Shown: piece after piece, positions 1 through 64,000 of the stretch
Numbering within the stretch: the first letter of the stretch is position 1
How the letters are laid out: every line of letters begins with the position of its first letter
Sequence record: MN850605.1
Source of the DNA: Escherichia phage fjerdesal
Length of the DNA stretch: 64,000 nucleotides
Reading direction: 5' to 3' (one strand)
The notes under the pieces: generated by a model
Told to the model about the DNA's origin: nothing
Seen by the model: only the letters and a program-made list of their open reading frames with translations
Databases searched by the model: none
Position numbers and translations under genes: made by a program

Positions 1-1163
1 TGACTTGACGAATACGGGTAATACCAGTATCATCATAAGTAATCTTACCACCCTTCTGGTTAATTAGCAAGTCTCTCAGAGAAGTTTTCAGGTCTGATTC
101 TAACCAGTCAACACCACGGACGATATCAATCCATTCCCCACCAGAAGTAATCCCTCTACGAACCACTGGAACACCACCATCAAGGTCAATAAAGTTACAG
201 TGACGTACATCTAAAGCAGACTTCTGAATACTTGTCAGAGGTCTCTGATTAGATGGTTGTAGAGAAGCTGCTACACCAGTTAGCTGAGCATTACCCCAAG
301 CAATTGAACCTGCATCATATGGAGCACCATAAGCAATGTATGCCATCTCTGGGTAATCTTCTGCTGCTGCGTGATGCCACAAGCAAACTGTACGAGTGTA
401 CATATTCTTAGCAAGCTGTGCTGGAACATCATTTGCACTGGCTAGTTCTGTGCCTTGCAGTGCTGTTACATCCGAGTTAGCTGTAAAGAAGATTTTCTTG
501 CGAGCCTGAATCTCAGAAGCCATTGCTAAGACAAACTGTTGAGTTCTGTCTTCTGCTGCAATGAAATACCAGTCGGTAGAATAAGCTTCGATAGCTGCCA
601 GAGCAGTTGCTGCTGTATCGGCAGTTGTACTTGCAATATATACAGTCTGTGCTGTGGTTGTTACTTTCACAAAGTCATTATCACCAGCTTTGGTAATAAT
701 CATTGTGGCAGAGCCATTGCTACCAGTTACATTCACAGAAACCTTATCTTTGATTGTTGGGTCAGCTTCAATCTGTGTTTTAAACTGTTGCAACACTACC
801 TCAGCAGTGTCTGAATCTTGTGCTGTGTACTGGTATGGTTGAGAAATTCCACCGCCAACAGCTACAGTAATTGAGTAGTCTGTACTTTCGGTAACGGCAT
901 CAGGAATTGATACAGTGTACTGCATAGCACGTCTACCAATATAAAGCTGAGTTACTTTAGGAGTCTGACTCCAAAGTTGTTTAGCAGCCTTATATGCAGC
1001 AGAGTTTTCATCGAAATCTTCAGCAACTTCAGTTAAGGAAGTGTAACCACGTACTCTTTCTTCAAAGTTATCTGTTGAAGCTAAGAATAGTGGCAAACCA
1101 AAACCTTCTCTTGTAGTTCCTGCGGTGTTCAATGTAATATCTACATTAACAATTGGATTCCAC
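1..1163 (-). CDS. putative tail sheath-like structural protein, N-terminal part (gene runs off window start)
   Basis: Open frame from ATG at 1163 to position 1 without stop (not in ORF track because no stop in window); follows head/neck genes; sheath assignment by position and loose resemblance only. Confidence 0.45.
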
Positions 1164-1165
1164 AT

Positions 1166-1765
1166 TTATTTTACCCCTTTGGAGTCTACATCTAGATGGA
1201 TAGTATATTCTGGTGGCTCTTGTCCTTCTTCATAAACCAACTCACCATCAACAATGACACGCTCAATAATACTTCCGCGTTCATCTTTCAGGACTGAGTT
1301 TTTTACAAGAGTTACAACAAGAGGCGCAGAATTTTCGAAATCTGTATTGAGATAAGTATAGTCATTCGGGATAGCTCCAGTGTCTAGTACTGTAGCTCCT
1401 GTTTCTTCAAGGATTAAATCTCTGACTGAACTCATCTCTAATCGTTGTTTAAGCTCAAGCATAATACTGTGAGCACCTTTACCATTTACCGTAATCAATA
1501 CAGGAATCTGAAAAGCAATTCTGTAGCAAACTACATCATCCTCAACAAACTTATCAAGAACCCAACCATAAGGTGTTGCAGCATCTTGACAATATACGGT
1601 GATAAATGGCTGGTCAGGTTTTAAACCTTTGTCATTTGAGTTATCAGAAGGGTAAGCCCTAATTACGTTTGGCCTATTATTTTTATCACGAGCTAATCTG
1701 TGACCAATAACATCCACTAAGGTTCTAACTAGACCTTTTTCAAGTTCTGCTGTTTCTAACTGCAT
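1166..1765 (-). CDS. hypothetical structural protein (neck/tail completion region)
   Basis: 199-aa ORF in structural operon, tightly packed with neighbours. Confidence 0.55.
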   Translation of the reverse strand: MQLETAELEKGLVRTLVDVIGHRLARDKNNRPNVIRAYPSDNSNDKGLKPDQPFITVYCQDAATPYGWVLDKFVEDDVVCYRIAFQIPVLITVNGKGAHSIMLELKQRLEMSSVRDLILEETGATVLDTGAIPNDYTYLNTDFENSAPLVVTLVKNSVLKDERGSIIERVIVDGELVYEEGQEPPEYTIHLDVDSKGVK

Positions 1766-2141
1766 TCATTTTATCCCTTCTAATAATGATATATTCATAA
1801 TGGGACGTATGGGCTAATTGCTGTGACCAATCCATAGTCATAAATACTTCATACTCATGACCATCAATCATAACAATATCAGACTCATTCCACTCTACAT
1901 CATCTGAAGTTCTAAGCTTATATGTGGTATACAGGATTCTTGTATCGGTAAGTCTAATACCTTCCGGTAAAGCAATCTGTGTACCGTTCTTTACAGAACC
2001 TTTGATATATGGCTGGATATTACCTTTACAGTTAACCTCTACAATATCTTGTGAAGCTACCCAATCACCATCATCATTATAATAACCATCTTCAGAGACT
2101 TTACGCTTTACTACAAAGCTGTGTCTGTTTAAGAGTCTCAT
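1740..2141 (-). CDS. hypothetical structural protein
   Basis: 133-aa ORF, 4-nt overlap with upstream gene. Confidence 0.55.
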   Translation of the reverse strand: MRLLNRHSFVVKRKVSEDGYYNDDGDWVASQDIVEVNCKGNIQPYIKGSVKNGTQIALPEGIRLTDTRILYTTYKLRTSDDVEWNESDIVMIDGHEYEVFMTMDWSQQLAHTSHYEYIIIRRDKMNAVRNSRT

Positions 2142-2620
2142 TTCTTAATACCCTTCTTAGTAGAAATTTTATAAGCAAGGTTATCCCTTAAGTCACCTGT
2201 CTCAACAAGAGGTGCGTTAAAGCCTTTTTTCTTGACTGTGGAAGGTGCGTTAGGAGGGAGGATAGCAGAATTACCAAAACCCCTTTTAATTGCCTTTTGA
2301 GCATTCTTTGCAAATGCTTCTAAGGTATTTGAAGGGTCTGTGTTGAGACTGCTAAGTTGCTTATATAGATTCTTCTTAGTCTGCTCTAACAAGGTCTGTT
2401 TGTTTAGCATCATAGTGATTTCAAACAACCTACGATATACTTTACCAGAAGCTGAAGGAACCCCAATAACTTCTTGTAAATACATTAAAGCAGGATAAGA
2501 AAAACCAGAGCTATGTTGACCTTGTTCTTGAAAATACCCAACTTGAGCATTAGCCGTTTGCAAGTTCTTCATAGCCCCGACTAATTTTGCTCTAGCGGGG
2601 TGAATAACCCTTTTAACCAT
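2138..2620 (-). CDS. hypothetical head-tail joining protein
   Basis: 160-aa ORF, overlapping start/stop coupling in structural operon. Confidence 0.55.
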   Translation of the reverse strand: MVKRVIHPARAKLVGAMKNLQTANAQVGYFQEQGQHSSGFSYPALMYLQEVIGVPSASGKVYRRLFEITMMLNKQTLLEQTKKNLYKQLSSLNTDPSNTLEAFAKNAQKAIKRGFGNSAILPPNAPSTVKKKGFNAPLVETGDLRDNLAYKISTKKGIKK

Positions 2621-3069
2621 TATTCATCTCGCTCGATAATAAATACGCCATTAACACGGTTGCAGTAATCTCTGCCTTCGTATCTGGCAGCATCACCATA
2701 TTCTGTGTATTTCTTGACAGAGCAAGGATTCTGACGACGCATGTCAATATCACACTGATTAATACCACCTGCATAGGGTAGTCCTGAAACAGAGCTTTTA
2801 ACAAGGTCGTCATAAACAGCTTTCAGAGACTTGAATCTGGAAGAGTTACGTAAATAAACACCACCAACCTTCTCATCTCCCATCTTGGCTACTTGAAAGA
2901 GTAAATATTTAAGAGCTTTGATGGCTGCTTTCTTTTCATCCTTTCCAGATTCTAGATAGAACCACTCTAGCACAGACTGCTCAATAAGAATTTCATCATT
3001 ATTAGTGTCTGTGCAGAGGATTCTTACTCTATCAAGAGGGTTATTGGCTGGGTCGCCTGTATAACACAT
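2620..3069 (-). CDS. hypothetical head completion protein
   Basis: 149-aa ORF immediately downstream of major capsid gene. Confidence 0.55.
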   Translation of the reverse strand: MCYTGDPANNPLDRVRILCTDTNNDEILIEQSVLEWFYLESGKDEKKAAIKALKYLLFQVAKMGDEKVGGVYLRNSSRFKSLKAVYDDLVKSSVSGLPYAGGINQCDIDMRRQNPCSVKKYTEYGDAARYEGRDYCNRVNGVFIIERDE

Positions 3070-3091
3070 TCATAACCCTCCTTACCTATCA

Positions 3092-4198
3092 TTACTCAGA
3101 GTCTGAGCGAACGTCAACCAGCAGTTGAGGACGTGTGCAGTATGGCAGCATGTAAGAGTGAGCTTCGAAGTCAATACCTTCATCACGGTCTTTTTCGTAT
3201 TCAAATACGTACAACTCCTGACCCAGAGTATTTGCGTAGCCCATCTTCGGACATGGAGCGTAAGCTACTTCAAAGATGTTGTTTGCTTCACCAAGCATAG
3301 AAACGTTAGGGAAAGCGTGCCCTACACCTACAGTTCCATCCTGAGTAACACCATCGATGCTAACCAGAGTATGGGTCTTGCCGCGCTTGTCTTTGAACTT
3401 ACCGTTGTACTGGACAAACTTAACACCACCGTAGTAGAACGTGTTCATATGAGCCTGAACACCATCAGAACCACCAGTTCTCAGAGAGCCAGTAATCTGT
3501 TGCCATGCCAGCGGAGTCTGCTGTGCAAGGTATGCGTCACGAATCTTCGGATGCTTGGTAAGTTTACTGAAGAAAGTTCTGTCAACAACTACGTGAATCT
3601 CTTCACCGTTGATTACAGTACCAGTCTTAGCTTCGTCTTCCATGTGCATACGTAGGTCTTCGATGTGAGCATCAATATCAGAGTTCGGATTGTCAAGGTC
3701 GAAGTAGATAGTCTTCTTAGTTACATCGAACTGTTTGTACAGGTCTGCGTACAGAACACCATTAGCGTCGATAACTTTACCCTTCAGAGCTTGCATGAAC
3801 AAGAACTCACGAGTAATATCGAACTTGGTGCGAATCTTCATCAGCTTCTTAGCACGAACGATAGCTTCAGTGGTTAGTTCATTTGCAGTACCTGGCTGAC
3901 GTACACCCTGAATCTCATCAGGAGTAATGCTTTCAACTTCCTTGAAGTACATCATTGGGAAGCTGATTTGACGAACACGCTCAGGAGCACTTGTTTCAGC
4001 TTTACGGCTAGTGCGGTCTACAGCATCAAGCAAGCTGATATCCCAATCTGTCAAGTCCATCAGGAAGGTTGTCTGAGTTTGTGGTGCTGAACGGAACAGA
4101 CCTAAGTTGGAAATATACCCATAAGTGTTTGGGATAGACTGGACTTCACGAGTCAGGTCAGCAAGTAAAAATCTGCTTTTTTCAGAATTAGTCAACAT
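3092..4198 (-). CDS. major capsid protein (HK97-fold, lambda gpE-like position)
   Basis: 368-aa ORF following protease and decoration-like gene; size and order typical of a major capsid protein. Confidence 0.8.
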   Translation of the reverse strand: MLTNSEKSRFLLADLTREVQSIPNTYGYISNLGLFRSAPQTQTTFLMDLTDWDISLLDAVDRTSRKAETSAPERVRQISFPMMYFKEVESITPDEIQGVRQPGTANELTTEAIVRAKKLMKIRTKFDITREFLFMQALKGKVIDANGVLYADLYKQFDVTKKTIYFDLDNPNSDIDAHIEDLRMHMEDEAKTGTVINGEEIHVVVDRTFFSKLTKHPKIRDAYLAQQTPLAWQQITGSLRTGGSDGVQAHMNTFYYGGVKFVQYNGKFKDKRGKTHTLVSIDGVTQDGTVGVGHAFPNVSMLGEANNIFEVAYAPCPKMGYANTLGQELYVFEYEKDRDEGIDFEAHSYMLPYCTRPQLLVDVRSDSE

Positions 4199-4231
4199 TG
4201 TAAAATTCTCCAGAATGTCTTATTATTGTTA

Positions 4232-4609
4232 TTACAGGCCAGTTGGTACGAAATCAATACCTTTAGCAGCCAGAGCTTTCTTGACTTCAGCAGCATTAAC
4301 GCTTGATTCAAGAGTCAGCAGGTCTTTTAGTTCTGCATCACGGTGGATACCTACCACTTTCAACTGACCATGATAAGACAGTTGCAGGTCTGCGTAGAAA
4401 TTAACGATACATACAGAGTCTGCTTGGGCTTCTTCTCCAGCTTGTACCTTAGTACCATCTGCTTTCAGAACTTCACCTACACGGTATTCTGTTGAAGCAA
4501 CCGGAGTGTACTCTTTACGAGAGTGGCCTGTTGGGGTAATCTGTTCCCAAAGAATGATATCATTCAGAGGTTCTCTGTTACCTAACTTAGTAAAACCTTG
4601 ATATGCCAT
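4232..4609 (-). CDS. putative head decoration protein (gpD-like position)
   Basis: 125-aa ORF between prohead protease and major capsid gene. Confidence 0.5.
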   Translation of the reverse strand: MAYQGFTKLGNREPLNDIILWEQITPTGHSRKEYTPVASTEYRVGEVLKADGTKVQAGEEAQADSVCIVNFYADLQLSYHGQLKVVGIHRDAELKDLLTLESSVNAAEVKKALAAKGIDFVPTGL

Positions 4610-4620
4610 TATTGTGTTCC

Positions 4621-5967
4621 TTATTTGATAAGAGATTTTAGAGCATTCTGGAGAGCCAGTTTGCGTTGTTCAGCGGTGTCTTCGGAAGCATTCTTAGCTG
4701 GTTCTTTTTCTTCTTCAACCAAATCAGCTTCGCCGTCATTACCCACTTCTTCCATAGCGTTGGAATGTTCAAGAACAGCACCAGCAGTTTCTTTCAGCTT
4801 GGTAATTTCTGATTCTTTTTCTTCCATTGCAGAAGCATGGGACGCGATAGTTTCATTAAGTTTCTGGTTAGCACCTTCCATAGCATTCATAAACAGAACG
4901 CTCAGAGGGTTATCAAGACCAGCACCTAAAATAGCCGTTGCAGCTTCTTTTGCATCAAACCCAAAAGCTTCAGCAGAAGCAGAAATCTTATTAGTCAAAT
5001 CTGACAAAGCAGCTTCCTGTTCTTTAGCTTTCATTTGAGCAACCTGAAGACGCAAAGCTTCTAGTTCTTGCTTTTCTTGTTCAGTCATTTCTTCACCTGA
5101 ATTGTTAACGTTTAAACTTACAGGAGCCTCTTCAGAACCTTGTAAGTAATTTAAGAAATCATCTTGAGACATGATTGAGTTAATTAAACCAAGTTCAAGA
5201 GCTTCCTGAGCAGAATAAACATTCGCCTCAGTATTCTTTACAGCTTCTTCAGAGAGATTACGAGATTCGGCTACAAAACCTGTAAAGGTTGCGTAGGTAT
5301 CATTAATTCTCTTTTGAAGTCTTTCTTTGCTTTCTTCTGAAAGTGCTTGGAATGGTGAACCCATACCTTTAAACTCACCAGCTTTGATGACGTTAATTGT
5401 CACGCCATTCTTTTCAAATGCTTTAGTTAATTCCTGATGAACCATAATTACACCAATAGAACCAACATCTGCATCTGGTGATGCAATAATTTCTTCAGCA
5501 GAAGATGCAAGAGCGTATGCAGCGGAACAAGCGAACTCATCTACATAAGCAATAATTTTCTTTTGGCCTCTTGAAGCCATAATGTGACGTGCTAATTCAA
5601 AGCAACCTGAAGCTTCACCACCACCAGAATCAATGTGCAGAACAATAGTCTTGATTGACTCATCTGCTAAAGCTTCGTCAAAGCCTCTACGCAAACCTTC
5701 ATAAGAGCTTAATCCACCTGTACACATTGCATCAATGAATGTCATACGATGGGTTAAACCACCCATAATAGGGATAATAGCAATGTCATCTTTTACTTTT
5801 AAAAGACTTCTTGCTTCACCTTTGGGTTTATCAAAGTTTACTGCTGCTTGGACATCACCCAGCAATCTGTTATTCACATAAGTTGCTGCTGAGTGAGCTA
5901 ATGATTCAGTGGCTAGTAAAGGTTGGTTGAATAATCTATCAGCAAGTCTGAAGATATTCGAACTCAT
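4621..5967 (-). CDS. prohead protease (S49/ClpP-like) with C-terminal scaffold-like coiled coil
   Basis: N-terminal region with S49 peptidase-like motifs (IPIMGG..., DSGGGE...), C-terminal charged coiled-coil; located between portal and capsid genes. Confidence 0.75.
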   Translation of the reverse strand: MSSNIFRLADRLFNQPLLATESLAHSAATYVNNRLLGDVQAAVNFDKPKGEARSLLKVKDDIAIIPIMGGLTHRMTFIDAMCTGGLSSYEGLRRGFDEALADESIKTIVLHIDSGGGEASGCFELARHIMASRGQKKIIAYVDEFACSAAYALASSAEEIIASPDADVGSIGVIMVHQELTKAFEKNGVTINVIKAGEFKGMGSPFQALSEESKERLQKRINDTYATFTGFVAESRNLSEEAVKNTEANVYSAQEALELGLINSIMSQDDFLNYLQGSEEAPVSLNVNNSGEEMTEQEKQELEALRLQVAQMKAKEQEAALSDLTNKISASAEAFGFDAKEAATAILGAGLDNPLSVLFMNAMEGANQKLNETIASHASAMEEKESEITKLKETAGAVLEHSNAMEEVGNDGEADLVEEEKEPAKNASEDTAEQRKLALQNALKSLIK

Positions 5968-5978
5968 TTTTACTCACC

Positions 5979-6311
5979 CTATTTGTTTAAATCTACAGAG
6001 ACTGAAGAGATAACATAGATACCTTCTTCAGCAAAGAATTGAGGTTTGCTAAGAGCACCAGTTGCCACGCATTTATCGTTAGCATCCCACAAGCTATAGT
6101 GTGAGACCGTTGCAGAAGCTGGAACAGTAATATTAACTGTGTCTTCTGAGGCAATTAAGCCATTATCCGGTTCAGAAAAATAAATAGCCACTGGCTGAGT
6201 AACCTTATTTGCTGTAGGGTCTGCCGTTGGGTCTACATTGTGTAAAATAATAGTCGTTGGGGTTAGCGTGGCGAGGATTTTATTCTTACCATCAATAGTT
6301 AATGTTCCCAT
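5979..6311 (-). CDS. hypothetical protein (head module)
   Basis: 110-aa ORF. Confidence 0.5.
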   Translation of the reverse strand: MGTLTIDGKNKILATLTPTTIILHNVDPTADPTANKVTQPVAIYFSEPDNGLIASEDTVNITVPASATVSHYSLWDANDKCVATGALSKPQFFAEEGIYVISSVSVDLNK

Positions 6312-6811
6312 TAATTAAACCTTACTTTTTGTTTAAGGACTGTTGAATGGTTACCAGATTCATCTACCACATTTACAATCATATCATATACTTTGCCTTT
6401 GACAAGTACTTTGTAATCATTTTGTGAAAAAATGTATTCAAGTCTGTTTGTTTCTTTATTAACTGTCATTGGAGATTGAAATGCAGTGTCGAGGGTAATG
6501 AAAGCGGCTTCAATGCTATTAACATTGATACGTTTATTCTCGCAGTTATATAACTTTACACCCAAAAGGCATGAACTGTCAAATGGAATTTTAACAATTT
6601 CACTACAATTTCCTGAAATAAACGGTTTTCCACTCATTGGTGCATCAAGTAACCTACAAATAGTGAAAACGTCAGAGGCTCCACCATCACTTACATAACC
6701 TGAAAGGCTAACCCTTGAGCCAGCCTCTACAGATAATTTGTCAGTGATAATAAGAACACCTCTATACGAATGCACTCGTGTAGCATTTGAAATAGAGATA
6801 ACTTCAGCCAT
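6311..6811 (-). CDS. hypothetical protein (head module)
   Basis: 166-aa ORF directly downstream of portal. Confidence 0.5.
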   Translation of the reverse strand: MAEVISISNATRVHSYRGVLIITDKLSVEAGSRVSLSGYVSDGGASDVFTICRLLDAPMSGKPFISGNCSEIVKIPFDSSCLLGVKLYNCENKRINVNSIEAAFITLDTAFQSPMTVNKETNRLEYIFSQNDYKVLVKGKVYDMIVNVVDESGNHSTVLKQKVRFN

Positions 6812-8286
6812 TATTTATTTGCCTTATTTGCTGTGCTTGGGTCTTTCGCTGAAGGTGTCTTTGCAGTACCTTCTCCAGCGGTCTTATAACCATCTCCTGA
6901 GCGGCTTTGGCTATTTGGAGAAAGCTTTTCAGATACTGGCTGAGACTCATCAGCAGGAGGAAGACCAATATGCTCTCTAAGCTTGTTAGATAGCTCTTTG
7001 TCAACTTCCAAAGCACCTACTGCAACAGTCTTCTGGATATAAGAACCAATTGCTTCAAGGTCTGGAGTTTCGATATCATCATATGTGATTTGCACATGTT
7101 CTTCATCATCCCACATATTAAGAGCATAAGTCTGAGCAACTAAATCGCGGTTAATTACGTTCTTAATTTGCTTCAGCAGAATATCTACTGACATTGCTAG
7201 TAAGCTTGTCTTAGAATCTGCAAGAGAGAATGAACCATATTTTGACTGACCCATAGCAAGAACATCTGACATAAACGCCATCATAATCTGCTTAGAATAT
7301 CTGTCAATAATAGAACCTGTGTCGTATGCTTTAGCACCCTGTCTAGAAACTAATGAGAACTCAAAAATATCCTCTTTAGTATCTGGGTCGATATATCTAG
7401 GCCAGATTAAACCTGCTCTATCATTAGCAATCATATCGTTAACAACAGTTTTGCAGTATTGTACGAAAGCTTTCTTTTCAGGTTCTGCATTTTCATCCAG
7501 ATAATCTGGTGGTAACCCAATTTTTGGCATACCTACCAAGTCTCTTGAAACGCCAACAGCTTCATACTCTTCAATCTGTACTTTATACTTCCACGGTACA
7601 TAAGCATTAAGTAATGGTGAACGACCTTCTGGGTTTCCATATTCATCATCATACTTAAACAGCATGAATTTAGCTCGTGGAAGTTTTCTTGTTAGTGGTC
7701 TTTCTCCAAGATTAATTGCTCCAGCAATATGTGAAACATTTCTCAGATTCTGTCTAACACCAGTAACTCTTCTAAAGTCTTCGTCAAAATACCACTTATC
7801 AAGTGTTGATTGGTTTCTGATTGGTAATTTAGCCCATCCAATTAGACCATCATCAAATTTTGACTGGTACTTTCCTTTTTTGCCCTGTCGCTTCTTATAA
7901 ACTTTCTCGTTAACACAGAACCCATAAGTGCAGAATGACATTACAGAGTTAATAAAATCTGCCCAATCATGCTCCATGTCATCCATTAAAGAATTAAAGA
8001 AGTCTGCTCTTTCAAGCATTTTAGGGTCTTGCTCTTTTCCCTTTGGAGGTACAAATCTCCAGTTGACTTTTCTGACAAACATCTTAATAATATTTACAGA
8101 TGCTGCTACAGCAGGGTCACGCATCATTAATTGGAAAGTTTTAATACTTTCAGGGAACCTTAGTGCCTGACGAGGTTCTTCATAGATTCTTCCATTCTTA
8201 ACCTTCAGACCCAAAGAACCTACTTCACCCATTCTAAATGGTGGTAAGCTTTCTTGTGTTTCTGTAATATCTGCCATTCTTCTCAC
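6811..8286 (-). CDS. portal protein
   Basis: 491-aa ORF immediately downstream of large terminase; size and position. Confidence 0.8.
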   Translation of the reverse strand: MRRMADITETQESLPPFRMGEVGSLGLKVKNGRIYEEPRQALRFPESIKTFQLMMRDPAVAASVNIIKMFVRKVNWRFVPPKGKEQDPKMLERADFFNSLMDDMEHDWADFINSVMSFCTYGFCVNEKVYKKRQGKKGKYQSKFDDGLIGWAKLPIRNQSTLDKWYFDEDFRRVTGVRQNLRNVSHIAGAINLGERPLTRKLPRAKFMLFKYDDEYGNPEGRSPLLNAYVPWKYKVQIEEYEAVGVSRDLVGMPKIGLPPDYLDENAEPEKKAFVQYCKTVVNDMIANDRAGLIWPRYIDPDTKEDIFEFSLVSRQGAKAYDTGSIIDRYSKQIMMAFMSDVLAMGQSKYGSFSLADSKTSLLAMSVDILLKQIKNVINRDLVAQTYALNMWDDEEHVQITYDDIETPDLEAIGSYIQKTVAVGALEVDKELSNKLREHIGLPPADESQPVSEKLSPNSQSRSGDGYKTAGEGTAKTPSAKDPSTANKANK

Positions 8287-8293
8287 CTAGCTA

Positions 8294-9910
8294 TCAACGT
8301 CTAAGCCCCTCATATGGATTTCCCCTCACTAAGTCTGTGTGAGCACCCATTGATGGTGGCTTGAATAATTTAACTTCGTTAAGACTGTTGAAAGCATCAC
8401 TGGTAGCATCCACTTGGTCATCTTTAGTTTTGCCATCACCACAAAAGCCTTCAAGCTCTTGGAAATAAGCTTCGTTCCAACTACCTCTCAAAACTTTTAC
8501 AAGTCCAGCTTCAGAAGCAGCAGAAAACCCCGCAAATCGGGTAACTTTATCTTTATTTGTTGGTTTAGCTCTTGCACGATAGCCTTTCTCAGCAAGTTTC
8601 CTGATGAGGGATGTTGCGTAGGATTTACCAGCAGCGCCTGGGTCTTGAGGGATAAAAATACCAGTTCGCTTACCGTCACTTTCAGCAGTCAAATTAATTT
8701 GTGTTTCGACTCCAGAGGGTCTATCTCTAAATCTTACTACATCAATGATATAATAGCAACCGTCTTTTTTAGATTTACCCATCTTAACACCTGCTGTCCA
8801 GTCTGGATTAGGGTTAACCTCAGATGGTAAAGTTGCTGCTAAGTCCCATGCTCTAACATCAAATATATCTTCTGGGAGTGAATCAACAATCTCACACCAT
8901 TGTCTTTGCCAGTAGTTTGAACCTTCTGCACGAGCCTTCCAGTTACCGAAACGAAGTCTTGCAACGTTTACAGGGGTGTTGTTTTCAAGCTTACCGCGAT
9001 ACTTTGGTTCTAAGAAGTCAAGAATTGGGTTATCATCAATCGTACCAGAGATGAAGGTGTATGTTTGAGGAATCTCAAGAGGGAACATTTCAAGAATCTT
9101 GTCTCTCTCCCAATCAGAAACCATCACACCATCATTCATTACATACCAACGAATACGACCACACTTTTCAGGGTCTGGGTAACCTTCTTCATCTAAGAAT
9201 GGTTCTACCCAATCGTAAATAAAGTGGTCTCTATCTGGGTTCATGGAAATCTTCATGTATGAATCACCTTCAGCACCAGAACGTAGACGGGTTTGTAGGT
9301 ATGAAATCTGTGAAGCAGAGAAGTGTGTACCTTCGTCAAAGTAAATAGCTGAGTATTCAATACCCTGATGGCCTTCAGCGTGCTTTTCAAGTTCTAGATA
9401 GGTAAACTTGATAGTCGCCCCAGAAGGGAATGTGATAGTCATTTTCTGCTCATGAGGAATCCCACCAAACTTACCAAATAGTTTCTTTGCAGCAGGCCAT
9501 AAACCACCTTGTAACTGTGTTGTATTTCGACGGAAATATACAGCATTATAGTTAGGGTCTTCAATAAATCTTAAAGAGTCCATTAACAATGCAGCAGTTT
9601 TACCAGCACCAGCAGCACCACCATAAAGAACCAAGTCAGCATTAGTGTTTAAAAAGACCTCTTGAGAACCCGGTTGAGGGGCTACATAGTTCTTATCAGT
9701 CATCAATTTAAAGATAAGGCGAACTTGGTCTGGTGTGTATCTTAATAAAGTCAGAATTTGAGTTGGAAGGAATTTAGAGGGGTCTTTACCGAATGATTTG
9801 ATAATTTCTTTTACTTCATCAGAAAGCCCCAACTCTCCAGCTAGGACTTTCCTAACATCTTCCACTCGCTTCTGCTTAACAGCATTTAAGTCCATTAAGC
9901 ACCTCCGCAA
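8294..9910 (-). CDS. terminase large subunit
   Basis: 538 aa with Walker A (GGAAGAGKT) and C-terminal nuclease-like region. Confidence 0.9.
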   Translation of the reverse strand: MRRCLMDLNAVKQKRVEDVRKVLAGELGLSDEVKEIIKSFGKDPSKFLPTQILTLLRYTPDQVRLIFKLMTDKNYVAPQPGSQEVFLNTNADLVLYGGAAGAGKTAALLMDSLRFIEDPNYNAVYFRRNTTQLQGGLWPAAKKLFGKFGGIPHEQKMTITFPSGATIKFTYLELEKHAEGHQGIEYSAIYFDEGTHFSASQISYLQTRLRSGAEGDSYMKISMNPDRDHFIYDWVEPFLDEEGYPDPEKCGRIRWYVMNDGVMVSDWERDKILEMFPLEIPQTYTFISGTIDDNPILDFLEPKYRGKLENNTPVNVARLRFGNWKARAEGSNYWQRQWCEIVDSLPEDIFDVRAWDLAATLPSEVNPNPDWTAGVKMGKSKKDGCYYIIDVVRFRDRPSGVETQINLTAESDGKRTGIFIPQDPGAAGKSYATSLIRKLAEKGYRARAKPTNKDKVTRFAGFSAASEAGLVKVLRGSWNEAYFQELEGFCGDGKTKDDQVDATSDAFNSLNEVKLFKPPSMGAHTDLVRGNPYEGLRR

Positions 9911-9916
9911 ATAGAA

Positions 9917-10117
9917 TTATTCAGAGTCTGTAGCAGTCTCTTCTTTCTTAACTTCGAACTTTGCATCAACAGCATCAAGAAGTGCATCCATAGAGGCTTC
10001 TTTGATATCAATACCTGTTGCTACAGATAATCTATCTGCAATTGCCATGATAGTGTTCTGCATAAATTCTAGCTTTTTGTTAGCTTCATAAAGTTCTTTA
10101 TAAACGGTCTCACTCAT
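9917..10117 (-). CDS. hypothetical small protein upstream of terminase
   Basis: 66-aa ORF with GGAGA Shine-Dalgarno 7 nt upstream of ATG. Confidence 0.5.
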   Translation of the reverse strand: MSETVYKELYEANKKLEFMQNTIMAIADRLSVATGIDIKEASMDALLDAVDAKFEVKKEETATDSE

Positions 10118-10164
10118 TATGTTTTCTCCAAATAATTAACCATGTTTCTCCTTAAAAAAGACGG

Positions 10165-10195
10165 CACAGAGACCGTCAAGGAGAAACCACAATGT
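10165..10195 (-). terminator. putative rho-independent terminator
   Basis: Minus strand GACGGTCTCTGTGCCGTC hairpin followed by TTTTTT. Confidence 0.5.
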
Positions 10196-10339
10196 ACGTC
10201 AGAGACATACTGTATAAGCCTTCTTATAAAGTATAACTCTGTAAAAAAGCCCTGTCTAAAAATACTCTTCGGTAGCGAAAGGAAGAATACTTATAGCAGG
10301 GCATTATTATTATTTTAATTGAGAGAGAGTAAAATAACT

Positions 10340-10415
10340 TGGAGAATCCGAAGGGACTCGAACCCTTATAAACCTGTTTTGCAGACAGGCACATATCCAT
10401 TTCTGTCACGGATTC
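10340..10415 (-). tRNA. tRNA-Cys (anticodon GCA)
   Basis: Perfect 7-bp acceptor stem, T-arm AAGGG/TTCGAGT/CCCTT, anticodon loop CTGCAAA, U73, encoded CCA. Confidence 0.75.
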
Positions 10416-10419
10416 AAAT

Positions 10420-10512
10420 TGGAGGAAGATACCAGACTTGAACTGGTACACCGATTTCTCAGCTACTGGCAGTTTAGCAAACTGCTCCCTTACCTTTTAG
10501 GGTTAATCTTCC
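10420..10512 (-). tRNA. tRNA-Ser (anticodon GCT), type II
   Basis: Acceptor GGAAGAT/ATCTTCC, anticodon stem GCAGT/ACTGC loop TTGCTAA, long variable arm, T-arm ACCAG/TTCAAGT/CTGGT. Confidence 0.7.
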
Positions 10513-10513
10513 A

Positions 10514-11248
10514 TTATTTCTGTAATGCGCTCTTCATTTCTGGTGTTGCAATAGTGTCAATCACACCAGTTTTACAAGCATCGTCAAACCAGTCTGGTAA
10601 GATACCTGCTAAGAACCCATTGATATTCGTTTTAAGGTACTCTGCAATAAGGGCAGCTTCTTCTTCAATCATCTGCACAACTTCATCTGCATAAGCTGTA
10701 ATCTTTGAAATACCTTCATTAATCTTACTGACAGCTTGGTTAGCTAAATCAGAAACAGTATCAAGACCCTTATCAATAGCATCTTGTAAGTCACTTAACA
10801 CACCATTAACACTATCTAGTGTACTGTTCATCATGTCAATAGCTTTTTGACCATACTCTGTAGCAACACCCATGATACCACTGAATGGTTTACAACCAAC
10901 TTGTTCTCCTGCTGCACCCATAACATTGGAATACCCCTTTGCTACCTGCATACGTGATGAAAACTCATCAATAGATTTTTGACCGTAGTCTGTCAGAGTT
11001 TTAGTAGTTGCTGTAGTGCTTGTAAGGCTTGTTGTAAAGCTGTTTAGAAGGACTGTTGTAAGTCCAGCAGCAACAAGTTTCTCCTTCATTGTAGGGTCTG
11101 TTACAGAACTAATAGAGCTTACAAGTGATGTAGAAGCAGCTACGGTTCCACCGAGAACTGCTGCACCAGTAATAAGCGGGTTAGAGAACCCTTTACCAGT
11201 TTTTAAGAGATTAAAAATCTCCTTACCTTGTTCTGTCATCTCTTTCAT
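10514..11248 (-). CDS. hypothetical protein (Ser/Thr-rich)
   Basis: ORF 10514..11311 in track; start trimmed to ATG at 11248 because upstream part overlaps tRNA-Phe; AGGTG SD. Confidence 0.5.
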   Translation of the reverse strand: MKEMTEQGKEIFNLLKTGKGFSNPLITGAAVLGGTVAASTSLVSSISSVTDPTMKEKLVAAGLTTVLLNSFTTSLTSTTATTKTLTDYGQKSIDEFSSRMQVAKGYSNVMGAAGEQVGCKPFSGIMGVATEYGQKAIDMMNSTLDSVNGVLSDLQDAIDKGLDTVSDLANQAVSKINEGISKITAYADEVVQMIEEEAALIAEYLKTNINGFLAGILPDWFDDACKTGVIDTIATPEMKSALQK

Positions 11249-11266
11249 TAAGCACCTTTGAAATTG

Positions 11267-11343
11267 GTAGTCCAGTGGGATTTGAACCCTCTTCTCATGT
11301 TTTTCAGACACGCGCTTTAACCATATAAGCTACTTGGACTATA
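11267..11343 (-). tRNA. tRNA-Phe (anticodon GAA)
   Basis: T-loop TTCAAAT, anticodon stem CGTGT/ACATG loop CTGAAAA, D-stem GCTT/AAGC; 5' region slightly noncanonical. Confidence 0.6.
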
Positions 11344-11348
11344 AATTG

Positions 11349-11424
11349 GGGTGACCTACGGGATTTGAACCCGTATAGACCATGTTCACAGCATGGGTCA
11401 TTACCGTTTATGATAAGGCCACAT
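11349..11424 (-). tRNA. tRNA-His (anticodon GTG)
   Basis: Acceptor GTGGCCT/AGGTCAC, anticodon stem CCATG/CATGG loop CTGTGAA, C73, encoded CCA. Confidence 0.7.
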
Positions 11425-11455
11425 TTAAGGACTCTCGCAAGAATCCTTAGAAGTG

Positions 11456-11531
11456 GCAGCGGCATAAGGATTTGAACCTTAATAGGACAGCTTCAGAGGC
11501 TGCTGCATTGCCAGTTATGCTATACCGCTAA
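11456..11531 (-). tRNA. tRNA-Gln (anticodon CTG)
   Basis: D-stem GCAT/ATGC, anticodon stem GCAGC/GCTGT loop CTCTGAA, T-arm TAAGG/TTCAAAT/CCTTA, G73. Confidence 0.7.
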
Positions 11532-11536
11532 ATTTG

Positions 11537-11615
11537 GTACTCCATATCGGATTCGAACCGATACATAACACAGATTTTAAGTCTGGCCTCTCTGCCAATT
11601 GGAGTAATGGAGCAT
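11537..11615 (-). tRNA. tRNA with anticodon TAA (Leu-type anticodon, short variable arm)
   Basis: Acceptor GCTCCAT/ATGGAGT, T-arm ATCGG/TTCGAAT/CCGAT, anticodon loop CTTAAAA, A73; only 76 nt plus CCA. Confidence 0.6.
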
Positions 11616-11617
11616 TG

Positions 11618-11693
11618 GCGGGGGATGTTGGAATTGAACCAACTTCTTCGATTTCAAAGACCGAGGTTTTAACCTTGTAAACTAATCCCCTTT
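11618..11693 (-). tRNA. tRNA-Gln (anticodon TTG)
   Basis: T-arm GTTGG/TTCAATT/CCAAC, anticodon stem TCGGT/ATCGA loop CTTTGAA, G73, A1-C72 mismatch. Confidence 0.6.
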
Positions 11694-11699
11694 AAATCT

Positions 11700-12257
11700 T
11701 TACTTTCTCAGTGGATGAATAAAGAATGCCAACATAACTCTTTCCCTTGAGAATGCTCTTTCTTCTGGGACAACACTTTTTAGTTTCCATCCAATATAAA
11801 TTCTCCAGTAAAATTGTTTACCAAAGATTTTAATTGATGGGATAAAAGCGAATAATCCCCAAGCATTACTGTTCCACATTAGGAGATAACCTGTCTGATT
11901 ATCTTCGGGGTCAGAACTTACGTTGATATTACCTTTCCACTTAGTAACATCTCTTACATCTCTTCCTAATACATGGTAAGAGAAGTTATAAGCTTTGTTT
12001 CTCCAGAGCCATCCGACTCTTTGCATGTAGACACCTAGTTTACCAATCCATCTAATATTAGCCCATCTTTTAACGTGACCTTCATCACCATCAATTGGGT
12101 TGTCATATGTCTCCATCCATCTGAACCCGAAAGGTAAGTGTCCTTTCTTCTCACTGTAGAATGGAACTACAAAAGGTGCTAAGATAACTGCTAAGATTGC
12201 TGCAAATGGCTCTAACAAAGCTAAGAAAATCCATGAAGCATACTTCAAATATCTCAT
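11700..12257 (-). CDS. hypothetical membrane protein embedded in tRNA cluster
   Basis: 185-aa ORF with hydrophobic N-terminal segments. Confidence 0.55.
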   Translation of the reverse strand: MRYLKYASWIFLALLEPFAAILAVILAPFVVPFYSEKKGHLPFGFRWMETYDNPIDGDEGHVKRWANIRWIGKLGVYMQRVGWLWRNKAYNFSYHVLGRDVRDVTKWKGNINVSSDPEDNQTGYLLMWNSNAWGLFAFIPSIKIFGKQFYWRIYIGWKLKSVVPEERAFSRERVMLAFFIHPLRK

Positions 12258-12276
12258 CTAAATAGCCTCTTTAAAT

Positions 12277-12352
12277 TGGCGCAGGATAAGGGATTCGAAC
12301 CCCTATTAACAGCTTCGTAGACTGTTGCTCTATCCATTTGAACTAATCCTGC
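12277..12352 (-). tRNA. tRNA-Arg (anticodon ACG)
   Basis: Perfect acceptor GCAGGAT/ATCCTGC, anticodon stem ACAGT/GCTGT loop CTACGAA, encoded CCA. Confidence 0.75.
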
Positions 12353-12357
12353 AAAAT

Positions 12358-12435
12358 TGGTGTTCCAAGACGGATTCGAACCGTCACTAATACAAGGTTT
12401 GAGCTTGCATCCTCTGCCAATTGGGATACTGGAAC
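12358..12435 (-). tRNA. tRNA with anticodon CAA (Leu-type anticodon, short variable arm)
   Basis: Acceptor GTTCCAG/TTGGAAC, T-arm GACGG/TTCGAAT/CCGTC, anticodon stem GCAAG/CTTGT loop CTCAAAC, A73. Confidence 0.6.
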
Positions 12436-12436
12436 A

Positions 12437-12511
12437 TGGTACTCACTAAAGGACTTGAACCTTTTTCTTCATCTTGTAAGGGTGATGTTTTACCATATAA
12501 ACTAAGCGAGT
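12437..12511 (-). tRNA. tRNA-Val (anticodon TAC)
   Basis: D-stem GTTT/AAAC, T-arm AAAGG/TTCAAGT/CCTTT, anticodon loop CTTACAA, A73. Confidence 0.7.
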
Positions 12512-12518
12512 ATGAAAG

Positions 12519-12607
12519 AGGTCTGAAGTTGTGCCGCTAACTCAACTTCGTGGAATTTGTTACGGTCTTCAGTTGACTCAAAGCGGTCTTTCACTTGACC
12601 TCTGAAT
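12519..12607 (-). ncRNA. structured non-tRNA spacer element (GAGGTC...GACCTC closing stem, internal GAAGACCG motifs)
   Basis: 89-bp gap in tRNA array; terminal inverted repeat and internal hairpin, no canonical T-loop. Confidence 0.3.
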
Positions 12608-12683
12608 TGGTGCTCCCACAAGGACTCGAACCCTGATAAGTTGCTTACAAGGCAACCATAATAACCAATTATACGATAGGAGC
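12608..12683 (-). tRNA. tRNA-Thr (anticodon TGT)
   Basis: Anticodon stem GTTGC/GCAAC loop CTTGTAA, T-arm CAGGG/TTCGAGT/CCTTG, encoded CCA. Confidence 0.75.
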
Positions 12684-12690
12684 ATTAATT

Positions 12691-12765
12691 TGGAGCATCC
12701 AGAGGGAATCGAACCCTCAACCTCAGTTTGGAAGACTGTAATTTTCCCGTTTAAACTATGGATGC
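12691..12765 (-). tRNA. tRNA-Gly (anticodon TCC)
   Basis: Acceptor GCATCCA/TGGATGC, T-arm GAGGG/TTCGATT/CCCTC, loop CTTCCAA, U73. Confidence 0.75.
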
Positions 12766-12771
12766 ACTAAT

Positions 12772-12846
12772 TGGTGGAGTCACTGAGAATTGAACTCAGT
12801 TCCCAAGTTTGCAAAACTCGAATTTTAACCATATAAACTATGACCC
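12772..12846 (-). tRNA. tRNA-Ala (anticodon TGC)
   Basis: Acceptor with G3-U70 wobble (Ala identity), anticodon loop TTTGCAA, T-arm CTGAG/TTCAATT/CTCAG. Confidence 0.75.
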
Positions 12847-12854
12847 CCATTGTT

Positions 12855-12930
12855 TGGTACAGGTGGAGGGAATTGAACCCATCGTCTTACTGATTAAGAG
12901 TCAGCCGCATAACCATTTTGCTACACCTGC
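12855..12930 (-). tRNA. tRNA-Lys (anticodon CTT)
   Basis: Acceptor GCAGGTG/CACCTGT, anticodon stem GCTGA/TCAGT loop CTCTTAA, T-loop TTCAATT. Confidence 0.65.
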
Positions 12931-12937
12931 ATTAATT

Positions 12938-13014
12938 TGGTACACCTAGAGAGATTCGAACTCACACTGAGCAGATTCTAAGTCTGCTGCCTCTACCAGT
13001 TGGGCTATAGGTGC
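12938..13014 (-). tRNA. tRNA with anticodon TAG (Leu-type anticodon, short variable arm)
   Basis: Canonical D-arm GCC/AACTGGTAGA/GGC, perfect anticodon stem GCAGA/TCTGC loop CTTAGAA, T-loop TTCGAAT, A73. Confidence 0.65.
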
Positions 13015-13020
13015 ATTAAA

Positions 13021-13101
13021 TCTTTTTAGAGAACTTCTAAGAACCTGAGCAACAAGGTTCCACAACAAGCGACTAATAACCTTAGAAGCCCTCTAAAAAG
13101 A
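13021..13101. repeat. long inverted repeat (about 20-bp arms, about 40-nt loop) in tRNA cluster
   Basis: tctttttagagaacttctaag ... cttagaagccctctaaaaaga are reverse complements. Confidence 0.5.
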
Positions 13102-13268
13102 CCTAAATAGGTCTTTGCATAGTCTTGTTTAATCCGGTGACTAGAACCTTTGGAGAGCTTGATATTATCTCTTCTCCGTGACACCTACTAGGTGCTTTGA
13201 CAGTGTACGACAATACACGAGGGATAAACCGACAATGCGAACAAGCATGGACGGAGTAAATCTTATTA

Positions 13269-13358
13269 GGCGGTAAGTAAAGGAGTCGAACCCTCACCGT
13301 ATCTCTACAGTGGCAACAGTTTTCAAGACTGTTTGGCTGCCATTAGCCGCTACCTACC
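13269..13358 (-). tRNA. tRNA-Ser (anticodon TGA), type II
   Basis: Acceptor GGTAGGT/ACTTACC, anticodon stem ACAGT/ACTGT loop CTTGAAA, long variable arm, G73. Confidence 0.7.
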
Positions 13359-13371
13359 CCTAATAAGACTT

Positions 13372-13454
13372 TGGCATGGGACGGAGGAGTTGAACCCCTT
13401 TGAAACGGTTTTGGAGGCCGTTGCTCATGCCTTAGAGTCTTAACATCGTCCCAT
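13372..13454 (-). tRNA. tRNA-like gene, possibly tRNA-Trp (anticodon CCA) with atypical D-arm
   Basis: Perfect acceptor ATGGGAC/GTCCCAT, G73, encoded CCA, T-loop TTCAACT; anticodon stem AACGG/CCGTT enclosing 9-nt loop CCTCCAAAA. Confidence 0.45.
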
Positions 13455-13596
13455 ATTATAATTCGAAGCTTACCCTGTTATCTCAACACTGTCAAGCTTC
13501 TTCTCAGATTATTTACATGTTCTGGAAAACATGAGATACAGACCACCTCCCTACAGGAAGACCCGCTAAGGCCGTCTAAGTAATCTGCTAACTATT

Positions 13597-13673
13597 TGGT
13601 ACACCCTACAGGATTCGAACCTGTAACTAACGATTTAGAAGACCGTTGCTCTATCCAATTGAACTAAGGGTGC
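13597..13673 (-). tRNA. tRNA-Arg (anticodon TCT)
   Basis: D-arm GTTC/AATTGGATA/GAGC, anticodon stem ACGGT/ATCGT loop CTTCTAA, T-arm ACAGG/TTCGAAT/CCTGT. Confidence 0.75.
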
Positions 13674-13875
13674 ATTATCTTTAAAGACTCTCTTAGAAAG
13701 CCCTTAAAGATGCCCACCTTATTAATCATACCGTGGGCGAGTACGCCAAATTCTTTGATGAGGGATTGGAAGACCTCACTGGTGTTTAGCCTATCAAGCT
13801 ACTGCCAGAAAAACATTGTCGTTTGCATTTATTTTAAATTTGCAAAATAGACGCTACGCAACGAAAACTAAGGTT

Positions 13876-13904
13876 ACTATAAAGTAGTCACATCTCAATG
13901 TCAA
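13876..13904 (-). promoter_or_regulatory. sigma70-type promoter inside tRNA cluster (TTGACA-N17-TATAGT)
   Basis: Minus-strand TTGACATTGAGATGTGACTACTTTATAGT; reads toward tRNA-Arg(TCT) sub-cluster. Confidence 0.55.
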
Positions 13905-13919
13905 CAACTTTATTGAAAT

Positions 13920-13995
13920 TGGTACTGGTAGGTGGAATCGAACCACCGATGTTCCCTTATCAGGGGAGTGTTATAACCTTCTTAACTATACCAGC
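13920..13995 (-). tRNA. tRNA-Ile (anticodon GAT)
   Basis: D-arm GTTA/AGAAGGTTA/TAAC, T-arm GGTGG/TTCGATT/CCACC, loop CTGATAA. Confidence 0.7.
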
Positions 13996-13996
13996 T

Positions 13997-14073
13997 TGGA
14001 GGTTCAGATGGGAATCGAACCCACATTCATAGGGCTTATGAGACCCTTGCATTACCTTATCTGCGACTGAACC
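13997..14073 (-). tRNA. tRNA-Met (anticodon CAT)
   Basis: Acceptor GGTTCAG/CTGAACC, anticodon stem AGGGT/GCCCT loop CTCATAA. Confidence 0.7.
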
Positions 14074-14077
14074 ATAT

Positions 14078-14153
14078 TGGTAGAAGTGGAGGGATTCGAA
14101 CCCATCGCCTGTCAGATTAAAAGTCTGCCGCATCACCATTCTGCTACACTTCC
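14078..14153 (-). tRNA. tRNA-Lys (anticodon TTT)
   Basis: Acceptor GGAAGTG/CACTTCT, loop CTTTTAA, T-loop TTCGAAT. Confidence 0.65.
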
Positions 14154-14163
14154 ATTAAATTAT

Positions 14164-14297
14164 CTTTGTAGATAAGCTACCCAGACTTGCTTAAGGTCTG
14201 TAGCGATGTGCCTTTTTTGGGTTTAAATCTAGAATTTACCCATTCACCCTTTGTGGTCGCATACTCACAAGTAAGCTTAATAACTTATCTACAAAGG
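14164..14297. repeat. 13-bp perfect inverted repeat (ctttgtagataag / cttatctacaaag) separated by about 108 bp
   Basis: Exact reverse-complement arms at 14164-14176 and 14285-14297. Confidence 0.5.
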
Positions 14298-14299
14298 TA

Positions 14300-14440
14300 A
14301 TTACCAGACCGTTGTTTATCATCTTAAGTGCTACCATTACACCAACTCGACATCTGCCGAGTGAAGGAATCGAACCTTCGCCTTTTCTTTACCGGAGAAA
14401 TAGATTGTTTAAGTTTTGCTGTAAACGGCCTTCTGTAAAT
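14300..14440 (-). ncRNA. candidate Y-RNA-like element containing a circularly permuted tRNA-like module
   Basis: Minus strand order: T-arm GAAGG/TTCGATT/CCTTC (14363-14379), closed acceptor-like hairpin ACTCGGC-AGAT-GTCGAGT (14345-14362), D-arm-like GTG/TAATGGTAG/CAC (14328-14343); flanked by AGGCCGTT / AACGGTCT complementary segments; no anticodon arm. Confidence 0.35.
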
Positions 14441-14586
14441 TTGTTGAGCCAGACCAAGTTTTAAATTTTCAAAATTAAATTGGCTTGAAAATATCATACG
14501 TTCTTGCTGAATTTGGTCTTCTGCTCCTTTAAAGAATACTCGTAAGAACTCTTTAAGGGAGGGGCTAAATAGCCCTCTCAAAATTG

Positions 14587-14661
14587 GCGGCTACGATGAG
14601 ACTTGAACTCACATCATCTCCCGTGACAGGGGAGTATTTTCTCCAGTTAAACTACATAGCC
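14587..14661 (-). tRNA. tRNA-Asp (anticodon GTC)
   Basis: Acceptor GGCTATG/CGTAGCC, perfect anticodon stem CTCCC/GGGAG loop CTGTCAC, G73, encoded CCA. Confidence 0.75.
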
Positions 14662-14666
14662 TTTAT

Positions 14667-14754
14667 TGGTGTGCCGTGTAGGAGTCGAACCTACCGAGTC
14701 TCAATGACAAGGGATTTACAGTCCCCACCGCTACCATCTACGGGATAACGACAC
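14667..14754 (-). tRNA. tRNA-Tyr (anticodon GTA), type II
   Basis: T-arm GTAGG/TTCGACT/CCTAC, anticodon loop CTGTAAA, long variable arm. Confidence 0.7.
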
Positions 14755-14762
14755 ATTTAATT

Positions 14763-14839
14763 TGGCGGTTAGTCAGGGATTCGAACCCTGTGCCATTCGC
14801 TTAACAGGCGACCGCACATACCTTATGTGCTTCCTAACC
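14763..14839 (-). tRNA. tRNA-Asn (anticodon GTT)
   Basis: T-arm CAGGG/TTCGAAT/CCCTG, anticodon loop CTGTTAA, G73. Confidence 0.65.
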
Positions 14840-14917
14840 TTAATACATTGCCAGACCGTGTTTTTTCTTTTATCCGCAAAAAAGTATTTTGTTGCTGAAT
14901 ACGGTCTTCTGCAAAAT

Positions 14918-14994
14918 TGGAGGCGGGTGCAGGAGTCGAACCTGCCGATACCATGCTAATGAGACATGTGAGACGCCCTTTCTCTATACCCGCA
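14918..14994 (-). tRNA. tRNA with anticodon CAT (Met or lysidine-type Ile2)
   Basis: T-arm GCAGG/TTCGACT/CCTGC, anticodon stem CATGT/GCATG loop CTCATTA. Confidence 0.6.
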
Positions 14995-15085
14995 ATTCTT
15001 AATGACCAGACCAAATCTCTTCTTTGTCCGATTTACCTTCAGATGAATAAGATTAAGTTTGCTGTAATTGGTCTTCTGTCAAAAC

Positions 15086-15163
15086 TGGCGTTCCAGAAGG
15101 GATTTGAACCCTCAGATATCCACTTTGAAAGAGTGGTGACTATACCATTTTGTCTACTGGAAC
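15086..15163 (-). tRNA. tRNA-Glu (anticodon TTC)
   Basis: Acceptor GTTCCAG/CTGGAAC, perfect anticodon stem CCACT/AGTGG loop CTTTCAA, G73. Confidence 0.75.
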
Positions 15164-15170
15164 ATTAATT

Positions 15171-15247
15171 TGGTCTCTGTTGGAGGACTTGAACCTCCGG
15201 CCTTACCGCCCCAAACGGAACGCTCTACCAATCTGAGCTAAACAGAG
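15171..15247 (-). tRNA. tRNA-Pro (anticodon TGG)
   Basis: Perfect acceptor CTCTGTT/AACAGAG, D-arm GCTC/AGATTGGTA/GAGC, loop TTTGGGG, T-arm GGAGG/TTCAAGT/CCTCC. Confidence 0.75.
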
Positions 15248-15365
15248 ATAAACTTTTCAAACTCTATGTAACCACTTTAACATTATTTTTTAGTGGTTGT
15301 CAAGAACTTTTTTAAAATATTTTTCAGTATCTTAGAAAAGCTCTCATTTCGCTTCTATGTAGAAC

Positions 15366-15394
15366 ATATTAAAGGGTATTAAACACATTGTCAA
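15366..15394 (-). promoter_or_regulatory. sigma70-type promoter embedded in hairpin (TTGACA-N17-TAATAT), heading the tRNA cluster
   Basis: Minus strand AGGGTATTGACAATGTGTTTAATACCCTTTAATAT; hairpin arms AGGGTATT/AATACCCT flank the -35. Confidence 0.5.
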
Positions 15395-15412
15395 TACCCT
15401 TTTTAAAACTTT

Positions 15413-16828
15413 TTACCAGATATAACGGTCAATCATTACTGCTTTGAGCATTACACTGATTGGGTCAAACTTCTCACCACCAAGCAGAGCTTTTAAAGTG
15501 GCTGGAGAGAACCCTGATACCATTGCTACACCGTTATCCTTAACAGATACTTCGCAAGTACCATTACGGTTTGCTAAGTACCAGAATACCAGTTGTGGCA
15601 TCTCATATCCAGCTTTTTTGTACTTACTCTGAATTGCTTCAAAGTTTGTACGACCGTTAGCTCCATCAACCTGATTGAACTCCATATCGGAGAAGATGAT
15701 AAGCTTACTTGGCATATCTTTCTGAGTCAAGTTGTTTCTTTTACCTGTTTCAAGAATGCGGTCAAAAGCTGCTTGTAAGTTAGTTGAGCCATATTCAACG
15801 TGTCGCATCACCTGACGATGACGGTTTCGTAAATCACCACTCAGTTCGATGAAGTGAGGGTTTGTTGAATAAACCATTAACTCATTCTTAAAGCAACCTG
15901 TATTGCGTTCTGCTACATACAAGGCAAGTGATACACCAATATCCAGAGCAGTAATGGAGCCAAAATTCACCCAAGACATTGAACTTGATACATCAGACAT
16001 ACACAAGATGTTTTCACCTTCTGCCATCCAGTTTGGTAGTGCTTTCCACTGCTCATTAGCAACATCTGCATTACCATACTTGACAGATTTAATCACATCG
16101 TATGGGTAAACAGCACCAGCGTTAATCTTAGTCTCACCTTTTGATAAGGACTCGATGTAAGCTTTGTAACGCTCTCCATCTTTACGGTTAAACAGTTTTT
16201 GGTAACGTGCAGCAGCAAGTGAAGGAATCTTACTGTAGTCAATCTTACCAAACTCATTAGCAGAGATTTTTTGCTCAACTGTATCAGATAGTGCAGACAA
16301 CAGTGTGCGGTACTCTTTCTCACTCAAGTTGGCAAACTTGCAGAAACGTTTTACAAACTGCTTATGACGTGGTTTGACTCGTGGTAACCACTTAGCCGCC
16401 AAACCTGCTGTTGCAGGGTCTAGTAATGCTGCTTCTAAATGTTTGAAGGCATCTGTCTCGAAACGAGTACCTACGAAGATTTTGAAGTCATCAAAACGAC
16501 CAAGTTCTGCAATCTTATCCATAATGCGAAGAACCTGCGTAGACTCTAAAACTTTGTCTTCAATTGCTTGAAGCAAAACAGTTCTGAAGGCTTTACGCTC
16601 ACCCATACCTTCTCGTACATCTCGCATATGAAGCAAAATACGAACTGCAACATCAACATCCTCACGCAAAGCTTTGTAGAACAGGTCTGGTAAGATTTCT
16701 ACGTTGCTACGGCTTGAACCAGCAGCTTTGTAAAAGTCTACAAGAGCAGACATTGATGAAGTATGGTTTACAGCACCATTTTCAGTTCGACCTGCATGAA
16801 GGTGCGCATGTTTAAATAATTCGCTCAT
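15413..16828 (-). CDS. vWA-domain protein, possibly Ro60/TROVE-like (Rsr-like)
   Basis: 471 aa; MIDAS motif DVSSS (CMSDVSSSMSW) and downstream beta-strand LIIFSDMEF typical of vWA; N-terminal ~280 aa helical region with loose resemblance to Ro60 motifs (LVDFYKAAGSS, YPYDVIKSVKYG); no adjacent AAA+ partner. Confidence 0.6.
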   Translation of the reverse strand: MSELFKHAHLHAGRTENGAVNHTSSMSALVDFYKAAGSSRSNVEILPDLFYKALREDVDVAVRILLHMRDVREGMGERKAFRTVLLQAIEDKVLESTQVLRIMDKIAELGRFDDFKIFVGTRFETDAFKHLEAALLDPATAGLAAKWLPRVKPRHKQFVKRFCKFANLSEKEYRTLLSALSDTVEQKISANEFGKIDYSKIPSLAAARYQKLFNRKDGERYKAYIESLSKGETKINAGAVYPYDVIKSVKYGNADVANEQWKALPNWMAEGENILCMSDVSSSMSWVNFGSITALDIGVSLALYVAERNTGCFKNELMVYSTNPHFIELSGDLRNRHRQVMRHVEYGSTNLQAAFDRILETGKRNNLTQKDMPSKLIIFSDMEFNQVDGANGRTNFEAIQSKYKKAGYEMPQLVFWYLANRNGTCEVSVKDNGVAMVSGFSPATLKALLGGEKFDPISVMLKAVMIDRYIW

Positions 16829-16861
16829 ATTTTACTCTCTTCTCTCATTTGTTTGTTGATG

Positions 16862-16892
16862 TGACAGACTTTAGAGCAACTTTGTAGAGTCT
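16862..16892 (-). promoter_or_regulatory. putative promoter (TTGACA-N18-TAAAGT) within hairpin, upstream of vWA gene
   Basis: Minus strand TTGACAGACTCTACAAAGTTGCTCTAAAGTCTGTC; 8-bp arms GACAGACT/AGTCTGTC. Confidence 0.4.
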
Positions 16893-16909
16893 GTCAACAC
16901 CTTTTAAAA

Positions 16910-17281
16910 TTATTTTTTGAGGGTTGCAACAGCAGAGAACGTTGGTTTGTTATCTGTCTGTTGTTGACCACCATTATCAGGAGTCTTCTTAGTGTCTGCT
17001 GCAAGTGCTTTCATCTCACCTGCTGAGTGAGTAAAGATAGTTTTACCTACCTCAATCATGCTCTTGATGGTTACGTCGTCTGTGTTTAACCCGAACTCTG
17101 CAAGCTTAGCAGCGTCCCTTGTAACAATCGCCTCAAACAACTTTGCAGCAAACTCAGCAGAATTATCAATGGTCAGTTGAGCTTTTACAAGTGAGCTTTT
17201 GTTACGAGAGCCTTTTGGTCTTCCAGATGGGTTTCCAGATTGGCCTTTTTTAAACTGGCCTTTGTTTGTTCTGTTTTTCAT
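16910..17281 (-). CDS. hypothetical protein with basic Gly/Ser-rich N-terminus
   Basis: 123-aa ORF, first gene of the minus-strand block after the divergent promoter region. Confidence 0.55.
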   Translation of the reverse strand: MKNRTNKGQFKKGQSGNPSGRPKGSRNKSSLVKAQLTIDNSAEFAAKLFEAIVTRDAAKLAEFGLNTDDVTIKSMIEVGKTIFTHSAGEMKALAADTKKTPDNGGQQQTDNKPTFSAVATLKK

Positions 17282-17402
17282 TGGTATGCCTCTTATAAGA
17301 CCTCTTAAAAGGCTTTTAAGATAAAAGATAGATATCCAGAAAGATATCTGTTTAAATAGCCTTTTTAGAGGAACCTTTTAAGTTATCTTCTAAGTATTTA
17401 TA

Positions 17403-17431
17403 AGCCTACACCTTGTCAAGTACTTTGTCAA
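17403..17431 (-). promoter_or_regulatory. putative minus-strand promoter (TTGACA-N17-TAGGCT) in divergent control region
   Basis: Overlaps conserved motif CCTTGTCAAGTACTTTGTCAAC. Confidence 0.35.
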
Positions 17432-17456
17432 CAACTTTTTTAACTTGCAATAGTTC

Positions 17457-17485
17457 TTGACTTGTTGTATGGATTACTGTACCAT
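17457..17485 (+). promoter_or_regulatory. putative plus-strand promoter (TTGACT-N17-TACCAT)
   Basis: Precedes AAGGAGA SD and ATG at 17531. Confidence 0.4.
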
Positions 17486-17530
17486 CTTACTTAAAGCTGT
17501 AGGTCTGCCTTGTTCTACAAAGGAGACTTA

Positions 17531-17692
17531 ATGAGAAAATCAAATAAACCGAAGAAAGGTAAGAATACCAATCACTGTAAGGAATCAAAAAGGGTAGAAT
17601 TAATCTACTATTCGTCCTCTGAAATTGGTCTGTACCTGTTCTTTCAAAATTACAGAAGACAAGAGGATTATCTATGTGTAGTTCCCAATTAG
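17531..17692 (+). CDS. hypothetical small basic protein
   Basis: Internal ATG of track ORF 17510..17692 with strong SD AAGGAGA 5 nt upstream. Confidence 0.45.
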   Translation: MRKSNKPKKGKNTNHCKESKRVELIYYSSSEIGLYLFFQNYRRQEDYLCVVPN

Positions 17693-17907
17693 AAATCGCA
17701 GATATTATAGATTTATATCAAACTGCAAAGAGTCATGGCTATATAACCTCAATTGGAAAGAATAGTCACTATGATGCTTTGACTGGAATGTATTTCAGGG
17801 CAATGGCTCAATCTAGTGAACAACACTTAATGGTTTCTTCCAGTGAGTTTACTTCGTTTCTCTATTGCAGCAAAATTATAAACCGCAGGAGAACTGAAAA
17901 ATGTTAA
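17674..17907 (+). CDS. hypothetical protein
   Basis: 77-aa ORF, GAGGA SD. Confidence 0.45.
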   Translation: MCSSQLEIADIIDLYQTAKSHGYITSIGKNSHYDALTGMYFRAMAQSSEQHLMVSSSEFTSFLYCSKIINRRRTEKC

Positions 17908-18491
17908 CAGTAAGTTTTAATTACAATAGTGATGGCTCTGTATCAATTAATTCACCATATGCAAATGACCTACTTAAAGAGCTAGTAAACCAGTGTGAAA
18001 GAGGTCTTCACTATGTTCAAAATTCTTTTAAACAGAAAACTATTGCTAATAACTTGATGCGTGTAACAGTGACGGCATCGAATCCAAATTATGACTTTGA
18101 TAGTGAAAGTCCGTACTCATTAGTTGCGCTTGGAGAGAGCAGCCAATTCAAACTTGTTTGCCACGACTCAGAAACATTCCTTAAGGTATTTTCAAACCTT
18201 ATCCATAATAATAAGTACAGCTACGTTGATGGTAGTGTAAACTTCTATCCAGCAAATTATACATGTTTGTTGGTTGATAATATGAGAAAAAGTAAGCAAG
18301 AGCCTACGGAAATTTCATTTGATGTGAACTCTAGTCCAGACGCAGAAACAAGTAAGAACTTTGATATGAGTTACGCATTGTCACTTAGTAAGAAATCCGA
18401 GTTCATTGATTATGTCAATGGATTTGGTTTTAAGTTTGATGAGAGTATGAATCTTAAAAAACTTAAGAACCTACTTAAGACCAAAGCTTAA
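17901..18491 (+). CDS. hypothetical protein
   Basis: 196-aa ORF followed by terminator hairpin. Confidence 0.55.
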   Translation: MLTVSFNYNSDGSVSINSPYANDLLKELVNQCERGLHYVQNSFKQKTIANNLMRVTVTASNPNYDFDSESPYSLVALGESSQFKLVCHDSETFLKVFSNLIHNNKYSYVDGSVNFYPANYTCLLVDNMRKSKQEPTEISFDVNSSPDAETSKNFDMSYALSLSKKSEFIDYVNGFGFKFDESMNLKKLKNLLKTKA

Positions 18492-18502
18492 GTGTGAATA
18501 GG

Positions 18503-18528
18503 GGCTGATGCCCCTTTAACTATTTATA
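18503..18528 (+). terminator. putative rho-independent terminator
   Basis: GGGGCTGATGCCCC hairpin followed by TTTAACTATTT. Confidence 0.45.
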
Positions 18529-18538
18529 AGGATATTTA

Positions 18539-18910
18539 ATGAAAGCTAAGAGTGCAAAAGACTTTTATTGCTTCCTACAATCCTATGTCAATTCCGTGCA
18601 AAATGGTGAAAGGTACAGCCTTAATGATGTTATCCCAACACCTTTGACATGGAGACTCAGCAAATGGCCTGAAGAAGATATTACACCAACAATCGAACAT
18701 CGTACCTACAAACCCGAAATCAATATTCCAGACTCTGAGAATCTATTATATCCAATGTTCCATATTGTTGGTCTTGGAAGATTCCTTATGGATATCCAGT
18801 ATGTAATTGGTAAAGGTTATAAGGTTAAAGGTATTGTTGTTGGTGACGTATCTCCGCATCACAAAGGTTATTTTAGACTAAACGCACATTTAGAGGCTAA
18901 AAAGAAATGA
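18539..18910 (+). CDS. hypothetical protein, paralog of N-terminal domain of next gene
   Basis: 123 aa; shares motifs (KxGxRYxxxxxxxxxLP...YKP...FFMDLQY) with 18907..20040. Confidence 0.55.
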   Translation: MKAKSAKDFYCFLQSYVNSVQNGERYSLNDVIPTPLTWRLSKWPEEDITPTIEHRTYKPEINIPDSENLLYPMFHIVGLGRFLMDIQYVIGKGYKVKGIVVGDVSPHHKGYFRLNAHLEAKKK

Positions 18911-20040
18911 TTAAAGCAAAGACTTACCCAGACTTCAAAGAGTTTGTGAAGGGCTTCATTGCAAACGTAAAGGCTGGTAAGAGATATGATTTTAGAACAT
19001 ATCAAGAGGCTATTTTACCGCTTACCTACAGTTCGTATTGGCCTGAAGCTGATATTGCAGAAGTCGATGAGTTTGACTACAAACCAGACTACAAAGTTCC
19101 ATTTAGTGATGAGTTGCTTTACAGCATTGGTGCTCAAATGAGAACTTCTGACTTCTTCATGGACTTACAATATGCAATTATCAATGGTAAAGACGTTGAC
19201 ACAATTTATTGTGAATGGCTGGCAAGAGTTAAACCATTCTCAATGTTGAATGCTAAGTTGAAGGATGCTATCAAGCCACCAGCAATCACTCAGCAACCAA
19301 CCAATCAAACAGTAAATGAAGGTGGTACGCTTACCCTAAGTGTTATTGCAACGAATGCCACTGGATATCAATGGAAAAAGGATGGAGAGGATATTCCTAG
19401 TGCCACCTCTGCAACTTATACAAAACAGTCCGTAGTACCTTCTGATGCTGGCTCATACACTTGTGTTGTATCTGGAGAGGCTGGAACAAGTGTTACCTCA
19501 GATGCGGCAACAGTTGCTGTTAATGCACTGCCTGTGATTACACAGCAGCCTTCTGGTCAGACTGTCAATGAGGGTGGAAGCATTAACTTGGAAGTGACTG
19601 CAACAGGTGCGACAGGTTACCAGTGGAAGAAAGATGGCTCTGACATTCCTTCAGCTACAAATGCTACCTATAGCAAGTCTGGTGCTCTGCCAGCAGATGC
19701 AGGCTCATATACTTGCGTTGTAACAGGTGCGGGTGGTGCAGTGACATCTAATGCTGCTGTAGTAACTGTGAACGCACTTCCAGTAATTACTCAACAGCCA
19801 ACCAATCAAGAAATCAATGAAGGTGAGACCTTAACGCTGAATGTTGTGGCAACAGGTGCGACAGGTTACCAGTGGAAGAAAGGTGAGGAAGACATCCTCG
19901 ATGCAACTACTGCAACTTACACCAAAGAAGGTGCGACCGCTGCTGATGCAGGAAGCTACACCTGTGTAGTTACTGGTGCAGGTGGCTCTGTAACATCTAA
20001 TGCAGCAACAGTTACAGTTAACCCAGCAGGGGAGGCGTAA
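18907..20040 (+). CDS. protein with N-terminal paralogous domain and three tandem Ig-like domains
   Basis: 377 aa; three ~80-aa repeats (ITQQPTNQTVNEGG...ATGYQWKKDG...DAGSYTCVV) resembling Ig-like/I-set domains. Confidence 0.6.
   Translation: MIKAKTYPDFKEFVKGFIANVKAGKRYDFRTYQEAILPLTYSSYWPEADIAEVDEFDYKPDYKVPFSDELLYSIGAQMRTSDFFMDLQYAIINGKDVDTIYCEWLARVKPFSMLNAKLKDAIKPPAITQQPTNQTVNEGGTLTLSVIATNATGYQWKKDGEDIPSATSATYTKQSVVPSDAGSYTCVVSGEAGTSVTSDAATVAVNALPVITQQPSGQTVNEGGSINLEVTATGATGYQWKKDGSDIPSATNATYSKSGALPADAGSYTCVVTGAGGAVTSNAAVVTVNALPVITQQPTNQEINEGETLTLNVVATGATGYQWKKGEEDILDATTATYTKEGATAADAGSYTCVVTGAGGSVTSNAATVTVNPAGEA
19276..20030 (+). repeat. three tandem ~250-bp direct repeats encoding the Ig-like domains
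   Basis: Nucleotide-level repetition visible (cagtggaagaaag..., tcatacacttg...). Confidence 0.6.
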
Positions 20041-20504
20041 TGCAACTCTCAAGAAAAGGTTTAGATGCTATTAAGTTCTTCGAAGGTCTGGAGTTAGAGG
20101 CTTACGAAGATTCTGCCGGAATCCCAACAATCGGGTATGGGACAATCCGTATTGACGGAAAACCTGTTAAGATGGGTATGAAGATTACCGCTGAACAAGC
20201 TGAACAGTATCTTCTCGCAGATGTTGAAAAGTTTGTTGCAGCAGTGAACAAAGCCGTCAATGTTCCAACTTCTCAGAATGAGTTTGACGCACTTGTAAGT
20301 GAAACATACAACATTGGTATCACAGCTATGCAGGATTCCACATTTATCAAGCGCCACAATGCTGGTAATAAGGTGGGTTGTGCAGAAGCTATGCAGTGGT
20401 GGAACAAGGTTACAGTCAAAGGTAAGAAGGTCACTTCAAACGGACTGAAAAACAGACGTAGAATGGAAGCTGACATTTATCTTGACAGTGTATACCCAAA
20501 GTAA
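20040..20504 (+). CDS. endolysin, GH24-type lysozyme
   Basis: 154 aa; N-terminal EGxxLxAYxDxxGxxTIGYG motif typical of phage lysozymes. Confidence 0.8.
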   Translation: MQLSRKGLDAIKFFEGLELEAYEDSAGIPTIGYGTIRIDGKPVKMGMKITAEQAEQYLLADVEKFVAAVNKAVNVPTSQNEFDALVSETYNIGITAMQDSTFIKRHNAGNKVGCAEAMQWWNKVTVKGKKVTSNGLKNRRRMEADIYLDSVYPK

Positions 20505-20514
20505 TATCTTCATA

Positions 20515-20540
20515 GGCTCCTTCGGGAGCCTTTTTTATTT
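20515..20540 (+). terminator. rho-independent terminator
   Basis: GGCTCC-TTCG-GGAGCC hairpin followed by TTTTTTATTTT. Confidence 0.6.
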
Positions 20541-20555
20541 TCTAAGGAGAAAACT

Positions 20556-20954
20556 ATGAAACTTTGGGCTAGTGACTTTGGGACTTTTAAGTACACTCGT
20601 AATGGCTCGCTTGTACGCATTGTCGGGAACAATGTGGTTTCAAGAGGTGACAAGGTATATACACGGTTTACTGTAGAGCTTGTTGAACTGTCACCTATTG
20701 AGTCTGTGAACAATGGCCTGTTCAAGTTTGAGACTTACAATGTCAACGAACATGGACAATTCAACCCTCTCGGTGAAAGTGGACTTGATATTATTTCAGA
20801 GCACCCATTGACAAAAGAGCAACTTGCAAGTTATTATAAAACTGTTCTGGAAAGGCAGTTAGCAACACATGAACAAGAAGCTAACTATCATTTACAACAT
20901 TGCGAAGCTTTAAGAGCAAAAATCGAACAAGCAGAGAGAGGTTTCTATGAATAA
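20556..20954 (+). CDS. hypothetical protein
   Basis: 132-aa ORF with SD AAGGAGA. Confidence 0.55.
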   Translation: MKLWASDFGTFKYTRNGSLVRIVGNNVVSRGDKVYTRFTVELVELSPIESVNNGLFKFETYNVNEHGQFNPLGESGLDIISEHPLTKEQLASYYKTVLERQLATHEQEANYHLQHCEALRAKIEQAERGFYE

Positions 20955-21336
20955 AGAGATTCAAGTAAAAGTTGACACTTTTGGCCATGATGGCCGTGAA
21001 GACGCTGGTCTTGCTGATGCAGTAATTTTTGAGTGTAATGGTAATATCAGCCTTCGTTTTACAGGCTCAGGTAGCACACTACGTAGGATGCGAGATGATG
21101 CAGATGGCTGCCCTGTATTTGGTTGGTATGACATGGAGTTCCCACTTTATGCAATCCATTATCCAGATGGTGGGGAAGATTGGACAACTCAATCAATCCG
21201 TGATGAGCTTAACGGTATTCCAGTTGAGCAAGAAGAGCAAGAGCCTGTTGAACTCACCTTCACTTTTATCAAAGAAGAGAAAGTTGGTGATTTGTCTGTA
21301 ACTGAAGCAATTCAAGTCTCACAGGTTATTCGTTAA
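20947..21336 (+). CDS. hypothetical protein
   Basis: 129-aa ORF, overlapping coupling. Confidence 0.5.
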   Translation: MNKEIQVKVDTFGHDGREDAGLADAVIFECNGNISLRFTGSGSTLRRMRDDADGCPVFGWYDMEFPLYAIHYPDGGEDWTTQSIRDELNGIPVEQEEQEPVELTFTFIKEEKVGDLSVTEAIQVSQVIR

Positions 21337-21629
21337 TGAGTAAAGTACAGGTTGTTTTCCCTATTTGTGACTTCTCACTAGAGCGTGAACTTGACCTGTA
21401 CGAAGAAATTACTGACGAAATCATCTGGTCTGTTGTAGAAGAGGCTATCAAGAAGCTGTATGGTGGCCTCTTAAACCCATCAAGTAAAAAGCTCAACACT
21501 AAACAAGTAGCTGATACGTACACTGCATACGATGCCTACAACAAGCCTTTTGAAAATACCTGCTTTGACCTTATGGTAGGTAATAATAAAGTCAACTATT
21601 TCTTCGTCAGAGAGTTTAACGATGAGTAA
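21336..21629 (+). CDS. hypothetical protein
   Basis: 97-aa ORF. Confidence 0.5.
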   Translation: MSKVQVVFPICDFSLERELDLYEEITDEIIWSVVEEAIKKLYGGLLNPSSKKLNTKQVADTYTAYDAYNKPFENTCFDLMVGNNKVNYFFVREFNDE

Positions 21630-21966
21630 GCTCCATGTCACAGTGTACAAAAACTTCTCAGATATCAAAGAGTCTTTAACAAATAAGCTTGACTTACAAC
21701 GTAAAAGACTCTTTTTAATGTACGATATAGACAACTACAACCATCCTAAAGAGTTCAACTACAAAGATGGTACAAAGGTTGTTGAGTTTGAAGATTCTGT
21801 GACGGTGTATGTCAAATATGACTTACCAGCAAAGTACATAGGGATGTTAGAGTATTACATATTCAAACATACAGGTATGCGTGGTGAAGCTGTCAAGATA
21901 TCTTCTATAGAAGTTTTTGAGAAACCTAACACACAACTTAAAAAGTATTTAATGAGGAAACTGTAA
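21622..21966 (+). CDS. hypothetical protein
   Basis: 114-aa ORF. Confidence 0.5.
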   Translation: MSKLHVTVYKNFSDIKESLTNKLDLQRKRLFLMYDIDNYNHPKEFNYKDGTKVVEFEDSVTVYVKYDLPAKYIGMLEYYIFKHTGMRGEAVKISSIEVFEKPNTQLKKYLMRKL

Positions 21967-22547
21967 TGTCCGAAGAGCAACAGGATATCATTCCACAAGT
22001 AACATTAGTCCAACATTTTGGAAACATTGAAGGGTGTGTTGCACTTTTTCAACCGAGTATCAATTCCCCTGCAAAAGTTTGCAAGTTGACTATGAATGTT
22101 AATAACATTAGTGTCTGCCTTGTTGATGAAGTCCAGTACTTCAAGTTTAATGACAGAGAGGTTGATGCTGCACTATTGAAGTACCGAGCAAGCCTAGAAA
22201 AAGACATCGACCACAAAGAACTTGTAACACTGTTTGGTGACCTTCACAAGCTTCTTGAAAAGGTTATTAAGCGCACATATTACATGAACAATGGTTCAAT
22301 CATCACCACTTTGATTTCACCATGTATTTCAGAGCCAATTTTAACTGATGATGGTGGATACTACGTGGTAGCATCAGCAGATTCTGATTGGTGGATGAAG
22401 AACACAGCACTTAAAACAGTGATTGATGCTATCCGTGAACACATCCCTTCATTCAGCCCGTGGAAAGGTAAAAGTGATGATTTCATTGCACTATTGAGTG
22501 AAGAGAGTAACAAGCGCAGTGCATTACTGCCTAAAAAATACTCTTGA
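21966..22547 (+). CDS. hypothetical protein
   Basis: 193-aa ORF. Confidence 0.5.
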   Translation: MSEEQQDIIPQVTLVQHFGNIEGCVALFQPSINSPAKVCKLTMNVNNISVCLVDEVQYFKFNDREVDAALLKYRASLEKDIDHKELVTLFGDLHKLLEKVIKRTYYMNNGSIITTLISPCISEPILTDDGGYYVVASADSDWWMKNTALKTVIDAIREHIPSFSPWKGKSDDFIALLSEESNKRSALLPKKYS

Positions 22548-22630
22548 CCGAGTATACAAAACTGATTATGATGGGAGCTATCGAGAGGTAGTTCCCTTTT
22601 TAGTTTCTAGAGAAGAGACATGGTAAAAGA

Positions 22631-22849
22631 ATGAAAAAGTTAACTACAGTTGAAGATTACTACAAACTTTCCCTGTTAGAACAGTATCGCAGAAGCCAGA
22701 ATATCAGAAAATGCTATGGTAAGTACGCTGAAGGCGATTTTTACCATTGCTATGATGCAGATTTAAAAGGCGTAACACCTAGAGGGAAAGTTCTGCAAAG
22801 ATTTGTTGACCTTGAATGGAACAAACGATTGAGAGGGGTTGGGAAATGA
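22631..22849 (+). CDS. hypothetical protein
   Basis: 72-aa ORF. Confidence 0.45.
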   Translation: MKKLTTVEDYYKLSLLEQYRRSQNIRKCYGKYAEGDFYHCYDADLKGVTPRGKVLQRFVDLEWNKRLRGVGK

Positions 22850-23349
22850 TTTACGAAGAAAGATACAAAATAGATTACCAGAAGACTGGTCATCATGTCT
22901 CCCTAAGAGTAACAAAACCAAATGGAGATACCGGTATCATAGCACATTTTGGTGGTGATTACTGGTACGGTACAGGTTGCTTTGAAGGCTACAGTCAAGA
23001 ATACTTGAAAGCTTTCTACAGAGACTTTACAAACGACTACAATAGGGTTGTTGACGAAAAGAACAAGTGTATTAAGCATGAATACCATGCCAGAGGTTGT
23101 CTAAATATTGTTATGATACTAGTGTTCTTCTTAGCAACGTTACTAGCTGTATCAGCAATCAGCTACATAGCTCAAGACTTGACCATTACACAGATTACTG
23201 CAAAGTTGCATGATGTCTGGTACTTGTATGTTGTTCCTTTAGCTGGTATCATCATCTCACTAATGAGGTTCAGAGTTCATAAGAAACGACTTAAGGATTC
23301 TGAGGTTAAACTTGAAGAGGTAAGTAAAGAATGCAACCTACAATTATAG
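22846..23349 (+). CDS. hypothetical membrane protein (two C-terminal TM segments)
   Basis: Start at internal ATG with GAGAGGGG SD (ATGA overlap with upstream stop); hydrophobic segments LNIVMILVFFLATLLAV and YLYVVPLAGIIISL. Confidence 0.5.
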   Translation: MIYEERYKIDYQKTGHHVSLRVTKPNGDTGIIAHFGGDYWYGTGCFEGYSQEYLKAFYRDFTNDYNRVVDEKNKCIKHEYHARGCLNIVMILVFFLATLLAVSAISYIAQDLTITQITAKLHDVWYLYVVPLAGIIISLMRFRVHKKRLKDSEVKLEEVSKECNLQL

Positions 23350-23425
23350 CTGTATGTGTTCGTTTTGCAATCGCTGAAATGATTAACAAGGTAATCTTAA
23401 AAGATGCCTATGGAGAGACTAAGTA

Positions 23426-23650
23426 ATGATTAAGACACCTGTACCAATTTTTGGATTTCCTTCTATAGAAGAGTTCAAAGTTTATCTTGACAAAAACTTC
23501 TATAATGAGCAACCTGTAACGCTTCTGAAGAGTGACTTATCAGAACTTCTTGATATGGTTATCAAGGCAACTTCTGAGAAGGAACCTGAGCAGAAAGCTG
23601 AGAAGAAGACTAGCAAGAAATCCGATAAGAAGACTGAAAAGTCTGAGTAG
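23426..23650 (+). CDS. hypothetical protein with Lys/Glu-rich C-terminus
   Basis: 74-aa ORF. Confidence 0.45.
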   Translation: MIKTPVPIFGFPSIEEFKVYLDKNFYNEQPVTLLKSDLSELLDMVIKATSEKEPEQKAEKKTSKKSDKKTEKSE

Positions 23651-23704
23651 TAACTTGAGGGGGTTACTCGATAGCCCCTTTGTAGAAACTTAGAAGGTAG
23701 CGAA

Positions 23705-24133
23705 ATGAAAGAGCATGTAGGTAAAGAGCTTGACATTGTAGATGCAAAGACACAGAGGTATATAGCTACTGTTAAGTTTCTTGGAATTAGTGATATGAGT
23801 GATGGTTATCCTCTCAACTGCATAGTACTAGACAAATTTAAGGTTTGTGGTATTAATTTTAATGAGGATAACTTTATAAGCTTTGATAAGGACGGTTTCT
23901 GGCGTGGTAAGAGCCACCCTCAGGCAAATGAGTTTGATATGCGTCTAGTAATACCACAAAAAGGTAACCCACAAAACGTAAAAGATATCCTTGTAGAAGC
24001 CTATGAAGAAGGTATAATTGATATTGTGCATGATGTTGAAAAAGCTTTAAAGCTTGTTATGCCACATTTAGAATCTGGAAAGCTGACTTTAGAGATGCTT
24101 AATAGGGTTATTCGGAGAGCTTATGAAGGTTAA
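23705..24133 (+). CDS. hypothetical protein
   Basis: 142-aa ORF. Confidence 0.5.
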   Translation: MKEHVGKELDIVDAKTQRYIATVKFLGISDMSDGYPLNCIVLDKFKVCGINFNEDNFISFDKDGFWRGKSHPQANEFDMRLVIPQKGNPQNVKDILVEAYEEGIIDIVHDVEKALKLVMPHLESGKLTLEMLNRVIRRAYEG

Positions 24134-24587
24134 AGAGATAGTACAAAGAGCAATGCTTGACAACTCGACTAAAGATGAGATGTACACAGAAATCTGTGAT
24201 AAGTTGAACTGTTCAAGACATGCTGCTAAGATTCTTGTACATTGTTTTATTTGGGAATGTTCAGAAGCTTATATGAAACACGTAGCTTTTGAGAGTTCTC
24301 ATTTACTCGGTGATGCAAAAATAGGTGTAGCACTAAAAGAGCCTGAGATGAAAACAGTACCTAAAGTTGGTAATGTGTATAAACTAAAAAATTTTATTAC
24401 AGGCGAGATTGTTGCAGAAGGTGAAGTGCAACAGGTTTATCATGATGGTAAATATCTGTTTAAGATATTCGAGTATGATAGTCGTTACAGACACTTATGT
24501 GGGATTACATTTTTAGTTTCAGAAGATGACCTCATCAAGAACAATAGTAATAAATTCGCAGTACCAGAATATCAAGTTTTACGATAA
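24123..24587 (+). CDS. hypothetical protein
   Basis: 154-aa ORF. Confidence 0.5.
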   Translation: MKVKEIVQRAMLDNSTKDEMYTEICDKLNCSRHAAKILVHCFIWECSEAYMKHVAFESSHLLGDAKIGVALKEPEMKTVPKVGNVYKLKNFITGEIVAEGEVQQVYHDGKYLFKIFEYDSRYRHLCGITFLVSEDDLIKNNSNKFAVPEYQVLR

Positions 24588-24600
24588 TGGTGTGATAGAT

Positions 24601-25149
24601 ATGGAAAAAGATAACTTAAAAGATGTTGAAGGTAACTATCTAGTACTTGACTGGAGTGATGTTCGAGAAGCACTCTCCGAAGAAAATCTTGACTGGTTCG
24701 AACAAATTATCTTTGCAGTACGGCATAACAGAGAAGTTGAAAATGGTAAAGAGCCACTTGAAGGAATCTTTGTAGAAAGGTCTTATCCGTTCTATGAAGA
24801 CACTTTGCAGAAAGTTAAAATGTACTTTAGACAGAAGAACCGTAAAGTGGTCACTATGGTATCTCTTGGTGGACAGAGTATGTCTGTGATGGAAGATATC
24901 AACCCTAAGAGACCGAGTAAAGGCGTTTGTATAAAAATCACAGGACATGAAGAGTATATCTCAGTTGATGACTTTAGTGCATTCTGTAATGGCTCTTGTG
25001 TCTTTAATGGTTTTCACTATGATATCCGAGTTTACCCAATCAAGGGTGATGATATCATGATGCAGGTATTCGATAATAACAATGGATTTACTCATTTTTA
25101 TCAGACAACCAAGTCATCATTGAAAACAGTTCTGGAAACACTGATTTAA
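24601..25149 (+). CDS. hypothetical protein
   Basis: Track ORF 24526..25149 trimmed to internal ATG to avoid 62-nt overlap with upstream gene; start uncertain. Confidence 0.45.
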   Translation: MEKDNLKDVEGNYLVLDWSDVREALSEENLDWFEQIIFAVRHNREVENGKEPLEGIFVERSYPFYEDTLQKVKMYFRQKNRKVVTMVSLGGQSMSVMEDINPKRPSKGVCIKITGHEEYISVDDFSAFCNGSCVFNGFHYDIRVYPIKGDDIMMQVFDNNNGFTHFYQTTKSSLKTVLETLI

Positions 25150-25160
25150 AATATCTTAAG

Positions 25161-25186
25161 AGCCTCCTTAATTGGGGGCTTTTTAA
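25161..25186 (+). terminator. rho-independent terminator ending the plus-strand block
   Basis: AGCCTCC-TTAATTG-GGGGCT hairpin followed by TTTTT. Confidence 0.55.
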
Positions 25187-26744
25187 TTTTTATAAAATTT
25201 TATCGGTTGTCCCAACCTCTGGGTCACCATCATATGTGAATAAAATATCTATCCTTCTTAACAACCTTCTTAATCTTACTCTCTATATAGTTATATAGTA
25301 CTATATAGTATCTTAGTAACTATCTAGTGGTCTTAATAGCCCTCTGTATAGCCCTTCTAAATAGCCATCTAAACACTCTTCTAACAAGCCTTCTAAACAA
25401 CCTATACAATCATCTTAACCATCTCTCTATATCCTCTTAGAAGCTCCTATACACCTCTTAATCTCTAGGTTAGCTATGTTACTCTCTATAGGTGTTCACT
25501 AGGTACTACTAAGCCTCTATATAGACTGTTTTAACAAACTTAACAGGAATATCTTCACAGACCTTATCTCACAAGGTCTAACACGGTACTAACAAGGTAT
25601 CTTATAAGCCTGTTATTACCTGTATTTTTAAAAGGCTGTATAGGTAATTATTCAGAATCTTAAAATTTTTATAAAATAGGGCTATCAAGTCATTTTTTAG
25701 GGTCTTTGAAGGAACTGAAAAATATCTGATTAGGATGTATATCTGCTTGGTAGCCCTTAACAGCCCCTTAACACCCCCTTTGCAAAATTTTAAAATATCC
25801 TTAACAATCTCTTAACAGTTCTCACATCTTCTTAACAACCCTTCAAAGGTCTTAACAGATTCTTAACAGAACTAACAAGGCTGTAACAGTTTTCTAACAA
25901 GTGCTGAATAGGCTTTACAGAATCTTAACAGATGACTAACAAGAGCTAACAAGTTAATTTTAAAGAGTTATTTTGTTAAGATAATTAACAAGTTCCTAAC
26001 AAGTGTTTAATCTTTTTAACAAGCTATTAACATGGTCACTATCTCTTGGTCTATAGTTCCCTTTCCCTCTTAGTGATTCTTTAAACATACCTCTTAAAAG
26101 CTCTCTATAGCTCTTTATAAGCTCTTTTAAGTCTCTTCCTAGTAGTTACACCCCAACTATACAGAAAGCTTTTTATAGGGCTTTACAGGAGCTTTTAAGG
26201 CTATGTCAAAGGCTCTTACAAGGCTTTTACATGGTCTTAACAGAGATTTAACAAGGGGCTAACAAGTCTCTAACAAGTGCCTTAAAAGCATAACTATGTA
26301 GGGATTGTTAAGAAATTGTTAAGAAAATGTTAAGGGGGCTAGCATTTACGTAACTTTTAAGCTACTTTATATCCCCTATAACATACTTTTAAGACACTAA
26401 CAAGCCCTTTTTAGATATTCACAAGATAGCTAACGAGATGATAAAGCTTACACCCTTATAAGATTCTTTTAAGGCTGTAGGAAGCTTTATAAAGAGCTTT
26501 TAAGGGTGAGTTAATGCAATCCCTTAAGTTAGGTTGATAAGGCTGTTATAGAGCTTTATAGAGCGTTTAAACGGTTGCCCTTCCCTTTCGGGTTATGGGC
26601 TTTTATTTAAGTTGATTTGATAAGAGATTATAGAGTAGACTATAGAGTTATTGCTTTTAAGGTCTGGTAAGATTCTATCGAATCAGTAGGGTAGATTCTG
26701 GAAAGGAAAGGAAAGGGATTGTATAGAGGTTATTACATAGACGT
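25187..26744. repeat. 1.6-kb ORF-free motif-dense region (CTTAACAR / CTAACAAG array; GCTTTATAAAGAGCTTTTAAGG family)
   Basis: No ORF of 60 aa or more on any strand; many short direct repeats; lies between convergent plus- and minus-strand gene blocks. Confidence 0.6.
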
Positions 26745-26790
26745 AAAAAAGCCCCTATGAGAAGGAGCTTTGCAGGTATCTGGGGCTATT
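26745..26790 (-). terminator. putative terminator for minus-strand early array
   Basis: Minus strand GCCCC...GGGGC hairpin followed by TTTTTT. Confidence 0.35.
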
Positions 26791-26807
26791 TAGCCCCGTT
26801 GCGTCGA

Positions 26808-27056
26808 TTAGTTGTAACCTTGTTTATTGTAGTACAGTGAGATAATCAAGTCACCCCAGTAATGATAGTGATGCTCGTCGTTTAATGCCTCTTTTACAGC
26901 GTCTTTCCAGAAGTCATCAGTAGGGTTATAATCTGGGATAACTTGCTTGATAACTGTCTTCACTAATGAAAAGCATTCATCAGTTCCACCGATATCAAAT
27001 TTAACGTCCAGAGTATAACAGCCATAAGCATTGACAGTTGCGCGGATAGTTGCCAT
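26808..27056 (-). CDS. hypothetical early protein
   Basis: 82-aa ORF preceded by conserved promoter-hairpin-SD cassette. Confidence 0.55.
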   Translation of the reverse strand: MATIRATVNAYGCYTLDVKFDIGGTDECFSLVKTVIKQVIPDYNPTDDFWKDAVKEALNDEHHYHYWGDLIISLYYNKQGYN

Positions 27057-27122
27057 TTTTTGAATCTCCTAGTTTAAGGACTTTACTTAGTGGGGAAGGT
27101 CATTCCCTCCCCGTTGATTAGT

Positions 27123-27151
27123 AATTTACTGCATGTTGGCGTATGTTGCAA
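27123..27151 (-). promoter_or_regulatory. early promoter cassette type A (TTGCAA-N17-TAAATT) followed by 5' hairpin and SD
   Basis: -10 overlaps stop codon of upstream gene; hairpin GGGGAGGG/CCTTCCCC then AGGAGA SD. Confidence 0.55.
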
Positions 27152-27389
27152 GCCTTTTTTCGTTGTATTTTGTCAGAATCTCACAAGATAAAACATCATA
27201 TTTTGTAACCGCTTTGCCTTTGTCGAGGTCAAAGAATCCGAACGCTTTACCATCTTTGAATCCGACAACTTCGTAAGATTCTTTGATGATTTCACCATTG
27301 AACAAATCACTTTCGATACGGTGAAATAATGCTACATCTTCTTTGTCGGTTGCAATTTGTAAAAGTGTGGTTAATTCTACGTTTTCCAT
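27126..27389 (-). CDS. hypothetical early protein
   Basis: 87-aa ORF. Confidence 0.55.
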   Translation of the reverse strand: MENVELTTLLQIATDKEDVALFHRIESDLFNGEIIKESYEVVGFKDGKAFGFFDLDKGKAVTKYDVLSCEILTKYNEKRLATYANMQ

Positions 27390-27449
27390 CTTGATGCCCC
27401 TAGTTTAAGGATTTTATTGAGTGGGGGAGGTCATCCCCCGTTAATGAGT

Positions 27450-27478
27450 AATTTACAGATTTTTGATTGTCTCGTCAA
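27450..27478 (-). promoter_or_regulatory. early promoter cassette type A (TTGACG-N17-TAAATT)
   Basis: Conserved GTAAATTAC -10 region followed by hairpin and SD. Confidence 0.55.
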
Positions 27479-27983
27479 TGTCTTTTTCAATAGCTTTTAA
27501 AGTTTTTTCTAAGTTCTTGATATTGAAAGATAAACCCTCTCCCAATGTTTTGCTGTAACCACTAGGGCGCAAGTCATGCAGTTCGATTTCTTCCACTTCG
27601 AAGAGACTAACCAACTCACCGCTTACACTGTAAGCCATTGAAACAGTATTTACAGGGGCTTTATAGAACTTGTTTAAGGACTTGATAGAACGCTCATAAG
27701 CCATTTTATAACCGTTTAAAAGGTCTTTAACGTGGTTGCGAACGTTTTTACACTCATCTAAGTAAATCCCTAAGAATAGCGGTAATAACTCTGCTACAGC
27801 TTGCATAAAGTGAGAGACTACAACGGTTGCAACATTACGACGATGTACATAATAAGCCCCATTTTCTGATTTAGTGATGGTTGCAAAGTGTACCCCATTG
27901 CAGCGAAATTCGTAGGTATCTTTAACAGGCTTAGCCATTACAGCATTTGAACGAATGTAGTTGATAGCTTGAAATTTGTTCAT
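27453..27983 (-). CDS. hypothetical early protein
   Basis: Track ORF 27453..28028 trimmed to ATG positioned by conserved cassette SD. Confidence 0.5.
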   Translation of the reverse strand: MNKFQAINYIRSNAVMAKPVKDTYEFRCNGVHFATITKSENGAYYVHRRNVATVVVSHFMQAVAELLPLFLGIYLDECKNVRNHVKDLLNGYKMAYERSIKSLNKFYKAPVNTVSMAYSVSGELVSLFEVEEIELHDLRPSGYSKTLGEGLSFNIKNLEKTLKAIEKDIDETIKNL

Positions 27984-28046
27984 TTTTGAATCTCCTAGTT
28001 TAAGGACTTTATTTAGTGGGGAGGTCATTACCTCCCGTTGATTAGT

Positions 28047-28075
28047 AATTTACTTGTTTTGATATCTGATTGCAA
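28047..28075 (-). promoter_or_regulatory. early promoter cassette type A (TTGCAA-N17-TAAATT)
   Basis: Same architecture as other cassettes. Confidence 0.55.
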
Positions 28076-28203
28076 GCAATTTTTTAAGTTTATCTATAAA
28101 GAATCTTTTAAGTTAATCCCTTTTAGATAAACCCCCTCGAACAAATCTACCAATGTCAAGGGGCGTTGTCAATACTTTTTGAAAGTTTTTTGTAAGTTAT
28201 TGA

Positions 28204-28545
28204 TTAACTGATGAATATTTTTTCAGGTTTTACATAGCTGATACGCTGACTTTTTAGCAGGTCATCCCAGATTAACGCGGCGATATGGGCATAACCGGAT
28301 TCACGTAAAAGCTTCATTGTTTTACTTCTCGTTTCAAAACGGCTTGCGTAGTACTCACTATTTAAAACCGTTTTATTCCCTTCGTTATCTACATGGATAA
28401 TCTGCATCACTTGAAAGGGGCTTGTGTCCTCGCCTTTGTTCCACTGTTCAAAGTATTTTAGGCACTGCATAGGTGACATCTTATCACTTACTTGAGTTGA
28501 CCAAGATGAATTTTCTTTATCGGTAATTACGGTTACATAAGCCAT
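28204..28545 (-). CDS. hypothetical early protein
   Basis: 113-aa ORF. Confidence 0.55.
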   Translation of the reverse strand: MAYVTVITDKENSSWSTQVSDKMSPMQCLKYFEQWNKGEDTSPFQVMQIIHVDNEGNKTVLNSEYYASRFETRSKTMKLLRESGYAHIAALIWDDLLKSQRISYVKPEKIFIS

Positions 28546-28610
28546 TTTTGAATCTCCTAGTTTAAGGATTGTACTTAGTGGGGAAGGTCATTCCCTCCCC
28601 GTTGATTGAC

Positions 28611-28639
28611 AATTTACAGATTTTTATCAGGCTTGTCTA
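28611..28639 (-). promoter_or_regulatory. early promoter cassette type A (TAGACA-N17-TAAATT)
   Basis: Same architecture. Confidence 0.5.
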
Positions 28640-28870
28640 GTCTTTTTCAATGATAATTTCATACTGACCATCTACGCTGTCAAAATAGATACCGTCTTCA
28701 TCTTCTGTCTTAAAGTAACATTGTATATCATCACTAGCGGGATAGTCTTGTCTTGCTATCTGACAGACCTGAACAGCATTTTCTTTACTTCCTGTAAACT
28801 CCTCAAGCCCTTTAAAATCACATGAATGACCATTACAAATAGAAAGGATAAGATAAACGGTTGTAAGCAT
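28637..28870 (-). CDS. hypothetical small secreted/membrane protein (Cys-containing)
   Basis: 77 aa with N-terminal hydrophobic segment MLTTVYLILSICNGHSC. Confidence 0.5.
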   Translation of the reverse strand: MLTTVYLILSICNGHSCDFKGLEEFTGSKENAVQVCQIARQDYPASDDIQCYFKTEDEDGIYFDSVDGQYEIIIEKD

Positions 28871-28936
28871 GATTTAAGCCTCTTAAAAGCCCCTGTGAGG
28901 GGCTAATCAGTGTTTATAAGGTGATTGCATAGGTTT

Positions 28937-29479
28937 TTAGAAAAAGCTCTTTAAATCTCTCTCTGTGATGTTTCCCGCTAGTGTATCCATGATGTCACAA
29001 AAAACCTGAATACTATCCGACTGTTGAATACTTTTAGCAAGAAGCTCCAGAGACTCATCAAGATAATTTAAATTTGGGTTATCCAATGAAGGAAGACAAA
29101 AAGGCGAAAACATCGCATTAAACTCGGTTACGTAAACCTTTTTAATCCAATTTAAATCGAAGTATTCTGTAAAACTTGCTACGCCAGACATATTATCACA
29201 AGAATAATCATCATTCAGGTCATCCTCTGGGATATCAAGTTCTAAGATAACAATATTTTGGGTTTTCATCTGGAAAGCGGCCGTAATAGTGGCATTACCT
29301 AACGCTTGCTGGATGCCTTCGGCTGTTATCTCTTCCTCATCGTCGCCATAGATTTTATTTTCTGGATACACGTAAAAATTGCCGTCCATGTCCGAACAAT
29401 TCCATGCACCTGATGGCTTGTCACCGTTATTAATCAGGTTGAGGAAATTTTCTTGAGTAGTACCGTGAAAGCATTTCAT
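28937..29479 (-). CDS. hypothetical early protein, possible ADP-ribosyltransferase fold (HGT motif)
   Basis: 180 aa; N-terminal FHGTTQENFLNLINNG resembles the H-G-[ST]...N...I...G NAD-binding motif of H-Y-E class ARTs (PARP/diphtheria-toxin/Tpt1-like), followed by GNFYVYPE; unverified. Confidence 0.5.
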   Translation of the reverse strand: MKCFHGTTQENFLNLINNGDKPSGAWNCSDMDGNFYVYPENKIYGDDEEEITAEGIQQALGNATITAAFQMKTQNIVILELDIPEDDLNDDYSCDNMSGVASFTEYFDLNWIKKVYVTEFNAMFSPFCLPSLDNPNLNYLDESLELLAKSIQQSDSIQVFCDIMDTLAGNITERDLKSFF

Positions 29480-29530
29480 TTTTGAATCTCCAGTTTAGGA
29501 TTTAGTGGTAAAGCTCTTTATCTGGGGCTT

Positions 29531-29559
29531 ACTTTATCGAACTATAAGCCCCTTGTAAA
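29531..29559 (-). promoter_or_regulatory. early promoter cassette type B (TTTACA-N17-TAAAGT) with GGGGCTTA/TAAGCCCC hairpin
   Basis: Near-identical cassette copies at about 30333, 31404 and 31751. Confidence 0.5.
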
Positions 29560-29564
29560 GTACT

Positions 29565-29768
29565 TTATTTGTTATTTTTTACTACTTTTAAAACCGCACG
29601 ATAGCCTAAGCAATAGGAATCACCGAAGAGCGACCGACCCATGAAGGAGTCCTCTGTAATATCTTTCGCCGTGACGGTTTTTTCTACGCCGTGAAAGAGA
29701 ACTACATCACCGACTTTAATATCTTTGATGTGTGTAGTTTCAATGGTTAAACCGTTAATAATAGCCAT
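29565..29768 (-). CDS. hypothetical early protein
   Basis: 67-aa ORF. Confidence 0.5.
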   Translation of the reverse strand: MAIINGLTIETTHIKDIKVGDVVLFHGVEKTVTAKDITEDSFMGRSLFGDSYCLGYRAVLKVVKNNK

Positions 29769-29831
29769 TTTTGAATCTCCAGTTTAGGACTTTATTTAGT
29801 GGGGAAGGTCATTCCCGCCCCGTTGATGTGT

Positions 29832-29860
29832 AATTTAATCTATCTGAAAACCAATGTCAA
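29832..29860 (-). promoter_or_regulatory. early promoter cassette type A (TTGACA-N17-TAAATT)
   Basis: Consensus -35; preceded on plus strand by T14 tract. Confidence 0.55.
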
Positions 29861-29875
29861 CAATTTTTTTTTTTT

Positions 29876-30280
29876 TTAGAGTTCTGCATAAATTGCATCA
29901 CAGATACCACGAAAATCATGATTTGTCAAATTACGTTGTAACCAAGTGGCGAAAAAGTCAGCGATTGCAAAGTTAGCGTCATACTCGACAGATAGCCACA
30001 CTTTAACAGCAAACCGAAACATTTTCAAATCAAGCTCTTTATTCATTACCTTAGATTTGCCTAACATGTCGGACATTTCATATTGTGCACCGTCTAGCGT
30101 GATACCTGCTGCAACGTCAGCCAATGAGTTTTTTACGTTTTCAACGTCTAAGATAACGCTTTGAATCTTCCCAATAATGTTGTGCAATGTTTCGTCCGGT
30201 GCTGATGACGTAATAACATTAATCCGGTTAACGGTCAAACGTGCTTTTAAGATTGATAACTCGCGATTATTAATAGCCAT
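29876..30280 (-). CDS. hypothetical early protein
   Basis: Track ORF 29876..30295 trimmed: upstream MENLK codons are part of conserved cassette; SD-positioned ATG gives MAINNRE... Confidence 0.5.
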   Translation of the reverse strand: MAINNRELSILKARLTVNRINVITSSAPDETLHNIIGKIQSVILDVENVKNSLADVAAGITLDGAQYEMSDMLGKSKVMNKELDLKMFRFAVKVWLSVEYDANFAIADFFATWLQRNLTNHDFRGICDAIYAEL

Positions 30281-30332
30281 TTTTAAGTTCTCCAATTTAG
30301 GATTTAGTGGTAAAGCTCTTTATCTGGGGCTT

Positions 30333-30361
30333 ACTTTATCGAACTATAAGCCCCTTGTAAA
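30333..30361 (-). promoter_or_regulatory. early promoter cassette type B (TTTACA-N17-TAAAGT)
   Basis: Cassette copy. Confidence 0.5.
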
Positions 30362-30366
30362 GTACT

Positions 30367-30639
30367 TTATACTAAATGCAGCTTTTTACCTTTTACTATG
30401 ATGTAACTCGATGCGCTATTGCTTTGCACATCCTGATAAATTCTGCGCAAACGGCCTTCGTAGTATACTTTCCAACTGGTTGGAATCTTTTTCCCGTATC
30501 CTGTAGCAGTTTTTTGTAGTCCTGCAAGTTGCCAATCTAAGATATGTTGTTCGGCTTGTAAATCCTCGAAGTGCATTACACCGTTCACATAGTGACGAAG
30601 GGTTACGTTTAAGGTGCGACCGTTGTTAGTAGTATACAT
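30367..30639 (-). CDS. hypothetical early protein
   Basis: 90-aa ORF. Confidence 0.5.
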   Translation of the reverse strand: MYTTNNGRTLNVTLRHYVNGVMHFEDLQAEQHILDWQLAGLQKTATGYGKKIPTSWKVYYEGRLRRIYQDVQSNSASSYIIVKGKKLHLV

Positions 30640-30701
30640 TTTGAATCTCCTAGTTTAAGGACTTTGTTTAGTGGGGAGGTCATTACCTCCCGTTGATTAG
30701 T

Positions 30702-30730
30702 AATTTACTTGTTTTAAAAACCAAAATCAA
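30702..30730 (-). promoter_or_regulatory. early promoter cassette type A (TTGATT-N17-TAAATT)
   Basis: Cassette copy. Confidence 0.5.
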
Positions 30731-31059
30731 GAGAAATTTTTTCGTTTGCTCAATTCTTGAACAATTACAGCGTAGTAGTCTTTTAAGTCACTGACATTTA
30801 AAGCATTTATCAGAGAATTATAATCATCGACTAACTGAAAATCATCTTTGAAAATGTCGCTGATTTGATAAGTTTTTGATTGAAATCTGAAGCTCATTTC
30901 TAACCGTTTTATTTGTTCATCACTTAAACGCTCCAGAAAGCTCATTACAAGGCTATTATTGACCTGTTGCGTGATTGCCTTATTTGCTAGATTATAGGCT
31001 TTATATGCCTTATATAGCGCGAAAATGGCAATGATTGCAGTGATACCAGTCATTAACAT
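30727..31059 (-). CDS. hypothetical membrane protein
   Basis: 110 aa with N-terminal TM segment. Confidence 0.5.
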   Translation of the reverse strand: MLMTGITAIIAIFALYKAYKAYNLANKAITQQVNNSLVMSFLERLSDEQIKRLEMSFRFQSKTYQISDIFKDDFQLVDDYNSLINALNVSDLKDYYAVIVQELSKRKNFS

Positions 31060-31349
31060 GGTGTTTCCTCTTTACGTGATACTTTGCCATTTACAGTTAT
31101 CTCATAAGAATCTAGTAAGTCACTTTTAGATTTTACTGGACTTTTAAAAGTATCATCATAAATATTTACTTGCAATACAGGTTTTTTATACTCCCTGCAA
31201 CTATTCCATAAACAAATCACTACACGACGGCCTTTTATTTTACCGTGCAACCATTCCATAACATCATGATTATTTCTTGATGTCTCGATAAAATCAATTT
31301 TGTTGAGTAACTTGCTTAGATTTTCACGAACTTTATTGGATAATTTCAT
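31053..31349 (-). CDS. hypothetical early protein
   Basis: 98-aa ORF. Confidence 0.5.
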   Translation of the reverse strand: MKLSNKVRENLSKLLNKIDFIETSRNNHDVMEWLHGKIKGRRVVICLWNSCREYKKPVLQVNIYDDTFKSPVKSKSDLLDSYEITVNGKVSRKEETPC

Positions 31350-31403
31350 TTTTGAGTCTCCTAGTTTAAGGGTTAATTTGATAAAGCTCTTTATCTGGGG
31401 CTT

Positions 31404-31432
31404 AAGATATCAACTTTTAAGCCCCTTGTAAA
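31404..31432 (-). promoter_or_regulatory. early promoter cassette type B variant (TTTACA-N17-TATCTT)
   Basis: Cassette copy. Confidence 0.45.
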
Positions 31433-31440
31433 GTACTTTA

Positions 31441-31698
31441 TCAGATTAAATTGCCAGTTAATGATAAGTGCATTTTGTAACCTTGTTTAGTGAATACGTT
31501 CACTTTACCGAGTGTTTTTACACCTTTAAAAAGGTTATTTGAACTGCGTTTTAAGGTTAAATGTTTATCAGCCTTCACGCCCCACCTTACATTAGATTGT
31601 TTTCCGTTGTCAACCACTTTCCCGCATAACTTTTTAGCCATAACGCGAGCGTCATCACGAGTTTTTGCAGCAATTACAACGTTTTTGATAATAGCCAT
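31441..31698 (-). CDS. hypothetical early basic protein
   Basis: Track ORF 31441..31713 trimmed to cassette-positioned ATG (MAIIKNV...). Confidence 0.5.
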   Translation of the reverse strand: MAIIKNVVIAAKTRDDARVMAKKLCGKVVDNGKQSNVRWGVKADKHLTLKRSSNNLFKGVKTLGKVNVFTKQGYKMHLSLTGNLI

Positions 31699-31750
31699 TT
31701 TTAAGTTCTCCAATTTAGGATTTAGTGGTAAAGCTCTTTATCTGGGGCTT

Positions 31751-31779
31751 ACTTTATCGAACTATAAGCCCCTTGTAAA
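31751..31779 (-). promoter_or_regulatory. early promoter cassette type B (TTTACA-N17-TAAAGT)
   Basis: Cassette copy. Confidence 0.5.
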
Positions 31780-31784
31780 GTACT

Positions 31785-32165
31785 TTATTTAATTTTGAAG
31801 ATAGTTACGTAACCATCACTACCGATTATTTGAGACACTCCAGCTTTTTCTACTTGATAGCCCATATTTTCAAGATGATAAACAGCATCATCATAACCAT
31901 ATGCGCCACCCTGATAACGTCTCTTATCGCATTTTATCAGGTTTTTACCACGTCCCGCAAGTGCATGCAAAATGGCTTTTTCACTTGAAAGAGTACCATC
32001 TAGCATTGTCGCCGTGTAATGGTTGATTTTATTCCCGTTAATATCATACTTGAAATTGAACGAGTGAACAACAATAACGTTACCTTTAAAATTCTCATCA
32101 AGTGACTTCTCCAGTACGCTACGAAAGTTGTCTTTGTTGATGAATTTAGGTGCACGATATTTCAT
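31785..32165 (-). CDS. hypothetical early protein (first gene of array)
   Basis: 126-aa ORF. Confidence 0.55.
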   Translation of the reverse strand: MKYRAPKFINKDNFRSVLEKSLDENFKGNVIVVHSFNFKYDINGNKINHYTATMLDGTLSSEKAILHALAGRGKNLIKCDKRRYQGGAYGYDDAVYHLENMGYQVEKAGVSQIIGSDGYVTIFKIK

Positions 32166-32214
32166 TTTTGAATCTCCTAGTTTAAGGACTTTAATTTTTG
32201 GGGTCCGGCATTTC

Positions 32215-32227
32215 CCCCCCCCCCCCG
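32215..32227. repeat. homopolymeric C13 (G13 on minus strand) in 5' leader hairpin position
   Basis: 13 consecutive C at 32215-32227, replacing the GGGGAGGG arm seen in other cassettes. Confidence 0.7.
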
Positions 32228-32236
32228 TTGATGCAA

Positions 32237-32265
32237 ATACTAGATAACCCCGTTCAAAGAGTCAA
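32237..32265 (-). promoter_or_regulatory. strong sigma70-type promoter (TTGACT-N17-TAGTAT) heading the early gene array
   Basis: Minus strand TTGACTCTTTGAACGGGGTTATCTAGTAT followed by CAACGGGG leader. Confidence 0.6.
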
Positions 32266-32385
32266 GAAAATTTTAAAAATATTTTTGGGAAAACTGTAAT
32301 GAAACGTGCGCACACGACTACCACAAAACAGAACACAAATCAAGAATTATTTTTCAATCCGCTACAAATTTTTCTCTTGACTTTT

Positions 32386-32416
32386 GGGGAGAGGGGGAGT
32401 AAGAGGGGGAGAGGGG
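32386..32416 (+). other. G-quadruplex-forming motif (G4-N3-G5-N7-G5-N3-G4)
   Basis: GGGGAGAGGGGGAGTAAGAGGGGGAGAGGGG on plus strand. Confidence 0.5.
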
Positions 32417-32440
32417 TTGGTCTGGCTCTCTATAAAAACC

Positions 32441-32624
32441 TACCTGCACAATTCTAAAATGATTTTTCTTGCCCGACCTGAGCGGGGTCTGCACGTTTTG
32501 AAAATGAAAAAGCTCTTTGGAGATTACCTGCACAGTTTGAAAATGAATTTTTCTCTTTGGAGTTCAAAATACTCTCTACAGATTTCTCTATAGAGATATA
32601 CCTGCACAATTCTGAAATGAAAAA
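32441..32624. promoter_or_regulatory. iteron-like direct repeats (TACCTGCACARTTYTRAAATGAA, 3 copies plus 1 degenerate)
   Basis: Copies at about 32441, 32488 (degenerate), 32524, 32598. Confidence 0.5.
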
Positions 32625-32693
32625 GCCCTCCTTACCTGAAAAATTTACCAGATAAGAAAGGCTTAGTCTATTGTGAATATCCTACGAAGTTTC

Positions 32694-33479
32694 TTAGTTC
32701 TTTGCGGCTAAGAAGGTAACTTCTGGCGAAGAGAAAACTGTCTCGATATCCTCATCAGTTCTTGCATAGATGTAAGTATCTGCATCACTGCCAAATGTTA
32801 CTGCAATCCTGTGATTGCTCTTCGACAGGTGGGTAACTAGAGCGTTACTTAGAGACATCTTTTCAACCGGAGGGTTACTTTGATGTATCTTACCTTTTCT
32901 TCGTCTGAAGAGGGTAACTGCATTATCCGTGAACACAACTACACCTGCGAAGTATTCTGGTTCACAGTAGTTCTTCCAACCTGAGCGTAACTTGTGGTAC
33001 ATCTCTCCTTCATAGACATATAGATAAACATCTACGCTCTTCATTACCTGATTGATGATAACTGTGACGGCTTGAGGGTCCAACCCACCGATACCTGCAC
33101 CAATCATAGGTAAACCAACTTTCTTCAACTGATTAACTTCACAGTATCTGTTAAGTTGCTTCAAAGATGACTCTAAAGCACTGTATCGGGCATCTTTACC
33201 AGTCTTAAGCTGAGTGTAAAGGTTAGCTATACGACCTTGTTTTAAACGTGCTACGGAGAAATTACCTAGTAAATTTTCACAGGGTTTGTGGCCTATACCA
33301 CCTGCATATAGATAAACTTCTGTATCGGTCTCATATGCTTCTGGGTAAAGTTTAGAAATCTTGTCAGCGATACCTGCACCCATTAAATTCATACAGTTGC
33401 AACCGTGACCAATGATGTCAAACTTACCTTTATCAAATGCAGCAAAGATGTCACCATTGATGATTTTTACAATACCCAT
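32694..33479 (-). CDS. macro-domain protein (ADP-ribose binding/processing) with C-terminal extension
   Basis: 261 aa; N-terminal INGDIFAA...FDIIGHGCNCMNLMGAGIADKI and VGLPMIGAGIGGL match macro-domain glycine-rich motifs. Confidence 0.6.
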   Translation of the reverse strand: MGIVKIINGDIFAAFDKGKFDIIGHGCNCMNLMGAGIADKISKLYPEAYETDTEVYLYAGGIGHKPCENLLGNFSVARLKQGRIANLYTQLKTGKDARYSALESSLKQLNRYCEVNQLKKVGLPMIGAGIGGLDPQAVTVIINQVMKSVDVYLYVYEGEMYHKLRSGWKNYCEPEYFAGVVVFTDNAVTLFRRRKGKIHQSNPPVEKMSLSNALVTHLSKSNHRIAVTFGSDADTYIYARTDEDIETVFSSPEVTFLAAKN

Positions 33480-33680
33480 TTAACATCTCTCCCAAGATTC
33501 TTTATCTTCTGAAGGTTTTACACGTTGCCCTTCATGGTCTACCCAGATGCACCCACAACCTTCACAGATTACTGGCATTGCATAACCAGCTTTAAAGTCA
33601 TCTTCAGTGATGAGACCTTTTAAGTCACCTGTATCACGTCCGAACATTTCGATAGAACAATCTTTGCAGAAGTCAGCCAT
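33480..33680 (-). CDS. hypothetical small Cys-rich (zinc-ribbon-like) protein
   Basis: CKDC...CEGCGC motifs; start chosen at internal ATG, uncertain (track ORF 33480..33758). Confidence 0.35.
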   Translation of the reverse strand: MADFCKDCSIEMFGRDTGDLKGLITEDDFKAGYAMPVICEGCGCIWVDHEGQRVKPSEDKESWERC

Positions 33681-33900
33681 TGATAATTGCCTCTTGAATG
33701 ATGATACCTTTACCACAACGACTTTTAAAGTCTTCCAATGGCTGGGAGATAAAGCCACGTAAGCAATAACTGAATGCTAATTTTTTCCTGTAGATTATCA
33801 CATCATTTGCTGTAAAAGGAATCACTTCATTTCTTCCAATGGATACTGCTGACCGGATAATTTTCCGTGTCTTTTTATCTCTGGCTAGTATTACTTTCAT
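33673..33900 (-). CDS. hypothetical protein
   Basis: 75-aa ORF. Confidence 0.4.
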   Translation of the reverse strand: MKVILARDKKTRKIIRSAVSIGRNEVIPFTANDVIIYRKKLAFSYCLRGFISQPLEDFKSRCGKGIIIQEAIING

Positions 33901-34240
33901 AGTTTACCTTCTCAGTTAGTTCATATAAATCAACATGCTCAATACTATCAATGTTGATACCAATCTTTTTGAAGCGTTCTATCACTTCGTTGTCAGTCAT
34001 CCATATCAGACACCAATGATTGTGGATGGATTCTTCAAGAAGGTCAACACAATCTTTAAAAGTTTTTGTATCACTTCTTGTTCCAACTACTGCGATTGTT
34101 CCATATAACCACTTACCATTACCATAAGTTACTTGTGCTACACCAACTTCTTTATCGTTCTCGTAGTAAACGGCTACAAAGTCTCTTCCATTAAGCTGCA
34201 TTTGTAAGTTCCTCTGTTGGTAATTCACCATTTTCAGCAA
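33875..34240 (-). CDS. hypothetical protein
   Basis: 121-aa ORF. Confidence 0.5.
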   Translation of the reverse strand: MLKMVNYQQRNLQMQLNGRDFVAVYYENDKEVGVAQVTYGNGKWLYGTIAVVGTRSDTKTFKDCVDLLEESIHNHWCLIWMTDNEVIERFKKIGINIDSIEHVDLYELTEKVNYESNTSQR

Positions 34241-34505
34241 AGTATTGAAGGTACGGCAACAGTTCTTTTACCTGTTCTTGATTGAGTTTCATTCTTTGGT
34301 TACCTACAAAATCTTTGCCTACTAATGCTGGGATATCAAGTGTTTTCCAGCCACCATCTAGGTACTGAACAGAGACCTCTTTAGCGCCTAACCAGATACA
34401 TGGTTCATATGATGAACTTTCTTGTAAAGTACAAATCTCTCCTTTAGCATCTTTAAATTCTGCATAAGAAAATCCACGATTTGTTGGCTGGAATTGCATA
34501 ATCAT
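34191..34505 (-). CDS. hypothetical protein
   Basis: 104-aa ORF. Confidence 0.5.
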   Translation of the reverse strand: MIMQFQPTNRGFSYAEFKDAKGEICTLQESSSYEPCIWLGAKEVSVQYLDGGWKTLDIPALVGKDFVGNQRMKLNQEQVKELLPYLQYFAENGELPTEELTNAA

Positions 34506-34771
34506 TTCCTCGTTTTTAGAACTGCTAAGATTTCTTTAGAGTCTGGTAAGAACCATGTGTAGTGATTCTCTTTGATTTCTGGATGAGTGTCAACCTTTAT
34601 TTTGCACTCTTTACCAACATGCTTAAGTTGTGCTGTGACACCTTGCATAAAGATATGACACATCACGTTATCCATAATGGTTGGTGAGAAATCAACCCGC
34701 ATATAAGTTTCTTTTGGTCGTGGTAGCAGTAAGTACCCTTCTACATAGAAAGTATCTTCGTTCTCTGTCAT
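34502..34771 (-). CDS. hypothetical protein
   Basis: 89-aa ORF. Confidence 0.5.
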   Translation of the reverse strand: MTENEDTFYVEGYLLLPRPKETYMRVDFSPTIMDNVMCHIFMQGVTAQLKHVGKECKIKVDTHPEIKENHYTWFLPDSKEILAVLKTRK

Positions 34772-35037
34772 TGCTGCTTATTCCCTAATAAAATCATGTC
34801 AATAAGGTTATTAGCTTTGATTGTACACTGGTAAAATCCGTCACGGTAGAACTCAAGTGCTGCTGCTACATCACTACCTGTGTTGCCTTTGATGATATAC
34901 CGTGATTCTTCTTGAGTGTACTTATCACTCTCACTTACTTGGGAGTTTTTGAATGTACTGCTCACTTTGTTCGTTGAACACCCTGACATAATTATCAGTA
35001 ACACAAACATTATAAAACTCTGGCTTAGTTTTTTCAT
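34768..35037 (-). CDS. putative lipoprotein, possible o-spanin (Rz1-like) overlapping next gene
   Basis: Signal peptide with lipobox-like IIMSGC; 3' part overlaps 34931..35278 in another frame. Confidence 0.4.
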   Translation of the reverse strand: MKKLSQSFIMFVLLIIMSGCSTNKVSSTFKNSQVSESDKYTQEESRYIIKGNTGSDVAAALEFYRDGFYQCTIKANNLIDMILLGNKQQ

Positions 35038-35278
35038 ATGTTAGTACCTCTTTTGTGTGCTTATTCTTAGCAAGCACATCTTTCAAATCATTTTTGTAAT
35101 TGGTGCTCAGTGTAGCTAATCCTTCCTGATAAGCGTCTTTAGCTACACTTATCAGCTTCTCATTGTTTAGCTCAGTTTCAGCAACTTGGTAGTCTCTGTA
35201 AGAGTATCCTCCCCAGACACCTGCCCCAACTAAGAAAACAATTATGAAAGTAGCTTGACAGAACTCTTTAAATGTCAT
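34931..35278 (-). CDS. putative i-spanin-like protein (N-terminal TM, periplasmic coiled coil)
   Basis: 115 aa; TM segment FIIVFLVGAGVWGG then charged helical region. Confidence 0.4.
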   Translation of the reverse strand: MTFKEFCQATFIIVFLVGAGVWGGYSYRDYQVAETELNNEKLISVAKDAYQEGLATLSTNYKNDLKDVLAKNKHTKEVLTYEKTKPEFYNVCVTDNYVRVFNEQSEQYIQKLPSK

Positions 35279-35299
35279 TTAACAATCTCCTAAAATGAA

Positions 35300-35326
35300 A
35301 AAGGCTCCCGAAGGAGCCTGTATCTT
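35300..35326 (-). terminator. rho-independent terminator
   Basis: Minus strand GGCTCC-TTCG-GGAGCC hairpin followed by TTTTT. Confidence 0.55.
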
Positions 35327-35330
35327 AACC

Positions 35331-35810
35331 TTAACCGAGGACTTTAGCAAGGATATTCGCAGCCATCGAAGAAGCTTTTGCAGCAGCAACTACGCCAGCT
35401 TTGACAGTGCTATCCTTAATAGCAGATACCGTTGCAGCATCAGTAAAGAGATAAGTGATTGTTTTGGAACCACTTGTAAAGGAAAGCATAAGAGTAGTTT
35501 CCAGATTGAAAGAGCGATACGGAGCACCTTCTTTAACGATACCTTCAGCACCTAACTCTGAAGCCTTACCCATATCATAGATAGTCATCAGGTTTTCTTT
35601 GTGTGCAGTCGTTGAACCAACACCTTTTACGTGCTTCTTAACGTTCAACAATGCACGATATTCACGAATGCTACCATCAGCTTTTACATTAACAGCACGG
35701 AAAATTTTACCTTCAAAGTTGCCTTGAATCATTTTACGAACTACTTCAGATTTGTTTGCCGTATCGTCCAGTGCTACCGTAATGATATTGTTCATAAGTT
35801 CTTCTCTCAA
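35331..35810 (-). CDS. hypothetical protein
   Basis: 159-aa ORF. Confidence 0.55.
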   Translation of the reverse strand: MREELMNNIITVALDDTANKSEVVRKMIQGNFEGKIFRAVNVKADGSIREYRALLNVKKHVKGVGSTTAHKENLMTIYDMGKASELGAEGIVKEGAPYRSFNLETTLMLSFTSGSKTITYLFTDAATVSAIKDSTVKAGVVAAAKASSMAANILAKVLG

Positions 35811-36502
35811 TGTTTAACTAACATAGTTTTAATGTGTGGAAGGATTCTGTTTACCTTCTGAACATTATTCTCTGTATCTTCTATAAAGCATACTATATTA
35901 AAGTAAGGAAGAATGCAAGACTGAATCATCCTCACTTTCAAACTTTCTGCACTTATAGAGTTAGTTCCAAAACCACGCATAAAAAGCAAGTAATCATGCT
36001 CTATATTGTGCCTTAAAAACATCTCAGTAGGTATTCTCTGAGATTCACCTCTTGCTGTCAAGAGTCCAACTGCTGCATGATTTGCAATTGCATCAATAAT
36101 GTTGAAAACATATGTTGGCTTTGCTCTTACAGAATCAAGAAGATTAGTGTACTGTGAGAATGACCCATCAGTCAATTCCGTTGAGCAATCTTCGTGATTA
36201 AAATTTGTAAGAACACCATCAATATCTGCTAAGATGAGGTTACCTTTTTCTACAAGCTCTTTATTGACTATGACTAAACTATCACGCCTTACACCTATAG
36301 TTTGTCCAGTCTCTTTGTCCACAACGTTCACAATTGGTTCTGCTGTGTGGAACTCTTCCAGTGAACATACAACTTCTCTTGCAGTGTCTTCAAAATCCCT
36401 GAACTGTTCTGGAGTCCATACACAGGAATCAAGACCTAACTCATGAGGATGCAAGTCATAAGCGTGGCACAGGACTTCATCAGACTTTCTTAATTTTTTC
36501 AT
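35807..36502 (-). CDS. HAD-superfamily phosphatase-like protein (putative nucleotidase)
   Basis: 231 aa; LILADIDGVLTNF matches HAD motif I (DxDGx). Confidence 0.5.
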   Translation of the reverse strand: MKKLRKSDEVLCHAYDLHPHELGLDSCVWTPEQFRDFEDTAREVVCSLEEFHTAEPIVNVVDKETGQTIGVRRDSLVIVNKELVEKGNLILADIDGVLTNFNHEDCSTELTDGSFSQYTNLLDSVRAKPTYVFNIIDAIANHAAVGLLTARGESQRIPTEMFLRHNIEHDYLLFMRGFGTNSISAESLKVRMIQSCILPYFNIVCFIEDTENNVQKVNRILPHIKTMLVKH

Positions 36503-37028
36503 GATTTACCTTAGAAATGTTTGTTGCAAATTCACATTGAGCGATAACTTTCATATTGTTATAGACATCTTGAGAGTATTTCTTAGCTTTAGGGATTCTG
36601 TACGAATACCCAGCATTATATGATGCTAAAACTTTTTGTAAAGTCTTCTTTGACTTTGGGTGACCATGTACCTTCGTCCAAAACTCAAGCTCTTTATGTG
36701 TTTCTTTTGCGGCATAGTCAAAATCTTTTAAGAGTTTCTTTTTAGCAACATTAGGACTAATTTTGTTACGCTTTACAACAGTCTTCAAGTGATTCTGGAA
36801 GATACCGTAGTCATGGGTCTTTTTATTTTCTACCTTCAGACCTAACTCTGACTCTTGTAAGGCTATAGCTGCTAGAGTGATACCCCAACCTTTACCCATG
36901 TTATTCTCACCATACTGGTAAGCTTTTAACATGTTCACTTTTTGGCTAATTGATAGCTCTGGGCAGTCAACTGCATAAGATAAGTGTGCTGTAAACATTA
37001 AGCACAAACCTAGAATCAATTTCTTCAT
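36480..37028 (-). CDS. secreted lytic transglycosylase (SLT-domain) with signal peptide
   Basis: Signal peptide MKKLILGLCLMFTAHLSYA; SLT-like motifs QESELG, GIFQ, YNAGYS. Confidence 0.55.
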   Translation of the reverse strand: MKKLILGLCLMFTAHLSYAVDCPELSISQKVNMLKAYQYGENNMGKGWGITLAAIALQESELGLKVENKKTHDYGIFQNHLKTVVKRNKISPNVAKKKLLKDFDYAAKETHKELEFWTKVHGHPKSKKTLQKVLASYNAGYSYRIPKAKKYSQDVYNNMKVIAQCEFATNISKVNHEKIKKV

Positions 37029-37095
37029 TGGTTCTCCTGTTTAGTTTATCGTGACAACAATTATACAGCACTCTGCACAAAATACAAATAAAAAA

Positions 37096-37122
37096 GGCCG
37101 CCGAAGCAGCCTTTTAAGAAAT
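37096..37122 (-). terminator. putative rho-independent terminator after rIIB
   Basis: Minus strand GC-rich hairpin followed by TTTTTTT. Confidence 0.45.
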
Positions 37123-37128
37123 TACTTA

Positions 37129-38238
37129 TTAGATTTCACGTTTACGTTGAGAGATAAGTTCACCAGCAGTGCCAACGATGACATGCAAAGCTTCAGTCTT
37201 ACCGTCCCATGCTTCCAGCACTTTACGTTGATTATCAACGATTGCTGCAACTTCATAACGAGAGGAACGCATCTTCATATCGTTGTAATCAGTTGGAACA
37301 GATACAACATCTCGTGGGTGGACACGAACTTTCAGGATTGTATCACCTGAGAAGCTGCGAACATAATCCCAAGCACCAACATGAAGACCTTGAGAGCAAG
37401 TCACGTTACGGTTATTATCAACCATCCAACGTGGCATCTCTACAATGTTACCCAAATCGTTAGGAACTTTGTAGGTGTGGGAGTCAACCAGCTTACCTTC
37501 ACGAGTAGAGACTTTCTTCCAACCAATGATGTAGCCTTCTTCATCAATCTCAACATCGAGATGAGATATGAATCCCCAAAGCTGTTCTACAGAGTCTTTT
37601 GATGGGTTTTCCATCAGTTTTTCGAAGAACATTACAAGTCGTTCAAAACCTTTATCACCAGTCTTCATCATGTGAAGAATACGGTCAACCAGAGTAGAAC
37701 GCATCTCAACAGCACCGTAGAAGAGCTTGTCACCTTTGATTGTGATAGCACCCTGAGTGAAGTTTTCGATAGACTTACGAATGTTCATCAGTTCAAATGC
37801 TTTCTTGAACTCACCTTTCACAACATGAACTACAATCTCTTGATAGTTTGGATGAGTAGACTCAACAATTTCAGATTCTGAACCATAAGTCATAATTACA
37901 GAATCACCAGTAATCATGTACTCAATCTTGTCATCTTTCTGCATAGCTTCGTGCAGTTTATTTACTGGAGCTTGCTGTACAGTGTCTTTAACGACCTTTT
38001 CAACTGGTTTGCCAGCTTTCTTTTTAAAAGTCTTAGCAACTTGTTTCAAAGTCTTCGTAGCTGGTGTAGAAGTTACCTTTTTATTCCCTTTTAGGGTTGC
38101 TTCATGACGCTCTACAGCACGACCAACTGAACGGGTTGAAGTGTTAAATTTCTGTGCAATAGCTGTTTTGGTCAGCTTACCTTCTTTAACCAGTTTGTAA
38201 ATTTCTGCGTCAATCTGTGCTTTAGTTTTAGTAGTCAT
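37129..38238 (-). CDS. rIIB: rIIB-like protein
   Basis: 369-aa ORF immediately downstream of rIIA homolog; size and position as in T4-type rII locus. Confidence 0.6.
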   Translation of the reverse strand: MTTKTKAQIDAEIYKLVKEGKLTKTAIAQKFNTSTRSVGRAVERHEATLKGNKKVTSTPATKTLKQVAKTFKKKAGKPVEKVVKDTVQQAPVNKLHEAMQKDDKIEYMITGDSVIMTYGSESEIVESTHPNYQEIVVHVVKGEFKKAFELMNIRKSIENFTQGAITIKGDKLFYGAVEMRSTLVDRILHMMKTGDKGFERLVMFFEKLMENPSKDSVEQLWGFISHLDVEIDEEGYIIGWKKVSTREGKLVDSHTYKVPNDLGNIVEMPRWMVDNNRNVTCSQGLHVGAWDYVRSFSGDTILKVRVHPRDVVSVPTDYNDMKMRSSRYEVAAIVDNQRKVLEAWDGKTEALHVIVGTAGELISQRKREI

Positions 38239-38282
38239 CTTATTACTCTCTCTTGTTAGTTAATCAATCAATTTGTGAGGCT

Positions 38283-38312
38283 ATTTTAAGGGGCTTTGAA
38301 GCCCCTTGTCAA
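38283..38312 (-). promoter_or_regulatory. promoter with hairpin in spacer (TTGACA-N18-TAAAAT)
   Basis: Minus strand TTGACAAGGGGCTTCAAAGCCCCTTAAAAT; perfect GGGGCTT/AAGCCCC hairpin between -35 and -10. Confidence 0.45.
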
Positions 38313-38317
38313 ACACT

Positions 38318-40684
38318 TTAATCGTAAATTGTAGTCCCTTCTGGAACACACTTCACATCAAAGCCTAAAAACTTACTCACTTCGATAGGTGATACTTTAT
38401 TCCAATCTAAGTGTGAAAGCAAGAAGTTTTCTTGTTTTCTTTTTGAAAGATAGTTTGTCAGCTTAATAACCATGCGGTCACCCGCTTTCTTAATCTTTTT
38501 GTACAGTTTTGTGTCATTATCAAGGCATGACTTCAAATCCTGAAGAACACTGATAGTGTAAGTGTATGCAAACGGTGCAGCCACATACTGAATCTTACCA
38601 AACATTGCCTCAACAGCATCTTCATTCCCTTCTAAGAAGATTGTCTTAATAGTATCCCTTGAATAACAATACCCGCGAGAAATCTTCCTGTTATTAAACG
38701 TAAAGTTTCTGGCAATAATCCAACTGCTTGTAAGGTCAAGGACACCATTCATATAGATACGTGTCATATATCTGTTATGGTTAATCCAGTGAACATCAGT
38801 TAAGCTGTCGTTCAAGAGTTTCTCATCTACTTCAATCCAATCTTCTGGTATCTTTTTCCAATTTGCTTTTCGGAAAACATAGACTGTCTTACCTGTAACA
38901 TTAGCAACTGACTTAGCTACATCTTCTGGAGATGAGCAAAAACATCTACCATCAACTGTGTCACCAACTGCCTTAATATAAAGCTGAGGTTCTTCAATTG
39001 TGTCTAAGTCCTCTGAAACCTCTTTATAGGAAGCTACAGATTCTGCTGGAACAGCTTTCCAGAGTTTTACAACACCTCTCACAGCCTCTTTACGCTGATA
39101 ATGATGCTCCTTATCAGACATTTTCACAATCTTTAACAAGCTTTTATCAAGTTTGTGTAGATTGATTAAATCATCTAACTCTTTTTCAGTCGAGAATACA
39201 AACACAATACCATTGTATCTGTGGAACAGGCCTGACTCGTTAGCGTAGTCTCGACATGCACCACGCAAGATTTGATTTCGTCCTACAGTCTTCTCAGTAC
39301 CGTTTTTATTGCGACGGTCATTAATCACGAACAAAAACTGTTCAATTTGGCTTTTACGCATTGCACCAAAGATATTGAACATACTTGCCTCTTGAGTGTA
39401 GGAAAGTGCTGTTGCACGAATCTTACTCTCTAAAGAGTTGAACTTGACATAAGCAACTGGGTCATAAAGGTAATCTACTTTAGGGATGTTGTTTCCGTTC
39501 CTATCAACCTTAATATTACCTTTACCGTCACGTTCATAAATGACTGAGCCGTCTTCTGCGTAGATAATCCCACGACGAATGTTTAGCAATTCTTCTTCCA
39601 GAGAATCAAGCTTAACGCCTCCCCACTCTAGCTTTGGACACACAGCATTAAACATCTCTCGTGAGTTCAAACGTAACTCAGCATAAGCCTGTGCAGCATC
39701 CATGAGTGTAGGTTGGCTATTAACTTTCTTGATAACATCCTTTGTAATGGCTTCAGTTATCTTTTTAGTAGCCTCAATGATAACATTTTTTGTCGTGTCA
39801 TTCATCTGCAATGCTTCACGAGAAGCTGCAATAGCAACTGAACCAATAGGCATGTAGATGTTTACAAGGTCTACGCTCCTACGGAAAAATTCTGGCAATA
39901 CTTTGAAGAAATCATCACCAAGTAATGCTTCCATATTAACAGGGTAGGCAATGTTACCCATCACCACATTAAACTCTGTCCTGTTACCACTAGAACGCCA
40001 GCTTTGCTTATGAATCATGGCATCATAAACACCTTCTTCACGGGCAATGACGTTCATATCTGCTAATACATCGTCGTACTCAATATTACTTTCTGGTTTT
40101 ACAGTGAAGTATGAGTACACATTCCCAGCTTCTTCAAAGAACTTTGAGATACGGTGGTCAGCAACTGCCACACGTACAGCTAAACCATTAGGTTCTTTTG
40201 TTGGGTTAGTTGTCAGCTTAGTTACTTGAGGGATACCATTCTCAAGATAAACAGAGTACTTATTAACAACACCGTCAACATAGCTAGATACTGTGAATGA
40301 CTGAGCAATTGCAAATGGTGACTTTGAGCCGATACCCATTGCACCAATGTAGTCATTAGAGTCATTCTTCGTAGAAGCTCCATAGTTTAGGTACAAACTC
40401 ATAACTTTATCATGAGTCAATCCAGTTCCAAAATCACGAACTTCGAAGTAAGGCTCAAAACGAGTAGGTAAATGCACATGGAATGGAATGTTCTCTTTTC
40501 CAGCTTCTTTCTGAGCATCTACTGCGTTACATGACAGTTCACGAATCACTGCCCTTTCTTTAAAGGTGTATACACCAGAACTCAAAAGGCTGAACATCTC
40601 AGGTGTCATTGTAATCTGTGCTTGAGACGTCTCTAAAGAAGTTGAACTCTTAATCACTTCTGCGTGGTCATTTACCATGCGCAT
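38318..40684 (-). CDS. rIIA: rIIA-like protein
   Basis: 788 aa; N-terminal FSLLSSGVYTFKERAVIRELSCNAVDA closely matches T4 rIIA N-terminus as recalled. Confidence 0.75.
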   Translation of the reverse strand: MRMVNDHAEVIKSSTSLETSQAQITMTPEMFSLLSSGVYTFKERAVIRELSCNAVDAQKEAGKENIPFHVHLPTRFEPYFEVRDFGTGLTHDKVMSLYLNYGASTKNDSNDYIGAMGIGSKSPFAIAQSFTVSSYVDGVVNKYSVYLENGIPQVTKLTTNPTKEPNGLAVRVAVADHRISKFFEEAGNVYSYFTVKPESNIEYDDVLADMNVIAREEGVYDAMIHKQSWRSSGNRTEFNVVMGNIAYPVNMEALLGDDFFKVLPEFFRRSVDLVNIYMPIGSVAIAASREALQMNDTTKNVIIEATKKITEAITKDVIKKVNSQPTLMDAAQAYAELRLNSREMFNAVCPKLEWGGVKLDSLEEELLNIRRGIIYAEDGSVIYERDGKGNIKVDRNGNNIPKVDYLYDPVAYVKFNSLESKIRATALSYTQEASMFNIFGAMRKSQIEQFLFVINDRRNKNGTEKTVGRNQILRGACRDYANESGLFHRYNGIVFVFSTEKELDDLINLHKLDKSLLKIVKMSDKEHHYQRKEAVRGVVKLWKAVPAESVASYKEVSEDLDTIEEPQLYIKAVGDTVDGRCFCSSPEDVAKSVANVTGKTVYVFRKANWKKIPEDWIEVDEKLLNDSLTDVHWINHNRYMTRIYMNGVLDLTSSWIIARNFTFNNRKISRGYCYSRDTIKTIFLEGNEDAVEAMFGKIQYVAAPFAYTYTISVLQDLKSCLDNDTKLYKKIKKAGDRMVIKLTNYLSKRKQENFLLSHLDWNKVSPIEVSKFLGFDVKCVPEGTTIYD

Positions 40685-40870
40685 AATACTTTCCTCTTAG
40701 TTTACTGTTAAATTACTTATTAAACATTTTACCAGAACCACCACACACAGGGCAACAACCTGCTCTTGTATACCCTTCCCCATTGCAGTAGTCACACTTC
40801 TTGTGTTCTGCAAAGTACTTGCAAAGAAGGTAAACAAATACTGCTACGCTACCGAGTGACAGTAAAATTT

Positions 40871-41224
40871 CTATCCAATATGCTTGCATGACTCACCTCT
40901 CATATTTTTGTAAAGGATAAAGCTTCTGTCATGAACGATACTTGTAGATACTGCAAAGTTACTTTCAAGCATCTGTTTGTTTGGATTGTAGAAGCTTTTT
41001 TTAAACTCGTCAAGTGCAAATTGGTGATTATCTGGAAGACCTTTTACGCAAACCTTTATCGTGATTGCTGCTGCGACCTTGCCAGTCAGTTCTTCTTTAG
41101 CTGCTACTAAAATTTTGTTAAGGAATTTATGACCATCTTCCGGCTTCTTAATGTTCTCCCAACGTTCTTCTAAGACAATGTTGATGTTCATCTCTTTGAT
41201 TTTCATAGTATTCACCAAGTCCAA
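40871..41224 (-). CDS. hypothetical protein
   Basis: 117-aa ORF. Confidence 0.5.
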   Translation of the reverse strand: MDLVNTMKIKEMNINIVLEERWENIKKPEDGHKFLNKILVAAKEELTGKVAAAITIKVCVKGLPDNHQFALDEFKKSFYNPNKQMLESNFAVSTSIVHDRSFILYKNMRGESCKHIG

Positions 41225-41556
41225 TTAACTAATATGCCATCAAAACCTTTTGCTAAAGGTACACCCTCGTGTTCATAAAATTCAGGGTTAACTTCGAATC
41301 CACGATTTTCAATATATTCTATCATGTATTTCATCACAAAGCTAACCTCTTCATAGTTATCTGGGTCTCGACCAAAGAACTGCTCTATGACAAACATGCC
41401 TTCTTTTGTAGCAAATTGGCAGTGGTGGTTATAGATGCCTTCACAAAACTTTTCAAACTTTTCTTTACCTAAAACTTCTAAGATGTCTGTGTAGGCAACT
41501 TGTAAGTATTTAGGTTGGGTAGGTTTCTTATTAAACCATATAGAAAGGTTATCCAT
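41212..41556 (-). CDS. hypothetical protein
   Basis: 114-aa ORF. Confidence 0.5.
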   Translation of the reverse strand: MDNLSIWFNKKPTQPKYLQVAYTDILEVLGKEKFEKFCEGIYNHHCQFATKEGMFVIEQFFGRDPDNYEEVSFVMKYMIEYIENRGFEVNPEFYEHEGVPLAKGFDGILVNWTW

Positions 41557-41580
41557 AGCATTCTCCAGAAATTAAAAAGG

Positions 41581-41606
41581 CTCCCGTAGGAGCCTCTTAT
41601 CATATA
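41581..41606 (-). terminator. rho-independent terminator
   Basis: Minus strand GGCTCC-TACG-GGAGCC hairpin followed by TTTTT. Confidence 0.55.
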
Positions 41607-41609
41607 CTT

Positions 41610-43391
41610 TTAAAGCTGCTTGTCAATATTATTTCGAATATCACCAAGAGTTGTGTAACCGTACTGCTCAGAGTCGCTAAAGACTAAACGTAAAGCACAA
41701 GCTGGATGTTCAAGTGCATCTGCAAAGCTCTGGAATCCATAGCCATCTACAGCTTTCAAATTCTCACCATCCCACATAGGTGCTACACCACCAAAGGCAG
41801 ATTTCTTAACACCACTATCTGTTTTAGGGTCTTTTGCAAGCATAATCTCTTTGCCACCAATGCTTGCAAGAGTTGCTTTGACAGCAAATGCAAAGGTGTC
41901 ACGAGTCATGTACTGGTAAGTGTAAGAGCCTACACCAAACACCACGTTAGAGCTTGCAAACCCCATTTCATACAGACGCTTTAGGATTTCGTTTGCACGT
42001 TCCAACGTGATAGAGTCACCATAGATAAGTCCAATGTGCTCATCCAGTACCTTAAAACCTTTAGAGTTGATAGTTCCTCCAAAGATGTTATACAATGTCT
42101 TAATAGCTCCATCAATCTCTGCTACAGGGCGTGTTACAACGTTTGCAGAGCCAACCATATAAGCGTTCTTCAACATCACTGTGTCAGCAACTTCAAAGTC
42201 TTCTCTGTCAACAACCATTTCGTAGCCTTCTGACAGTAGCCATCCAGCAATACCATAGCTGACGTTTTCAAGCTTCATGTTCAGAACAGCATTCAGCATT
42301 GTGTCACTGGCTTCCAGCTTACTAAGGTGCTCATAATAAGCCTTTTTAGCGCACTCTAAGTGGATTGCTTTATAACCTGTGACAATGTGTACAGGGTCTC
42401 CAGAGTCAGGACGAATTACCAGTTTGCCATCACGTTCCATAATTTCTTTACGGAGTGCTGGTAAGATTTCTGACACAGTTCTCCAGAAGTTATAAGTATC
42501 TGAAACAATACTTGCAATACCCGTTGGGTAAGTTTCTGTTAAGAAACGACGGAAGGTTTGTAACTCACCTTTAAAGCGTCTTTCTTCTTCAATCAACTCA
42601 TTGCCACCTTCCCAAGCAATGTTTGCACACATTACAGAGTGCTCAGTGGCTGGTACAGAGCTACCAATATCAGAGATTGGGTAGGACTGTCCATAGATTC
42701 GTTTAGCCGTATACACAGCAGGGAAGCTATCAGTTCCTTTAAAGCTGGTTAAGTGACCTACAGCGTTAAATGCGTCATCAGTAAAGCCGGACATACCACG
42801 CATAGCAAAATCATGGCACTGATAAGGTAAATGTAAGTCATTGTCACAAGTAAGGTCAGCCCACTTCTTACAGATGCGTTTGTAATGCAATGCAATAGTT
42901 GCAATGGTGCAAGCCTTCCAAATTTCAGCAGAGAAAGCATCTTCCAGATAACCTGCTACCCAATGAAAACCTGAAACAGTGTTCTGAAAGACAATCATCG
43001 GGACACGCATTGGAACAACTGTGCCTTCTTCTACAGCGTATACTTCAACTGGTAGATAACCTAAGTCGTGAAGTGCTTCCCAATGCTCTCGACCGATAGC
43101 ATCTTTACCCAGAACACCATTCATGACTTCTAAGATTTCATCAATGGCTTCTTTTTTATCACGTTCAAAGAAAGTGGCATTCCAGTGGTCTATCAAGTAA
43201 TCTTTAACAAAACGTTGAATACCAAAAGCCACTACACCGTCAATTGCTAAAGGGCTGTTAAACCATTTATCACTACGTGGTGTTAGGTTGAACATCAAGT
43301 ACTCTGTTGCGCTAGGATACTGGTAAACATGACCAGATTTGTAAGCATCTGCATTTAAACCTGCTGGTACTGCATAAAGTGATTTAGTCAT
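41610..43391 (-). CDS. nicotinamide phosphoribosyltransferase family protein (NAMPT/NadV-like; possible NARP1 Namat)
   Basis: 593 aa; N-terminal NADAYKSGH... and overall NAPRTase-family look; adjacent to Prs-like gene. Confidence 0.7.
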   Translation of the reverse strand: MTKSLYAVPAGLNADAYKSGHVYQYPSATEYLMFNLTPRSDKWFNSPLAIDGVVAFGIQRFVKDYLIDHWNATFFERDKKEAIDEILEVMNGVLGKDAIGREHWEALHDLGYLPVEVYAVEEGTVVPMRVPMIVFQNTVSGFHWVAGYLEDAFSAEIWKACTIATIALHYKRICKKWADLTCDNDLHLPYQCHDFAMRGMSGFTDDAFNAVGHLTSFKGTDSFPAVYTAKRIYGQSYPISDIGSSVPATEHSVMCANIAWEGGNELIEEERRFKGELQTFRRFLTETYPTGIASIVSDTYNFWRTVSEILPALRKEIMERDGKLVIRPDSGDPVHIVTGYKAIHLECAKKAYYEHLSKLEASDTMLNAVLNMKLENVSYGIAGWLLSEGYEMVVDREDFEVADTVMLKNAYMVGSANVVTRPVAEIDGAIKTLYNIFGGTINSKGFKVLDEHIGLIYGDSITLERANEILKRLYEMGFASSNVVFGVGSYTYQYMTRDTFAFAVKATLASIGGKEIMLAKDPKTDSGVKKSAFGGVAPMWDGENLKAVDGYGFQSFADALEHPACALRLVFSDSEQYGYTTLGDIRNNIDKQL

Positions 43392-43436
43392 CTTTTAATC
43401 TCTCTCAAAATGGGGCTTGGAAGCCCCTATAAAGTT

Positions 43437-44318
43437 TTAATCAAGGTTTGCTACAGTAACTTGGCTATAATGTGTTAAGCCACGGTCTTTAGCTTCTCCT
43501 AAAGAGTTTGTAGTGTAGATATGGTCAATACCATTGTCAAGCAAGTTTTCAACATCTTTAGAGAAGATACCATGTGTTACATAGAGTTCCACACGTTTTG
43601 CACCTGCTTCACGAAGATGCTTAGCTGCTTCTATGAAGGTTCGACCACCATCACAGATATCATCCAGAATCATGACTGTTTTATCTGTCAAATCAACATC
43701 ATCAAGGATTCGCATACCAGTAATTTCACCAGTCTTAAGGTTACGCACCTTAGACATTGTGATATATGGTTTATCCACCTCTTTAGCGGTCTCTGCAACC
43801 TTCTTAGCAGCACCTGCATCTGGGGCTACTAAGTAATCAACCAGTGGGTCATTTGCATAGTGGACTGCAATCTCCTTTTGAGGAATACTCTGGAAGCAGT
43901 TAAACAGGTTATCTGGAACGTAACTGTGAGGGTCAACTGCACAGACTGCACCAAACCCCATTGCATTTATCTGTTTAGCAAAAACCTTTAAAGCTGCTGC
44001 GTCGCCTTTAAACATGTGACGGTCATAACGTGCATTTGGTAAGTAGTAAAAGATGACAGTCTTTAAAGCATAATCATGAGGAATTAAATCATCAATTGCT
44101 TCTTTAGCAAGTGCCACAGCAAACAATGTATCCTTATCATAACCTTTTACAATCATAATCACATTGTTGATGGATGATGCTGCATAAGCAGTGAAATCAA
44201 CAAACTCTGGCGAAAAGTGTCCACCAATCTCACCAGAAGGAAATTGGATGATGTTAAACTCATCTTCATGAGTTCCTTTAGTTGGTGAATGAACTGTAAC
44301 ACGGATAGATGTTTTCAT
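43437..44318 (-). CDS. ribose-phosphate pyrophosphokinase family protein (Prs-like; possible NARP1 Adps)
   Basis: PRPP-binding motif VMILDDICDGGRT; start set at SD-preceded ATG (track ORF extends to 44333). Confidence 0.7.
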   Translation of the reverse strand: MKTSIRVTVHSPTKGTHEDEFNIIQFPSGEIGGHFSPEFVDFTAYAASSINNVIMIVKGYDKDTLFAVALAKEAIDDLIPHDYALKTVIFYYLPNARYDRHMFKGDAAALKVFAKQINAMGFGAVCAVDPHSYVPDNLFNCFQSIPQKEIAVHYANDPLVDYLVAPDAGAAKKVAETAKEVDKPYITMSKVRNLKTGEITGMRILDDVDLTDKTVMILDDICDGGRTFIEAAKHLREAGAKRVELYVTHGIFSKDVENLLDNGIDHIYTTNSLGEAKDRGLTHYSQVTVANLD

Positions 44319-44329
44319 AGTTTTCTCTC

Positions 44330-44608
44330 TCAATCAAAAGTTACGTTTGTTACTGCCATTGCAGATTTGCATTTTGCAGGGTCTACAACGTGATAAAGTA
44401 CACTACAGTTACCTGTGCTGTCTGGTACAGGTTTAACCCATTGTTGCTTGACAGTTGGTTCGCCTAAGTCTTTGTAAGAACCATCTGTAAAGTTGTTTAC
44501 CATCTCAAGTGCAATTGGCTCTGGAACATGACCACGTATCATGTACATTTCACAACCATTACCTCCTTCACTGACTAATGGTAAAATCTCCCACTTTTCT
44601 TTAGCCAT
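44330..44608 (-). CDS. hypothetical protein
   Basis: 92-aa ORF. Confidence 0.5.
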   Translation of the reverse strand: MAKEKWEILPLVSEGGNGCEMYMIRGHVPEPIALEMVNNFTDGSYKDLGEPTVKQQWVKPVPDSTGNCSVLYHVVDPAKCKSAMAVTNVTFD

Positions 44609-45116
44609 TATAAGTTGCCCTATAAACTGTCTCGAACTTCAACAGGAGAGATATTGCCAAATCTGTATAGTTGTTGTCAAGCACATCTGGCATATTATTT
44701 TTGATATATCTCTCTTGCTCTTCATAGGTCATCTTAGGGGCACTTAAAAGGCTATCTCCTTGCTTCTGGTTATCAGCTTTAGTCTGAATAAACCAGTTTG
44801 CACAGTGATGTTCACCACCTTTTGTAACAGGTTTGTGGTGGCCTAATGTGAAGGATTGACTGCCTGTGTATCTGCAAAGTTTATTGAGTACTGTAATGGT
44901 GTTCTTCACAACAAAACATTCATACAGGTTGTCTATGGTGTAGTATGGATAATATCGAAATAATGCTCTTTCACGAGTACTCTCACGATTCCAGAGAATC
45001 ATGTGATTGGAGTTGGAAGGGTCGTATTGGTGGGAGTCAATGAACTCTTGACGTTCCTCAAAACTGAGTCTTAACACTGACATTGCAGCAGAACGTTTCA
45101 GATTTGACAGATACAT
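44601..45116 (-). CDS. HNH homing endonuclease
   Basis: 171 aa; HNH motif LGHHKPVTKGGEHHCANWFIQTKADNQKQG. Confidence 0.65.
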   Translation of the reverse strand: MYLSNLKRSAAMSVLRLSFEERQEFIDSHQYDPSNSNHMILWNRESTRERALFRYYPYYTIDNLYECFVVKNTITVLNKLCRYTGSQSFTLGHHKPVTKGGEHHCANWFIQTKADNQKQGDSLLSAPKMTYEEQERYIKNNMPDVLDNNYTDLAISLLLKFETVYRATYNG

Positions 45117-45167
45117 ATTATCTCCAAAATAAAAAGGGAACCTTTACAGTTCCCTTATAGTATCTGC

Positions 45168-45488
45168 TTACTGAGCTACTTTCAAGATTCTTGTGAATGG
45201 AATTTCACTTTCTTCCATTAACTCTTTAGTTTCTTTGGTAACTTTCACAAAGTTATCTAGGCAGATAATCTTCTTATCTTTCTTACTATAGGTTAATTTA
45301 ACCTTTTCAATATCTTTCTCAGAGCTTTTCTCTTCATTGAAGAGTTTTACAGCCTCTTTGAATGGGAGATATGAGCCATCATTATCACTAATGAATCCTG
45401 TACCACAATAGTAGGAGTTATGCTCTCTAGCCATAAACTGGCACAGTAAGAAAATCTGTAATTTACGAGTGTTATAAACTTTGCTCAT
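45168..45488 (-). CDS. hypothetical protein
   Basis: 106-aa ORF. Confidence 0.5.
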   Translation of the reverse strand: MSKVYNTRKLQIFLLCQFMAREHNSYYCGTGFISDNDGSYLPFKEAVKLFNEEKSSEKDIEKVKLTYSKKDKKIICLDNFVKVTKETKELMEESEIPFTRILKVAQ

Positions 45489-45490
45489 GA

Positions 45491-45775
45491 TTATTTAGCC
45501 TTCTTATTACGTTTACGGTTACGAGCTTTCTTAGCTGCTCGTTTAATAGCTGCTGCACCAGACGGACGGTGGGCTTGTTTCTTACCACCTTTGCCACGGC
45601 CTACATAGATGTAAGGCTGCTGTTCAATTTGGCTTGTAATAACCTGTGCAACCGCTGAAGCATCTACACCGACCTGCTTTCCAGTCATAGAAACAATTGC
45701 TGCTGCTTTTGCCAGTGCCTTCAAGAATCCAGCTTTCATATTACCTAAAATTCCCATTTTTAGTCTCTCTCTCAT
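45491..45775 (-). CDS. hypothetical protein with highly basic C-terminus
   Basis: 94 aa ending KRAAKKARNRKRNKKAK. Confidence 0.5.
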   Translation of the reverse strand: MRERLKMGILGNMKAGFLKALAKAAAIVSMTGKQVGVDASAVAQVITSQIEQQPYIYVGRGKGGKKQAHRPSGAAAIKRAAKKARNRKRNKKAK

Positions 45776-45855
45776 TAAAGTTTAATACAGGGCTTATGAA
45801 GTTCTTCTTCAGTGATACCAATTGGAGTTATACCTTAGTCCATTTGCCAGAATAA

Positions 45856-46341
45856 TCACTCTGCTCTCCACTGGCAATCACCTTGCCACCCATACTCTTT
45901 TCTCCAGAGGTTTTGGTTATCAGAACCACGATATGGTTTAACTGTTGGTTTAGATGAATCATACTTACCATCAATCACCACGTCAACATATTTCATCACA
46001 TCAAGGTGAATTTTTTCATGTAACTGAAAACCTGTCCATAGCCAGATAGATTTCTCTGGATAGATTGATTTAACCTTCTGACAAATCTTAGTGACTTCTC
46101 CAATGTTACGGTCATCCAATGGTTCTCCACCGAGGATAGACAGCCCACTTAAAGAGTCATCTTCCAAAAGTCTTAGAATGCCATAAAGGTTTGCATAAGT
46201 GAACTCTTTACCAGCATTAAACTTCCAAGACTCCCTGTTAAAGCAACCTTCACAGTGATGTTTGCAGCCAGCTACGAAGAGACTTACACGGACCCCTTCA
46301 CCATTAGCTGTGTCAAATGGCCTAATCTCCATGTAATTCAT
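45856..46341 (-). CDS. nrdG: anaerobic ribonucleotide reductase activating protein (radical SAM)
   Basis: CxxxCxxC radical-SAM motif (CKHHCEGC); start at SD-preceded ATG. Confidence 0.8.
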   Translation of the reverse strand: MNYMEIRPFDTANGEGVRVSLFVAGCKHHCEGCFNRESWKFNAGKEFTYANLYGILRLLEDDSLSGLSILGGEPLDDRNIGEVTKICQKVKSIYPEKSIWLWTGFQLHEKIHLDVMKYVDVVIDGKYDSSKPTVKPYRGSDNQNLWRKEYGWQGDCQWRAE

Positions 46342-46463
46342 TAGTTTAACCTCCAAATCAAAGGGTTTGGTAATCCAATTACTGACGCTACTAATGTATA
46401 TACAAATGCCACCATTAAGAAAATGACAAACGCACCTATAACCCTATACATTCACAAATTACC

Positions 46464-46763
46464 TCACCAATACATATAAGTGTTCTTAGCGGCTTTCTTT
46501 GGAGACTTGCTATCAATATCAAAATCTTCATCTAAGAAGGATGTCTTAGAAAGCTGCCTTATTTGTGTTCTTGTAAGACGTTTAGTGGCCTTCTTAATCT
46601 CTCTACAAGGCTGACTTGTAAAGTCATAAGAGCCACCTTTTCTGGACATCATATCAGAATGGAAGTAGACATCTGAAGCATTTTCTCTGTTACGTACCTC
46701 ATTCCTCCACTCATAGAGTCCGTGAACGTTCTTTAAACCTTTTCTTCGAATTGTTTTACTCAT
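46464..46763 (-). CDS. hypothetical protein
   Basis: 99-aa ORF. Confidence 0.5.
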   Translation of the reverse strand: MSKTIRRKGLKNVHGLYEWRNEVRNRENASDVYFHSDMMSRKGGSYDFTSQPCREIKKATKRLTRTQIRQLSKTSFLDEDFDIDSKSPKKAAKNTYMYW

Positions 46764-47155
46764 TCAAACACCACCTGACAAGGAACCTGTTTAGTAATAA
46801 ACTCTTCACAATGCTCTTTAATGAAGTTTTGTAATGGTACACAGTCTTGTGCACAAGTCATTAGCATAATGTACTCTGGATTCATAATATTTTCAAGACT
46901 GTAGAAGACAACATCGTCAGATAGCTCGTGACCATCTTCTTCAGACCAAGTTCCAGTGACTACAGCTAATTTGTCAAGTAATTCATTAGGCAAAGCTACA
47001 CCATCTTCTACGGAATCACTCAGAACATTGTCGCCAATATACAATGTGAAGGTCGTATGGAATGTTGAATATCTTACGTGATTCTTTTCGCAAGAGCCAC
47101 ACTCTGAGGCATAATCTTTAATCCACTCTAACTGTTTTTTGTTCAACTTAATCAT
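46760..47155 (-). CDS. hypothetical protein
   Basis: 131-aa ORF. Confidence 0.5.
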   Translation of the reverse strand: MIKLNKKQLEWIKDYASECGSCEKNHVRYSTFHTTFTLYIGDNVLSDSVEDGVALPNELLDKLAVVTGTWSEEDGHELSDDVVFYSLENIMNPEYIMLMTCAQDCVPLQNFIKEHCEEFITKQVPCQVVFE

Positions 47156-47352
47156 AATTTCACCTTAGTTGGCAATGCACTGAATGCTATGACTAACCCT
47201 AAAAATGGTTTGAAGCATGACCATAAATCCATCTGACCCTGATATGCGAAACTCCATTGTGGGTCTGAAAAACCCCATACCATAACACTAACCCCAAAGA
47301 AGAAGATTAGAATGTGGAGAATGTATATCAACGCTTTTGATATTTTAAACAT
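47152..47352 (-). CDS. hypothetical small membrane protein
   Basis: 66 aa, two hydrophobic segments. Confidence 0.45.
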   Translation of the reverse strand: MFKISKALIYILHILIFFFGVSVMVWGFSDPQWSFAYQGQMDLWSCFKPFLGLVIAFSALPTKVKL

Positions 47353-47506
47353 TTTAACTTGCCTCTTAATTCACAATAAGAGAGTCCTAAAAAGAACCCT
47401 AGTAAGACAGAACCTATGAACAACCCAATAATACTCTCTGCCATATCTAACATCCAATAAAAAAGGTGATGTAAGCCTATCAAGACTCACATCACCATGT
47501 CAAGTT

Positions 47507-49651
47507 TTACATAGAAACTCTGTCACGAATCTCAGCGATTTTTGCATCGTTCATTCGGGATTCACCTTTAATCTTAGTCCATCCAAGATACCCACACACC
47601 CTGTTAATCACAGAGATATCATGTGAGTGACAAACTTCACACTCTTCAATATCTGATTTTGGTCTGTTACCACAATGCTCACAGATTGCTAAGTCAAAGT
47701 TAAGTCCCTGATAGAAACCTTTCAACATCCCTCTTGTAATACAACTTTTAAGTGCTGATAAGTTTTCTGGGTTAGCTACTCTTACATACTGGATTCTACC
47801 GCCTCTACAGATATGGAAGAATGGTTCTTCTAAGTCCTGCTTCTCAAATGGTGAGATGTCTGCTGCAACATTCATATGGAAACTGTTTGTAAAGTATTCC
47901 TTATCAGAAACGCCTTTGATAACGCCAAACATATCTCTGAACTGTTTTAGTTGAGTTCCGCAAAGTGATTCTGCTGGAGTACCATAGACGGCATATAAGA
48001 AGCCATCTTCATTTTTAAACTCTTCGGTTTTCATGTTGATGTATGCCAGAACATCATATGCAAAACTATAGCTTCCAACTTCATGAAGTCGTTTACCTTC
48101 AGCAAGAACAGACAACTCATCAAGCGCAGTAACACCAAAAGAAGCTGTGAAGGACTTCACAATATCCCAACCAACCTTGTCAGTAGGTTTCTTAGTTCCT
48201 TTGTACAGACCACCTTGTGTGAATGCAAGAGGGTTAGAACTTGCTGGCATATTAGCAATCATTTCGTAGCGTTTCTTATGGAAACTACGAATCATCTCTA
48301 GGTACTTATCAAGCTCTTTCCAGAAATCTAAACCATTCTCTTTAGAATACTGGTAAATCATTGGTAAGTTCAAAGATACAGCACCAATGTTAGCACGACC
48401 AACGTAGAACTCTTCTCCACCCTCATTAAGATATGGAGATAAGAAAGCTCTACAACCCATCGGTGAAATTACCTTACCAGAACGCTCAAAAGCCTCTGCT
48501 ACAGCACCATGACCAGACACACTTAAGAAATCTGGGTACATTGCTTTAGAGCAACACTCAATAGCTTTACTGTACAGTTGACCTTGACAGATATTCTCAT
48601 CATGTCTCTTCTGGTCATAAATATAAACCAGTTTAGGGAATACAACAGGTTTTTTGCTCTTGCCTTGTCCATTCATACGAACATCTAGGAGAGTACTTGC
48701 AATCATGTATTGGAGTCGATTATCCTCATTAGACATATCTGAGTCAAGTAAACCAAATGTTAAAGTTGTGAATGCAAAATCACCACGGCTACAAGGTACG
48801 GTATTTAGTTTCATCTCAAGTGACTGAAAACCTTGAGTCAGTTCAATTTGTAACTGCTCCATTACATAATTGTGGTAATGCTCTTTAGGAATACCATAAG
48901 ATGATGCTTTCTCAGCATGATAGCGTAGAGACTTCTTAGCATACGGTACAAGTACCTTATCAATCTCTGCTAAAGTAAAACCACCAAATTGCTGTGCAGT
49001 TGCTGAAAGTACTACGTCACCAATAACCTGCAACGCTGACAGTACAGATTTAGGTTCACAGTACTCAATGCCGGACATTTCAAAGCCACCTTTTAGTACT
49101 TTACCAATGTCAAACAGGCAACAGTTAATACCACCAAAAATCAGGTCTCTCAAATCGTGGATATAGATAAAGCCTTTCTCAATGGCTTCAAGTTCCTCTG
49201 GTGTTAGATGATACTGTTTAAAGATTTCTTTAGTCAGGTAACCACGGATAATTGAACCTTTCGTAGAAATTAAACTGCTGTCAAAGTTAGCATTTTCACG
49301 GTCACCTAAGAAGAGTGTGTCTCTAGTCTTTTGGTAAAGTTCATCCCAATTTTGAGCAACCTCTTTACGGTAATTTCTGTATGTTGAGTAAGACTCGTAA
49401 ATCTCGTGATTAACTTCTGCCAAAGCACCCTCAACAATACTGTGAATATCATTTACTGAAATGAGCAAATTATTCTGCTTAGTGGACTTTACCAGAATCC
49501 TCATGAATGCTGACTCAAGAGCTTGGGTAACATCTGGTGGCAGTTCTTTATATCCAACCCTGTTAGCTGACTTTGTTACTGCCGCTAAAACTTTTTTGAT
49601 ATCAGGTTCTTCAAGTGAGCCATTCTTTTTAATAATCTGTACTTTGTTCAT
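47507..49651 (-). CDS. nrdD: anaerobic ribonucleoside-triphosphate reductase
   Basis: 714 aa; C-terminal Cys cluster and glycyl-radical motif RVCGYLG. Confidence 0.85.
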   Translation of the reverse strand: MNKVQIIKKNGSLEEPDIKKVLAAVTKSANRVGYKELPPDVTQALESAFMRILVKSTKQNNLLISVNDIHSIVEGALAEVNHEIYESYSTYRNYRKEVAQNWDELYQKTRDTLFLGDRENANFDSSLISTKGSIIRGYLTKEIFKQYHLTPEELEAIEKGFIYIHDLRDLIFGGINCCLFDIGKVLKGGFEMSGIEYCEPKSVLSALQVIGDVVLSATAQQFGGFTLAEIDKVLVPYAKKSLRYHAEKASSYGIPKEHYHNYVMEQLQIELTQGFQSLEMKLNTVPCSRGDFAFTTLTFGLLDSDMSNEDNRLQYMIASTLLDVRMNGQGKSKKPVVFPKLVYIYDQKRHDENICQGQLYSKAIECCSKAMYPDFLSVSGHGAVAEAFERSGKVISPMGCRAFLSPYLNEGGEEFYVGRANIGAVSLNLPMIYQYSKENGLDFWKELDKYLEMIRSFHKKRYEMIANMPASSNPLAFTQGGLYKGTKKPTDKVGWDIVKSFTASFGVTALDELSVLAEGKRLHEVGSYSFAYDVLAYINMKTEEFKNEDGFLYAVYGTPAESLCGTQLKQFRDMFGVIKGVSDKEYFTNSFHMNVAADISPFEKQDLEEPFFHICRGGRIQYVRVANPENLSALKSCITRGMLKGFYQGLNFDLAICEHCGNRPKSDIEECEVCHSHDISVINRVCGYLGWTKIKGESRMNDAKIAEIRDRVSM

Positions 49652-49670
49652 TATTGCCCCTTTACATGCT

Positions 49671-49696
49671 AAAAAGGTCTCCGAAGAGACCCTTTC
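49671..49696 (-). terminator. rho-independent terminator
   Basis: Minus strand GGTCTC-TTCG-GAGACC hairpin followed by TTTTT. Confidence 0.5.
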
Positions 49697-49699
49697 ATT

Positions 49700-49906
49700 T
49701 TAAATCTTTTTAGAAAACTTCGAAACGAGTTTTCTTAGTTTTTCAGTGATGCCTAACTGTATCTCTAATATTTCAAAGATAACCCATAGTAACATGGCCC
49801 CAAACAATGAACCTTGTTCAAAATCAGTAAATAGGTTAACAATCAGCATACCAATCACAATAGCTGGTGCATCAACAACCAAACCTTCCCAAATGCGTTT
49901 AAGCAT
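49700..49906 (-). CDS. hypothetical small membrane protein
   Basis: 68 aa, hydrophobic. Confidence 0.45.
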   Translation of the reverse strand: MLKRIWEGLVVDAPAIVIGMLIVNLFTDFEQGSLFGAMLLWVIFEILEIQLGITEKLRKLVSKFSKKI

Positions 49907-50141
49907 TATTCACCTCTGCCATAAAATTCTGTAGCGTCCCAACAGGCCTTAGGTTTTGTCCATCAGTTTTCATGATGAATGGCATCTGACGAACTGGCAT
50001 CTGTGCAATATCCATCAGGTCTGACAGTTCATAATCCTGCCCTAACATTCTCACAACATGGTCAATACCACGAGCTTTTGCAAAATTCTTTGCAGTCTCA
50101 CACTGAGGGCATCCAGTTTTGGAGTAAATCACATAAGTCAT
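49899..50141 (-). CDS. glutaredoxin-like protein (NrdH/NrdC-like)
   Basis: 80 aa with CPQC redox motif near N-terminus. Confidence 0.7.
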   Translation of the reverse strand: MTYVIYSKTGCPQCETAKNFAKARGIDHVVRMLGQDYELSDLMDIAQMPVRQMPFIMKTDGQNLRPVGTLQNFMAEVNNA

Positions 50142-51214
50142 TAAGGAACCTCTAAAAATCCACTATTCAAATCATCTACAACAGTATTCAATAGGTACGC
50201 ACCGTTCTGTTGCTCCTGATTAGCATTCTGCTCTTTATCAATTTCCATCTTCTTAATCATGTACTTCAAAGGTGGTTCTTTAGGAGCTACAAAATCTCTG
50301 GGAATGCCAAACATATCATACAGTGGGGCAGCATTATAGTAAACCCACTCATGAAGAAGCTTTGTATTTAAGCCAACTACAGCACGTCCTTCGGAGAAGA
50401 TATAATACGACCATTTCTCTTCACTTTCAACTACTTCATCTAAGATTACTTTAATCTCTGGAAGAATTTGTTGAAAAGCTTTCTGCCACTCATCATCTCT
50501 TAAAGTTTCTTTTAAAACTTCAATATCAATTTTAGTGTGAAGGATTTCATCAAGCATAATCTTCTGCACAGCTTGAGCAATACCCTGAAATTTATCTTGA
50601 GCATCAAGTGCAAAAGTACATGCAAAGGATGCCATAAAAGATATACCTTCAAGTGCAGTCACTGCAAATAGCCCTTTCAGAATCACTTTATGGAAGTGTA
50701 AAGGGTCTTTGTCCAGAAGTGAATCACGCACATAACTCAGACGATAGTTTATACCTTCATCCAGTAATTCTTCAAGAACACGATTCACAGTTTTTAATCG
50801 GTCTTGCACAGCAACATTCTGGTTAATCTCATCTAAGATTGTTTCAGGGTTTTTAATACATTGCCTTACAATCTCTGAGTAAGTAAGGGCATGTAGGTTT
50901 TCAATCTCAGACTGCTTCATAATTGCAGTTGCATAGATGTCATCAGAGATAAATGGTGCAAAGGCAAATGCCAAGCTCTTAGCAACTTGAGTATCCGCTT
51001 CCCATTGCCACTTAAGAATCTCAAGCATTACACCTGACATTGATGCTGGGACACTCTCAAAATCAAGACGTGATTGTTCAAAAGGGAACTCATCTTCTGA
51101 CCAGTCTTGTGCTTTTTGTTGTTTATAAAGTTCAAAGATTTTTGGGTAGTGCTTGTTAAGTGAGTCAAAAGTTTTTCTCTCGCCACCTAAAAAGATTGGG
51201 TGCTGGTTAATCAT
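50141..51214 (-). CDS. nrdB: ribonucleotide reductase small (beta) subunit
   Basis: Di-iron RNR small subunit look; start set at ATG with AGGAGA SD (track ORF extends to 51274). Confidence 0.8.
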   Translation of the reverse strand: MINQHPIFLGGERKTFDSLNKHYPKIFELYKQQKAQDWSEDEFPFEQSRLDFESVPASMSGVMLEILKWQWEADTQVAKSLAFAFAPFISDDIYATAIMKQSEIENLHALTYSEIVRQCIKNPETILDEINQNVAVQDRLKTVNRVLEELLDEGINYRLSYVRDSLLDKDPLHFHKVILKGLFAVTALEGISFMASFACTFALDAQDKFQGIAQAVQKIMLDEILHTKIDIEVLKETLRDDEWQKAFQQILPEIKVILDEVVESEEKWSYYIFSEGRAVVGLNTKLLHEWVYYNAAPLYDMFGIPRDFVAPKEPPLKYMIKKMEIDKEQNANQEQQNGAYLLNTVVDDLNSGFLEVP

Positions 51215-51468
51215 AGTGTGATTTCTCCTTTCTTTATCATTTCTAAGGCTTGTTTTCTGTCTAAAACTTCCCAATTTTCTTTGTTAAACATCTCATAAGG
51301 TCTTGCGTAGATTTTACCATCTGCTGTAGAGATGTAAGAGGCTCCAGTGACCCATAAGTCATCATTCTGCTTTATCATGATACCTGTGCTACTCACATAG
51401 TACAATGTTTTGCGGGGTTTGTAGAGCAAGTATATTGGTCGCTCATGTTTTTCTATTAAATCTTTCAT
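51211..51468 (-). CDS. hypothetical small protein between nrdA and nrdB
   Basis: Start chosen at SD-preceded internal ATG of track ORF 51211..51552. Confidence 0.4.
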   Translation of the reverse strand: MKDLIEKHERPIYLLYKPRKTLYYVSSTGIMIKQNDDLWVTGASYISTADGKIYARPYEMFNKENWEVLDRKQALEMIKKGEITL

Positions 51469-51523
51469 GGTCTCTCCAAAGTTATTTTTAGAGGGTCTTT
51501 TACGACCCTCATAGTTGTTAAAA

Positions 51524-53758
51524 CTAAACACCACAACCCTCGCAATAAGCATCTTGCAGTGCAGATTTACCTACACCAATGCGACTGTTAAGGTAGTACA
51601 TGGTTTTCATACCTACCGAGTTGGCATAAATCATGTACTTCAAAGCTTGAGACAATGATACCTTCTTAGCTTTTGCGTAGTCAACATAGAAATCTGAAGA
51701 GATAGCTTGACCAGTGAACTTTTGAACAATTGCATAACAATCAATCATATCAAAGGTGTCAATATCCCAAGCAATTTCATAGACATACTTCAACTCTTCA
51801 TAATCTGGAACAATAAACAGTACGTTACCAGTTGCAGACTTTTTAGTTAAAATAAAGTCACGAATTGGATACAAGCCATTTGTCGTATTAGTTGCTAGTG
51901 AAGAACTCTCATTAGGCATGTAAGCTTCTAATACAGAGTTTCGGATTCCACCATTTTCTTTGATACGTTGTGCTAAGTCATCCCAATCATATCGTAGTTT
52001 TGCATCATGCTTTTCATCAATCTTCTTGTTAGCTGTCTTTGGAGGAACCCAGCCTTCAGGATACTTAGTGAACTTCATGTATTCTGGAACACCACGCTCT
52101 TTAGCAAGTCTCAGAGAGGCTTCATGCAGATAGTAAGAGTGCATTTCAGCAAGCGCATGAAGCTTCGTTTTACCTGCTCGTGAAGAGTAGTTCACGTAGT
52201 TCTTCGCAAGGTAATGAGCCACATTTGTAAGGCCAATCCCAACAGAACGACGCTTCTGAACATGGTTACGCATCGACGGATACGGATAATCCATAAGGTC
52301 AATAACGGAGTCAACCATTGCAAGAGCATAATAAGCAACGTCAGCGTATTCATCTTCTGAAATTCTCCCTGCAACCAAACTAGCTAGGAAGCAAAGAGCC
52401 ACCTCACCATCCTCTTTCACAGCATCGTCTCTGTAAAGGTCTGTCTCTTTCTCAAAACCATACACTGGCAATACAATTTCCATACAAAGATTTGACATCT
52501 TCAATGGTTCTTTAAATGGTGTATGTGTGTTTGCATTGTTAGTGAAGAATGGGTACACACGACCTGTAGCATAACGCTGTTGAATAAACAGCTTAGCAAT
52601 TTCACGAGCCTTTACCCGTCTGTGCTTAACACCTGAATGTACTGCATGACCAACTGCCATAGCAAACTCATCAGCAGATGCTGTGTAGAACATGTCATAG
52701 AGTTTTGGTGCATCTTTGTAAGAGAATAGCAACCAATCTGTATCATACTGAACGCACTGCCAGAAATAATCGTTTGTGCCGAATGAGTAGTCCATCTCGT
52801 TAATACGTTTAGAAGGAACCGTTGTAGGGTGCTTCAAACGCAGTAAATCTTCAATCTGCGGGTCTAGAGCAGTGTAGAAGTTATTAGCTGAACCACCACG
52901 ACTCTTCTGTTTGTTTGCCTCTACAGATGAACGTACAAGCTTGTAATAAGGTAGCTTACCCATGTGCTCAATAGTATTTTGACGGATACCATCACCAATA
53001 GTGCGAGTCTCCATCAGCATACCAATACCAGCTTGCTTTGTAGTCATATCATAAGCAACCTTTGCAGCAATACCAAGAGATTCAGCAGTATCATTTGCCT
53101 TAATCAAACAGCATGACGCATAACCCGATTTAGTTGCTCTTAAACCGTTTAAATAAGGCGTAGGAGCGTTAATCTTCAGGTCAGATAGGTAAGTGTACAG
53201 TTTGATAACATCTTGCAGTCTACGGTGCTTTGGTTGCTTCTCAAAGGCTTTCATAGCCATACCCATAAACATAAATTGTGGTGACTCAAACAGTCTTCCC
53301 GTTTTAATATCACGGATGCCGTACTTGTCTCTGAACTGTTTCAAGACTGCATAACCGTAAGAGATATCTTTTGAGTGCACGATGTAACCTTGCAGGTATT
53401 CAAGCTCTTCCTGTGAATAATCCATCTTCTCCCAAAGTCCTGCTCTCTCCATATTTTTAACGAAGGTAATCAGCGTAGGAACCTTAGTAAAGCCTCCAAA
53501 GGCTTCTTTGTAGATAATCCCTAGAAGTAGCCGCCCAGCCATATCTGAGTACTCTTGAGTTTGTTTGTCAACACAAACATCAATCATGGCTTGGTGCATC
53601 TCTTTTGTGGTACAACCTTCATAGACACGTTTCATAGCTTCCATAGTGACTTCTGACCAGATAATTCCACGCTTATCTGCCCATGATGCCCATTTATTCA
53701 ATCTTTCTGGGTCAAAGCTTACTACTGTACCGTTTGATTTTTTAATTGTCTTAATCAT
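51524..53758 (-). CDS. nrdA: ribonucleotide reductase large (alpha) subunit
   Basis: 744 aa; class I RNR large subunit look with C-terminal CEGCGV-type tail. Confidence 0.85.
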   Translation of the reverse strand: MIKTIKKSNGTVVSFDPERLNKWASWADKRGIIWSEVTMEAMKRVYEGCTTKEMHQAMIDVCVDKQTQEYSDMAGRLLLGIIYKEAFGGFTKVPTLITFVKNMERAGLWEKMDYSQEELEYLQGYIVHSKDISYGYAVLKQFRDKYGIRDIKTGRLFESPQFMFMGMAMKAFEKQPKHRRLQDVIKLYTYLSDLKINAPTPYLNGLRATKSGYASCCLIKANDTAESLGIAAKVAYDMTTKQAGIGMLMETRTIGDGIRQNTIEHMGKLPYYKLVRSSVEANKQKSRGGSANNFYTALDPQIEDLLRLKHPTTVPSKRINEMDYSFGTNDYFWQCVQYDTDWLLFSYKDAPKLYDMFYTASADEFAMAVGHAVHSGVKHRRVKAREIAKLFIQQRYATGRVYPFFTNNANTHTPFKEPLKMSNLCMEIVLPVYGFEKETDLYRDDAVKEDGEVALCFLASLVAGRISEDEYADVAYYALAMVDSVIDLMDYPYPSMRNHVQKRRSVGIGLTNVAHYLAKNYVNYSSRAGKTKLHALAEMHSYYLHEASLRLAKERGVPEYMKFTKYPEGWVPPKTANKKIDEKHDAKLRYDWDDLAQRIKENGGIRNSVLEAYMPNESSSLATNTTNGLYPIRDFILTKKSATGNVLFIVPDYEELKYVYEIAWDIDTFDMIDCYAIVQKFTGQAISSDFYVDYAKAKKVSLSQALKYMIYANSVGMKTMYYLNSRIGVGKSALQDAYCEGCGV

Positions 53759-53777
53759 TTTTGAATCCTACAGATGA

Positions 53778-53800
53778 AAAGAGCCTCCGAAGAGGCTCCC
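53778..53800 (-). terminator. rho-independent terminator
   Basis: Minus strand GGAGCCTC-TTCG-GAGGCTC hairpin followed by TTTT. Confidence 0.5.
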
Positions 53801-53804
53801 TAGT

Positions 53805-54143
53805 TTAAATCTTGAAAATTTGCTCATTCTGCCACATATCGTAAAACTTATCACTTACTTTTGTGACTGAAGAAGTGTGCATACAGTTCAGGGAGAACCA
53901 TGATGATGTATTATCATCCATAATTGTTTCAAGTTTTTGTGTAACGTTCACATCCATGTCTGCAACAACGTAATTACCTCGCATCTTGCAAACAATTCTT
54001 CCAAACAAGATTGCACTTCTCCCTCTTCGGTCATCACAGTACATAACTGTGTCTCCGTGCTTAACGTCTTGTCCGATGCTGTCAACACCTAACTTAGCAC
54101 CTGAGATAATGTCATCATAAGATAGCTTTTTTGCTTTAGACAC
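53805..54143 (-). CDS. hypothetical protein
   Basis: 112-aa ORF. Confidence 0.5.
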   Translation of the reverse strand: MSKAKKLSYDDIISGAKLGVDSIGQDVKHGDTVMYCDDRRGRSAILFGRIVCKMRGNYVVADMDVNVTQKLETIMDDNTSSWFSLNCMHTSSVTKVSDKFYDMWQNEQIFKI

Positions 54144-54468
54144 GGTATTTCTCCAAGTTTCTTTTTAGATATAACCAACCGTAGTCAGTCCTTTCTACAC
54201 CCATAAAGAGTGGAGCCATCACAACTTTACCGAAAGTATTCCTGTGTTGGCAGATTTCAAAGGAATACTCTTTCTCAATATCAATCCCGTATTTGTACAG
54301 GACTGCTTTTAAAACTTGTTCATTGTCCAGAAGAGTATCTGGAGTCTCACCATACTTTTCTAGTAACGGGTCATTCATAAACACCGTCATAGAAATATTG
54401 TAGTTTGAGAAGTGGCTCTTCTGAGCCACACCCTCTTTATTAATGTTCTGTGAATCCATTATAACCAA
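54136..54468 (-). CDS. hypothetical protein
   Basis: 110-aa ORF. Confidence 0.5.
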   Translation of the reverse strand: MVIMDSQNINKEGVAQKSHFSNYNISMTVFMNDPLLEKYGETPDTLLDNEQVLKAVLYKYGIDIEKEYSFEICQHRNTFGKVVMAPLFMGVERTDYGWLYLKRNLEKYRV

Positions 54469-55195
54469 CCCCTTTTAACCAACACTTCAGGTTATTAGCA
54501 TCATAATTCAGTTTCGGGTATGAGGTTACATGGAGCTGCTCACCATCATAGTAGATAATATCTGCAATCCATAGTCCATTCTCTTTACAGAAGTCTTTAT
54601 CTGCTTTAGAGGTAATTGGATTAACTTCTACAAAACCATCTACACCCAAATCCTTTAAGCTATCTACAATACCTTTGCAGATAACGCATGTCTCAGATAC
54701 TACCACAAAAAGTTCTTGGCTTTCAAGTTCTACAATGTATTCACCAAGCTGTACTTTAGGGAGATTTGATTGCTTTATAATCTTCCCATCGGCTGCACGG
54801 ACAATCGCATACCACTCTTTACCATCAACTACTGACATTCTGATAACACACTCTTGACCAGTACGCTTTTCAATGTCTGCAAGACGTTTTAAAGCTTCTT
54901 CATAGTCATCTGTGTACTTCAGGTCATTATTATGGCAAACAGCTTCCATAGCACCGTTATGGTCATGTTGTGACAGGTAAATCAAACCGTCAAGAACATA
55001 TTGTAAATCTGCCTGAGCATCCAGTGTCTCAATGGGGTCTTTCTCTTCAATTGCTTTTACAAGCTCTTTTGCTTCTTCAAGCATACACAGAGATTGAGAT
55101 TTTAAAGATTCCCAATACTCATCACTGTAAGGTTGCTTTTGAGTGTTTCCACAACGAAGGTTCCAGTTTTTTACTGATTCTCTTGAGTTAAACAT
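54440..55195 (-). CDS. hypothetical protein, possible MazG-like NTP pyrophosphohydrolase N-domain with C-terminal CxxC thioredoxin-like region
   Basis: N-terminal EEAKELVKAIEEKDPIETLDAQADLQYVLDGL; C-terminal CVIC motif; weak. Confidence 0.45.
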   Translation of the reverse strand: MFNSRESVKNWNLRCGNTQKQPYSDEYWESLKSQSLCMLEEAKELVKAIEEKDPIETLDAQADLQYVLDGLIYLSQHDHNGAMEAVCHNNDLKYTDDYEEALKRLADIEKRTGQECVIRMSVVDGKEWYAIVRAADGKIIKQSNLPKVQLGEYIVELESQELFVVVSETCVICKGIVDSLKDLGVDGFVEVNPITSKADKDFCKENGLWIADIIYYDGEQLHVTSYPKLNYDANNLKCWLKGVGYNGFTEH

Positions 55196-55434
55196 TCGGA
55201 CTCCTTAAAATATTTGTTAACCTTTAGCTCTCGTGTTTCAATATACTCTAGATGCTCACGTAGCTCTTGACGTTTAAGCATTAGGTGCTGCATTTGAGAT
55301 TCAACAGCTTCAACTTCTTTAATTATTGACTCTCTAGCATTTGCAAGAACGCGCTCAAGTTCTTCAATCTTGCTGTCAACTTTTGCTACATGACTCACAG
55401 CTTTACTTTTGTTAAACATTTTATTCTCTCTCAA
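55171..55434 (-). CDS. hypothetical coiled-coil protein
   Basis: 87-aa ORF. Confidence 0.45.
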   Translation of the reverse strand: MRENKMFNKSKAVSHVAKVDSKIEELERVLANARESIIKEVEAVESQMQHLMLKRQELREHLEYIETRELKVNKYFKESECLTQENQ

Positions 55435-55440
55435 TAGTTA

Positions 55441-55941
55441 TCAAGCACAATTTGCTTTCATGACCTTATGGATTCTTTTTTCAGCATCTTCATAAGTTTC
55501 TTTAGTAATAAACTTAATTGCTGCAATATTGGCATTGTAGAAGAGTCTGAGCTTCGAGTCAATCCTTTTTGTCATTACATCGAATTTATGTTGAAGGTTT
55601 GCTTCACCATAGACTAGGCCACCTTTTGTGTAGTAGGTCTGAATAATGTAAAAGTCAAAAAATTCTTTTCCAAAGCTTTCAATATCTTTTTTAATATACT
55701 CAGAAGAAGTCTCATAAGTCATCCAATCACTTTCCTTAGTGACTACCTTCTTCCGAGTCTTGCCAGCAACTTTTCTTTTGGTCACACTGTTAAGCTGTTT
55801 CTTACCCAAATAGTACTGTCCAGTCTTTTTGCAGTACACTAGGTAGACAAAACCAAAGTGCTTTGCTGGGTCAACTTCACCACATAGTGAAACCCAATGT
55901 CCATATTCAGGACAATTGCCAAAACCTTTTATTTTTCTCAT
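55441..55941 (-). CDS. hypothetical protein, possible GIY-YIG-like endonuclease
   Basis: FGFVYLVYCKKTGQYYLGKK loosely resembles GIY...YIG; weak. Confidence 0.45.
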   Translation of the reverse strand: MRKIKGFGNCPEYGHWVSLCGEVDPAKHFGFVYLVYCKKTGQYYLGKKQLNSVTKRKVAGKTRKKVVTKESDWMTYETSSEYIKKDIESFGKEFFDFYIIQTYYTKGGLVYGEANLQHKFDVMTKRIDSKLRLFYNANIAAIKFITKETYEDAEKRIHKVMKANCA

Positions 55942-56462
55942 TCATAAGCTTCTCCGTGATTTGTAAACTCTTTATGGAGTTCTTCTCTTTTCTTTTTGAC
56001 AACTAATTCAGCCTCAGCGATAGAGTCAAATAAACCTAGATGATAGCAAACTTTATTATGCTTGACTTGTGCAGCCCATCTACCTCTTTGCTTATGGTAA
56101 TATACACCCTTCACACCAGATTTATTATCTCTTCTTTTGGCTGCATTACAGTTATTATCTGACCTGCTACACTCTCTCAAATTGTCGAACCAGTTGTCGT
56201 GCCTGATACCATTCTTATGGTCAACAAATTTTGGTAGGTATCCTTTCATATACAAGAATGCCAGTCTGTGTGCTGCATATCTTTTCCCGAAGAGTTTTAT
56301 GTAGATATAACCACTATGATGTTTAAGACCCGCTACTGAGCCAGCTTTGGCCTTACCTTTTCTATTAACTAACCAAGTAAAGACCCCTGTTTCGGGGTCA
56401 TAGTGCAGGTATTCTTTAAGAGTTTGTTGGGTTAACATTTGGTGTCCATCCATACTTATCAA
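55938..56462 (-). CDS. HNH homing endonuclease with AP2-like DNA-binding domain
   Basis: HNH motif VDHKNGIRHDNWFDNL...N; AP2-like SGVKGVYYHKQRGRWAAQV. Confidence 0.65.
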   Translation of the reverse strand: MISMDGHQMLTQQTLKEYLHYDPETGVFTWLVNRKGKAKAGSVAGLKHHSGYIYIKLFGKRYAAHRLAFLYMKGYLPKFVDHKNGIRHDNWFDNLRECSRSDNNCNAAKRRDNKSGVKGVYYHKQRGRWAAQVKHNKVCYHLGLFDSIAEAELVVKKKREELHKEFTNHGEAYE

Positions 56463-57462
56463 AAGTGAAATCGTCTTTCTTATTTCTTTCCTGATAAGCT
56501 AAGAAAAAGTGTTGCTGCATTAACTCTAAAGGTGTTCTGGTAATTGTTTGACCATCCCACGAGACATAAGTGTATGACTCTTTCTTAGCATAAAGCTCAT
56601 AAATTGCATCAAGACACTCTTTGTAAGTGGTTTTACCTTCAAGGGCTTTCATTATAGTAACCTTACCAACACCCTTTAAACCGAAATAATTATCCGCATT
56701 ATCACCAGCCACGGCTTGATAGCAAAGAAATTTAAAACCTACCCCAACTGTCTTCTTAGCTTTGGGTGTCGATTTTATTGGGCAATCCCAAATTTCACCA
56801 ACGTTGTTATCAGCAATGAAAATCAAAGGTGACTTTTCATAGGTCATATCAATGCAGTAAGTCCCTTCAGCTTGGCGAAGGTCTTTATCAATACTCATCA
56901 AGGCAGCCTTTTTACCCATCTTTTCAGCTTTAGCAATAACGATAGAGTCAGCTTCGAATCCATCAAGAATTAGCTTGAACTCTGGCCTTGACAGAAGATA
57001 CTCGCGACAAGCAACTAAGTGTGTTGGTGTGACAGCATCTTTACGGTTACCTTGATATTGGTGCTCAAGACCTTTAATGTCTTTATGTTTATGCACACCT
57101 TTCTCTGTTAAATAACCTACCCAAGTTCTTTCTTTACCAACAACCTTAAGCCATTCCTGAAGCACCTGTTGAGTAGCCATGATAGCTTCTTTTTCACTCT
57201 TAGCTTCTTTCCAAGTCTGTCTTTCCCATTCATCTTCATCAAATGTCAGGCCAAGCTCTTCCACAAGGATTCTCTGGTCTGCTAACCATCTTGCAGCATC
57301 TTTCGCATTATCAAACGAATCAGATTCTTCTGCTGTGAGTTTATTGACATATTTATATTTTGCTTTCTCAACTACACAAGCACCTTTATAGGCAATACTG
57401 TCAGAGTCAATAAAAACATGTGTAACTGAATCGGGAAGTTTTGTTAATGTGTACTTCTCCAT
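56416..57462 (-). CDS. 5'-3' exonuclease / RNase H (FEN family)
   Basis: 348 aa; acidic active-site clusters (FIDSDS..., FEADSIV..., SIDKD) as in T4 RNase H-type flap endonucleases. Confidence 0.65.
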   Translation of the reverse strand: MEKYTLTKLPDSVTHVFIDSDSIAYKGACVVEKAKYKYVNKLTAEESDSFDNAKDAARWLADQRILVEELGLTFDEDEWERQTWKEAKSEKEAIMATQQVLQEWLKVVGKERTWVGYLTEKGVHKHKDIKGLEHQYQGNRKDAVTPTHLVACREYLLSRPEFKLILDGFEADSIVIAKAEKMGKKAALMSIDKDLRQAEGTYCIDMTYEKSPLIFIADNNVGEIWDCPIKSTPKAKKTVGVGFKFLCYQAVAGDNADNYFGLKGVGKVTIMKALEGKTTYKECLDAIYELYAKKESYTYVSWDGQTITRTPLELMQQHFFLAYQERNKKDDFTFDKYGWTPNVNPTNS

Positions 57463-57482
57463 TATGGCTCTCCATATGAAAA

Positions 57483-57510
57483 AGCCCCATACTAAGTACA
57501 GGGCTTTAAA
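57483..57510 (-). terminator. rho-independent terminator
   Basis: Minus strand AGCCC...GGGCT hairpin followed by TTTTT. Confidence 0.5.
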
Positions 57511-57524
57511 GTAACTTTTAGAGA

Positions 57525-58382
57525 TTAGTCTTCTGTGTCGAAGTCTTCATCTTCTTCGTCATCTGGGTCTGGCAAATCTTCATCATCACCATCATCAGAA
57601 GTATTCGAAGATTTATGGTCTGTTGCGTCTTCTTCAGTGATTTCACCGTTATCTTCAACACCATCAAGACCAAGCATAGCCAGTTCATCTTCATCCAGTT
57701 CAGGTTCACCATTAGCACCGTTACCACCAGTGTAAGGTACAAGGGTATCAATGATAAACTGTTCCTGAATAGGTTTTGTCAGAACATTGTTCTCAAAAGT
57801 GTAGAAGTGAGTAGAAAGAATCACACTACCAAAAGAACCGTTACCAACTGCGATATCTGGATGAATTACATCATAGTTCTTGTCATCTTCATGTTTATCA
57901 GATGCTTGAGCTTTGATTTTCTTCATCGGCTGCTTAACAGCTACACGCTTACCATTTACTTCTTCAATCAGCATTACAGGGAATGACTGTTTAGCTGTCC
58001 ATACAGCACCATCTTTATAAGCTGCTGCACGACTTACTTTCAAGATGTAGTAGGTGTCTGCTTCAAAAGGTGGTTTACAACCAAACTTCTCTTCGAAGTC
58101 ATCTGCATCAACTGCTTCAGTAGTAACTTTGTCCCAGCCTTCTGGGTTTTTCTTAGACTTAGTAAACTCTTTAAACAGCTTGTTACCATCTTCTGCCAGA
58201 ATTGACACACTGTAGTTACAGTCTTTGCCTGGGAATTTCTTATCAATAGACTTACCTTTCCCCGGACGTGGTGAAGTATTCAGGTAATAAAACCAGACAT
58301 CTTTCAGCAGGTAACGCAGAGTTTGACGTTCAGTACCGTTGTATTTCTCTACCGGAGCTTTCATTTTAACAACTTTAGACAT
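57525..58382 (-). CDS. single-stranded DNA-binding protein with acidic C-terminal tail
   Basis: 285 aa ending DDGDDEDLPDPDDEEDEDFDTED; position next to primase-helicase. Confidence 0.55.
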   Translation of the reverse strand: MSKVVKMKAPVEKYNGTERQTLRYLLKDVWFYYLNTSPRPGKGKSIDKKFPGKDCNYSVSILAEDGNKLFKEFTKSKKNPEGWDKVTTEAVDADDFEEKFGCKPPFEADTYYILKVSRAAAYKDGAVWTAKQSFPVMLIEEVNGKRVAVKQPMKKIKAQASDKHEDDKNYDVIHPDIAVGNGSFGSVILSTHFYTFENNVLTKPIQEQFIIDTLVPYTGGNGANGEPELDEDELAMLGLDGVEDNGEITEEDATDHKSSNTSDDGDDEDLPDPDDEEDEDFDTED

Positions 58383-58454
58383 TATTTAAACCTCTATCTC
58401 AATTTATGAAGAGTACCAATTCTAATTTGTTGATACTCTATTGTCAAATACTAA

Positions 58455-58604
58455 TTACTGGAAGTTGTGCTTATCTTTAGAAGCTGCTTTACGTGCAGTT
58501 TTTCCAGTTCTTACACGTTTCTCTTCATAGTATTTTGCTGGTTTTCCAGCAGTGGCTTTTAAGGAATCCCCAAAAACTTTTTCAAATGCTTTAGAGTGTT
58601 TCAT
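58455..58604 (-). CDS. hypothetical small basic protein (below 60-aa ORF-track threshold)
   Basis: 49 codons MKHSKAFEKVFGDSLKATAGKPAKYYEEKRVRTGKTARKAASKDKHNFQ with GGAGA SD 6 nt upstream. Confidence 0.35.
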   Translation of the reverse strand: MKHSKAFEKVFGDSLKATAGKPAKYYEEKRVRTGKTARKAASKDKHNFQ

Positions 58605-58855
58605 GATATTCTCCGATATACTTGATATTCAAACACATTTTCTTTAATTATAAACAGCCAGCTAATATTATGCTGAGGCAGCGCAATGATGACTGTAATC
58701 ATGCTCTGGTGGAAATCTTGTTTTATCTCAACTTCCCCATCGCATTTCATGTGGAGCATTCTATAGAACCTATCAATCTTTGTCAAACACTCTTCCTGAA
58801 ATTTATTTAAACTTTTTCTTCAAAGAAGGGTGTGAACCCCTCTCTTTTATAACTA

Positions 58856-60847
58856 TCACTCAGTTTCAAACGGGCAGTCATCTGCATCCTCACTTAATAC
58901 AGGTGGAATCGTTGAGCTTTGACGTTGTTCTTCAGTATAGACTTCACCAGTCTCACGGTCAAACACTTCATCCTCATAATGAGGCAAAGAGTCATCATAA
59001 TGGTCTTCAGCTTCACCAATACCAAACTGTTGACGAATATTTTCTGCTGCGCCATCAATGTCAACACCACATCCAGAAGCTTTAATAAGACGTCCTGTAT
59101 CTGGATTATACCAAGTATGGCCAGCAATACCTGTTGACTTACCATGACGACGACACTTAGTTAACTTGATTTTTGTCAAGTTTTTCTTAACTGGGTCTGG
59201 GTCAACCTTGTTACGCATTAACAGAATGTTATTCATAGAAATCTGAAAATACGCACCAGAACCTTTGATATCCTCTTCAGAGATATCTCCACCTTCAGAG
59301 TTAGCTTTCTGACCACCTGCACTCTTACGAACGTGACATACGTTTACCTGCGCATACTGGTAGCGTTTGCAACGACGCAATAGCTCAGACAAAACTTCTT
59401 CTTCATCCGTATCAGAACGTGACAGGGCTAACGTGATAGGGTCAAGAATGATAATCTTACAGTCTAAACTGTTAACAAGATAGTCAACAAACTCTAGCAG
59501 GTTATCTTGGTCAATTGCCCCTTGATGGTCAACGATATGGATACGACGGCCTTTAGATAGTTCTGCGTGTGCTCCTTTTAATTCATCCCAATCCCGTTCA
59601 TCATAAGGAATCTCAGAAATCTGCTTGCTCAGGTGGATTGCACAGAGCATCTCCATCAACTCTTCATAGGTATCTTCTACAGGAATTACACCGATATTAT
59701 AATCAGTTTCTTTCCAAGCTGAGTAAATCATCTCACGAGTGTAAGCTGACTTACCTACTGAAGATGGTGCTGCAATAGTTGTAATCTCACCTAGACCATA
59801 ACCACCATAAGTCAGCCTGTTCAAATCTCCGAAAGATTCTGGGAAAGGAATCAATGGAATCTGACCACGATTCTTCATTGCCTCAAAACCATCTGCAAAG
59901 TTCTTGATACCAGCAGGACAGTAACGAGGTGCATTGTAGATACGCTGCTTAAATCCTTCCAGAACTGTATCTTTCTCTTTATAGAACTTTGTCCACCACT
60001 CGTTAAGGTCTTTTACGCCTTCTGGATACTGGAATAAGCGAACCTTCTCAATAGGTAGGATACCAGCAGCCTCTTTGGTAGCTTTAGCACCTGCTTCATC
60101 GTTATCAAAGCACAAGTAAATCTCATCAAATGATGTGATGTACTGATAGTTGTCTTTGATAGACTTAATGTTTGCACCTGATGGAACAGATACGTGACAG
60201 TAATTCTTACGACGAGACTTGTCCTTAATCGCAAGAGAAGTCATATAGATTGCTGTCGCACATTCCATCTCACCTTCCCAGATGAATAGACGGTTACCAC
60301 CTTCTGGAGCAATCCATGAACCGAACATTGCTAGTTCACCTTTAATGTCTCCAACACCACCAGAAAAGTCTTTTAGCTTACCACGTAGGTGCTCTTTTGG
60401 ATGGTCTTCTGGGTAACGGTGACGAACACGGTAGCCAACATGTTCTAGCTTACCATCTTCATTACGTTTGTAAGTTGGATAGAAGTGCGCATCAATTTCA
60501 CCGTCACTGTCAATGTCAACCTTGATACCTAAGCGTTCAAGGACTTTTGCAGGAATCTTCCTATCCTTTAAGTCCATTGCTTCAAGGTTTTCTTTCACAT
60601 CGTCTAAATCCATTCCACGGAAAGTACGGTTTTTATTGTCTGAACCAGTAGAATAAGTGCTCACGATTTGTCCTTTATCAAAATCCCACTCTGGGAAACC
60701 TTTGTTACAACTAAAGCAAGTCATTGAATAAGAATCATCGTCATGATGATAGATTGAACCAGCATCTGATGAACCACAACGTGGACATGCGCAATGACCA
60801 ACAAACTGACCAGCCTCTTTCAATTTACGACCTTTAGACATTAGCAC
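58856..60847 (-). CDS. DNA primase-helicase (T7 gp4-like: zinc ribbon, TOPRIM, DnaB-like helicase)
   Basis: CPRC...CFSC zinc motif, TOPRIM acidic motifs (WEGEMEC, FDNDEAG), Walker A APSSVGKS. Confidence 0.85.
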   Translation of the reverse strand: MLMSKGRKLKEAGQFVGHCACPRCGSSDAGSIYHHDDDSYSMTCFSCNKGFPEWDFDKGQIVSTYSTGSDNKNRTFRGMDLDDVKENLEAMDLKDRKIPAKVLERLGIKVDIDSDGEIDAHFYPTYKRNEDGKLEHVGYRVRHRYPEDHPKEHLRGKLKDFSGGVGDIKGELAMFGSWIAPEGGNRLFIWEGEMECATAIYMTSLAIKDKSRRKNYCHVSVPSGANIKSIKDNYQYITSFDEIYLCFDNDEAGAKATKEAAGILPIEKVRLFQYPEGVKDLNEWWTKFYKEKDTVLEGFKQRIYNAPRYCPAGIKNFADGFEAMKNRGQIPLIPFPESFGDLNRLTYGGYGLGEITTIAAPSSVGKSAYTREMIYSAWKETDYNIGVIPVEDTYEELMEMLCAIHLSKQISEIPYDERDWDELKGAHAELSKGRRIHIVDHQGAIDQDNLLEFVDYLVNSLDCKIIILDPITLALSRSDTDEEEVLSELLRRCKRYQYAQVNVCHVRKSAGGQKANSEGGDISEEDIKGSGAYFQISMNNILLMRNKVDPDPVKKNLTKIKLTKCRRHGKSTGIAGHTWYNPDTGRLIKASGCGVDIDGAAENIRQQFGIGEAEDHYDDSLPHYEDEVFDRETGEVYTEEQRQSSTIPPVLSEDADDCPFETE

Positions 60848-61034
60848 CTCTTCGTTGTAGTTCTGCCTTCAATCCATTTTCAATCTTGTCCAGTTCATGA
60901 ATTTCATCTGCAATCTCTTTCCTTCGTGATTCAACTCTCTTAAGACGTTCAATCATTACCTCATTGGAAAGAGATGAGAGTTCCACTAAACGGTGGTCAA
61001 TAACTTTAAAATTGTCTTTTACTCTCATCTTCAT
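60834..61034 (-). CDS. hypothetical coiled-coil protein
   Basis: 66-aa ORF. Confidence 0.45.
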   Translation of the reverse strand: MKMRVKDNFKVIDHRLVELSSLSNEVMIERLKRVESRRKEIADEIHELDKIENGLKAELQRRGANV

Positions 61035-61042
61035 TCTCTCTT

Positions 61043-61786
61043 TTAAACTTTAATGATGGCTCTTAGCTTGTTCTCAAGGTCTGCAAGAGTACCATTATTA
61101 TGAATAATGTCACGCTCATATTTTGTAGAAATCCCATTTTCTGAAACATGTGATGAAACTTTGTCCACATTGTCTCTTTTTACTTCAATAGTTTGGTGTG
61201 CAAATCTACTCAGCCATTCAGCTTCAGAGTCAAATCTTAAATCACTGATTAAGACAAAACCATATTGGTTTCTAAGTGAGCACATTTCATGGAATCTAAC
61301 CATTCTTTTTTCAAGGTCTTTAGACCAGAACTTGTCGCCCATTACTTTACGGACAACTTCAGTACCCCAAATCTGTTGAATTTGTCTTGATGAGAATTTA
61401 TACTTTTTACTAAACCCCAGACGTGTCAATAGAGTCGGTTTAGCAACCTTCTTAAGCTCCATGATTAATCGTCCGGTTAACTCTGACATAAGCTTGAAGT
61501 CCATATGGTAACGTTCATCTCTGAAGGTGAACTCCATAGCTTCCGTAACTTTAAACATCAGTTCAGAGTATGATAAGTCAAAAACCTGTGGAGTCTCTTT
61601 AGTTTCACCGTACAGGTCATTCCAAGTCAAGTCAAATATCTTTGATGCAGATAGTTTAAGGTTGTCTGCAAAGGCCATTACAGCAACATTGTAGCCATAC
61701 TCATCCTCTAAGATGTTCTTCACAATAGAACATGAGGTGTCTTTTCCAGAACGTGCCTTTCCAGTAAATGCGATAATATTACTCAT
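61043..61786 (-). CDS. deoxynucleoside monophosphate kinase
   Basis: N-terminal IIAFTGKARSGKDT P-loop matches T4 gene 1 dNMP kinase N-terminus as recalled. Confidence 0.7.
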   Translation of the reverse strand: MSNIIAFTGKARSGKDTSCSIVKNILEDEYGYNVAVMAFADNLKLSASKIFDLTWNDLYGETKETPQVFDLSYSELMFKVTEAMEFTFRDERYHMDFKLMSELTGRLIMELKKVAKPTLLTRLGFSKKYKFSSRQIQQIWGTEVVRKVMGDKFWSKDLEKRMVRFHEMCSLRNQYGFVLISDLRFDSEAEWLSRFAHQTIEVKRDNVDKVSSHVSENGISTKYERDIIHNNGTLADLENKLRAIIKV

Positions 61787-61804
61787 TTTATCTCCCTTAA
61801 TTAC

Positions 61805-61831
61805 TAAAAAGCCCCCAACTAAGGAGGCTTG
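61805..61831 (-). terminator. putative rho-independent terminator
   Basis: Minus strand AGCCTCC...GGGGGCT hairpin followed by TTTTT. Confidence 0.45.
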
Positions 61832-61847
61832 TAAGATTTATAAAGAC

Positions 61848-62648
61848 TTAGTGCAGTTGCTCAGCAGACTCTTTTTCAGCCATAGCTGAGATTTGCTTCA
61901 CAAAATCATCACCGAAGTTAATGCGTAGTTTTTCTTCAATGATTGAAGCACCAATGTTCACCAAAACATCATTGATGGCTTGCATACTAACGCCACCAGT
62001 CATCTCCTCAATGAACTCAATACTTACACCCATCATCTGTGAAAGTTGGATTAGTGCAACGATATTCATCATCGTAGAGATAGCTGGAATCATCAGTGCA
62101 ACTTTCACCTGAAGTGGTTCTATATCAGCTACAGAGTCATTTTCAACAGCTTCTTCCAAAGAATCTTTGGTTTGCTGGATAATTTCTTGGATTCGTGGGT
62201 TTAGTTCTTCTACCCCCCAATCAAGTTTTTCATATCGTGACAGCTTCTCTTCCATTCGCTTCTCAAGAGCAGCCATAACAGCACTTGTTGATGAAATTAT
62301 CATGGAAATTAACTCATTATTACCTAATGACAGTAATAAGTCCTTTTCTTCAGAGTTAAGGGAGATATAGTCATTTTTCTGCATCTCCTTAAAAATGAAC
62401 TCTGCAAGAGCATCAACACCTACGACTATAGATGCTAAAGCAAGTGTAGTGTCTGTCAACATCATGTTAACCTGTTCTGCAAAAGCACCGTTATCAGACT
62501 TGTCTTCAGGCAAGTTATAGCTTGAAGGCATAAACTGTTCTGTGTAGTTGTTCCCACGAAGAATCATAGCCATGCTTTCTACGGCATTGATTAAAAATGC
62601 TTCGTCAATACCTTTTTCTTCAAGCATCTTTTCTACATCGATATTCAT
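61848..62648 (-). CDS. hypothetical protein
   Basis: 266-aa ORF. Confidence 0.55.
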   Translation of the reverse strand: MNIDVEKMLEEKGIDEAFLINAVESMAMILRGNNYTEQFMPSSYNLPEDKSDNGAFAEQVNMMLTDTTLALASIVVGVDALAEFIFKEMQKNDYISLNSEEKDLLLSLGNNELISMIISSTSAVMAALEKRMEEKLSRYEKLDWGVEELNPRIQEIIQQTKDSLEEAVENDSVADIEPLQVKVALMIPAISTMMNIVALIQLSQMMGVSIEFIEEMTGGVSMQAINDVLVNIGASIIEEKLRINFGDDFVKQISAMAEKESAEQLH

Positions 62649-62649
62649 A

Positions 62650-63072
62650 TTATTTCTCTCTCAGTTGGTTAAGTTTCTTTCTAGAACATTTTAAGTTTTC
62701 GGATGAAGAAAAGTCAAGTGTCTTTTCAGAACGTGGATAATAGTGCCTATCCCAAGAAGTTTCAACATCGTTAATCAGTGACGCTAGATTACACAGGTCT
62801 GTACCACTTTGCAACCTCTTTTTAAGAGAATCTAGTAAAGCAACTGTGTCTTTAGCTTTACGTCTCGCTGTAGCAACATCTTTCATATGCTCAAATACAG
62901 AGCATTTTAAGTCATCTTCATAGTTTTCAGACAACTCTATTTCATGTTGTATATCAACCATTCTCCTGTGATGGTGAGCATATTCCCGCTGAGCAGCAAT
63001 GTCAAGTTCTTCCAACTTCTGCAAAGCTCTAACAAAGTCAGCTATGTCTGGGTGAACAAACATTTTCTGCAT
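62650..63072 (-). CDS. hypothetical protein
   Basis: 140-aa ORF. Confidence 0.55.
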   Translation of the reverse strand: MQKMFVHPDIADFVRALQKLEELDIAAQREYAHHHRRMVDIQHEIELSENYEDDLKCSVFEHMKDVATARRKAKDTVALLDSLKKRLQSGTDLCNLASLINDVETSWDRHYYPRSEKTLDFSSSENLKCSRKKLNQLREK

Positions 63073-63248
63073 GTAAGCCTCTTTTAAGTAACTATTAAGT
63101 TTTAATCTTTTATCTTAACGTATTCTATACGTTATACTTTAAAGCTTTTTAAAAGCTATTAAATAATCTTTTAAGAGTTTTAAAGTATCTGTATAGTTAA
63201 ACTGTTAAGTAACCTTTTAAGTAAAACCCACTTCGCAAAGATTAACAC

Positions 63249-63269
63249 CTTGTCAAGTACATTGTCAAC
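63249..63269. promoter_or_regulatory. conserved 21-bp motif CCTTGTCAAGTACATTGTCAAC in divergent promoter region
   Basis: Near-identical to CCTTGTCAAGTACTTTGTCAAC at 17411-17431, also in a divergent intergenic region. Confidence 0.45.
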
Positions 63270-63328
63270 TTGCTTTTTATAATTTTTTGCAGTAATGTAT
63301 GAGGTTAATGATTTTAGAGGGAGTAAAA

Positions 63329-64000
63329 ATGGAAAACGTAGATTTTAAAAACTTACATTTGGTTGGTGATACAGAAACTGATGGTTTACTCCTTGAGTTC
63401 ACTAAAGTTCACGTAATGGCCTTTGCAGACTATAAATCTGACGATGAAGAGCCACCTGTATGGGTCTTTACAGATGAGCCTATCCTCGGTCACAAGTACA
63501 CTAAGTACATTAAGGGTGGCTTACGAGAAGGTATTGAGTTTGCGTTAAAGGCAAAACGTCTTTGCATCCATAATGGTCTCGGTTATGACTGGTGGGTTTT
63601 CAATCACATTGCACCTGATTTATGGAACTTTGATAATCCAAAGTGTAAACCGTGGAGTAATTTCTTTCAGGACTCTCTTATCCAGTCTCGTGTTCAGTGG
63701 ATGGATAGACCAACTCCAAAGGGTTATAAAGGTGCTCATGGTTTGGCTGCATGGGGTGCTCGTGTCGGTGTTCGTAAACCAGAGATTGAGCATTGGGGTG
63801 TGTGGAATGCAGAAATCTTCACGCGTGTTGTAGAAGATATTCGTATTAACGCCAAAACTAAACGGGCACTTGATAATGAGTATCTCAAGCTTAAGAAGTG
63901 TGGCATAGACACTTATGAAACCTACATGCGAGCTAAAGAAACATCTTTCTGGATGAGTCAACAAGCTATCAATGGTTGGAAAGCTGATAAAGAGCTTATG
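63329..64000 (+). CDS. DNA polymerase (family A), N-terminal 3'-5' exonuclease domain; partial, continues beyond window
   Basis: ATG at 63329 with GAGGGAG SD; Exo I motif LVGDTETDGL and Exo II-like IHNGLGYDWWVF; no stop within window. Confidence 0.7.
   Translation, partial: MENVDFKNLHLVGDTETDGLLLEFTKVHVMAFADYKSDDEEPPVWVFTDEPILGHKYTKYIKGGLREGIEFALKAKRLCIHNGLGYDWWVFNHIAPDLWNFDNPKCKPWSNFFQDSLIQSRVQWMDRPTPKGYKGAHGLAAWGARVGVRKPEIEHWGVWNAEIFTRVVEDIRINAKTKRALDNEYLKLKKCGIDTYETYMRAKETSFWMSQQAINGWKADKELM

Follow-up and report, generated by a model that had tools for sequence, protein, structure and literature searches.

Does a phage gene pair that annotation pipelines label as a ribose-phosphate pyrophosphokinase and a nicotinamide phosphoribosyltransferase carry out classical NAD+ salvage, or does this labelling hide a role in rebuilding NAD+ destroyed by host defences? 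The question is raised by two co-oriented minus-strand genes in Escherichia phage fjerdesal (MN850605.1; the whole 64,000 nt stretch analysed is termed the window), in which a Prs-family gene (43437-44318) is followed, after a 45 nt spacer, by a NAMPT-family gene (41610-43391). An earlier note on this DNA had favoured NARP1-type Adps and Namat enzymes over Prs/NAMPT salvage, and this is supported by synteny with genes 79-80 of phage Bas63, protein identities, the determinants of ADPR-PP use in Namat, and the tables of the founding paper. We put the probability at roughly 0.9 that these two genes form a Felixounavirus NARP1 operon, corresponding by orthology to genes 79-80 of Bas63, with its function assigned by homology. 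The gene pair itself is already known, being a near-copy of a published NARP1 from the type lineage of the system. Near-identical pairs from KP869100 and JX560968, combining a type-A Adps with Namat, are present in Tables S1 and S2 of Osterman et al., as Adps (KP869100_00096 and JX560968_00133 in Table S1, each with a Namat neighbour) and Adps-associated NadV (10.1101/2024.02.11.579819).

In such a system, a host defence (SIR2-HerA, DSR1/2, type I Thoeris, SEFIR or similar) would split NAD+ into ADP-ribose and nicotinamide. Adps would then use ATP to pyrophosphorylate ADP-ribose to ADPR-PP, which Namat would combine with nicotinamide to form NAD+ directly, without the host's NMN-dependent salvage. 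The components of this reading have different origins: the anatomy, orthology and residue conservation were computed here, the chemistry comes from the SpβL1 enzymes, and the anti-defence phenotype comes from a Bas63 deletion mutant. NARP1 first came to light through the deletion of genes 79-80 from the Felixounavirus Bas63, with the mutant forming approximately 20-fold fewer plaques on SIR2-HerA (10.1101/2024.02.11.579819). The ADPR-PP and NAD+ chemistry is known only for the enzymes of SpβL1, DyoEdafos, Gary and P. foliorum, with that of Bas63 established through in vivo metabolomics; the SpβL1 enzymes, the source of the in vitro chemistry, are just 36-38% identical to the window proteins. 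We infer that the window's type-A Adps acts like these tested homologues.

The genomic context of the pair matches that of the type system. The window represents a Felixounavirus: it matches 257 phage records, and its nucleotide identity to Escherichia typing phage 1 is 96%. It shares its genus with Bas63 (Escherichia phage JohannRWettstein, bas63_0079-0080; Osterman et al., 10.1101/2024.02.11.579819), as well as the genomic position of the pair, the flanking genes, the protein lengths of 293 and 593 aa, and a 45-nt spacer containing a hairpin. The order of adps then namat is kept in Bas63 and in all 28 of the 28 related viral contigs retrieved, and therefore the adjacency is not a matter of chance. 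The earlier note had described adjacent, co-oriented genes for a 593-aa NAMPT and a 298-aa Prs. Both open reading frames, their coordinates and the minus strand stand, but the 298 aa correspond to the mechanically longest reading frame (43437-44333), which runs from a TTG overlapping the upstream stop codon, and the protein is likely 293 aa in length. The start is likely the ATG at 44318, with the protein beginning MKTSIRV, because a GAGAGAGA ribosome-binding motif precedes it, as one does Namat, and because it matches Bas63 gene 79 and the Table S1 sequences.

The transcription unit probably extends beyond the pair. Two overlapping minus-strand genes of unassigned role (171 aa, phrog_3500, and 92 aa, phrog_4726; 44330-45116) lie between an upstream hairpin and adps, hold the same position in Bas63 and related loci, and are probably co-transcribed with adps-namat. 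The promoter/terminator scan identified that terminator-like hairpin upstream of the 171-aa gene (45134-45156, minus strand), which is the probable boundary to the preceding transcription unit, and another 12 nt 3' of the Namat stop, with 10 pairs and a T-run (41575-41598, minus strand), which is the probable 3' end of the adps-namat unit. None of the genes flanking adps-namat encoded Macro, RyR (RyDEP), Nudix or NMNAT proteins.

The 593-aa product of the second gene (41610-43391, minus strand), assigned as Namat, a NAMPT-family nicotinamide ADP-ribose transferase, is 98% identical to Bas63 gene 80 (584 of 593 residues). Its NAMPT-like catalytic core is fully kept, including the NAM-stacking Phe/Tyr, the hydrogen-bonding Asp, the equivalent of Arg306 and the catalytic His; when set against the SpβL1 numbering, D15, Y17, F195, R198, D221, A248, H251, R327, D329, G458 and D459 are conserved. 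The selectivity-clamp helix (SCH) signature, GSYTYQYMTRD, spans aa 488-498 (41898-41930, minus strand) and includes Y490 and Y494, with Met at Φ3 rather than the usual Asn or Val, as is also the case in Bas63. The adenine-stacking residue of the selectivity-clamp loop (SCL) is defined as Arg at position 3, or Lys/Tyr followed by a stacking residue, and the window loop, S40-D41-K42-W43, has this second form; it is the same as that of Bas63 Namat, the published Lys-type example. Sixteen of the 20 ligand-contacting residues of SpβL1 Namat are identical in the window protein, with the four differing positions comprising K42/W43, as described for Bas63, an aromatic swap of F to Y490, S to A196, and A to S460. 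In both sequence and fold, the protein is matched best by the Namat crystals 9w5w and 9w5x; its AlphaFold model (pLDDT 93.9) gave a target TM of 0.95 with these, and HdNadV and human NAMPT ranked lower. As judged from its residues, Namat has the determinants of ADPR-PP use.

SPbetaL1 NARP1 (Bacillus phage, genes 190-191; 9w5w/9w5x, PMC12774641) has in common with the window the two-gene order, the Adps catalytic Lys, the Namat catalytic core, the SCH signature, an SCL stacking residue and the Namat fold. However, the SpβL1 genes abut, whereas those of the window are separated by the hairpin spacer, and the window Namat differs in having an additional subdomain of 88 aa, an insert of 15 aa, and K42/W43 in place of R40. 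The subdomain is an Ounavirinae-specific insertion at aa 340-427 (42111-42374, minus strand), absent from both SpβL1 Namat and NAMPT; it is predicted to be folded, and returned no structural match.

The first gene (43437-44318, minus strand) is assigned as adps, encoding a Prs-family ADP-ribose pyrophosphate synthetase, through orthology to Bas63_0079, to which its product is 77% identical. The ribose-5-phosphate/PRPP-type binding loop VMILDDICDGGRT, quoted by the earlier note, is indeed encoded at 43638-43676 on the minus strand, and is invariant in all three Adps alleles (A, B and C). The same is true of every catalytic Prs-type motif, with D219, D220 and G225 invariant even relative to E. 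coli Prs. K190 aligns with K162 of SpβL1, the flexible-loop catalytic Lys (K197 in B. subtilis Prs), within a loop, SKVRNLKTGEI, that is identical in all alleles. The canonical combination of Prs (E. coli b1207) with NAMPT/NadV has its superfamilies, folds and core catalytic motifs in common with the window pair, although identity between Adps and E. coli Prs is 29% across 195 aa, and the Adps flexible loop (K-x-R-x-x-x-TGEI) and PDAGAAK motif are as in characterised Adps, unlike Prs. Its bit scores were 117 with Gary-type Adps, 100 with SpβL1 Adps and 62 with E. coli Prs. All the NCBIfam Prs equivalog models were failed (the best reached 105.8 bits relative to a cutoff of 296), with only the broad TIGR01251 subfamily model passed (125 relative to 113). 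By plain similarity, an archaeal class III Prs (E 1.9e-18) is approximately as near to Adps as are distant Adps proteins, and the N-terminal ~90 aa are the region aligning least well to canonical Prs. No Adps structure exists that locates the ADP-ribose adenosine site. The synteny, the identity to Bas63_0079, the near-identical entries in Table S1, the bit scores and the failed equivalogs nevertheless favour a place for Adps among the phage Adps proteins over one in the clade of cellular Prs.

These comparisons bear on the simplest alternative, that the pair conducts classical salvage, in which the Prs-like protein would convert ribose-5-phosphate to PRPP, the NAMPT-like protein would convert PRPP and nicotinamide to NMN, and host NadR/PncC would complete the synthesis of NAD+. 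Salvage-type names are given to both proteins by Pfam (Pribosyltran and Pribosyl_synth on the Adps reading frame; NAPRTase, E 6.7e-35, and NAMPT_N on Namat), PHROG and NCBIfam, with Namat passing the cutoff of NF006629, 'nicotinate phosphoribosyltransferase', and Namat enzymes retain PRPP-dependent synthesis of NMN in vitro. Yet SpβL1 Adps uses ADP-ribose, and Namat jointly offered PRPP and ADPR-PP formed only NAD+. Similarly, Bas63 overcame SIR2-HerA even in a ΔpncCΔnadR host, with ADPR-PP found in infected cells. The adenine clamp, which NAMPTs do not have, is present in the window Namat, Adps is rejected by every Prs equivalog model, and the Pfam screen of 99 open reading frames detected no NMNAT in the window. 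Hence salvage as the function of the pair is highly improbable. The same screen bears on the likeness to NARP2, which combines a NAMPT with a bifunctional NMNAT in Vibrio phage KVP40. In both systems, NAD+ is restored during infection with the help of a NAMPT-family enzyme, but NARP2 uses PRPP and requires an NMNAT, whereas the window enzyme has the ADPR-PP clamp; no NMNAT/Nudix partner was detected among the 99 open reading frames, one part of this screen covering 25 of 27 families among the matches listed.

A second alternative accepts the NARP1 chemistry, but in place of counter-defence gives it the general upkeep of NAD+ during infection as its main role, for instance by recycling ADP-ribose from ADP-ribosylation by the phage or the host. 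The pair is indeed located in a nucleotide-metabolism gene block, beside Nrd genes, and bacterial regions that are not mobile likewise carry NARP1 homologues, for which a housekeeping role has been suggested. This is improbable for the phage genes, as the Adps clade is nearly all phage-borne, the phenotype of the Bas63 deletion is defence-dependent, and ADPR-PP was detected during Bas63 infection only if the defence system and genes 79-80 were both present. As a counter-defence system, NARP1 predicts that Felixounaviruses can infect hosts with NAD+-depleting defences, and these phages are widely used; therefore proper labelling of the pair is important for phage-therapy candidates.

The main difference between the window and Bas63 is in the N-terminal half of Adps (aa 1-175; 43794-44318, minus strand), where the window has a 'type A' allele diverged from the 'type B' of Bas63. 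Protein identity between the alleles is 65-71% (~66% to Bas63 itself), relative to 94-100% in the flanks and 94% to Bas63 in the C-terminal half. The drop in identity to Bas63 is sharp, occurring exactly at the adps start codon, with nucleotide identity at 60-66% over the first 270 nt. Between alleles, dS in the N-terminal half is ~2.0 (saturated), relative to 0.2-0.4 in the flanks, with omega ~0.12; within alleles, omega is 0.09-0.17. These values indicate that type A is an old allele, brought in by recombination and under purifying selection, rather than a product of adaptive change, and diversifying selection was ruled out on the same grounds. A recent import of the Bas63-type half from the sister lineage was likewise rejected, as identity to the sister-lineage allele reaches only 73-80% in type B; in type A it is 65-74%. 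It is extremely improbable that the type A half alters the function of Adps, through its substrate range, regulation or oligomeric state for instance, such that the pair is not equivalent to that tested in Bas63. The contrast between this divergence and the 96-99% identity of Namat would favour such a change, as would the location of the least alignable part of Adps at its N-terminus. However, the catalytic motifs are shared by all three alleles, selection has been purifying, and type A is the commoner form (154 records, compared with at most 94), always accompanied by a Namat partner in the related loci retrieved. The alleles form a natural pair from which the regions of the enzyme that tolerate change could be mapped.

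A Macro-domain gene is located at 32694-33479, approximately 8 kb and 14 genes from adps-namat. Its 261-aa product is probably of the same family as Adpp, a phosphatase extending NARP1 to counter aRES (10.64898/2026.01.28.702374): it has 29% identity (E 1e-14) to gp176 of Achelous, itself at 98.7% identity to Gary Adpp, although the window protein has an extra C-terminal region of ~100 aa relative to the Gary protein. The family includes ~2,700 phage records, mostly without NARP1. In the NARP1-AP of Gary and Thalassavirus (Adps-Adpp-Namat, Vibrio phage; 10.64898/2026.01.28.702374), whose Adps is 38% identical to that of the window, adps and namat are separated by the Macro gene, whereas in the window no gene separates the two, and their four nearest neighbours have no Macro domain. 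The operon-embedded Adpp-type protein of Achelous/Gary has the same PDB profile as the window protein, with TARG1 best and Poa1p marginal, and an argument from this profile was dropped because the profiles are alike and the homology is clear. It is possible, if doubtful, that the system is a split NARP1-AP, in which the distal Macro protein would act in trans as an Adpp-type ADPR-1''-phosphate phosphatase, converting the aRES product ADPR-1''-P to ADP-ribose for use by Adps and Namat. The distal gene might thereby broaden the defences overcome by Felixounaviruses, which, if this were true, would resist aRES in addition to SIR2/TIR-type NADases. The published criterion for NARP1-AP is a Macro gene within two genes of NARP1, and no Felixounaviruses were found in the tables of the aRES paper; the distal gene would have been overlooked by such surveys, and, if the split system is real, the published prevalence of 15% is too low.

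The adps-namat spacer contains a GC-rich hairpin, GGGGCU-UCCA-AGCCCC, followed by AUUUU (43412-43427, minus strand), which is conserved: the stem is kept in all lineages while the loop is free, with a compensatory pair in two of the related loci (L013 and L014). Its candidacy as an intrinsic terminator was rejected, as it was not called by the promoter/terminator scan, and its fold energy had a z-score of only -1.7. In six related loci, an HNH homing-endonuclease gene occupies the place of this hairpin.

The two adjacent genes that an earlier note had read as an NAD+ reconstitution pair of the NARP1 type, comprising Adps, which uses ATP to convert ADP-ribose to ADPR-PP, and Namat, which joins ADPR-PP to nicotinamide to give NAD+, are very probably NARP1 (probability about 0.9, judged from sequence and structure-model comparisons), with an Adps allele that differs from the one studied in vivo. 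Both open reading frames lie on the minus strand where that note had placed them: namat at 41610-43391 (593 aa; Pfam NAPRTase, E 6.7e-35, and NAMPT_N), and adps, as its longest reading frame, at 43437-44333 (298 aa; Pfam Pribosyltran and Pribosyl_synth), the latter including the quoted loop VMILDDICDGGRT at 43638-43676 on the same strand. The length of 298 aa did not hold, as it is that of the mechanical longest reading frame, the TTG start of which overlaps the stop codon upstream. Instead, the GAGAGAGA motif 5' of the ATG at 44318, which also precedes the Namat start, together with agreement with the annotated gene of Felixounavirus JohannRWettstein (Bas63) and published sequences, makes this ATG the likely start, giving 293 aa. 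Terminator-like hairpins on the minus strand at 45156-45134 and at 41598-41575, the latter 12 nt past the Namat stop, enclose four genes that are probably co-transcribed. Besides adps and namat, these are two overlapping genes without an assigned function (44330-45116, minus strand; 171 aa, phrog_3500, and 92 aa, phrog_4726), which sit between the first hairpin and adps and are therefore probably expressed with NARP1; Bas63 and a sister lineage carry them in the same place. The 171-aa protein gives a faint HNH-like and DUF7167 signal.

Of the 257 phage records that match the 4.2-kb region, almost all belong to Felix O1-like myoviruses of Escherichia, Salmonella, Shigella and Citrobacter. Escherichia typing phage 1 is the closest (96.1% identity), and every annotated record labels the pair ribose-phosphate pyrophosphokinase and nicotinamide (or nicotinate) phosphoribosyltransferase. 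NARP1 was first found in Bas63, where loss of genes 79-80 lowered plaque numbers about 20-fold on a SIR2-HerA host, and ADPR-PP was seen only when the defence and both genes were present together (bioRxiv 10.1101/2024.02.11.579819). The effect was retained in a ΔpncCΔnadR host (same source), which excludes NMN-dependent salvage for Bas63. In the Bas63 genome (MZ501086), genes 79 (293 aa) and 80 (593 aa) equal the window pair in length and in their 45-nt spacer, and share its neighbours, the NrdG region on one side and two small reading frames with rIIA on the other; the two loci are 87-94% identical over an alignment of about 9.5 kb. As expected in a Felix O1-like genome, 26 tRNA genes are clustered at 10340-15247 (minus strand).

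Adps is 77% identical to Bas63_0079, and scores 117 bits against Thalassavirus (Gary-type) Adps and 100 against that of Bacillus phage SPbetaL1 (SpβL1), versus 62 against the host Prs. Its K190 aligns with SpβL1 K162, of which the alanine substitution abolished activity (bioRxiv 10.1101/2024.02.11.579819), and it has the K-x-R-x-x-x-TGEI flexible loop and PDAGAAK motif common to both characterised Adps proteins and not found in E. coli Prs. Among NCBIfam models it passes only the broad subfamily TIGR01251, falling short of every Prs equivalog cutoff by a wide margin; a PDB search returned no Adps structure, its top matches being canonical Prs enzymes, none stronger than E 1e-18. Namat is identical to Bas63_0080 at 584 of 593 residues, and its closest solved structures by sequence are the SpβL1 Namat crystals 9w5w/9w5x (E about 1e-128, against about 1e-40 for human NAMPT). 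When 20 ligand contacts of the SpβL1 Namat-NAD+ structure were mapped onto the window protein, 16 were identical, including R327 (= R306) and the catalytic His H251; the other four were R40->K42 (with W43 adjacent), F392->Y490, S190->A196 and A362->S460. For the loop type with Lys followed by a stacking residue, Bas63 is the example given in the structure paper (PMC12774641). The family signature GSXΦXΦXΦTRD reads GSYTYQYMTRD, and an AlphaFold model from a 48-sequence alignment (pLDDT 93.9) has the Namat crystals as its top fold match (target TM 0.95), with HdNadV and mammalian NAMPT lower.

The Adps allele was compared between the window, Bas63 and 28 viral contigs. Namat is 95-99% identical throughout the main cluster, within which the Adps N-half (aa 1-175; 43794-44318, minus strand) occurs in two forms that are 65-71% identical to one another: type A, the commoner, which the window shares with 18 contigs (90-99% identity within the type), and type B in Bas63 and three contigs. 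Hence the in vivo evidence from Bas63 came from the other allele. Seven contigs of the sister lineage have a third form, and a Namat of 605-609 aa about 76% identical. Prs-type motifs are invariant in all three, the differences forming patches between them. The breakpoint lies exactly at the adps start codon: the final 90 nt of the gene before adps are 100% identical to Bas63 and the first 270 nt of adps only 60-66%, with about 91% regained by 43800. By Nei-Gojobori estimates, types A and B differ in the N-half with a dS of about 2.0 and an omega of about 0.12; dS is 0.38 for the C-half and 0.23 for Namat. Such divergence points to an old allele, brought in by recombination and kept under purifying selection. 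An arms-race signature in the N-half was rejected, given the saturated synonymous divergence and low omega.

The 45-nt spacer (43392-43436) contains a hairpin, GGGGCU-UCCA-AGCCCC followed by AUUUU (43427-43412, minus strand), of unremarkable fold energy (z = -1.7); its stem is kept across all lineages, with a compensatory change in two loci (L013 and L014), and its loop varies freely. At six related loci (L009, L010, L016, L017, L024 and L026), an insert of about 470 nt encoding a 163-aa HNH/AP2 homing endonuclease replaces spacer and hairpin, the window having the empty site. A related HNH_3+AP2 reading frame occurs elsewhere in the window, at 55938-56462.

Residues 340-427 of the window Namat, 88 aa that SpβL1 Namat and NAMPT lack, separate the RPDSGDP strand from the GxIExLWxIFGG helix, a site at which unrelated insertions of 0-90 aa occur across the family. 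The window type is restricted to Ounavirinae-type phages, and evolves faster than the core (41-50% against 78-88% identity to a Suspvirus-type lineage). It is predicted to be a compact alpha/beta subdomain (pLDDT 94-97 in context, 85.5 alone), and its presence in Bas63 means it is compatible with function.

In NARP1-AP, the Macro-domain ADPR-1''-phosphatase Adpp is encoded inside the operon, and the system overcomes aRES (bioRxiv 10.64898/2026.01.28.702374). The other published extension places the RyR-domain glycosidase RyDEP inside the operon. Neither an Adpp-type Macro gene nor a RyDEP gene was found within or beside the window operon, and the matches listed in a Pfam screen of 99 window reading frames included no NMNAT, Nudix or RyR domain. 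The one Macro domain in that screen (Pfam Macro, 32.1 bits; cutoff 22) is in a 261-aa protein encoded at 32694-33479 on the same strand as Namat, 14 genes and about 8 kb downstream of it, where Bas63 has bas63_0095 ('putative phosphatase'); the domain is N-terminal, followed by about 100 aa without assignment. It is predicted to belong to the same broad family as Adpp: it matches phrog_335 'phosphatase' (E 3e-113), and is 29% identical over 164 aa (E 1e-14) to the product of a Vibrio phage Achelous gene lying between adps and namat, which is itself 98.7% identical to the characterised Gary Adpp and has the same PDB profile as the window protein.

A split NARP1-AP in Felixounaviruses, using this distal protein, is a doubtful proposition. 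The broad family shared with Adpp has members in about 2,700-2,800 phage records, among them many T4-like phages without Adps, such that membership alone is no proof of a NARP1-linked role. Equally open is that the protein is an anti-DarT or general de-ADP-ribosylase, as it resembles TARG1 and DarG macrodomains: TARG1/OARD1 was the best match among solved structures, with Poa1p only marginal, and a DarG model matched at E 8e-13, well under its cutoff. The published NARP1-AP survey considered only genes up to two from NARP1, a range outside which the window gene falls, and its tables contain no Felixounaviruses (bioRxiv 10.64898/2026.01.28.702374); that work neither addresses the split-pathway idea nor speaks against it.

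The NARP1 reading of the adjacent pair was right, and the system is a known one: an ordinary instance in the genus where NARP1 was discovered, with near-identical pairs already tabulated. Table S1 lists KP869100_00096 and JX560968_00133 with Namat within ten genes, and Table S2 gives the NAMPT homologs of KP869100 and JX560968 as Adps-associated (bioRxiv 10.1101/2024.02.11.579819). Both Adps proteins begin MKTSIRVTVHSPTKGTHEEEFN, the window's allele, and AntiDefenseFinder includes NARP1 profiles. GenBank GU169904 ('Staphylococcus phage SA1'), the host of which the published table gives as Staphylococcus (bioRxiv 10.1101/2024.02.11.579819), combines a Felixounavirus-type Namat segment 98.9% identical to that of the window with a Bas63-type Adps, and looks mislabelled or chimeric. 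Klebsiella, Cronobacter, Kosakonia and Phytobacter have widespread chromosomal Namat/NAMPT homologs of 495-496 aa, about 47% identical to the window Namat, the contigs reaching 6 Mb; these may correspond to bacterial NARP1 or NAMPT copies described in the literature.
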